IMG/VR virus record: IMGVR_UViG_2645727946_000002
DNA from: a virus
Lineage: Duplodnaviria > Heunggongvirae > Uroviricota > Caudoviricetes
Length of the DNA: 30,333 nt
Strand: one strand, 5' to 3'
A program made the position numbers and the translations under genes. How positions within the stretch are numbered: position 1 is the stretch's first letter; each line of letters begins with the position of its first letter. Under the pieces are notes generated by a model. It ran no database searches, was not told the DNA's origin, and saw only the letters and a list, made by a program, of their open reading frames with translations. Positions 1 through 30,333 of this stretch are shown one piece after another.

Positions 1-1176
1 TCAGTCGCCCTGAACGCCCGCGACAGCGCCGCCGAATAAGGCTTCAGCTCGTCTTCCGGCATCGGGCGCCGCGTCTTTGATCCAGCGTCCGTATCGTTGC
101 TCGATCATCTTCAGGCTGATATGGCCCATCTGGCTAGCAACCCACATCGGCGGTTCGCCGGCCGACAGCATCATACTCGCGTAGGTGTGCCGAGTCTGAT
201 ACGGTCGACGATAGCGCACCGCGGATTTTTCGATGGCGCGGTTCCACGCAAGCCAGATCACGTTGTCGCCGCTCCACGCCTCGCCGGTCCGGGGGTTTAG
301 GAAGATCGAGCCGCCGATAAGCAGAGTGAATCGCTTCTGGTCGTCGAGGGCTGCGAGGGCTGGTTCGAGCAGCTTCACATTGCGCCGACTGCCGCGCGTC
401 TTCGTGTCCTCGACCTTCTTCGCGACGCGAGCAGCTCGCGTCCGGGCACGTTGTACGCGAACGATTCCACGCTTCCAGTCGATGTCGCCCCACTGGAGGG
501 CGATCAGCTCGGACGTTCGCAGGCCAGTCCAGAACGCAAACTGAAACAGATTCCTTTCTTGTCCGGCCATCGCGCCGAGAATCGCGGCCTGCTCCTCCGC
601 GGTGAATGGATCGACATCGTCGTCTCGGCCTGGTGCTTCGTTTCGCTGGTAAGTCCACCCATACAAAACGTTTGTCTCGACGATCTCATCCTGCAAGGCT
701 TCAGCGAGTGCCGCCCGGAAGACCGATAGCACGTTGGTCATGCGCTTATTGCCGAATTTCTGCTTCGCTGCCCATTCGCGCACGTGGGAACGACGTACAT
801 CGGACATCGTGAGGTGGCCGAATGCTGGTTTCAGTGTCCCTTTGATGATTTTCCTGTAACCCTCGATCGTGCTGGCGGCGAGAACATTCTCCTGCCGGTC
901 GAGCCACGTGTCGAGGAACGACTCCACCAGCAGAGCATCGCCTTGCCGTTCGACGAACCGAGCTATCCGTTTCGACTCCGGGAAGGAAACTCGGTAGTCG
1001 AACGTTCCGTTTGCGATCGCGGTGCGAACCGCGCCGAGAAAATTGGCGGCTGCTTTTAGGTTAGCGGGAGTGGGCTCGAGGCGGATGCGCTCGCGACAAC
1101 GGACGCCCTTATAGGTGAAGGTGACTTCGATCGAACTGCCACTAATGGCGCGGACACCCGTGCCGTTTCTACCCAT
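1..1176 (-). CDS. int: Tyrosine recombinase, phage integrase with N-terminal arm-binding domain (391 aa)
   Basis: Catalytic motifs GLRTSEL, RRPYQTRHTYAS, MGH and C-terminal Tyr. N-terminal SIEVTFTYKGVRCRERI is arm-binding-like. GAGGGG lies upstream of the ATG. Confidence 0.96.
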   Translation of the reverse strand: MGRNGTGVRAISGSSIEVTFTYKGVRCRERIRLEPTPANLKAAANFLGAVRTAIANGTFDYRVSFPESKRIARFVERQGDALLVESFLDTWLDRQENVLAASTIEGYRKIIKGTLKPAFGHLTMSDVRRSHVREWAAKQKFGNKRMTNVLSVFRAALAEALQDEIVETNVLYGWTYQRNEAPGRDDDVDPFTAEEQAAILGAMAGQERNLFQFAFWTGLRTSELIALQWGDIDWKRGIVRVQRARTRAARVAKKVEDTKTRGSRRNVKLLEPALAALDDQKRFTLLIGGSIFLNPRTGEAWSGDNVIWLAWNRAIEKSAVRYRRPYQTRHTYASMMLSAGEPPMWVASQMGHISLKMIEQRYGRWIKDAAPDAGRRAEALFGGAVAGVQGD

Positions 1177-1355
1177 CTTTCATACCCCTCAATATCAATT
1201 AAAATGCGCCCGTCCGGCGCCTTCACCCACAGTTGACCTTCTAGCCACACACCGTCACGGCGTTTGGATTTCACTGCGTCTTCCGTATAGCCGGTCATTT
1301 CACAGAACTTGAGTACCGTGACGTACCGGGATGCGAAGGCGGCGATCATTGCCAC
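1056..1355 (-). CDS. xis: Excisionase / recombination directionality factor
   Basis: Winged-helix pattern RYVTVLKFCEMTGYTEDAVKSKRRDGVWLEGQLWVKAPDGRILID, immediately upstream of and overlapping int. Start is GTG 1355 or ATG 1349 after GGGAG. Confidence 0.85.
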   Translation of the reverse strand: MAMIAAFASRYVTVLKFCEMTGYTEDAVKSKRRDGVWLEGQLWVKAPDGRILIDIEGYERWVETARVSAPLVAVRSKSPSPIRASVVASASASSPLPLT

Positions 1356-1498
1356 GTCTCCCTAAATCTGATCTGTGTGCGGTCATCGAACCGGTGAGCG
1401 CTCGACGGCCTTTTGACGCACTGCCGTTTCGGGCCAAATCGGTCCATTTTTCTGCTGTTGCTCATGCTAGGATTTCCTGAATTTCGATTTCAAAACTT

Positions 1499-1735
1499 AT
1501 GGGGATGGCTGTGGCGTTCGAGACGATTAAGGCGTGCGCCGAGTGCACCGAACTGCACGGGCAACCGTCGACCATAAAGCCGAAGCATCTCGTGATGGTC
1601 GGTGCAGGCGTGTTCCAAGGCGAATGTCGAGAAGAGCACTACGAGTGCTCGACGTGCGGTGCTGCGTTTGCTCGTGTTTTGACGGGCGAGACAGCATCCC
1701 GCGTATGGCTTGCGGTGAATTCAATCCAGCACTGA
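1499..1735 (+). CDS. Small protein with two CxxC motifs, putative Zn ribbon (78 aa; start may be 1505)
   Basis: Motifs CAEC and CSTC. First gene of a rightward cassette after an AT-richer spacer. Confidence 0.7.
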   Translation: MGMAVAFETIKACAECTELHGQPSTIKPKHLVMVGAGVFQGECREEHYECSTCGAAFARVLTGETASRVWLAVNSIQH

Positions 1736-1816
1736 CGCCCGCGCGCGTCGCGCCGTCAGACTCATGAAACCCGGGAGTGCTACGATTGCCTCGGTTAGTT
1801 TCATGATCTGATCCAA

Positions 1817-2026
1817 ATGAAGCATTTGTTTACGATGCGTGGCTACCACGTCGACTGCACGCCGCGCGTGACCGAAGACGGCCAGTTCGCCTCACAGGTG
1901 ACGTTCACCTACATCGGCTACCACCCGGAAGCGTCATTCAAGACGCTCGGGACATATGAAACAGAAGAGGCGGCCGTCGAGCGGGCGCGATCGTTCGCCG
2001 TTGAATGGCTCGCGCGATACGGTTGA
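1817..2026 (+). CDS. Small hypothetical protein (69 aa), RGY-type
   Basis: Clean ORF MKHLFTMRGYHVDCTP...EAAVERARSFAVEWLARYG with protein-like composition. Confidence 0.75.
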   Translation: MKHLFTMRGYHVDCTPRVTEDGQFASQVTFTYIGYHPEASFKTLGTYETEEAAVERARSFAVEWLARYG

Positions 2027-2035
2027 GCGATCGCT

Positions 2036-2279
2036 ATGCTTGAATGGCTCGCGTACCGCGGCTATAACGTTGAAACAGAGGCGGCTGAGCGCGAGGGCGA
2101 CGCACTTAGCACGCACGCTGGTCGGCATATCGTTCGTCCGTGCGCGCGATGGCGACGTGCTGTTTCTCGAGTTGCCGATTCGGATGCTGCCGGCCGGCGT
2201 GACCATTACGTCCGGACTGGCGATCGAGTACCGAAGAGATGAGGCTCGAAGACGGGTAGATAACGCGACGGTTCGATGA
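2036..2279 (+). pseudogene. Frameshifted small YRGY-type gene (about 80 aa if repaired)
   Basis: MLEWLAYRGYNVETEAAEREGDAL in the 2036 frame continues as TLVGISFVRARDGDVLFLELPIRMLP...EYRRDEARRRVD in the +1 frame, with the shift near 2105-2120. The 244-bp span is not a multiple of 3. Confidence 0.55.
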
Positions 2280-2392
2280 CTCTTCCGTTGAGTCGCGCAG
2301 TTGTCGAGGGGCGCGCGTACCATCGGGCCGTTGAAAAGGATAGGGCGTTTTTGTCACGCTAGGACTCTTCGATTACGGTATTGGGGGAAGGC

Positions 2393-2638
2393 ATGTCCGA
2401 GATCAAAGCTCATTGGTATCGCGGTTACGAAATTTCTATATCGCAGGAATACTTGCCTAACGGACGATGCGTTACGGATGCCACGATTACTCCCGTGGAT
2501 CAGGAGGCGATCGATCGAATGGGGCCTGTTCGATCGATCGGTGGAAAAACCGTGCACGCTCGAGCTGAATCGGATCCATTGGCTGAGCAGCTGAAGCAAG
2601 CGAGGCACCAAATAGACGTAATGGTTGACGACGTTTGA
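2393..2638 (+). CDS. Small hypothetical protein (81 aa), YRGY-type
   Basis: ATG 2393 follows GGGGAAGG. Sequence MSEIKAHWYRGYEISI...LKQARHQIDVMVDDV. Confidence 0.7.
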   Translation: MSEIKAHWYRGYEISISQEYLPNGRCVTDATITPVDQEAIDRMGPVRSIGGKTVHARAESDPLAEQLKQARHQIDVMVDDV

Positions 2639-2672
2639 GATCAGCCGCCCGCAAGCGGGCATGCGGCGCTCT

Positions 2673-3707
2673 TCATCGCCTCTGCGGAAATTCATCATGG
2701 GAGCGGCCGTCGAGCAGGCGGCCGGCGGCGCGTTTGCCCGCGCGTTGCATCCAGCAATCGCTACTGCCGCATGCGCCGAGCTGCTGACCGTTTTCTCCGA
2801 CGTCGGTGATCCGGCGACGTGGCGCGGTGTCGACAAGCGGATAGCCCATACTCTCTGGACCCCGCGGACACCATTCGCCCCATTGCTTGAACACGAAGGG
2901 CACGCCGTAGGCCGCGCACTGGTCGCGGAGATCGCGCGCCCACGCGGGATGCATCGGCCGCGCGCTGCCGCCGCTTTCTCCACCCACGATTACCCAGTCG
3001 ATTTCGGGCGAGCTGTAACCCGTCCCGTCCTCCGCGTACTCGGTAGTTGGTCCGTGAATCCATGGCGCGTCGGCAGGGCAGTCGGCGCAGGACTGCATTT
3101 CCCGCATGCAGCAAACGCCAGTCGGATCGAACCACGCTCGAAGATCGACCGGACCAAGCAGCGGCTCCATAGAGAGAAACCGGCGGTGCGCGGGTGTCAT
3201 GAGCAGCTTTTCGATGTCGCGGTCGGCCTCGGTCTGGTTGACGATCGTCGCGCCTATCCAGACGTTCGACCACGGCCACGGCGTGTTGACGTTGCGCCCT
3301 GCCAGCTCCAGCGCGCGGGAAATCATTGGGCCGGCGTTGCCGATGCGTTTCGTGAGCAGCAGCCAGTCGAGGTGCGGCGTGTTCCAGATCAGGTCGAACA
3401 GGTCTGCGCGCCAGGTGTCTGGAACGGCGTTGTCGAACACGTCGGCGAGCGACGCGCAGAACACGCGCTGGCGCCGGCCGTGAGCGGCGAAGAATTCAGC
3501 ATGCCGCGCGTTCCAGCGGACGGGCTGTCGCCACGTGGCCGCCGACGTGCGCACGCGCTCGCCGTGGGGACCCCAGACGACCTTGTGCATGCGCTTGTCC
3601 ATCAGGTGCTCGGCGTAGCAGTGGTCGCACCCGGGCGACACCTTCGTGCAGCCGATGAATGGGTTAAACGTGTGGTCGCACCATTCGATTTTGCTGTTCT
3701 CGCTCAC
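2673..3707 (-). CDS. Phage Gp37/Gp68 (DUF5131) family protein, radical-SAM-like (344 aa)
   Basis: SKIEWCDHTFNPFIGCTKVSPGCDHCYAE, VFCASLADVF, WLLLTKR, FLSMEPLLG, WVIVGGESG, PFVFKQWG. The GTG start at 3707 overlaps the upstream TGA (GTGA). Confidence 0.9.
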   Translation of the reverse strand: MSENSKIEWCDHTFNPFIGCTKVSPGCDHCYAEHLMDKRMHKVVWGPHGERVRTSAATWRQPVRWNARHAEFFAAHGRRQRVFCASLADVFDNAVPDTWRADLFDLIWNTPHLDWLLLTKRIGNAGPMISRALELAGRNVNTPWPWSNVWIGATIVNQTEADRDIEKLLMTPAHRRFLSMEPLLGPVDLRAWFDPTGVCCMREMQSCADCPADAPWIHGPTTEYAEDGTGYSSPEIDWVIVGGESGGSARPMHPAWARDLRDQCAAYGVPFVFKQWGEWCPRGPESMGYPLVDTAPRRRITDVGENGQQLGACGSSDCWMQRAGKRAAGRLLDGRSHDEFPQRR

Positions 3708-4006
3708 GAGTTGCTCCCTTGGGTGCGGGCGGCGTCTATCTTGAGATACTCGGCATACTCTGGCCAATATTTCGCGATGCTTTCCGTGTGTTCGGCTGCG
3801 GTTCCATCCCATTCGATAACGACAGCAGTAACGGTCGGCCAGTGGTCTGGATCGTGCCCATCAGCAACCGACTGTGCTCGTTGCTTCGCGAGATATTCTC
3901 CCCAATACGTGTTGAATGCGGCGGCAACAGCATCGGCCTCATCCTTCGACGGCGCGGCCACAATATCGTCCGGGCCTTGAATATTGAGCATCCAGAGTTT
4001 GGTCAT
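3704..4006 (-). CDS. Hypothetical phage protein (100 aa)
   Basis: Translationally coupled on both sides (ATGA and GTGA overlaps). Confidence 0.8.
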   Translation of the reverse strand: MTKLWMLNIQGPDDIVAAPSKDEADAVAAAFNTYWGEYLAKQRAQSVADGHDPDHWPTVTAVVIEWDGTAAEHTESIAKYWPEYAEYLKIDAARTQGSNS

Positions 4007-4569
4007 TGCTTTTCTCCCGCTCGGGCGGCGTTGATTAGCCGATACACTTCCTGCAATTCCGAGGCGCGCTTGATCACACCATCACGGTTGATGATCGCGA
4101 GCAACTCGACGACGCGCGCCGGCACACGCACGTAGTCCGTCACCTCTCCGCTCGGCTGCTGCGTGGGATCGGAGAGAACGGCGCGGACGAACGCGAGCAG
4201 GTCGAGCTCATGTTCTTTGGCATTGCGAGAATAGTCGCCACCGTAGTCAATGCGGTACTTGTCGGCTAACTCGAGGATTCTCTTTTCCATCACTTCTCCG
4301 CTCGACTGTTTCGCTAGCCGCTGTTTAAGGCCCGCGATTTCCGCCGACTGTGCCGCGAGATAACGGTTTTGGTCTTCGCGCTCGCGCTCGTAGGAAGCGA
4401 GCTTGGCCTTGAGTTCGTCAATTTCGGTGCTCGCCTGCTGCGTGGAGGCGAGAAGGGCTTCCCACCGTTCGATTTCTTCTGGCGTCGCCGGGCGACAGCC
4501 ACCGCCCTTATATGTGAGCACGCTGAACTCCCCGTCGCGCTCGATATGGAACGTCAGCTTACCGGTCAT
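4003..4569 (-). CDS. Hypothetical mosaic early protein, Ead/Ea22-like (188 aa)
   Basis: ATG 4569 overlaps the upstream stop. Contains a coiled-coil stretch and the repeated linker QSSGEVM/QPSGEVT. Confidence 0.75.
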   Translation of the reverse strand: MTGKLTFHIERDGEFSVLTYKGGGCRPATPEEIERWEALLASTQQASTEIDELKAKLASYEREREDQNRYLAAQSAEIAGLKQRLAKQSSGEVMEKRILELADKYRIDYGGDYSRNAKEHELDLLAFVRAVLSDPTQQPSGEVTDYVRVPARVVELLAIINRDGVIKRASELQEVYRLINAARAGEKQ

Positions 4570-6280
4570 GGTCGGCTCCATTGAGAAGGGCGGCACGGTC
4601 GAGACGTTCGAGTTCGGCGAGGATCAGTGCGCCGGCCTTCACGAGATCGCGGCGCGGCGTGGTCGGCTTCCACCAGTTGTGCATCCATGGCCAGAATGAC
4701 GGCAACGGGTCGGCCCACGCGACACCTCCAGCATTTGCCGCATAGCAGGCTGCGGCCAGCGCGATTGCACCATGCTGATACTGGTCGTCATGCTCCGGCG
4801 TCCAGCCCTCCGCTTCTACCTGCCGGCGGCGCTCGGCGAGCATGTCGCGCGCAGCGTCCGTCAGGCGCGCCTCTCCCGCATCGGCGGGGGCGCTGACGGC
4901 GTAGCACGGAATCGAATACGGCCGCACCGATGATGCAGTAGCGCCACCATCTGCCAATGCGCGTTGCTTTTGCGCGGCGGTGATTGCCCGGTCGTCATCA
5001 GTCATCCATGCAATCGGCTCGCGCGCCTCTGCCGGTGCGTCGGCCTTCTTCGCGATCCACTCGATTAACGACACCTGATCTCGCCTCCAGTCGATCTCGT
5101 CGTGCACATAGCCGAAGCGCTCGCAGAGCCGACGATGGAAGTTTTTGAACTTGTGCGTATCGTCCGGTGCGTCGGCCTGTGCGCGATACAGATCGACTTC
5201 GAGCCGGAGAACCTGAGCAGCCCGCACGACGCGTTCGATGGCGTTGAGGCCGTCGTCGGTGTCGACTTCATCGTCCCCGATGATCGTCGCGTAGACGGTG
5301 GCCAGCGTCTCCGTCATCCGCTTCGCGACGTATGCTTCTTCGCCGAGTGCGTCGGCCTGCGCGGGTTGCGGGGCGGTGTCGGTTACGGCAAGGAGCACAA
5401 AATCTCGCCATAGGGAAAGTTCCGGCGATGCAGGCTTGGGCTCGACTCGCAGGTACTTTTTTGCGAGACCGATCATCGCTTCGTCGTTCGCCCAACCGTC
5501 GCCTAGAGTATGGACATCGGCTGACAACGCTTGGAGGGCGGCGGTCACTCGTGATGCCTGCGCGGGTTGCGGGGCGGCGAGAAGCGCGCGCGCGAAGGAC
5601 AACACCGTACTTGCGGCAATGCCGTGATAGACCTCAAGGTCTACGTCTGCTTTTTCCTCGAATAGTTGGATGATCCCCTCGTCGGTCAGCGCCACCGCCT
5701 CCGCAGCGGGCGATGCTGCCGCGCGGGCTTCTTGCCATGCATCCCGCAACCGCTCAACTGCACTGATTTCCGGAAAGCGATCACACCACGCCTCGAACGA
5801 CGCTGTCCGCTCGTCGGCCGGCGCTGCCGACGGCTCGCTATCACCCGATTCGAGATAGAAGCACCCAGCGTCGTTGCACGCCTGCGCGGTAGTCGATCCG
5901 CAGCGCTTACACGCGCCGTCGGCCGGCGCTGCTGCGGGCAGCTCGACACGGAAGCCGCCAAACAGGTGCGCGACGAACTCGGTCAGGATGAATCGATCTT
6001 CGGCGTTCGGTTCGCGCGAATCGTTGTTGTCGCCGACGATTTCGAATGTCTCGATTGCAGCGAGGGCGTCCTGTGCCGTCAGCAGTGCGGGCTGCTCGAC
6101 AGGAGATGCGGCGAGAAAATACATACGCTTTCGCAGTTCGTATGCCTGGTCAGTGATTCTCGTTGCCAGCTTCTTATCGGTACGGCCGTGCGACAGCAGG
6201 CCAGCAGCCGTTACAACATCCATCAGAAACTGATTGATTCCCGTCAGCGCATCAGCGCGGCTCTGTTGTTGGTCGTTCAT
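4559..6280 (-). CDS. Large mosaic early protein, Ea22-like (573 aa)
   Basis: ATG 6280 (MNDQQQSRADALT). Ala/Pro linkers separate modules. The C-terminal module AERRRQVEAEGWTPEHDD...WPW...WWKP..PRRDLVKAGALILAELERLDR is a conserved phage domain. Confidence 0.8.
   Translation of the reverse strand: MNDQQQSRADALTGINQFLMDVVTAAGLLSHGRTDKKLATRITDQAYELRKRMYFLAASPVEQPALLTAQDALAAIETFEIVGDNNDSREPNAEDRFILTEFVAHLFGGFRVELPAAAPADGACKRCGSTTAQACNDAGCFYLESGDSEPSAAPADERTASFEAWCDRFPEISAVERLRDAWQEARAAASPAAEAVALTDEGIIQLFEEKADVDLEVYHGIAASTVLSFARALLAAPQPAQASRVTAALQALSADVHTLGDGWANDEAMIGLAKKYLRVEPKPASPELSLWRDFVLLAVTDTAPQPAQADALGEEAYVAKRMTETLATVYATIIGDDEVDTDDGLNAIERVVRAAQVLRLEVDLYRAQADAPDDTHKFKNFHRRLCERFGYVHDEIDWRRDQVSLIEWIAKKADAPAEAREPIAWMTDDDRAITAAQKQRALADGGATASSVRPYSIPCYAVSAPADAGEARLTDAARDMLAERRRQVEAEGWTPEHDDQYQHGAIALAAACYAANAGGVAWADPLPSFWPWMHNWWKPTTPRRDLVKAGALILAELERLDRAALLNGADHDR
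5355..5577. repeat. 22-bp perfect direct repeat GCCTGCGCGGGTTGCGGGGCGG (5355-5376, 5556-5577), plus CCGGTGCGTCGGCCT at 5032-5046 and 5164-5178
   Basis: Read directly from the sequence. The repeats encode the APQPAQA and ADA linkers. Confidence 0.9.
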
Positions 6281-6294
6281 GGTCGAACCTCGAT

Positions 6295-6573
6295 TCAAGA
6301 CGGTTTGCGGATCTCGACCGCACACGGCGTGGTCATCACTTCGTGCAAAGCCGCTTCAAGCCATCCCATGACCCACTCATCGCCCACGACGCTTCGAAGC
6401 AGTTGGTAAGCGGAGAGCAGCGACGCGGACAAGTAGGAGACCTTCTCTGATTCAGTCATCGTGGCGATGCCGTTGCGGGTGTAGTCGTCCAACACGAGCT
6501 TTATCATCCGCATGTCTTCGGCTTTCTCGGCGTCGCTGTATGGCGAATCAGCGTGGATGTTCGCGGTGGTCAT
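6295..6573 (-). CDS. Hypothetical phage protein (92 aa)
   Basis: Tightly packed in the operon; its start overlaps the upstream stop by 1 bp. Confidence 0.75.
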   Translation of the reverse strand: MTTANIHADSPYSDAEKAEDMRMIKLVLDDYTRNGIATMTESEKVSYLSASLLSAYQLLRSVVGDEWVMGWLEAALHEVMTTPCAVEIRKPS

Positions 6574-6974
6574 TATTCGCGGCCCTCCACGTCTGCCGCA
6601 GTGATGACGTACTCACTCACGTTGACGACGCTGTAGAACGTCGGTTTTGCATGCTTCTCGATCCAGCCCGAGAGAAGCGTTTCGAGTTCGGCCTTTGCTT
6701 CCGGCGCGATGTCCGGATATCCATCAGCAGCTTCGCCGACCTCGTCATAGGCGCGGTCGCTGATCATATCGATCACGTCGTTGGCGTCGCACAGGCGCAC
6801 GATTTGGATCGGCTCGACATCGCCGTAGAACACAACATCGCCGACAGCGAGCTCGTCGTGCATATCGAGTAGTTCGTCGAGCGCATCGCACGAGAAGAAC
6901 TCGTTGTCTTTGCTCCAGACCGTGCGTCTCACATCGGTGGTAGCGCTGCTTCCCGTTTCGTTTGTCACGTTCAA
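6573..6974 (-). CDS. Acidic hypothetical phage protein (133 aa; start TTG 6974 or GTG 6968)
   Basis: TTGA overlap with the upstream gene and protein-like acidic composition. Confidence 0.8.
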   Translation of the reverse strand: MNVTNETGSSATTDVRRTVWSKDNEFFSCDALDELLDMHDELAVGDVVFYGDVEPIQIVRLCDANDVIDMISDRAYDEVGEAADGYPDIAPEAKAELETLLSGWIEKHAKPTFYSVVNVSEYVITAADVEGRE

Positions 6975-7642
6975 AGATCCTCCAATAGCTTGTCGATCGG
7001 CTTGCGCGATTGCAGGACGACGAGAGCCATTTGTCTCTTACCTTCGTCGAACCCCGCCCGATAGGCGGCTTGTTCTGCGGATGTGCGCCCGGTCGGCTCC
7101 GTTGTATGCCGTGTGCGATCGCGGCGCACCTTGGGGGGAATTGCACGTGCAAACAGCGCGTGCGGGCCGTCTTCGGTGTCGTAGATCTCGAGCAGCACCC
7201 AACCTTCGCCATCGGGTGGCGTCGGCGTCCATGCGCTGCAGTCGGCGTCGGCGCGCTCGTGGTACTGCTCGTAGCTTTCGGCATCGACGTCGGATTCCAT
7301 GCCGATGAATGCCGATTCGATGCCGAACGCTTCAAGGAACCTGTCGACGCGCACATCCTCGTCGCAGAGGGGAAGCTCGGGATGCGTCAGCCAGCCTTGT
7401 TCGTCGCGCTGGATCTCGCGCGGTGCGAGCAGCTTTGCTCGCAGCCCTTCGAGCGAAACGAAGCCGTCGAAGAGCGATTCCCGTGTCGCGGTCGCGAGGT
7501 CGAGCCGAAGAGCCTTTGCTTGCTTCAGTGCCTCGTCGCGCTGCGGAGACTCAGGCAGCCTGCCGACAGCACCGACAAGCTCGAATGCGTACTGCGTCAG
7601 GTTCACGATGCCGTTCGCGCGCGGTTTCGTCTCATTCGTCAT
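6971..7642 (-). CDS. Hypothetical mosaic phage protein (223 aa)
   Basis: GGAGG RBS before the ATG. Contains the phage module RDEQGWLTHP...CSAWTPTPPDGEGWVLLEIYDTEDGPHALF. Confidence 0.82.
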   Translation of the reverse strand: MTNETKPRANGIVNLTQYAFELVGAVGRLPESPQRDEALKQAKALRLDLATATRESLFDGFVSLEGLRAKLLAPREIQRDEQGWLTHPELPLCDEDVRVDRFLEAFGIESAFIGMESDVDAESYEQYHERADADCSAWTPTPPDGEGWVLLEIYDTEDGPHALFARAIPPKVRRDRTRHTTEPTGRTSAEQAAYRAGFDEGKRQMALVVLQSRKPIDKLLEDL

Positions 7643-7655
7643 GTCGTGCCTCCGT

Positions 7656-8363
7656 TCAATAGTCGCGGCCGGGGTAGTAGGTATTGATGCTGTTCTCGTC
7701 GCCGTCGATGATCAGCTTCGTGCCGGCGGCGTAGAGCTGAAACAGGCGGCGCTTGAAGCCGTGCATGGGGCCGACAAACAGCGTCTTGCTCGGGTCCTTT
7801 CGATCGATCTGCACGCTGTACACGCGGCCGTCGTGGACGTCGATCTGATACGGGCAGTCGTGGGACTTGGTGCCGTATTCGCTGTCCAAGTAAATGTGGT
7901 GGAACTTCGAGATGAAGCCGCTCTCCGCGCTAACAATCAGCGTGATCCGGTCCGACTCATCGCACGAGCACGAGCGGTATTGGCGATCGGCGTGCTCGTC
8001 CTTGATGAATTCCTCGACGAGTTGCGAAAGCTTGATCTCTGCCGGTGCGGGTGCGAGCAGTTCCTTCATCTGCTGCTCGATCTGCGTTTCGATTGTCGCG
8101 TTCAACTGCGCGTCGACCTGCTGTCGGATGATCTTGAGAATGAGGTCGTTGTATCCGGGCAGACCAAGGTTATGAAAGTCGACTTGCAGCGCGGCTTTGA
8201 CGCGCTCTTTCAATTGCTCGCCGAAGGTCGAGTACGTGCGGAGTTCCTCGTCGATGATCGAGGTGATTGTCTTCGTCAACTTTTCTTCGATCGCCTTCTC
8301 GATCGTGCCGGCCGCGACGATGTTCGAGAAGGCAGTGGAGACGGCTTGTTGCAGGTCTTTCAT
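7656..8363 (-). CDS. Conserved hypothetical phage protein (235 aa)
   Basis: ATG 8363 follows AAGGA (MKDLQQAVSTAF...). The ORF-track extension to 8525 crosses structured intergenic DNA. Confidence 0.8.
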   Translation of the reverse strand: MKDLQQAVSTAFSNIVAAGTIEKAIEEKLTKTITSIIDEELRTYSTFGEQLKERVKAALQVDFHNLGLPGYNDLILKIIRQQVDAQLNATIETQIEQQMKELLAPAPAEIKLSQLVEEFIKDEHADRQYRSCSCDESDRITLIVSAESGFISKFHHIYLDSEYGTKSHDCPYQIDVHDGRVYSVQIDRKDPSKTLFVGPMHGFKRRLFQLYAAGTKLIIDGDENSINTYYPGRDY

Positions 8364-8554
8364 GGCTTGGTCCTTATGCACGTCATTGGAATTCGAAAAA
8401 GGTGCTGGTCCGTACAGGCACCAGCTCAAGCAGGGGTTCAAGGGCGGACACTCAGCGCTCGCATAAGGCAGCGTTGCATGACTGCTTGGCATCAATTTGA
8501 GGGAATGGCGGGACCCAACCGCCACCGCCGAGCGTCCGCTCTTGAATCTCCGCA

Positions 8555-8587
8555 GAAGAAAAAGAGGGTGCCGAACTGGCCACCCTT
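8555..8587 (-). terminator. Intrinsic terminator in the left operon
   Basis: On the minus strand the AGGGTG/CACCCT stem is followed by CTTTTTCTT. Confidence 0.65.
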
Positions 8588-8637
8588 AAAGGCCGCCCAT
8601 ATCCGAGGGGAGAGCCGGGCGCGGGCTCAGAATTTCG

Positions 8638-9446
8638 TTACTTGATCTGGACGAACGGGACGCTGCTCGAGCCCATGTACTGGGGGAGCTTGCCGTCCCA
8701 TTTCTCGATCGCCATCTGTTGCAGGATTTGGCTGTTCTCGCGTAGTGCTTTCGCTTTCACCTCGAGCGCTTCGGCCTCGCCCTTGGCGATCGCGACTTGC
8801 TTTGCCGCGTCCGCCTCGGCTGCACGCAGTTCGTTCTCCTTCTGCTGCGCGATCTGCGTCGCTGCGATCTTCCCGTTGATCGAGTTCATGACCTGCTCGG
8901 GGAGGCGCATCTGATTCACGAAATAGACCTTCTCGACACTGATTCCGACCTTCGCGGCGTTCGCCTTTACCTCGCGACGCGCTGCTGTAGTGCCGCCTTG
9001 CCCCTGCCGTAGACGTCCTCGACCGCCATCGACGCGCCGGCGAGATTCAGGGCGTCGCGCACGATCGCGCGCAGGTAGACGCCCGTGATCTCATCGACTC
9101 CGCGCCGATACTTCTGGAACACCTTGGGCGCGTTCTCACGCGGGATCGCGTAGCTGACGCCGATGTCGGTGTTGACCGACAGCCCCTCCACCGTCTGGAA
9201 CGTGAACGACTCGTCGGACTTGCCAGCTTTGTCCCACACGTAGGACTGCGTGAACGTCGGGAAGATGAACATGTCGACGTTGGGCCCGTTGAAGTAGCGG
9301 CCGGGGCCTTTCACCTCGACGTTGACGCCGCGGTCGTCGCCGTAGCGTTGCACCTTCACACCGACGTAGCCGGCCGGGACGTTATCGCAGCCGGCCGCGA
9401 GGAACATCGTCGGCGCGAGGATCAGAATCAGAAGCAGGCGTTTCAC
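8638..9446 (-). pseudogene. SPFH/Band-7/prohibitin-family lipoprotein, frameshifted
   Basis: GTG 9446 follows AAGGAG. Lipobox LAAGC and the pattern VPAGYVGVKV are present. The frame stops at QQRVAR* (8967), while EVKANAAKVGISVEKVYFVNQMRLP...AIEKWDGKLPQYMG continues in another frame. The span is 809 bp, a net -1 shift near 8970-8976. Confidence 0.85.
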
Positions 9447-9625
9447 TTGGTCTCCTTGAAATGAGGGGGGATGAATTTCACAAAGGCGGCGGCATATGCC
9501 AGCCACACGAACGGCACGGCGAGCAGGGTGATGCTGCTGTCCTGATTCACCAGCCACGGGGTGACGATCGACAGCAGCACGAGAAACAGCACGGCCGCGA
9601 CGATGAGCTTCGAAGCGGTTTTGAT
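9443..9625 (-). pseudogene. Two-TM small membrane protein (60 aa), apparent start codon ATC
   Basis: GGAG-ATACCA-ATC-AAAACC, followed by two hydrophobic helices. The stop overlaps the SPFH GTG (GTGA). No in-frame ATG is placed near the RBS. Confidence 0.55.
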
Positions 9626-9638
9626 TGGTATCTCCGGT

Positions 9639-9674
9639 AAAAAATGGCGGGGCGCGCATACGGGCCGCCCCGCC
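9639..9674 (-). terminator. Intrinsic terminator in the left operon
   Basis: 9-bp stem GGCGGGGCG/CGCCCCGCC followed by ATTTTTT on the minus strand. Confidence 0.7.
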
Positions 9675-9842
9675 GAAAGGCCGCGCTTATCCGAGAGGAA
9701 ATCCCGCGCGCGGCAAGCGGGGAACTGCTGTGTGTGGCTTGCGTTGGCCACAAATCCGCCACGCGCCCGGAACGCCGGAATGTGCGTGGCTATGGGGTGA
9801 GTCGTCGTGCTAGGATTCGCAAAAAATACAAGCGGGGATGCG

Positions 9843-10433
9843 ATGAAGAAGGTGTGGCAATGCCTTGAGGTCGGCTTCGCGCTATGTGCGCTCGGAATCG
9901 TGGCCGTGTTTCTCGTCTATGCGTTCAAATTGCACAGCAATGATGCCGCTGGCTGGGTACAGGCAGTCGGATCGATAGCCGGCATCTTCATTGCCATCTG
10001 GATCGCTGGATCACAGCATCGTGCCGATGTGGCTCGTCGCGCGGACGAAGACGCGAGGTCAGAGTACCTACTGGAGGCGGAACTGGCATGGTTGAGTACC
10101 GAGGTCGTCGGTTTTCTCGACCAGTTCCGTGACATCAAGGCGGGCTTTCCAATAGAAGATAGATTCTCCGAAGATGACGTCAGGGATTTGCTCGATCGAT
10201 TGTCCTGGTGCCGCCAGCGCGCCCGGCACAAGACGCATTTATGGATGGTCGGGCAACTGCGTTCGTCCCTCATGGGTACTGTTCGCGCCATTCGTAGCAA
10301 AATAGCTCATACACCGATGGTGTTGACCGATGACGACGTCAAATTGATCAACGATCTTCGGCTGGCGGCAATAGAAGTTTCGGATCTCGCGTTACGTGCG
10401 AAAGCGATTCTTGGTCCCTCTGCGGGTGCATGA
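9843..10433 (+). CDS. Moron-like membrane protein with two N-terminal TM helices (196 aa)
   Basis: ATG 9843 follows GGGG. Hydrophobic segments VGFALCALGIVAVFLVYAF and WVQAVGSIAGIFIAIWIA. Oriented opposite to the surrounding operon. Confidence 0.78.
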   Translation: MKKVWQCLEVGFALCALGIVAVFLVYAFKLHSNDAAGWVQAVGSIAGIFIAIWIAGSQHRADVARRADEDARSEYLLEAELAWLSTEVVGFLDQFRDIKAGFPIEDRFSEDDVRDLLDRLSWCRQRARHKTHLWMVGQLRSSLMGTVRAIRSKIAHTPMVLTDDDVKLINDLRLAAIEVSDLALRAKAILGPSAGA

Positions 10434-10586
10434 TTACAGCGCTCTTGCTTGGTGGGCGACGCAGAGAAACCAGACACAGCCGATAGTGATGCCGTAGGCG
10501 AGGATCATCCCGAAAGCCCGAGCGAGACGCCCGTTCGGCCGAGCGCACGCGGCGAGTAGGTCATTGTCGAAAGCGACTCTGTTCAT
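10434..10586 (-). CDS. Small single-TM protein (50 aa)
   Basis: Hand translation: MNRVAFDNDLLAACARPNGRLARAFGMILAYGITIGCVWFLCVAHQARAL. Below the ORF-track cutoff. Confidence 0.6.
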   Translation of the reverse strand: MNRVAFDNDLLAACARPNGRLARAFGMILAYGITIGCVWFLCVAHQARAL

Positions 10587-10607
10587 GATGGTCTCGTGTC
10601 GTCGCAA

Positions 10608-10826
10608 TTACCGACGGTATGCATGGGTCGAAGCGGCGAAAGGCTCGATGGACGTATCGGCTGCCGGCTCAATGCGCTGCATGGCGCCGGACGGCATGAG
10701 CTCGATTGCGTCGAGGCAATGTCCGGCGAAGTAGTTGCGATCATGGCGCTCGATGGCGTCTTGGAGCTTGGCCCATGTCAGGGTTTCACGGACGTTGTAT
10801 TCGTGATTTGCATGGATGTGAAGCAT
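10608..10826 (-). CDS. Hypothetical protein (72 aa)
   Basis: ATG 10826 follows GGGGA (MLHIHANHEYNVRETLTWAK...). Confidence 0.65.
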   Translation of the reverse strand: MLHIHANHEYNVRETLTWAKLQDAIERHDRNYFAGHCLDAIELMPSGAMQRIEPAADTSIEPFAASTHAYRR

Positions 10827-10873
10827 CGCGGTCCCCGGTGGGTTGTGATTGCCCGCAGGGCGGGCGCGGTTGG

Positions 10874-11221
10874 TTAGGCGGCTTCCCGTTCGGCGAGCAC
10901 TTCGTCGACCTTCGTGCGCGATGCTGATCCGCGGGCTGCGCGCTGGCGACGCAACGCATGCGCGAGTTGCCACGCATCGTCCGTGAAAGTGATCCAGTAG
11001 GTCGGCTTACGGCCGAAATCGGAAAGCGGCCCAAGCAGTTTTGCGGGAATGCGGCCGAAGGACAGAAGGCCAGCGTCTTGAAACTTGCGAAGCGCAGTCA
11101 GATCGTCGTCATTCATGCGCATGCCTTCGAGCAGGCCGCCGTAGTCCACGCTGCACGATTCCGCGTAGAGGATGATGCTGCGCTCGATCTTCGTGAGCGT
11201 GGTGATGTCGATAGTGGTCAC
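10874..11221 (-). CDS. Hypothetical protein (115 aa)
   Basis: GTG 11221 follows CAGGAGAA (MTTIDITTLTKIERSIILYAESC...). Confidence 0.75.
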   Translation of the reverse strand: MTTIDITTLTKIERSIILYAESCSVDYGGLLEGMRMNDDDLTALRKFQDAGLLSFGRIPAKLLGPLSDFGRKPTYWITFTDDAWQLAHALRRQRAARGSASRTKVDEVLAEREAA

Positions 11222-11249
11222 GTCGTTCTCCTGTAGCGGGCGGGGTTGG

Positions 11250-11426
11250 TCAGGCGGATTCGATCTTGAATCCGTCACGAAGCGCAGCACGCTCGCATGC
11301 TTGGCAGCGCGTCTCAAACTTTGTCGCGTGAAATTCGACAAGCTGAAGGCCGATGTGGCGACCGTTTCCGACGTTCTTCCGCCCGGTCTTGCAGCCTTTC
11401 TCATAGTGGGTGCGGTGCTGTGCCAT
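11250..11426 (-). CDS. Small Cys/His-containing protein (58 aa)
   Basis: Hand translation: MAQHRTHYEKGCKTGRKNVGNGRHIGLQLVEFHATKFETRCQACERAALRDGFKIESA. RBS is CAGGAG. The gene is exactly bounded by the repeat. Confidence 0.7.
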   Translation of the reverse strand: MAQHRTHYEKGCKTGRKNVGNGRHIGLQLVEFHATKFETRCQACERAALRDGFKIESA

Positions 11427-11455
11427 CGTCTTTCTCCTGTAGCGGGCGCGGTTGG

Positions 11456-11563
11456 TCAGTGCATGTGGTGCTCGCCGCGGCCGATGTGCTTCATCGCACG
11501 CGTAACCTCGACGACGAGCCAGAGGATCAGCAGGGCCAAAGCCCCAGTCACGAAGTGCTTCAC
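11456..11563 (-). CDS. Small single-TM peptide (35 aa)
   Basis: GGAGG-N8-GTG; MKHFVTGALALLILWLVVEVTRAMKHIGRGEHHMH. Confidence 0.6.
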   Translation of the reverse strand: MKHFVTGALALLILWLVVEVTRAMKHIGRGEHHMH

Positions 11564-11564
11564 C

Positions 11565-11696
11565 TCAGCAGCCTCCGCGAAGATCTTCGGTGCCCTGAGC
11601 GATCAGATCGCTTGCAACTTCGCGCAACAGGTGCTCGACAAGCGCGCCGCGAGGCAGACGGCGCAGTTCGAGGAGGTTCTTTGCGGCTTGGCTCAC
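11565..11696 (-). CDS. Small hypothetical protein (43 aa)
   Basis: AGGAG-N6-GTG; MSQAAKNLLELRRLPRGALVEHLLREVASDLIAQGTEDLRGGC. Confidence 0.6.
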   Translation of the reverse strand: MSQAAKNLLELRRLPRGALVEHLLREVASDLIAQGTEDLRGGC

Positions 11697-11705
11697 GATC
11701 GGCTC

Positions 11706-11933
11706 CTAGACCTTGAGCCCGATCGACCGTAGAAAGAGGCGTCGGTCGTATTCGAGCTTCAACCGGGCCGCGTGCCGCATAGCATGGGCGCGGCCGATGT
11801 TCTCGCTGTACCGATGAGATAGGCCGAGTACCGCCCACGTCTCACGGCTCGCGTTTGCGCTGACTTCGAGGTCCGCTGCTGCGTTTTCGAGCCACTCGAC
11901 AGACACGGTCGGCAGCTTCCGTTTCGTTTCCAC
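11706..11933 (-). CDS. First gene of the early-left operon, hypothetical (75 aa)
   Basis: Strong RBS AAGGAG before the GTG. Confidence 0.75.
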   Translation of the reverse strand: METKRKLPTVSVEWLENAAADLEVSANASRETWAVLGLSHRYSENIGRAHAMRHAARLKLEYDRRLFLRSIGLKV

Positions 11934-12008
11934 TGGATCTCCTTTTGAAGGGTCGCGCTTGCGCTGTTTCTCTCAATAATTTAGTAATCCGAAATCAATA
12001 CAACGCTC

Positions 12009-12051
12009 AAGAAACGGCACTGAGAGATCAATGCCATTCGATCAGTGCCGT
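12009..12051 (-). terminator. tL1-like terminator at the end of the PL leader
   Basis: 10-bp stem ACGGCACTGA (12014-12023)/TCAGTGCCGT (12042-12051) followed by TTCTT on the minus strand. Confidence 0.6.
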
Positions 12052-12557
12052 CGGAGGTGCCGGTTACGTCATCCGGCGTCACTTTGGCATGTGACCGTCT
12101 GCGCGGCCGTCGGGTAGCTTGCCATCGCCCAACTCACGGCACCCGGCCCACTTCGTTTATCACTCGCAGGGCTGGCGAGTCGCGCTCACCGATGGAGTTT
12201 GCTGTCCATCTACCCGGGCGCAATTCCGAAACAGGTTCATGGAGCCGGGCCGGTGCTGATCTCCGGCTTTGGGACTCCAGCACCATGCTGGTCGCGCATC
12301 AGCCTGCGCATTCCGGCTCCATCAAACTGCATCACTCGCGCGCCCGGCCACTCCCGGCCATGCCGGATTCGGGCCGCGCGAGGTTTGTGCCGATTACGAT
12401 GCCATCGGTCACGTGTTGCTGGCTGTCTTGTATCAGGTTCATTCAGATTTCTGTCCGGTAGCCAACATCGGCCTAGCGCGGTTCGTCTGCCCTGATTCAC
12501 GAGGCTAGATCGCCCCGGCCGGTTGCTCCCAATACTGCGGTCCCGGCTTACCTTAGG

Positions 12558-12569
12558 TTGTTAAAGATC
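12558..12569 (-). promoter_or_regulatory. boxA-like antitermination element (GATCTTTAACAA)
   Basis: Matches the rrn-type boxA core CTTTAACA, about 40 nt after the predicted PL start. Confidence 0.6.
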
Positions 12570-12612
12570 GATCCGCCGGAGCGGTGCAGCGAGTAGTGCT
12601 GCGTTGAGATGA

Positions 12613-12656
12613 ATGTTATGCGCAATCGCATAATGTAGTCAATGCGAAATCGCATA
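12613..12656 (-). promoter_or_regulatory. PL promoter with operators OL1 and OL2
   Basis: Minus strand TTGACT-N18-TAACAT. Palindromes ATGCG-N4-CGCAT at 12618-12631 and 12642-12655, the same motif as at OR. Confidence 0.85.
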
Positions 12657-12775
12657 GAAATTTGTAACAGCCCCGGCGGACGGATATTCTTACGTGGCGC
12701 CTACAACTCGCTTGTCCATATGGCGCCGGCGAATCCCGCGCCGAGCAAAGTCGGGTGTACTAGAGAGACCAAACA

Positions 12776-13114
12776 ATGAACAAATATGGGATCGCGGGGG
12801 CGATCATCGCCGGGGCATTGCTTGTTGCATGTAGTGGCAGCGATGATGATTTGATGGCTCGAGCCCGGCGGGAAAGGGACGTCCGGGCAATTGCTTTGTG
12901 TCAAGACTATGCGCGATCCAAAGCCGCCCATCCGAGTACGGTAGACTTTTCGCTCTTGGGGACGCGGGTCGCGGAGCAGTCGGACGGCAGCGTGATCGCT
13001 GCCTCAACCTTCACGGCGAAAAACGGGTTTGGCCTCGAGTTGAAGTACGAGGTAGCTTGCCAGGTCAACGGGAGCGGCGTTGTTGAAGCCGGCATTCGTG
13101 AGGCTCGCGATTAA
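12776..13114 (+). CDS. Immunity-region lipoprotein (112 aa), candidate superinfection exclusion
   Basis: Signal peptide with lipobox LLVAC. The mature part has two Cys and a HPSTVDF...KNGFG...YEVAC pattern. Confidence 0.75.
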   Translation: MNKYGIAGAIIAGALLVACSGSDDDLMARARRERDVRAIALCQDYARSKAAHPSTVDFSLLGTRVAEQSDGSVIAASTFTAKNGFGLELKYEVACQVNGSGVVEAGIREARD

Positions 13115-13360
13115 GGCGCTATTCGTATCGTCTAGCTGAAGTTCAACGGGAATTCGCCAAGACACCTGACGACGTAATTATGGCGTTCGAGCGGTTGAGC
13201 GCGGAAGGGAGGGCAGAGTAGTCGGCGTAGAGGAGACATTCGCCGGATTCGTGGACTAGCTGACCGAGGTACGGGTTGGATCGGGGATGATGAGATCGCA
13301 TTGCTGACATCGGTCGGAGCAATACTCTTCCGAGAGGGCTTCGAGGCAGTACCGGAAATG

Positions 13361-13385
13361 AAAAACCCCGCGCAGGGCGAGGCTT
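13361..13385 (-). terminator. Terminator downstream of the DUF1828-like operon
   Basis: Minus strand GCCTCGC-loop-GCGGGGT followed by TTTT, just after the 13388 stop. Confidence 0.55.
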
Positions 13386-13387
13386 AC

Positions 13388-14146
13388 TCAGTGCAATGTC
13401 GGTTGCTTTGCCGCCTTGGCCAACGCAGAGTAGAGCATTGCGCTAGCCATTGATCCAATGATTTGCCTTTCGGTTTCTGCCTTCATTAGATCGCTGCGAT
13501 CGTCGATCACGACCCGGATCTTTGGCGACTCACCAGGCGCGCTCAGCACATCACCGAGCTTTCGCATCAATCCGCCGGTGGCCTGTGGGCTGGGGCTGAG
13601 GACGTCTACTAACTCACTGCCCCACATGAATTGGAAAGTGTACTCGTGATTCGAGATCCCTTTAATTTTGGGATTTCGGACAATTGGCTGGTCCGGCCTC
13701 AGAATGCGAAGGTAGTGCTCGACGTCATCCGCGAGGTTATTTACAGATTCGGGGACGCCGATCCAGGCGCGCTCCTGCTCAGCTAGCGCTAACAAGCCGG
13801 CCACATAAGCGGCAACCAGTGCACTGGTACTCTCAATCGGACCAAGTGCGCGTATTTCTCCGCTCGCCTCTACCGTCATTCGATGCTGCGCCAGAAGATT
13901 GCGGATTGCCGATAGCCGTCTGCCGTTGAACGGATCGATTCCGATCGAGCTCAGGTGGAAGAGGGTGTCGCCGTTGTCGCTGATAAGCGAGTGCGCGCCC
14001 TGTTCGATTACGTAGAGCGTGATCGCGCTGCCATCTGCGAAGCTGAACGGCGTCCCAATTTCGAACGCACGCTCACCGTTCACCGTTTTGACGGCGCGGC
14101 AGTCGTAAGCCAGCTTCCTGTGCAGCCATGCGCAGTCGATGTTCAT
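13388..14146 (-). CDS. DUF1828/DUF1829-like protein (252 aa)
   Basis: EIGTPFSFADGSAITLYV...LISDNGDTLFHL is DUF1828-like. C-terminal IKGISNHEYTFQF resembles the DUF1829-like restriction-endonuclease-fold segment. Confidence 0.75.
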   Translation of the reverse strand: MNIDCAWLHRKLAYDCRAVKTVNGERAFEIGTPFSFADGSAITLYVIEQGAHSLISDNGDTLFHLSSIGIDPFNGRRLSAIRNLLAQHRMTVEASGEIRALGPIESTSALVAAYVAGLLALAEQERAWIGVPESVNNLADDVEHYLRILRPDQPIVRNPKIKGISNHEYTFQFMWGSELVDVLSPSPQATGGLMRKLGDVLSAPGESPKIRVVIDDRSDLMKAETERQIIGSMASAMLYSALAKAAKQPTLH

Positions 14147-14598
14147 GATATTTGGATACTTCCGTCGAAGCTGATGTTCGATCTGTTGCAGAATACCGCA
14201 AAAACCTCACTCAGCGGGGTCTGGCAGGACAGCGTTACATCTTCCAGCGGCAACGCTTCGTCCCCGCGGTGTTCGTGCGGGCCATACAGCGGGCCGGCCG
14301 GGGCGTTGTGCGACCGCTTGTGCGCGGGCTGGACTTCAATTTGATGTACTCGCCACTTTACGCCTTGACGGAGAACAAATAACGTCGCGCTGGTTCGACA
14401 TGCATCGATCAGCATGGCGGCCTTCATCTCCACTTCGACCGTCATCCCGGGCAACGTCCCGCCGAGCTCGTCTTCAGGGCGAAGAACCGCCGCGAGGTAC
14501 CCGGCATGATTCTTTCTGGCCGTAAGTTCGATGTCGCCATGCAAGATTTTTCTCATGGCGATCAACGGCTCCGCTTCTGCGCGTGCAAGGTCTGGCAT
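14143..14598 (-). CDS. His-motif protein, DUF6978-like (151 aa), partner of the DUF1828-like gene
   Basis: Motif HKRSHN-x6-GPHEH. ATGA overlap with the downstream gene. Confidence 0.7.
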   Translation of the reverse strand: MPDLARAEAEPLIAMRKILHGDIELTARKNHAGYLAAVLRPEDELGGTLPGMTVEVEMKAAMLIDACRTSATLFVLRQGVKWRVHQIEVQPAHKRSHNAPAGPLYGPHEHRGDEALPLEDVTLSCQTPLSEVFAVFCNRSNISFDGSIQIS

Positions 14599-14781
14599 CG
14601 CTCGTAGTCATCAAATTGTTATGGGCGATCGTCGGTCTGCGGTCGCACTTTGTACGTTGGTTTTGACACCGCCCACCTTAAGTTACCCAAATTTTAATCC
14701 GACCGTATATCACGACCGATCTAGTACGGGATAAATATATCTTTCGCAGGGGTTAATTCTTACGCCCTGTCAGAATTGTCA

Positions 14782-14827
14782 TTGATAGGCCAGTTTGTCC
14801 TTGGCAAAATGCTGTATAGATGTACAG
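14782..14827 (+). promoter_or_regulatory. Promoter with LexA (SOS) box
   Basis: TTGATA (14782-14787)-N17-CAAAAT (14805-14810) with an extended TG. CTGTATAGATGTACAG (14812-14827) matches the CTGT-N8-ACAG LexA consensus of beta/gamma-proteobacteria and covers the predicted start site. Confidence 0.85.
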
Positions 14828-14861
14828 TATTTTGCCAAAGAAAAGAAGACTAGGGGCGGTA

Positions 14862-15167
14862 ATGAGAGAAGAATCGACAGTGCGCTTGCGCTGCAGGCCG
14901 GGGGATTTAGCAATCGTGACGAAGTGTGGGGTTCCGGAGCGCATCGGATTGCTGGTGCGCGTCGTCGGGCGATGCACAGATGGAGGGTACGATTGGCTAA
15001 CGGAAGTCCAAGGGCGCGGCTTTCGCGGCCGCGACATCTATACCGGCGACATTTGCCTATGCAAAGAGGCGTTGATGCATGACTGGAACTTAACGCCGAT
15101 TACTGGGTTGGGTCCTCGATGCCAGCTCGACCAACGCGAGGTTGCGCACCTCCACGGAGTATCCTGA
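14862..15167 (+). CDS. SOS-box-controlled small Cys-rich protein (101 aa), candidate antirepressor
   Basis: ATG 14862 follows AGGGG (MREESTVRLRCRPGDLAIVTKC...). Its 3' end overlaps the cI 3' end by 68 bp. Confidence 0.7.
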   Translation: MREESTVRLRCRPGDLAIVTKCGVPERIGLLVRVVGRCTDGGYDWLTEVQGRGFRGRDIYTGDICLCKEALMHDWNLTPITGLGPRCQLDQREVAHLHGVS

Positions 15168-15570
15168 GTACTTCTCGCAGCGCGTTGAACGCGTCGGCCG
15201 GAATGCCGCTGCGATCCGCGTCCTCGATTGCATCAATCAGCAACCGTGCGGCATCGCTTCGACTTGTCCGTCGAGGAGCGATGGCAGCATGCGATGGTGC
15301 GGGCGTATCGGCTGCTGCAGGCATTCCCGCATTTCGGAAATCGTAAGTCCGGAGTTGTTCAACCGATACCCCGAAATGTTCCGCTATCGGTTGGATCGAC
15401 GCAGTCTTCGGGTCGAGGCTTTCACCGATAACAATTCGATGGATTGTCGATTGCAGGGATTTTGTCCCTTTTTTTTGGCCGAGCAGCTTGCCCAAATCAT
15501 TTGCGTTCGTGTTGGCCCTTTCCATTAGCCAATCAATGTTGCTTGCTATCAGGGTCTTGAAGGTCATCAT
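15100..15570 (-). CDS. cI: CI-like XRE repressor lacking the S24 peptidase domain (156 aa)
   Basis: N-terminal HTH (NANDLGKLL...QSTIHRIVIGESLDPKTASIQPIAEHFGVSVEQL). Divergent from cro across the operators. The C-terminus is short and helical, with no Ser/Lys peptidase motifs. Confidence 0.85.
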   Translation of the reverse strand: MMTFKTLIASNIDWLMERANTNANDLGKLLGQKKGTKSLQSTIHRIVIGESLDPKTASIQPIAEHFGVSVEQLRTYDFRNAGMPAAADTPAPSHAAIAPRRTSRSDAARLLIDAIEDADRSGIPADAFNALREVLRILRGGAQPRVGRAGIEDPTQ

Positions 15571-15576
15571 GGTGGC

Positions 15577-15652
15577 AGTATGCAAAGGCGCATAGCGCGC
15601 CTCAAGAAATAATGCGTAAACGCATTGACAGCTATGCGGTATCGCATACAAT
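15577..15652. promoter_or_regulatory. OR with three operators, PR and PRM
   Basis: ATGC(G/A)-N4-CGCAT at 15580-15593, 15612-15625 and 15634-15647. PR is TTGACA (15625-15630)-N16-TACAAT (15647-15652). PRM on the minus strand is TTGAGG (15605-15600)-N17-CATACT (15582-15577). Confidence 0.88.
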
Positions 15653-15658
15653 GGCGGT

Positions 15659-15868
15659 ATGGACACTCCAACTACCGCTTCAGCGCTTCTCGGCGACATC
15701 CGAATCCGACGTGGACTCACTGAAGTCGCGATAGCGCGTCGCCTCAACGTTTCCCAGTCCACCGTTAGTCGAATCCTGCGCGGCAAGTCCGACTGCAAGA
15801 GCAGCACGCTTGTAGCGATCCAAGCGTGGTGGCAAGAGCTCGCTCAACAGAAGGAGCTCGCGGGATGA
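15659..15868 (+). CDS. cro: Cro-like HTH protein (69 aa)
   Basis: HTH TEVAIARRLNVSQSTVSRILRG; first gene after PR. Confidence 0.88.
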   Translation: MDTPTTASALLGDIRIRRGLTEVAIARRLNVSQSTVSRILRGKSDCKSSTLVAIQAWWQELAQQKELAG

Positions 15869-15984
15869 CGCCCTCGGGTTCAATGAAGTAAGGGGCGAAA
15901 TCGCTTTCAGTTATTTTATCTTGTTTGGGTTAACGATATCCTATTTGGCATGCTGTCCCTTACGGGCCAGCGGAAGGAGTCAAC

Positions 15985-16317
15985 GTGACAAATGCTAACG
16001 ACAAGTGCGCTGTGACGATCGAGGCAAGTCCCATTGGAACGGGGCGCGTCTTGATTGATGGTATTGAAGTCCGGTGCGTCCAGAGCGTCAACGCGCGCTT
16101 CCGAGCTGGGCAGGGGCCGGTAGTGGAACTGGGATTGGTCGCTGATGGCGGCACCCAGATCCACTACGACGGCGCGAACCTCTACGTCGAAGAAACTGCC
16201 ATGCCCGCGGCACTCGAAATCGCTCTGTGGAAACACCTCGCGAAGAAGTACGGCCGCGAAATCGACGTTACAACGATGAGTTCGTCGACGCGCGATTACT
16301 GCCTCGTCGGCGACTAG
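15985..16317 (+). CDS. Hypothetical phage protein (110 aa)
   Basis: AAGGAG-N5-GTG start. Confidence 0.75.
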   Translation: MTNANDKCAVTIEASPIGTGRVLIDGIEVRCVQSVNARFRAGQGPVVELGLVADGGTQIHYDGANLYVEETAMPAALEIALWKHLAKKYGREIDVTTMSSSTRDYCLVGD

Positions 16318-16532
16318 ATTCGCGTGATCTCGACGCCGCTTCGCACGAGTCGAAAGACATTTTCCGAGACGCGGTTCAGTGGCTCACCGTTCGAAAGTCG
16401 ATATTCCTTCAGGCCCAACTCGCTGCTCTGTTCAGCGAACGTGCTTGTGTCGATCACGTCCTGGCGGACAACGACGTTGTACTTGTTGCCGCTTTCGTCG
16501 ACTGCTTCGAAACGGTCAGTAATTACGCTCAT
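16314..16532 (-). CDS. Small hypothetical protein (72 aa), antisense to the right operon
   Basis: GGAGACCCA-ATG (MSVITDRFEAVDESGNKYNVVVRQDVI...). Its stop overlaps that of the convergent gene. Confidence 0.65.
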   Translation of the reverse strand: MSVITDRFEAVDESGNKYNVVVRQDVIDTSTFAEQSSELGLKEYRLSNGEPLNRVSENVFRLVRSGVEITRI

Positions 16533-16746
16533 TGGGTCTCCGTTTGTGGCTACTTCGTGGTGTGGAAATCCGAATTCTGCCATGGACGTGAGACCCACCC
16601 ATTTGAACCAAAGCGTGTGTCGCCTGTGGAAAGCGGCGTAGACGCTCAATAGCAACACCCAAGCCATTCACGAATCCTCGTTCAAAGCGTTGAGGATGAG
16701 TTTAGTAGTGCGAATGGTGCGAAAACACGTTTGTTTGGAGGATCGA

Positions 16747-17187
16747 TTGAACATTCTCGATACGGCGCACGCCGTCGCTCACAACTATCCGGGCGGGTGC
16801 GAATCGCTCGCACCGCGCCTCGGTGTATCGCCCGCCGTGCTTCGGAGCAAGGTGAATCCGAACACGGGTACGCACAAGCTCACGCTTCAGGAAGCGGTGC
16901 GCATTGGCGAGGTGACGGACAACGACGCGATTCTCGAAGCGTGGGCGGGCGAGCGCGGCTACGCGCTCGTGAAGTTGCCGAGCGCCGTTGACTGCTGCGA
17001 CGCTGCGATCGTCGAGCTGATGGGCAAGGCGTGGTCGACGCACGGCGACGTCGGGCAGGAGATCGTGAAGACGCTTGAAGACGGCCGTGTCGAGCGGCAC
17101 GAGATCGAGCGCGTGGATCACCGAATCTTCAAGCATGCGCAGGTGCTTCTCGATATCTCCGCGCGGCTGCGTGGCATGGCCGAGTGA
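16747..17187 (+). CDS. cII: Phage regulatory protein CII / YmfL-like (146 aa)
   Basis: TTG start after GGAGGA. Motifs YPGGCESLAPRLGVSPAVLRSKVNP..HKLTLQEA and LEDGRVERHE. Confidence 0.85.
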   Translation: MNILDTAHAVAHNYPGGCESLAPRLGVSPAVLRSKVNPNTGTHKLTLQEAVRIGEVTDNDAILEAWAGERGYALVKLPSAVDCCDAAIVELMGKAWSTHGDVGQEIVKTLEDGRVERHEIERVDHRIFKHAQVLLDISARLRGMAE

Positions 17188-18026
17188 CGTGTATGGCCGA
17201 TGTTTCTCGTCCCGTCCTTCGGTATCACGGTGGCAAGTTCCGTCTGGCACCGTGGATCATTCGACATTTTCCTGCGCATAAGGCTTACGTAGAGCCGTAT
17301 GGCGGTGCCGCGTCGGTACTCATGCGAAAGCCGCGGTCGCATGGCGAGGTCTATAACGATCTCGACGGCGAGATAGTGAATGTGATGCGTGTGCTTCGCG
17401 ACGAAGAAGCTCGACAACGTCTGGCAGAACTCGTCGCCCTGACGCCATACGCCCGGGAGGAATTCGAGCTTGCCTGGACGCAGTGTGACGAACCGGTTGA
17501 GCGAGCGCGCAGAACGCTGATACGTGCCGAGATGGGTTTTGGCTCCGCCGGAGCGACCAAGGGGGCGACAGGGTTTCGCATCGATACGAAGCGCAACTAT
17601 GGTACCGCCATGCACGTCTGGGCGCATGTCCCCGAAAAGCTCGCTCAGTTCGGGCATCGACTGAGGGGGGTATTGATCGAGAATCGGCCGGCGTTGCGAG
17701 TCATTCGTGATCACGATACGCCGTCGACGCTGTTCTATGTCGACCCTCCGTATGTTCACGACACGCGGAAAATGGGCTCAGCATGCTATCGGCACGAGAT
17801 GAGCGACGACGATCATCGTGAGTTGCTTGAGGTCTTGCTCGGGGTTGAAGGCATGGTCGTTCTGAGTGGATATCCGCATCCGCTGTACGACACGATGCTT
17901 GCTCGATGGGAGCGCGTCGAGACGTCGGCCACGATGGCGGCCGGGCGCGGTACTGGAATCCGGACGGAAGTGCTTTGGATTTCACCGCGCGCTGCCCGCA
18001 CCGATCTGTTTCGGGCGGTGGCATGA
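17184..18026 (+). CDS. N6-adenine DNA methyltransferase, D12/Dam class (start 17184 or 17193)
   Basis: LRYHGGK, motif I EPYGGAASV, VYNDLD, catalytic YVDPPY. Confidence 0.93.
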   Translation: MTCMADVSRPVLRYHGGKFRLAPWIIRHFPAHKAYVEPYGGAASVLMRKPRSHGEVYNDLDGEIVNVMRVLRDEEARQRLAELVALTPYAREEFELAWTQCDEPVERARRTLIRAEMGFGSAGATKGATGFRIDTKRNYGTAMHVWAHVPEKLAQFGHRLRGVLIENRPALRVIRDHDTPSTLFYVDPPYVHDTRKMGSACYRHEMSDDDHRELLEVLLGVEGMVVLSGYPHPLYDTMLARWERVETSATMAAGRGTGIRTEVLWISPRAARTDLFRAVA

Positions 18027-19429
18027 ATGGTGTGGCTTTACATTCCATCGAACTTTGCGCCGGCGTCGGCATGCTCGGGGAAGGTGTCAGGACCGCACTC
18101 GAGCATTTTGGAATCGGACATCGAACCGTTTGCTACGTGGAGCGCGAAGCCACTGCTGCCTCGCAACTTGTCGCGCTTATGGAAGCGGGAGCCATTGATC
18201 AGGCGCCTGTCTGGTCTGACCTTCTCGCGTTCGATGGCACAGCATGGCGCGGACGAGTGGATTGCGTCATTGCCGGATTCCCGTGCCAAGACTTATCTGT
18301 GGCCGGGCGCCGTGCCGGTCTCGACGGCAAGCGCTCAGGTCTCTTTTTCAGTGTCCTTAATATCGCCGACGCTTGCGGTGCGTCGCTCCTCGTTTTGGAG
18401 AACGTCTCAGGAATCACTTCTGCCACCGCCTCCGTTGTGGACGAAACGGAAGGCGAACTCGCCGAACGCGCAGCCTCCCGAGTCGTGGGAGAACTGGCCG
18501 ACCGCGGGTGGGATGCGGAATGGACGCATCTACGCGCGTCCGATGTCGGCGGAAGCCATCAGCGCGAGCGTTGGTTCTGTATCGCATGGCGGATGGGCGA
18601 CGCCCGACTGCAACACGTCGAGCTACAGCAACGGCGAGTTTGGCCCAAACATCCGTCAGCAGGTGATCACATGGGCGACGCCGGATGCAAATGCGATGGA
18701 GCGAACGAACCGATCGCCGTCGCCGAATGCCGCCAAGCGTCCGACGCTGGCGTTAGCTGCTCGTGCATGGCCGACGCCGCGCGGGACGGATGGTGCGAAG
18801 GGAGGTCCGAATCAGCACGGCAGTTCGGGCGATCCGATGTTGCCGAGCATGGCGGCGCAGTGGGCAACGCCGAACGTCCCGAACGGCGGGCGTTCAGTGT
18901 CTGCGGACGTAGTGGCGGCACGGGGCAAGACAGCGAACGGCAAGCGACAAGTCGGGCTCGAATCGGAAACGCGTCACTGGCCGACGCCGCGCGCATCGAT
19001 GGCAACGAATGGCAGCGATTCGGGCAGCGCAAGTCGGCAGGCGCAAGGCGCCAATCTCGGACTGAAAGATCAGGTGTCGCAATGGGCGACGCCAACAAGC
19101 AGCGAGAACAGCAATCGGACGACGAAGTTGGCGCCGAGTCACGGGAACGGTCACGGAATAGTGCTTGCCGGGCAGGCCGCGAATCTCTCGACCTTTTTGC
19201 GCCCGGTCCTATCGACGATCGATGGCCGCGAATTATCGCCGACCGACCGGACCTTGCGCCGGCGGTTGAACCCGGCGTTCGCATGCTGGCTAATGGGCTG
19301 GCCTACGTGGTGGACGAATCCCGGAATCACCAACTCCGTCAGGTCGGAAATGGCGTCGTACCGCTCCAAGCTGCGGTCGCAATTGTCACTCTTGCTCGGC
19401 GAGCCGGGCTTTTCGAATGGGGAAAATAA
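18023..19429 (+). CDS. C5-cytosine DNA methyltransferase (468 aa)
   Basis: ATG 18023 (ATGA overlap). Motif I ELCAGVGM, IV AGFPCQDLSVAG, VI ENV, VIII QRERWFCIA, X QLRQVGNGV. A long variable region has MGDA/MADA repeats. Confidence 0.92.
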   Translation: MNGVALHSIELCAGVGMLGEGVRTALEHFGIGHRTVCYVEREATAASQLVALMEAGAIDQAPVWSDLLAFDGTAWRGRVDCVIAGFPCQDLSVAGRRAGLDGKRSGLFFSVLNIADACGASLLVLENVSGITSATASVVDETEGELAERAASRVVGELADRGWDAEWTHLRASDVGGSHQRERWFCIAWRMGDARLQHVELQQRRVWPKHPSAGDHMGDAGCKCDGANEPIAVAECRQASDAGVSCSCMADAARDGWCEGRSESARQFGRSDVAEHGGAVGNAERPERRAFSVCGRSGGTGQDSERQATSRARIGNASLADAARIDGNEWQRFGQRKSAGARRQSRTERSGVAMGDANKQREQQSDDEVGAESRERSRNSACRAGRESLDLFAPGPIDDRWPRIIADRPDLAPAVEPGVRMLANGLAYVVDESRNHQLRQVGNGVVPLQAAVAIVTLARRAGLFEWGK

Positions 19430-20252
19430 CATGGCGAAGAACTCAATCGACGTCTACGGGGCATCGGGCAAGGGCAACGTCCTTTCGATGGACCCCGACA
19501 AGCTGACGCTCGTCACGGACCCGAAGCACCCGCTGTACGACCGGCGCGTACATCAGGCGCCGAACCCGAAGACGGTTCGAAACTACCGCGTGCAGGGCGT
19601 GCTCGAGCCGGTGCTCTTCTACAAAGACCCGGAGACGGGCGAGAACCTCGTGATCGACGGCCGTCGCCGCGTGATCAACGCGCGCGAGCTGAACCGTCAA
19701 CTGATCGATGCGGGCGAAGAGCCGATCACGATTCCAGCGATCCCGAAGCGCGTCATGCGCGACAGCGACAAGTCGTTTGTCGGAATGATGGTCAGCACGA
19801 ACGAGATCCGCGAAGAGGACTCGCCGATCAACCGGGCCGAGAAGATGGCTCGCATGCTCGACGTCGGCCACACCGAGGATGCTATCGCCGTCGCGTTCGG
19901 TGTCGAGGTGCCGACCGTGCGCTCTGCTTTGAAGCTGCTCGACTGCTGCATGGCGGTGCGTGACGCTGTTGAGGCGGAACAGATCACTGTGTCGCACGCG
20001 CTGAAGCTTGCGAAGCTGTCGCCCGACGAGCAACGCGCGAAGGTTCAGGCGTTGATCGATGCCGCTGACGGCAAGGAAGGGCACGCGCGCTCGCGTGCGC
20101 AGAAGGCCGTGCTCGGCGGTACGGCGGCACGCGTACGTCCGCGTAAGCAGATCGAGGCGGCGCTCGCGGAGGCGACGGGCGAGCGCTTGGCGGCGCTGCG
20201 ATGGGTGCTCGGTATTGACGACGCGGAAAGCGCACAGGAGGCCGCCGAATGA
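18027..20252 (+). CDS. Overlapping-frame ORF (WxTP repeats, motif-IX-like LNPAFACWLMGWP) open in frame into the ParB-like gene (741 aa)
   Basis: ORF track shows no stop from 18027 to 20252. Its ATG is 4 nt after the MTase ATG (ATGAATGG). Seven W-[AP]-T-[PA] repeats are present. Confidence 0.55.
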   Translation: MVWLYIPSNFAPASACSGKVSGPHSSILESDIEPFATWSAKPLLPRNLSRLWKREPLIRRLSGLTFSRSMAQHGADEWIASLPDSRAKTYLWPGAVPVSTASAQVSFSVSLISPTLAVRRSSFWRTSQESLLPPPPLWTKRKANSPNAQPPESWENWPTAGGMRNGRIYARPMSAEAISASVGSVSHGGWATPDCNTSSYSNGEFGPNIRQQVITWATPDANAMERTNRSPSPNAAKRPTLALAARAWPTPRGTDGAKGGPNQHGSSGDPMLPSMAAQWATPNVPNGGRSVSADVVAARGKTANGKRQVGLESETRHWPTPRASMATNGSDSGSASRQAQGANLGLKDQVSQWATPTSSENSNRTTKLAPSHGNGHGIVLAGQAANLSTFLRPVLSTIDGRELSPTDRTLRRRLNPAFACWLMGWPTWWTNPGITNSVRSEMASYRSKLRSQLSLLLGEPGFSNGENNMAKNSIDVYGASGKGNVLSMDPDKLTLVTDPKHPLYDRRVHQAPNPKTVRNYRVQGVLEPVLFYKDPETGENLVIDGRRRVINARELNRQLIDAGEEPITIPAIPKRVMRDSDKSFVGMMVSTNEIREEDSPINRAEKMARMLDVGHTEDAIAVAFGVEVPTVRSALKLLDCCMAVRDAVEAEQITVSHALKLAKLSPDEQRAKVQALIDAADGKEGHARSRAQKAVLGGTAARVRPRKQIEAALAEATGERLAALRWVLGIDDAESAQEAAE
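19431..20252 (+). CDS. ParB/Srx-like domain protein (273 aa)
   Basis: Own ATG after GGGGAA. GVLEPVLF...VIDGRRRV is a ParB-N-like motif. An HTH-like region GHTEDAIAVAFGVEVPTVRSALKL follows. Confidence 0.85.
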   Translation: MAKNSIDVYGASGKGNVLSMDPDKLTLVTDPKHPLYDRRVHQAPNPKTVRNYRVQGVLEPVLFYKDPETGENLVIDGRRRVINARELNRQLIDAGEEPITIPAIPKRVMRDSDKSFVGMMVSTNEIREEDSPINRAEKMARMLDVGHTEDAIAVAFGVEVPTVRSALKLLDCCMAVRDAVEAEQITVSHALKLAKLSPDEQRAKVQALIDAADGKEGHARSRAQKAVLGGTAARVRPRKQIEAALAEATGERLAALRWVLGIDDAESAQEAAE

Positions 20253-20509
20253 GTTTCGAGCACCTAAACCGCGCTATGCGCGAGCAGTTCCCGCCGACGG
20301 CCAAGGTGATCCTGATCTTTCTGGCGCGGTTGGCCGACGAGCAGGGGAATTGCGATCCGTCGATCGACGCCATTGCGGAATTCGCGGGCGTGACGCGCGT
20401 GACCGTGTCGTCGACCCTTCGCACGTTGGAGGAGGCCGGTGCGCTGCGCATTACGCGCCGTCCCGGTCATCCGAGCGCCTATCGCTTGACTCTCGGGAGA
20501 GCGTCTTGA
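20249..20509 (+). CDS. Winged-helix (HTH_36-like) protein (86 aa)
   Basis: AKVILIFLARLADEQGNCDPSIDAIAEFAGVTRVTVSSTLRTLEEAG resembles initiator N-domains. ATGA overlap with the upstream gene. Confidence 0.8.
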   Translation: MSFEHLNRAMREQFPPTAKVILIFLARLADEQGNCDPSIDAIAEFAGVTRVTVSSTLRTLEEAGALRITRRPGHPSAYRLTLGRAS

Positions 20510-20655
20510 CTCCGACCGACATCAAAGAGCCCGTTCCGGCGCGCGCTGGCGAAGTGACGCCCGTTGCGGTGACAGCTCGCGCAGCGGCCACGCGTACGTG
20601 TCTGTCATGTGGCGCAAAGACTGACGCTGACGGCGCGTTGCCGTGCGGGCACTGA
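20506..20655 (+). CDS. Small CxxC-containing protein (49 aa)
   Basis: TTGA overlap. Ends CLSCGAKTDADGALPCGH, and its stop abuts the next RBS. Confidence 0.55.
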   Translation: MTPTDIKEPVPARAGEVTPVAVTARAAATRTCLSCGAKTDADGALPCGH

Positions 20656-20662
20656 GGAGCCT

Positions 20663-21655
20663 ATGAGCGTCAAGGTTATGAACGCGGTGTTCGAGCGCTA
20701 TCCGGAAGGCGGCGGCGAGATGATTCTCGCGCTGGCACTTGCGGACCATTCGCACGATGACGGGACGCACATCTATCCGAGCGTCGACAAGTTGGCTGCG
20801 AAGACGCGCCAATCGCCGCGTGCAGTGCAGTACCAGCTTCGCCGGATGCAGCAGTCGGGCTGGCTAATTCTCGTGAGCGAGTCGAAGGGCGGGCGTGGGA
20901 ATACGCGCGAATACCGAATCAATTCGGACTGGATAAACGGTGCAGAACTTGCGCCCATTTCGTCGTGTTCAAAGGGTGCAAAAAATGCACCCAGTGGAAA
21001 GGGTGCAAACGACGACGTAAAGGGTGCAACTGGCGACATAAAGGGTGCAAATCACAGCACTAAAGGGTGCAAAGCTTTTGCACCCGAATCATCAGGAACC
21101 GTCATAGAACCATCAGAGAACCATCAACCCGCGCGGCGTGCGCCGCGAGTTGCGTTGCATGGCGAACTGCGATCAATCGAGCTGCCCGACTGGTTGCCCG
21201 TCGACGCGTGGCTCGACTGGTGCGAGCACCGCGAGGCGAAAGCGGCGGAGAAGTCGGCGCCGTGGACACGCCCGGCGGCGAAAGTGTCGCTGCGCCGCCT
21301 CGAGAAGCTGAGAGAGCTTGGGCATGCCCCGGCGGACTGCATCGACGAAGCGGTATTGCGCGGCTGGACGGGGCTGTTCCCGGTGAAGCCGGACGGCACG
21401 ACGACGAGCGGGCAGGACGTTCCTTCCGACTGGCACAAGAGCGCGCAAGGTGTCACTGACCGCGGTAAGCAACTCGGCATCGAGCAGCGCGAGGGCGAAG
21501 TGTTCATGCGTTTTAAGGCACGCGTCGTCAAGGCGGCCGGCCCAGGCGAGGCGATGGAGGAAATGCTGCGCGAGGCTGCCCGCTTCGGGAATGAGACCTA
21601 CGAGCAGTTGTACCGGTACTTCAACGACATCCCGCGCGATCAGGAGGCGACGTGA
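20663..21655 (+). CDS. Phage replication initiator, lambda O-like (330 aa)
   Basis: GAGGAG RBS. N-terminal HTH (IYPSVDKLAAKTRQSPRAVQYQL), internal iterons, and C-domain LPDWLPVDAWLDWCEHR...RGWTGLF. Confidence 0.9.
   Translation: MSVKVMNAVFERYPEGGGEMILALALADHSHDDGTHIYPSVDKLAAKTRQSPRAVQYQLRRMQQSGWLILVSESKGGRGNTREYRINSDWINGAELAPISSCSKGAKNAPSGKGANDDVKGATGDIKGANHSTKGCKAFAPESSGTVIEPSENHQPARRAPRVALHGELRSIELPDWLPVDAWLDWCEHREAKAAEKSAPWTRPAAKVSLRRLEKLRELGHAPADCIDEAVLRGWTGLFPVKPDGTTTSGQDVPSDWHKSAQGVTDRGKQLGIEQREGEVFMRFKARVVKAAGPGEAMEEMLREAARFGNETYEQLYRYFNDIPRDQEAT
20971..21085. repeat. Replication origin iterons AAAGGGTGCAA x5
   Basis: Copies start at 20971, 20998, 21019, 21040 and 21062 (spacings 27, 21, 21, 22). 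Inverted TGCACCC half-sites lie at 20986 and 21079. Confidence 0.9.
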
Positions 21656-22188
21656 CGAAGCGCGCTTCATGGCCGCTCGTCGTTCCCGAGGGTACGGCGA
21701 TGGTTGGCACGGCACGCGTGCGCGACGACCGAACTATCGGTCGCAGCTTCGCCGAGCGCGAGCTGGCGCGCCGCACGGGCAAGCAGCCGAACTCCGAATT
21801 CGACGAAATCGCATCCGGCGACCTCGACCGGCCACTCTTCACGCCGGTAACGACGGCGAAGCGCTCGAAGTACCGCAACACGAAGTGCGAGCACGACGGC
21901 ATCAGGTTCGACAGCAAGCGCGAGCGGTCGCGATGGTTCGAGTTGATCAAGCAACAAGACGTCGGGCTGATCAGCGGTCTTCGGCGTCAGGTCGTCTTCG
22001 AGCTCGCACCCGGTGTGGTCATCGCAAGTCGGAAGCGCCCGGCGCTGCGTTACATCGCCGACTTCGTCTATACGCGAGACGGAGTGCAGGTCGTCGAGGA
22101 CGTGAAAGGCGCGATCACGGGCGAATACCGGATCAAGCGCCACTTGATGAAGTCGGTACATGACATCGACATTTCTGAAATCAAGTAG
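21652..22188 (+). CDS. DUF1064 family putative PD-(D/E)xK nuclease (178 aa)
   Basis: SKYRNTKCEHDGIRFDSKRE...YIADFVY...VVEDVKG. Confidence 0.88.
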   Translation: MTKRASWPLVVPEGTAMVGTARVRDDRTIGRSFAERELARRTGKQPNSEFDEIASGDLDRPLFTPVTTAKRSKYRNTKCEHDGIRFDSKRERSRWFELIKQQDVGLISGLRRQVVFELAPGVVIASRKRPALRYIADFVYTRDGVQVVEDVKGAITGEYRIKRHLMKSVHDIDISEIK

Positions 22189-22197
22189 GGAGGAGGG

Positions 22198-22542
22198 GTG
22201 ACAACAGCGAGCATGAACCCGCAAGAGCGGCGGATCTGCAACTTCGTGAAGAACAATCCGGGCCGCACGGTGCTCGAGATCGCCGACGCGATCGACGAGA
22301 ACCCGTCGACGACGAAGAAGCGCACGCCGCGGCTGGTCGAGCACGGCTATCTGCGGAAGGTCGGACGTCGGCGGCCATACGGCTATCGATGGACGGGGAA
22401 ACCGTTTCCGGAGGTCATTCTCTCGTGGCGCGATCGTGAGCAGATCCGCGTCGCCGAGCAGCGCAGTGCGCGCGAACGTTCGATTCAGCTCGCTACGTTC
22501 GTTATCGGCGAAATGGTGCGGCGGGCAAGGGGAATCGCATGA
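22198..22542 (+). CDS. Winged-helix protein (start 22198 or 22213)
   Basis: NPGRTVLEIADAIDENPSTTKKRTPRLVEHGYL. GGAGG RBS. Confidence 0.75.
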   Translation: MTTASMNPQERRICNFVKNNPGRTVLEIADAIDENPSTTKKRTPRLVEHGYLRKVGRRRPYGYRWTGKPFPEVILSWRDREQIRVAEQRSARERSIQLATFVIGEMVRRARGIA

Positions 22543-22886
22543 AGGTCAGCGAACTACAAGGCGCTCAACTCGACTATTGGGTCGGCCGTGCGGCTGGTTG
22601 GCATCCGACGATCCTCGGCGGTCGGTGCATGCAAGGTCGGGAGACGTCACACGAATGGATCGAATATGAACCGTGGTCGCCGTCGACGGACTGGGCGATT
22701 GGTGGTCGGGTCATTGAGCGCGAGAGGATCAGCATAAATCTCTACGGCTACGGCAGGGAGTGGGGCGCGTGGACGAGGGGGAGTTGTTACGAGACGGATG
22801 CGCCAGATGGAACTGGCGCAACGCCGCTCATCGCTGCTATGCGCGCCTATGTCGCATCGAAGTTTGGCTGGAAGGTCGAGTCGTGA
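22539..22886 (+). CDS. NinX / DUF2591 family protein (115 aa)
   Basis: MKVSELQGAQLDYWV...WSPSTDWAIGGRVIERERI...TPLIAAMRAYVASKFG. Confidence 0.85.
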   Translation: MKVSELQGAQLDYWVGRAAGWHPTILGGRCMQGRETSHEWIEYEPWSPSTDWAIGGRVIERERISINLYGYGREWGAWTRGSCYETDAPDGTGATPLIAAMRAYVASKFGWKVES

Positions 22887-23299
22887 AGCGATCAGCGCCA
22901 ATGAAGCGAACGGGATTCAAACGAAAGCGGCATTCGCCGTTCAGCAGCCTGACGCGAACGGCGACGCTGAAGCGTCAGAAGGCGATCGTGAAGCGGATCA
23001 AGCGGCCGACCGTCGCCGAGGGTTCGAAGTATTTGGCGGCGTGCCGCGGCGAACCGTGCTTTCTGCGTGTGCCGGGTGTGTGCCGTCTTAACCCGCTCGA
23101 CGAAACCGTTGTGCCGTGCCACTCGAACCAATCGCGCCACGGGAAGGCCGGGGCGATGAAGGCGATAAACGAATTTACGGTTCCCGGTTGCGTCGCGTGT
23201 CACGCGTGGATCGATCAGAACCGGGTCGGCACGCCGAAGCAGGCCAAGTTCGATGTGTGGGATCGGGCATATGAGGAATGGGAGCCGGTACGGGCTTGA
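22883..23299 (+). CDS. DUF1364/YbcO-like putative His-Cys nuclease (138 aa)
   Basis: GTGA overlap. Motif CRGEPCFLRVPGVC...TVVPCHSN...GCVACHAWID. Confidence 0.82.
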   Translation: MKRSAPMKRTGFKRKRHSPFSSLTRTATLKRQKAIVKRIKRPTVAEGSKYLAACRGEPCFLRVPGVCRLNPLDETVVPCHSNQSRHGKAGAMKAINEFTVPGCVACHAWIDQNRVGTPKQAKFDVWDRAYEEWEPVRA

Positions 23300-23322
23300 A
23301 AGATGGGAGAAGCAAATTGCCA

Positions 23323-23661
23323 GTGAGGATGTGGGTTGAGATTCCGGACGGCTCGTATAGCGTGCCGAGACATCGCGGACGTGGCGGAATTATCGTCTGT
23401 GAGCGGAAGCGCGAGATCGACGCGACAGTATTTCGAATCGCTCGAATCGCAACCGTCAAGCGCCAGTTGGTCGCGGCCGTCGAGGTGGATGCGTTTATTC
23501 CCGAAATGCATCGATCGCGCATCCCGGAGTGCGATGGCCGTTGGGTGGAGCTGGGCGTTTTTCGGACGAAGGCATACGTGCATCGCAATAGGCATTCGGG
23601 CGTGCTCGGCGCATTCATCGAGAGCGGAGATAGCGCATGGGACGTGCGGGGGATGTCGTGA
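23323..23661 (+). CDS. Hypothetical phage protein (about 112 aa)
   Basis: GTG 23323 (or TTG 23317) follows GGGAG. Coupled to the next gene. Confidence 0.7.
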   Translation: MRMWVEIPDGSYSVPRHRGRGGIIVCERKREIDATVFRIARIATVKRQLVAAVEVDAFIPEMHRSRIPECDGRWVELGVFRTKAYVHRNRHSGVLGAFIESGDSAWDVRGMS

Positions 23662-23897
23662 GCGCCTATCTCTACTTCGACCAGGGCGAGATTGCGGAGC
23701 CCGTGGCAAAGATGGCGGTGCGTCGCAACGAAGCAAGCACGGGTCGCCGCGTCATCGCGTTTCCGGGCTGCCCGCTCGAAGGCGTCGAACTCAAGGGCGG
23801 CCAAATCGAGATGCGGTTTCCGCGCAGCGAGGAGATACGCACTGTCCTGATTAACTGGCTGATGTACTGGGGAATCCCGTTTCGAGTCCTGCCATGA
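23658..23897 (+). CDS. Hypothetical phage protein (79 aa)
   Basis: GTGA and ATGA overlaps on both sides. Confidence 0.7.
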   Translation: MSAYLYFDQGEIAEPVAKMAVRRNEASTGRRVIAFPGCPLEGVELKGGQIEMRFPRSEEIRTVLINWLMYWGIPFRVLP

Positions 23898-24337
23898 ACG
23901 AGCAAAACGAACCGACGATCGACGAGAGCAACCAGATAGAGGAACTGCTCGACGAGTGGTACGACTGGCAATCGGGATACACACCGAACCTCGGACATGG
24001 AAGGGTCGCCGCCACGTGCCGAGGCTTCGCCGAAGACGACCGGACCGAAACGGCGGAGGAACGCGCAGAGAAGGCCGATCGGAAGGCGGCAAAGCGGCGC
24101 GCGGAACTGGTTGACGTCTGCGTCGATGCATTGGCATGGCAGGAGCGCGCAGCGATTCAGCAGCACATGAAGGCGAAGCGCGTTAGCGAGATGAACCGGG
24201 AATGCGGTGCGCGCGTCTGGCTCAATCCTCGCCGGTCCGCTTTGCTGGACGCGCATGCGACGTATCAGCAGGCGAAGCGGTCGATTCTTGGGCCGCTGAA
24301 ACGTCGCGGCCTGCTGAAGTGTCCCGAAATACTGTAG
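23894..24337 (+). CDS. Q-like late antiterminator (147 aa)
   Basis: Last gene of the early-right operon, with pattern IEELLDEWYDWQ...VDVCVDALAWQERAAI...LKRRGLL. It is followed by a pR'/tR'-like unit. Confidence 0.65.
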   Translation: MNEQNEPTIDESNQIEELLDEWYDWQSGYTPNLGHGRVAATCRGFAEDDRTETAEERAEKADRKAAKRRAELVDVCVDALAWQERAAIQQHMKAKRVSEMNRECGARVWLNPRRSALLDAHATYQQAKRSILGPLKRRGLLKCPEIL

Positions 24338-24378
24338 CTACAAAAATACTTGCAATTGTTATTAACCGTAACTACAAT
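24333..24378 (+). promoter_or_regulatory. brnTA promoter and palindromic operators
   Basis: TTGCAA (24350-24355)-N17-TACAAT (24373-24378). Palindrome TGTAGCTACA (24333-24342) and variant CGTAACTACA (24367-24376). Confidence 0.75.
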
Positions 24379-24385
24379 AATTTGC

Positions 24386-24655
24386 ATGGACATCACCTTT
24401 GACCCGACCAAGAACGAAACGAACATTGCCAAGCATGGAGTGTCGTTGGCGCTTGCAGCGCAACTCGACTGGTCGGACGTGTTGTCCTACGTGGACGACC
24501 GACGCGACTACAGTGAAGTGCGCGAAGTCGGGTTCGGTGTGATCGGCGATCGCCTCTATTGCGTGGTGTTCACGCAGCGCGGCGACTCGATGCACATCAT
24601 CAGCATGCGTAAGGCGAACAAGCGGGAGGTCAAGAGCTATGTCGAGCAAGCGTAA
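24386..24655 (+). CDS. brnT: BrnT family ribonuclease toxin (89 aa)
   Basis: FDPTKNETNIAKHGVSL...DDRRDYSEVRE...VVFTQRG...IISMRKANKRE. Confidence 0.93.
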   Translation: MDITFDPTKNETNIAKHGVSLALAAQLDWSDVLSYVDDRRDYSEVREVGFGVIGDRLYCVVFTQRGDSMHIISMRKANKREVKSYVEQA

Positions 24656-24923
24656 GATCGTCATGCCGACGGACGAGGAAGACGCGGCAATCAACCGCGG
24701 CATCGCGGCCGATCCCGACACGTTCGAAGTGCCGGCGGAAGACTTCGCGAAGATGACGCGGCGAGGCAAGCGTGGTCGTCCGCCGCTCGAAGCGCCCAAG
24801 GTGCAATTGACGGTGCGCTATGACGTCGACATTGTCGACGCCTTCAAAGCGACGGGCGAAGGTTGGCAGACGCGTATGAATGATGCGTTGCGCGAGTGGC
24901 TGAGGGAACATCAGCCTGCGTAG
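24639..24923 (+). CDS. brnA: BrnA family antitoxin (94 aa)
   Basis: RGRPP...KVQLTVRYDVDIVDAFKATGEGWQTRMNDALR. Overlaps brnT by 17 bp. Confidence 0.93.
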   Translation: MSSKRKIVMPTDEEDAAINRGIAADPDTFEVPAEDFAKMTRRGKRGRPPLEAPKVQLTVRYDVDIVDAFKATGEGWQTRMNDALREWLREHQPA

Positions 24924-24952
24924 CGCTCGTTCGACGACGCGATAAAAAGAGG

Positions 24953-24981
24953 TTGTAAACCGCGCCGCGTTTCGCTATATT
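24953..24981 (+). promoter_or_regulatory. Late promoter pR'-like
   Basis: TTGTAA-N17-TATATT, followed within about 30 nt by a terminator. Confidence 0.75.
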
Positions 24982-25012
24982 GACGACGTCGGGCGGGAGG
25001 TGCGCCCAAAGT

Positions 25013-25044
25013 AAGCCCGCTCAGTTTGCTGCGCGGGCTTTTTC
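25013..25044 (+). terminator. tR'-like terminator
   Basis: Stem AAGCCCGC(25013-25020)/GCGGGCTT(25033-25040) followed by TTT. Confidence 0.75.
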
Positions 25045-25127
25045 TCGTGGCTGCGGCAAATTTAGCTTTTTGCCTAAATGATCGCGAGGCTCAAATATTT
25101 GCTAGGATTTCATCTCCGTTACGGGGT

Positions 25128-26096
25128 GTGAAATTGAATAAATATGAGAGAAGGGCCGGGTTCTACGATGTCAGCATTAGCTCGATGTCGAGGACATTCA
25201 AAGCCCCTGCAGTGCTATCGACGAAGCGATGCTTCGAGCTCATTGAGTGCCTTGAGCCGCAGGAGCGGCTCAAGGCGTACAAAAACGAGGGCGAAATATA
25301 CTACGTGCAGCAAATGCGCTGGGATGACAACGACGTTTGCTGTCTGCTGATCAACAAGTGTGACAAGTTGGCGGCCGATCCCTGTTTCTCGGATCCGCAG
25401 AATCTCCTTTGGCGTGCTGTCAACAAGATGGTGGGCGAAGGAATGGATTATTCGTGCCACATCATCGTTAGAGCTAGTCCTGATCCACTAGCTACCGGAC
25501 TGGCAATCGTAGAAGCTGTACAGGGTATGCCGCCGCCCAAAATTCAGCAGTTCCTCAACGCCTTGATGAGGGCGGTGAAAGCGAAATTCCCTGATGAGTT
25601 TAAGTTTGCTCATCCAAATGGAGCAGTGGACAAAAAGGGCAATCCAACTACATATAGCGCGAGGATGATGATTTCTCTCGACGGTCACGTGTCAGAGTCT
25701 TTGGAGCACGATTTGACGGAGGGGGCAATCGGTGGTGTAGAGCTCATTACCGAGCGCAACGCCGAAGTGCAGCTTGATCAAGCTGGTTTCGTTCGCGAAA
25801 AAAAGGCGCAGTTGGAGGTGTCGCTGTCGACGGCGCTTGCGAAAGCCAGGAAGGTTCCCGTACTCCGGGCATTCTTGAACAGCAAGAGCGACGCGTACGA
25901 GAAAGCTCGAATTCGGTTCACCACCGATACTGGCGACCCTAGAACGGTGACAGTGCGCTCTGGTGATTTCACGGTTGGGCTGGATACGGCATATGTCAAG
26001 CGTGCGGTGCTTAACGGATTCAACAAACATCTGGGCCAGTCATACACTGAACTTAACGAAGAAATGCTCGAGAAACTGAAGGGCCTTCTGGTTTGA
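25128..26096 (+). CDS. Soluble hypothetical protein (322 aa), candidate defence sensor
   Basis: GTG 25128 follows GGGG. The gene is more AT-rich than its flanks, has no hydrophobic helices, and ends 1 bp before the TM gene. Confidence 0.8.
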   Translation: MKLNKYERRAGFYDVSISSMSRTFKAPAVLSTKRCFELIECLEPQERLKAYKNEGEIYYVQQMRWDDNDVCCLLINKCDKLAADPCFSDPQNLLWRAVNKMVGEGMDYSCHIIVRASPDPLATGLAIVEAVQGMPPPKIQQFLNALMRAVKAKFPDEFKFAHPNGAVDKKGNPTTYSARMMISLDGHVSESLEHDLTEGAIGGVELITERNAEVQLDQAGFVREKKAQLEVSLSTALAKARKVPVLRAFLNSKSDAYEKARIRFTTDTGDPRTVTVRSGDFTVGLDTAYVKRAVLNGFNKHLGQSYTELNEEMLEKLKGLLV

Positions 26097-26097
26097 T

Positions 26098-26676
26098 ATG
26101 TTCACCTACCATCTATTCCGGCCGTTTGCATATTTGGGTATAGCGTACCCAAATAAATGGCGACTCGATTGGTTGATTCCGCTGATATTGAGCGCAATCA
26201 GCACGGCGATGTTCGCCGCCCTTGCTTTGATTCGCCCCTTGTCTGTCATCGGTGACGGCGGACTGGTCGCGAAGGTTGTGATGGTGATTCAGACTCTGCC
26301 GGGTTTCTACATTGCAGCGTTGGCCGCAATTGCCACCTTCAACAGAATCGACATTGATAGGCTGATGCCTGCTCCGTCCCCAAGATTAAATGTACTGGTG
26401 CGCGGGCAGAAAGTGCCAATGGACTTGACGCGTCGGCGGTTCCTCTGTGTCCTGCTTGCATTTCTTACGGCAGAAAGCTTAATACTCTTGATCGGTGCAG
26501 TTTTCGGTCAAACGATTGGTCCCGCGATCAGAGCGCTCATAAACGAAAAGTATCATTTTGCTGCGTTGTATTTTGGGCTCTTTTTCTATTTGCTCTTGTT
26601 TTGGCAAATGATGGTTGTGACTTTCGTGGGATTGTTCTACCTCGGAGATCGCATACATCAACCTGACGACGCGTGA
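26098..26676 (+). CDS. Four-TM membrane protein (192 aa), candidate defence effector
   Basis: Four hydrophobic segments, with motifs LPGFYIAALAAIATF, LTRRRFLC and FYLGDRIH. Confidence 0.85.
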   Translation: MFTYHLFRPFAYLGIAYPNKWRLDWLIPLILSAISTAMFAALALIRPLSVIGDGGLVAKVVMVIQTLPGFYIAALAAIATFNRIDIDRLMPAPSPRLNVLVRGQKVPMDLTRRRFLCVLLAFLTAESLILLIGAVFGQTIGPAIRALINEKYHFAALYFGLFFYLLLFWQMMVVTFVGLFYLGDRIHQPDDA

Positions 26677-26703
26677 TCCCAATCACACGCAGAATTTCAC
26701 AAG

Positions 26704-26741
26704 ACGCCCGTAAGGTGAGAACTTTGCGGGCGTTTTCCTTT
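26704..26741 (+). terminator. Terminator closing the two-gene moron
   Basis: ACGCCCGTAAGG/CTTTGCGGGCGT stem followed by TTTCCTTT. Confidence 0.7.
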
Positions 26742-26764
26742 ATGCGGTGGTGTGACATAAATCT

Positions 26765-27121
26765 ATGCCGGCTCGCACTATGAGGCCATGCAAGCATCGC
26801 GGCTGCAACGCACTCGTCCCGGGTGGCATGTCGCACTGCGCAGTGCATGCGAAGGAGATCTCCAATTGGAAGCCGGACGCGGTGCGCGGCAATCGCCATG
26901 CGCGGGGATACGGAACCGCGTGGGACAAGATCAGGCAGCGCATCCTGCGTCGCGACAGCGGCCTGTGTCAGCCCTGCCTGCAAGCCGGGCGCGTGACGCC
27001 GGCAACTGCTGTCGACCACGTTATCTCGAAGGCGCGCGGCGGGACAGATCGCGATGAGAACCTGCAAGCGATCTGTCGTGACTGTCATGCAACTAAGACG
27101 GCGCGCGAGCGGTTGCGGTGA
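26765..27121 (+). CDS. Terminase-associated HNH endonuclease, HK97 gp74-like (118 aa)
   Basis: RDSGLCQPC...VDHVISKARGGTDRDENLQAICRDCH. Located just before cos and terS. Confidence 0.92.
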   Translation: MPARTMRPCKHRGCNALVPGGMSHCAVHAKEISNWKPDAVRGNRHARGYGTAWDKIRQRILRRDSGLCQPCLQAGRVTPATAVDHVISKARGGTDRDENLQAICRDCHATKTARERLR

Positions 27122-27199
27122 CACGGGAGCGGCCCCGCCCGGCGGATGCGCCGGGCGAGGAGGGGGGTGAAAAAGTCTGGGAGGCGCTGCCTCCGGGAC

Positions 27200-27209
27200 C
27201 GCCCGCTTC
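27200..27209 (+). other. cos site CGCCCGCTTC
   Basis: Lies between HNH and terS. As recalled, it is the same 10-nt 3' cohesive end as Burkholderia phages phiE125/phi1026b. Confidence 0.8.
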
Positions 27210-27258
27210 GTCAAATTTTCACGCCCGCGAAAAATGAAATTTAAAGGTTGAGCAAAAC

Positions 27259-27735
27259 ATGCCCGGAGTTGCGGGCCGCTCCGGACGTCGACCGAAGCCC
27301 GTTGCAAGAAAAGAGGCCGCCGGTAATCCGGGCAAGCGGCAGTTGAATACCCAAGAGCCCGATTTCGGGCTGGTGACAAATATCGATCCGCCGGAATGGC
27401 TTGATCCGCTGGCGGTCGAGATGTGGGAGCGCGTTGCGCCCCTGCTCTGCAAGCAGAAGATTCTCCAGTTCACGGACCTGCATAACGTCGAGATTTTTTG
27501 CGCGGCATACGGCAACTGGCGACGCGCGCAAGAGCAGCTGGCGCGTGAAGGCCCGGTGGTAGAAGGGGCACAGGGCGGCCCGGTGAAAAACCCGGCCGCG
27601 ACCGTCGTGAAAGAGGCAGCCGGCCAGATGGCGACGTTCGGCGCGATGCTCGGGCTCGATCCGTCGAGCCGTCAGCGTCTGATCGGCCCGAAAAAGAAGA
27701 ACGCCGGCAATCCCTTTGCCGATCTGCTGGGTTGA
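27259..27735 (+). CDS. terS: Terminase small subunit, P27 family (158 aa)
   Basis: GRRPKP...GNPGKR, PPEWLD, KNPA, LGLDPSSRQRL. Confidence 0.95.
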   Translation: MPGVAGRSGRRPKPVARKEAAGNPGKRQLNTQEPDFGLVTNIDPPEWLDPLAVEMWERVAPLLCKQKILQFTDLHNVEIFCAAYGNWRRAQEQLAREGPVVEGAQGGPVKNPAATVVKEAAGQMATFGAMLGLDPSSRQRLIGPKKKNAGNPFADLLG

Positions 27736-27738
27736 CGC

Positions 27739-29457
27739 ATGGCACGAGAGTCTTTTCCGCTGGTCGCGCGAGCGAACCAGTTTGCACGTGACGTCGTGCG
27801 CGGGAAGGTGCCGGCATGTCGGTGGGTGATTCTCGCGTGCCAGCGTCATCTGGACGATCTCGCGGCGAGCAAGTCGGCCGCGTTCAAGTACAAATTTGAC
27901 CCGGCAAAAGCGGAAAAGAAGCTGCGGCTGATTCAGCTTTTGCCGCATACGAAGGGCGAATGGGCCTACAAGCGCCAGCTCGTGACGCTCGAGCGGTGGC
28001 AGCTGTTCGGCTTGGCTTGCACGTTCGGCTGGGTTAGGAAGAAGACGGGATTTCGGCGCTTTCGCGAGTCGTACTGGGAGGTGCCGCGCAAGAACGGCAA
28101 AAGCGTGATCGCCGCGGGCGTCGGGATTGCGATGTTTACCGCCGACGACGAATTCGGCGCCGAGGTGTATTGCGGCGCGACGACCGAGCGGCAGGCTTGG
28201 GAAGTCTTTCGGCCGGCGCGGCTGATGGTGAAGCGCTCGCCGCTGCTCATCGAACACCTCGGCATTGAGGTTAACGCACAGGCGTTGAATCGGCCCGAAG
28301 ACGGTAGCCGCTTCGAGCCAATCATCGGCAATCCGGGCGATGGCGCGTCGCCGTCCTGCGCGATCGAGGACGAGTATCACGAGCACGATACGAACGCGCA
28401 GTACGAAACCATGCTCACGGGGATGGGCGCGCGCCGGCAGCCGTTGATGTTCGTCATCACGACGGCGGGTGCCAACATCGAAGGGCCGTGCTACGACAAG
28501 CGCCGGCAGGTGATCGAAATGCTCGAAGGGACGGTGCCCGACGACGAGCTTTTCGGGTGGATCTGGACCATCGACGAAGACGACGATTGGACCGAGCCGC
28601 GCGTGCTCGCGAAAGCCAACCCGAACATCGGCATCTCGGTCTATCAGGAGTATCTGGAGAGCCAGCAGCAACGCGCGATCAAATCGGCACGGTTCACGAA
28701 CACGTTCAAGACGAAACACCTGAACGTGTGGACGTCGGCGAAGGCGGGCTATTTCAACCTCGAAGACTGGAAGGCGTGCGAGGACCGATCGTTGTCGCTC
28801 GAACAGTTCGAGGGACAGGACTGCGTGCTGGCGCTGGACATGGCGCGCAAGCTGGACTTGAACAGCATGGCGCGGCTTTTCTGGCGCGATATCGACGGGC
28901 GGCGGCATTACTTCTGCGTGGCGCCTCGATTCTGGGTGCCGGAAGACACCGTGCGCAATACCGAAAACCGTCGTATGGCTGAGCGCTATCAGGCGTGGGT
29001 CAACCACGGCTTCCTGATCGAAACGGATGGCGCGGAGATCGACTATCGCGAGATTCTGGAAGAAGCCAAGGAAGCCAACCGGCGGTGCCCGGTTCAATGC
29101 ACGCCGCTCGATCCGCATGGTGCGACGAACCTGTCGCACCAGCTCGCGGACGAGGGCCTGACGCCGGTCACGATCGTGCAGAACTACACGAACATGTCGG
29201 ACCCAATGAAGGAGCTTGAGGCGGCGATTACGGCGGGCCGATTCCATCACGACGGTAATCCGATCATGACGTGGTGTATCGGCAACGTCATCGGCAAGAA
29301 CCTGCCGGGCAACGACGACGTGGTGCGTCCGATCAAGCAAGGCAACGACAACAAGATTGACGGTGCTGTCGCACTAATCATGGCGATAGGCCGCGCCATG
29401 CTTGAAAGTCATGCTGGCTCAATCGACGAGTTCTTCTCGAGTCCGATCATCGTATGA
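27739..29457 (+). CDS. terL: Terminase large subunit (572 aa)
   Basis: Walker A VPRKNGKS, Walker B AIEDEYH, coupling motif ITTAG, nuclease LALDMA and [12 protein letters not shown]. Confidence 0.97.
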
Positions 29458-30333
29458 AGCAAGGCAAACAAAGGGCGCTGGGGCGCATCAAGTCAAGCTT
29501 CTTGAAATGGCTTGGCGTGCCCATTTCGCTGACCGACGGAAGCTTCTGGTCCGCGTGGGGCGGTATGGGGTCATCGAGCGGGGAGACGGTGACGGCCGAT
29601 TCGGCACTTCAGCTATCTGCGGTGTGGTCGTGTGTCCGTCTGATCGCGGAAACTATCGCGACTCTTCCGTTGAATCTCTATCAGACCAAGCCAGACGGAA
29701 CGCGTGTTCTCGCGAAGCAACACCGACTGTACACGGTCATCCATTCTCAGCCAAACGCAGAGAATACGGCGGCCGAGTTCTGGGAAGTGATCGTCGCGAG
29801 CATGCTGCTATGGGGGAATGGGTACGCGAGAAAGCTCCGATCGGCGAGTGTGCTCATCGGCCTTGAACTGATGCTGCCACAGCGTACGACCGTGAAACGC
29901 CTCACAAGTGGAGCGTTGCAATACACCTATCGCAACGTCGATGGAACTGTCAGCACGCTTGCCGAGGACGATGTGTTTCACGTTCGAGGGTTCAGTCTCG
30001 ATGGCTTGATGGGGCTTACGCCGATTCAATACGCACGTGAGGTTCTTGGGAATTCAACGGCCGCGAATAAGACGAGCGCGAGCGTCTTTCGGAATGGGTT
30101 GCGACCGTCAGGTGTGCTCTCGACCGACCAGATTCTCCAGAAAGAAAAACGTGCGGAGATCCGAACGGATCTAGCGGAGCAGTTTGGCGGCGCGATGCAG
30201 GCCGGGAAAACGATGGTGCTGGAAGCCGGGATGAAATACCAGGCCATCACCATGAATCCCGGCGATGTCCAATTGCTGGAGACGCGGGCATTCAACATCG
30301 AAGAGATCTGCCGTTGGTATCGCGTTCCGCCGT
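29454..30333 (+). CDS. Portal protein, HK97 family (truncated by window end)
   Basis: ATG 29454 (ATGA overlap). Hand translation gives [68 protein letters not shown]. Absent from the ORF track because no stop falls inside the window. Confidence 0.95.

Follow-up and report, generated by a model that had tools for sequence, protein, structure and literature searches.

Organisation of the immunity region

The window, that is, the whole stretch of 30,333 nucleotides that we analysed, is a prophage of Burkholderia that belongs to the phiE125/Stanholtvirus type. An integrase is encoded at its left end, and the window also encodes a CII-like activator, DNA methyltransferases, a ParB-like protein and a large terminase. 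The features considered here are the following.

12618-12655: two palindromes ATGC-N6-GCAT, 10 nt apart, 2.9 kb left of cI
14782..14810, plus strand: sigma-70-type ORF promoter found by consensus scan (−35 TTGATA, 17-nt spacer, TG-extended −10 CAAAAT)
14812..14827: predicted LexA operator CTGTATAGATGTACAG, a perfect CTGT-N8-ACAG
14862..15167, plus strand: 101-aa ORF (P0003), from translation; candidate LexA-repressed antirepressor
15100..15167: tail-to-tail overlap of the ORF and cI, 68 bp, from the coordinates
15100..15570, minus strand: cI repressor, 156 aa (P0001), from translation; no peptidase
15151..15255, minus strand: C-terminal two-helix domain (CTD) of CI, residues 106-140 (AF2 helices 106-121 and 125-140; alignment A3)
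15328..15570, minus strand: N-terminal HTH DNA-binding domain of CI, residues 1-81 (AF2 helices 4-81)
15455..15477, plus strand: terminator-like hairpin followed by T8, within the cI coding sequence, found by scan
15580-15593, 15612-15625 and 15634-15647: three operator-like palindromes ATGC-N6-GCAT, between cI and cro
15625..15652, plus strand: PR-like promoter TTGACA-16-TACAAT (consensus scan, 11 of 12 positions)
15659..15868, plus strand: cro-like HTH protein, 69 aa (P0002; HTH_31 E 1e-8, HTH_3 E 6.5e-8)

The palindrome ATGC-N6-GCAT is found five times in the window, against an expectation of 0.98, and none of 100 shuffles contained five or more. Two of the three copies between cI and cro are overlapped by the PR-like promoter, and the HTH protein encoded to its right, P0002, also matches phrog_6831, a transcriptional regulator. 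Judged by its motif, the pair at 12618-12655 may be a second, OL-like operator region; it lies just upstream of a lipoprotein-like ORF (12776-13114). Our scan of the window placed no copy at the ORF promoter. The first operator lies at only 10 nt from the cI ATG (MMTFK...), on its upstream side, so that cI mRNA may start with a very short leader or none at all.

Around cI and the ORF, two blocks of nucleotide similarity to Burkholderia phages enclose a variable immunity cassette. Compared with phiE125, nucleotide identity extends over the promoter and the 5' end of the ORF, and returns only to the right of the HTH/operator/cro block. The left flank varies among related phages. Here, two leftward genes lie directly left of the ORF promoter (13388-14598, minus strand), encoding a DUF1828/DUF1829 protein (phrog_1960) and a phrog_2017 protein, neither of which has an assigned function.

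The repressor lacks an autopeptidase

The initial annotation had described CI as a 156-aa repressor devoid of the S24 autopeptidase, and our results bear this out. Besides its short translation, P0001 had no match in Pfam or NCBIfam, S24 included, and gave only weak matches to phrog_3 and phrog_8 (repressor/HTH) in PHROGs. Its AF2 model (alignment A4) consists of helices throughout. The N-terminal HTH domain is followed by a disordered linker (residues 82-105) and then by about 50 residues, made up of two helices and a tail that is disordered after helix 125-140. Size, an all-helical fold and the missing S24 match together rule out an S24 peptidase, and since the C-terminal domain is a helical hairpin instead, RecA-stimulated self-cleavage is not expected. 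We therefore count the predicted inability of CI to autocleave, as judged from the model, among the strongly supported points. An Ala-Gly in the linker (residues 81-82) was considered as a cleavage site and rejected, as it is not conserved and there is no peptidase domain to use it. Its HTH domain is of a rare type: in a collection of 5.8 billion proteins, the whole of CI had only two homologous clusters.

A conserved, predicted LexA operator at the ORF promoter

The LexA box CTGTATAGATGTACAG begins 1 nt past the −10 hexamer and covers the predicted transcription start. No other CTGT-N8-ACAG is present in the 30 kb window, for which 0.19 are expected; at least one was present in 17 of 100 shuffles, so that the single site is not significant by itself, whereas its conservation is. 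We drew relatives from phage records, one-genome-per-species contigs, IMG/VR contigs and 95 genomes of the genus. A perfect box was present at the equivalent position in 53 related loci, corresponding to 50 non-identical upstream sequences. Of the 40 convergent modules in the close clade, 37 have it upstream of the ORF, 26-57 nt from the start codon, with L003 and L047 as exceptions. It recurs in 15 modules that are more diverged, from 14 of 20 additional genomic loci, and in one locus of an organism of 57.5% GC.

When the 50 non-identical upstream sequences were aligned by anchoring on the box, the only positions conserved at 80% or more were those of the −35, the −10, the LexA half-sites and flanking TA/TAT. 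The −35 is TTGAAA or TTGATA and the −10 usually TAAACT, otherwise CAAAAT, as in our window, while spacer and flanks are variable. Invariant half-sites and promoter hexamers amid variable flanks point to selection on a LexA-repressed promoter. Chance juxtaposition of a box and an ORF with no regulatory role would be compatible with the shuffles of this one window, yet the comparative data contradict it: the box is fixed relative to the −10 across the non-identical loci, its half-sites do not vary, and the ORF protein itself is conserved (see below). We rejected this explanation as extremely improbable.

Two Burkholderia lexA genes each have two CTGT-N8-ACAG boxes in tandem just upstream, which identifies the motif as the LexA operator of the genus. 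The earlier proposal of a LexA box over the ORF promoter is thus confirmed in sequence, and we consider it strongly supported, from these comparisons, that the promoter carries a conserved LexA operator of the Burkholderia lexA type, to which LexA would bind in vivo at 14812-14827. LexA is the only visible input to this promoter, as no CI operator is present there, and within the immunity region we saw no other SOS input to the peptidase-less CI.

The box is absent upstream of three ORFs that are close family members: L003 (2800-3000), L047 (2300-2500) and L059 (1810-2010). Their upstream regions are unrelated, and a switch to another input is therefore possible for these modules; in two of the three, the ORF remains convergent with a CTD-type repressor.

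The ORF encodes a predicted small barrel protein under purifying selection

A Shine-Dalgarno-like AGGGG run lies 6 nt upstream of the ATG of the ORF. Homologues of P0003 fall into 79 clusters at 90% identity, every one of them named hypothetical, and a profile search with the ORF family reached 378 representative clusters. Neither Pfam nor NCBIfam gave a match, including the Tum/DinI, ANT, Bro-N, KilA and KilAC models, and searches of PDB sequences with the ORF and CTD profiles returned nothing meaningful. The sole PHROG match was phrog_2529, to which no function is assigned; it was weak (E 0.007), but seven of ten distant family members matched the same group with E values of 1e-6 to 3e-4.

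The core of P0003 (residues ~10-82, nt 14889-15107) was modelled as a small beta-barrel with an AF2 pLDDT above 90, followed by a C-terminal tail that is disordered and variable in the family. The core aligned with DSIF KOW6-7 (Z 8.1, rmsd 1.5 A over 57 residues), YorP (Z 8.1) and PsaE (Z 7-8), although Z scores of this size are common for small barrels. As criteria for a KOW/SH3-like assignment we used a five-stranded barrel and a GDxVxV-type motif in the N-terminal strand. The Pfam KOW model had no match in P0003, and the hits from Foldseek (PDB, BFVD), ESM Atlas and VIA were limited to generic small barrels and to phage proteins that are uncharacterised. The predicted fold is thus best described as KOW/SH3-like, but generic.

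The 72-codon core contains no indels among 39 loci, and its median dN/dS is 0.14 over 447 pairs. Together with the confident fold, these values indicate a genuine protein gene under purifying selection, and that the ORF is a real, conserved protein gene is strongly supported. The view that it resembles no known antirepressor family also stood: with no Pfam or NCBIfam match, only a weak match to phrog_2529 and a different fold, the sequence searches strongly support an unannotated family that matches none of the known ones. Its description as Cys-rich, on the other hand, does not extend to the family, where among 42 close relatives C11 alone is invariant and C22 nearly so.

Our literature search returned no description of the module, and the papers on phiE125-like phages that it covered mention neither LexA nor antirepressors. 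Sanchez-Alberola 2012 (PMC3323433) lists 'hypB', a hypothetical gene confined to Burkholderia and predicted to be under LexA regulation.

Convergent overlap of the ORF and cI

As initially annotated, the ORF converges on cI and the two genes share 68 bp (15100-15167). This stretch encodes only the disordered tails of both proteins. Overlaps of 14-107 bp are present in nearly all related modules, and mean pairwise identity in the overlap is higher in the CI frame than in the ORF frame (0.41 vs 0.29; 0.88 vs 0.67). The ORF tail therefore looks overprinted on the 3' end of cI. In most loci we found no intrinsic terminator between the ORF and cI on either strand. The hairpin at 15455-15477, on the ORF strand, is shared with the near-identical locus L023 and absent from most other modules. 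Judged by this position, the SOS transcript may end at the hairpin, in which case about 375 nt of cI would be covered in antisense.

This arrangement makes an antisense or collision layer on cI plausible, and raises the question of whether the switch might operate mainly at the level of RNA or transcription, with SOS-induced convergent transcription colliding with cI or acting in antisense and the protein as an accessory. Both the near-universal tail-to-tail overlap and the scarcity of terminators between the genes, with the terminator-like hairpin here lying ~290 nt inside cI, would fit such a switch. Strong purifying selection on a confidently modelled, indel-free core, however, indicates that the protein itself is selected, and RNA alone is therefore not the whole story. 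Moreover, the overlap is confined to disordered tails, with CI as the conserved frame, and looks like overprinting or compaction, while fast induction would still need the removal of pre-existing CI protein. We consider a mainly RNA-level switch improbable.

The repressor C-terminal domain is co-inherited with the ORF

Pairwise BLAST between the repressors of related modules was not significant, and we first took them to be unrelated; this was rejected, since alignment shows a common CTD. At least ten unrelated N-terminal HTH domains are paired with one shared C-terminal module of ~50 aa, with the consensus S..AR.LIDAI..ADK.G..AE.F..L...LRL; the tail behind it is acidic or proline-rich. Repressors with two other C-terminal types, that of phiE125 (PAGW..L...RAQVE.FI..LL) and that of L066/L067, likewise face convergent, overlapping ORFs with a LexA box.

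We scanned the 95 genomes for the CTD and found the ORF adjacent and convergent at 24 of 25 matches. Similarity of the ORF core correlated better with CTD similarity (Spearman 0.70) than with HTH-domain similarity (0.41), and in 37 locus pairs the CTD was shared (similarity >0.7) while the HTH domains were unrelated. Because the ORF follows the CTD when HTH domains are exchanged, the ORF, its LexA promoter and the CTD form one heritable unit; a second comprises the HTH domain, operators and cro, with the recombination boundary in the CI linker. Co-variation of the ORF and the CTD is also expected from simple physical linkage. A strict one-to-one match of ORF subfamily and CTD type was rejected, as phiE125-like ORFs pair with two CI C-terminal types; a single conserved docking surface is therefore not guaranteed.

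These patterns are compatible with a more general, and tentative, proposal: the LexA promoter, the KOW/SH3-like protein and the ~50-aa CTD could form a portable 'SOS-sensitivity cassette' that can be joined to any HTH domain, so that one antirepressor, docking on the shared CTD or tail, would serve many immunity specificities, with obligatory convergent, terminator-less transcription into cI adding an RNA-level layer.

At one locus, L061 (G030:C1:135500-141300), two complete modules lie in tandem, 1.3 kb apart; in each, the ORF converges on a CTD-type repressor and has a LexA box of its own. Of the two ORFs, the first is a weak family match (E about 1e-3).

ORF relatives outside the LexA/CI context

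A clade of the ORF family at 39-47% identity (L010-L018, L054-L056) is located inside same-strand operons of small early genes, and the distant relatives L019 and L082-L084 also occur in same-strand small-gene operons. None of these operon-type relatives has a LexA box or a convergent repressor at its locus, and a CTD-type repressor was not found in three of the four genomes with such relatives that we checked. The barrel fold is therefore not tied to the LexA/CI context. At locus L068 (2003-2585), a single operon encodes two neighbouring barrel-protein paralogues, and no LexA box is present.

The same relatives bear on the possibility that the ORF is LexA-regulated but has a target other than CI, either a host factor or a later phage step, with induction proceeding by another route. 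Cell division, RecA/LexA modulation and the transcription-translation machinery, the last through the KOW-like surface, can be proposed as host targets. A KOW/SH3-like fold is a general module for binding proteins and nucleic acids, which would suit such a role, as would early operons lacking an adjacent repressor or box in genomes that often have no CTD-type repressor. Yet a non-CI target leaves unexplained why the ORF overlaps the 3' end of 24 of 25 CTD-type repressors and why it co-varies with the CTD across swapped HTH domains, nor does the immunity region offer the peptidase-less CI a different SOS input. On balance, we regard a target other than CI as unlikely.

A model for SOS induction of the prophage

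Taken together, we favour with moderate confidence the reading that the ORF is a LexA-repressed antirepressor of a new family, following a logic like that of Tum of phage 186 and acting probably through the CTD. Conserved gene context and the co-variation of ORF and CTD suggest that CI is what the protein inactivates; its contact site on CI is likewise a proposal. The interpretation given in the initial annotation is, as a whole, partly supported.

In the lysogen, CI would occupy the three operators between cI and cro and the two sites 2.9 kb to the left, keeping the lytic promoters off, while host LexA, bound 1 nt past the −10, would keep the 101-aa gene silent. Upon DNA damage, RecA-stimulated LexA cleavage would free the promoter and the KOW/SH3-like protein would be made. 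It would then inactivate the non-cleavable CI without proteolysis, most likely by binding the two-helix CTD or the conserved tail and disturbing oligomerisation or cooperative DNA binding, whereupon PR would fire. Transcription from the ORF promoter would run antisense into cI and may further lower its expression.

Phages vB_RY3, vB_RY5, vB_E438, vB_E174 and vB_E264 were recovered after mitomycin C treatment (PMC12860723), and all five contain the module. The module is probably the DNA-damage wake-up route of a widespread phage group. If this is true, about 80 clusters of 'hypothetical proteins' with a LexA-box context would gain a function, and the mitomycin C response of prophages with peptidase-less repressors would be accounted for. 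It would also imply a modular repressor design, in which sensing and DNA-binding domains are exchanged independently, and would make induction by SOS-triggering antibiotics predictable for individual prophages.

Comparison with known induction systems

A few phages of enterobacteria are known to be induced by SOS indirectly, via LexA-controlled antirepressors. The sequence comparisons suggest that an unrelated, unannotated family has this role in a large group of Burkholderia prophages (the B. pseudomallei/thailandensis group and the B. cepacia complex). The likeness to 186 CI/Tum, Fels-2, N15 AntC and Gifsy consists of two features: the repressor has no autopeptidase, and a LexA operator precedes a phage gene. 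In those systems the antirepressor product inactivates the repressor non-proteolytically, and, by analogy, we propose the same here; because the 186-type repressor is inactivated by a LexA-controlled product, SOS induction is indirect. P0003 has no sequence or family relation to their antirepressors, and its fold differs (KOW/SH3-like barrel). Here, unlike in the 186-type systems, the gene is convergent and overlapping with cI and forms a cassette with the repressor CTD; to our knowledge, the antirepressor gene of those systems lies elsewhere in the genome. Beyond what the initial annotation described, the sequence comparisons show a portable repressor CTD that travels with the ORF while HTH domains swap, and ORF-family members whose operons have no LexA box. 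Inactivation of non-cleavable repressors by SOS-controlled antirepressors is described for Tum of phage 186 and for N15 (PMC10432266), and the work behind LexA-controlled antirepressor switches is cited there as Shearwin 1998, Mardanov & Ravin 2007 and Lemire 2011.

The Vibrio linear plasmid-phages (Qtip of VP882; TF-smORF modules) offer a second parallel, a small unannotated protein beside the immunity region that inactivates cI without proteolysis, with the input set by the regulator of the small-gene promoter (PMC10432266). There, the input is a phage-encoded transcription factor and is SOS-independent (PMC10432266), whereas here it would be host LexA. The small Vibrio antirepressors have no sequence relation to P0003. 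By analogy with them, the box-less L003, L047 and L059 might be 'other input' variants.

With lambda, the locus shares the divergent cI/cro pair with three operators and the plan of a repressor composed of an N-terminal HTH, a flexible linker and a C-terminal domain. The C-terminal domain is an S24 Ser-Lys peptidase in the lambda CI/LexA type, in contrast to a helical hairpin of ~35 residues here. The likeness to the immI region of P22 (arc-ant) is one of gene order only and concerns distant relatives: L082 (316-848) and L019 (2342-3270) encode barrel proteins directly after, or divergent from, an Arc-family gene. These two loci have no LexA box, and P22 Ant has no homology to the barrel protein.

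Finally, phi1026b has a different cassette in the equivalent genomic slot (L085, 43-44 kb). A 133-aa HTH protein, gp61, is encoded there convergent with a 105-aa helical ORF, gp60, which is unrelated to the barrel family, and no LexA box is present. This cassette is possibly another induction module.
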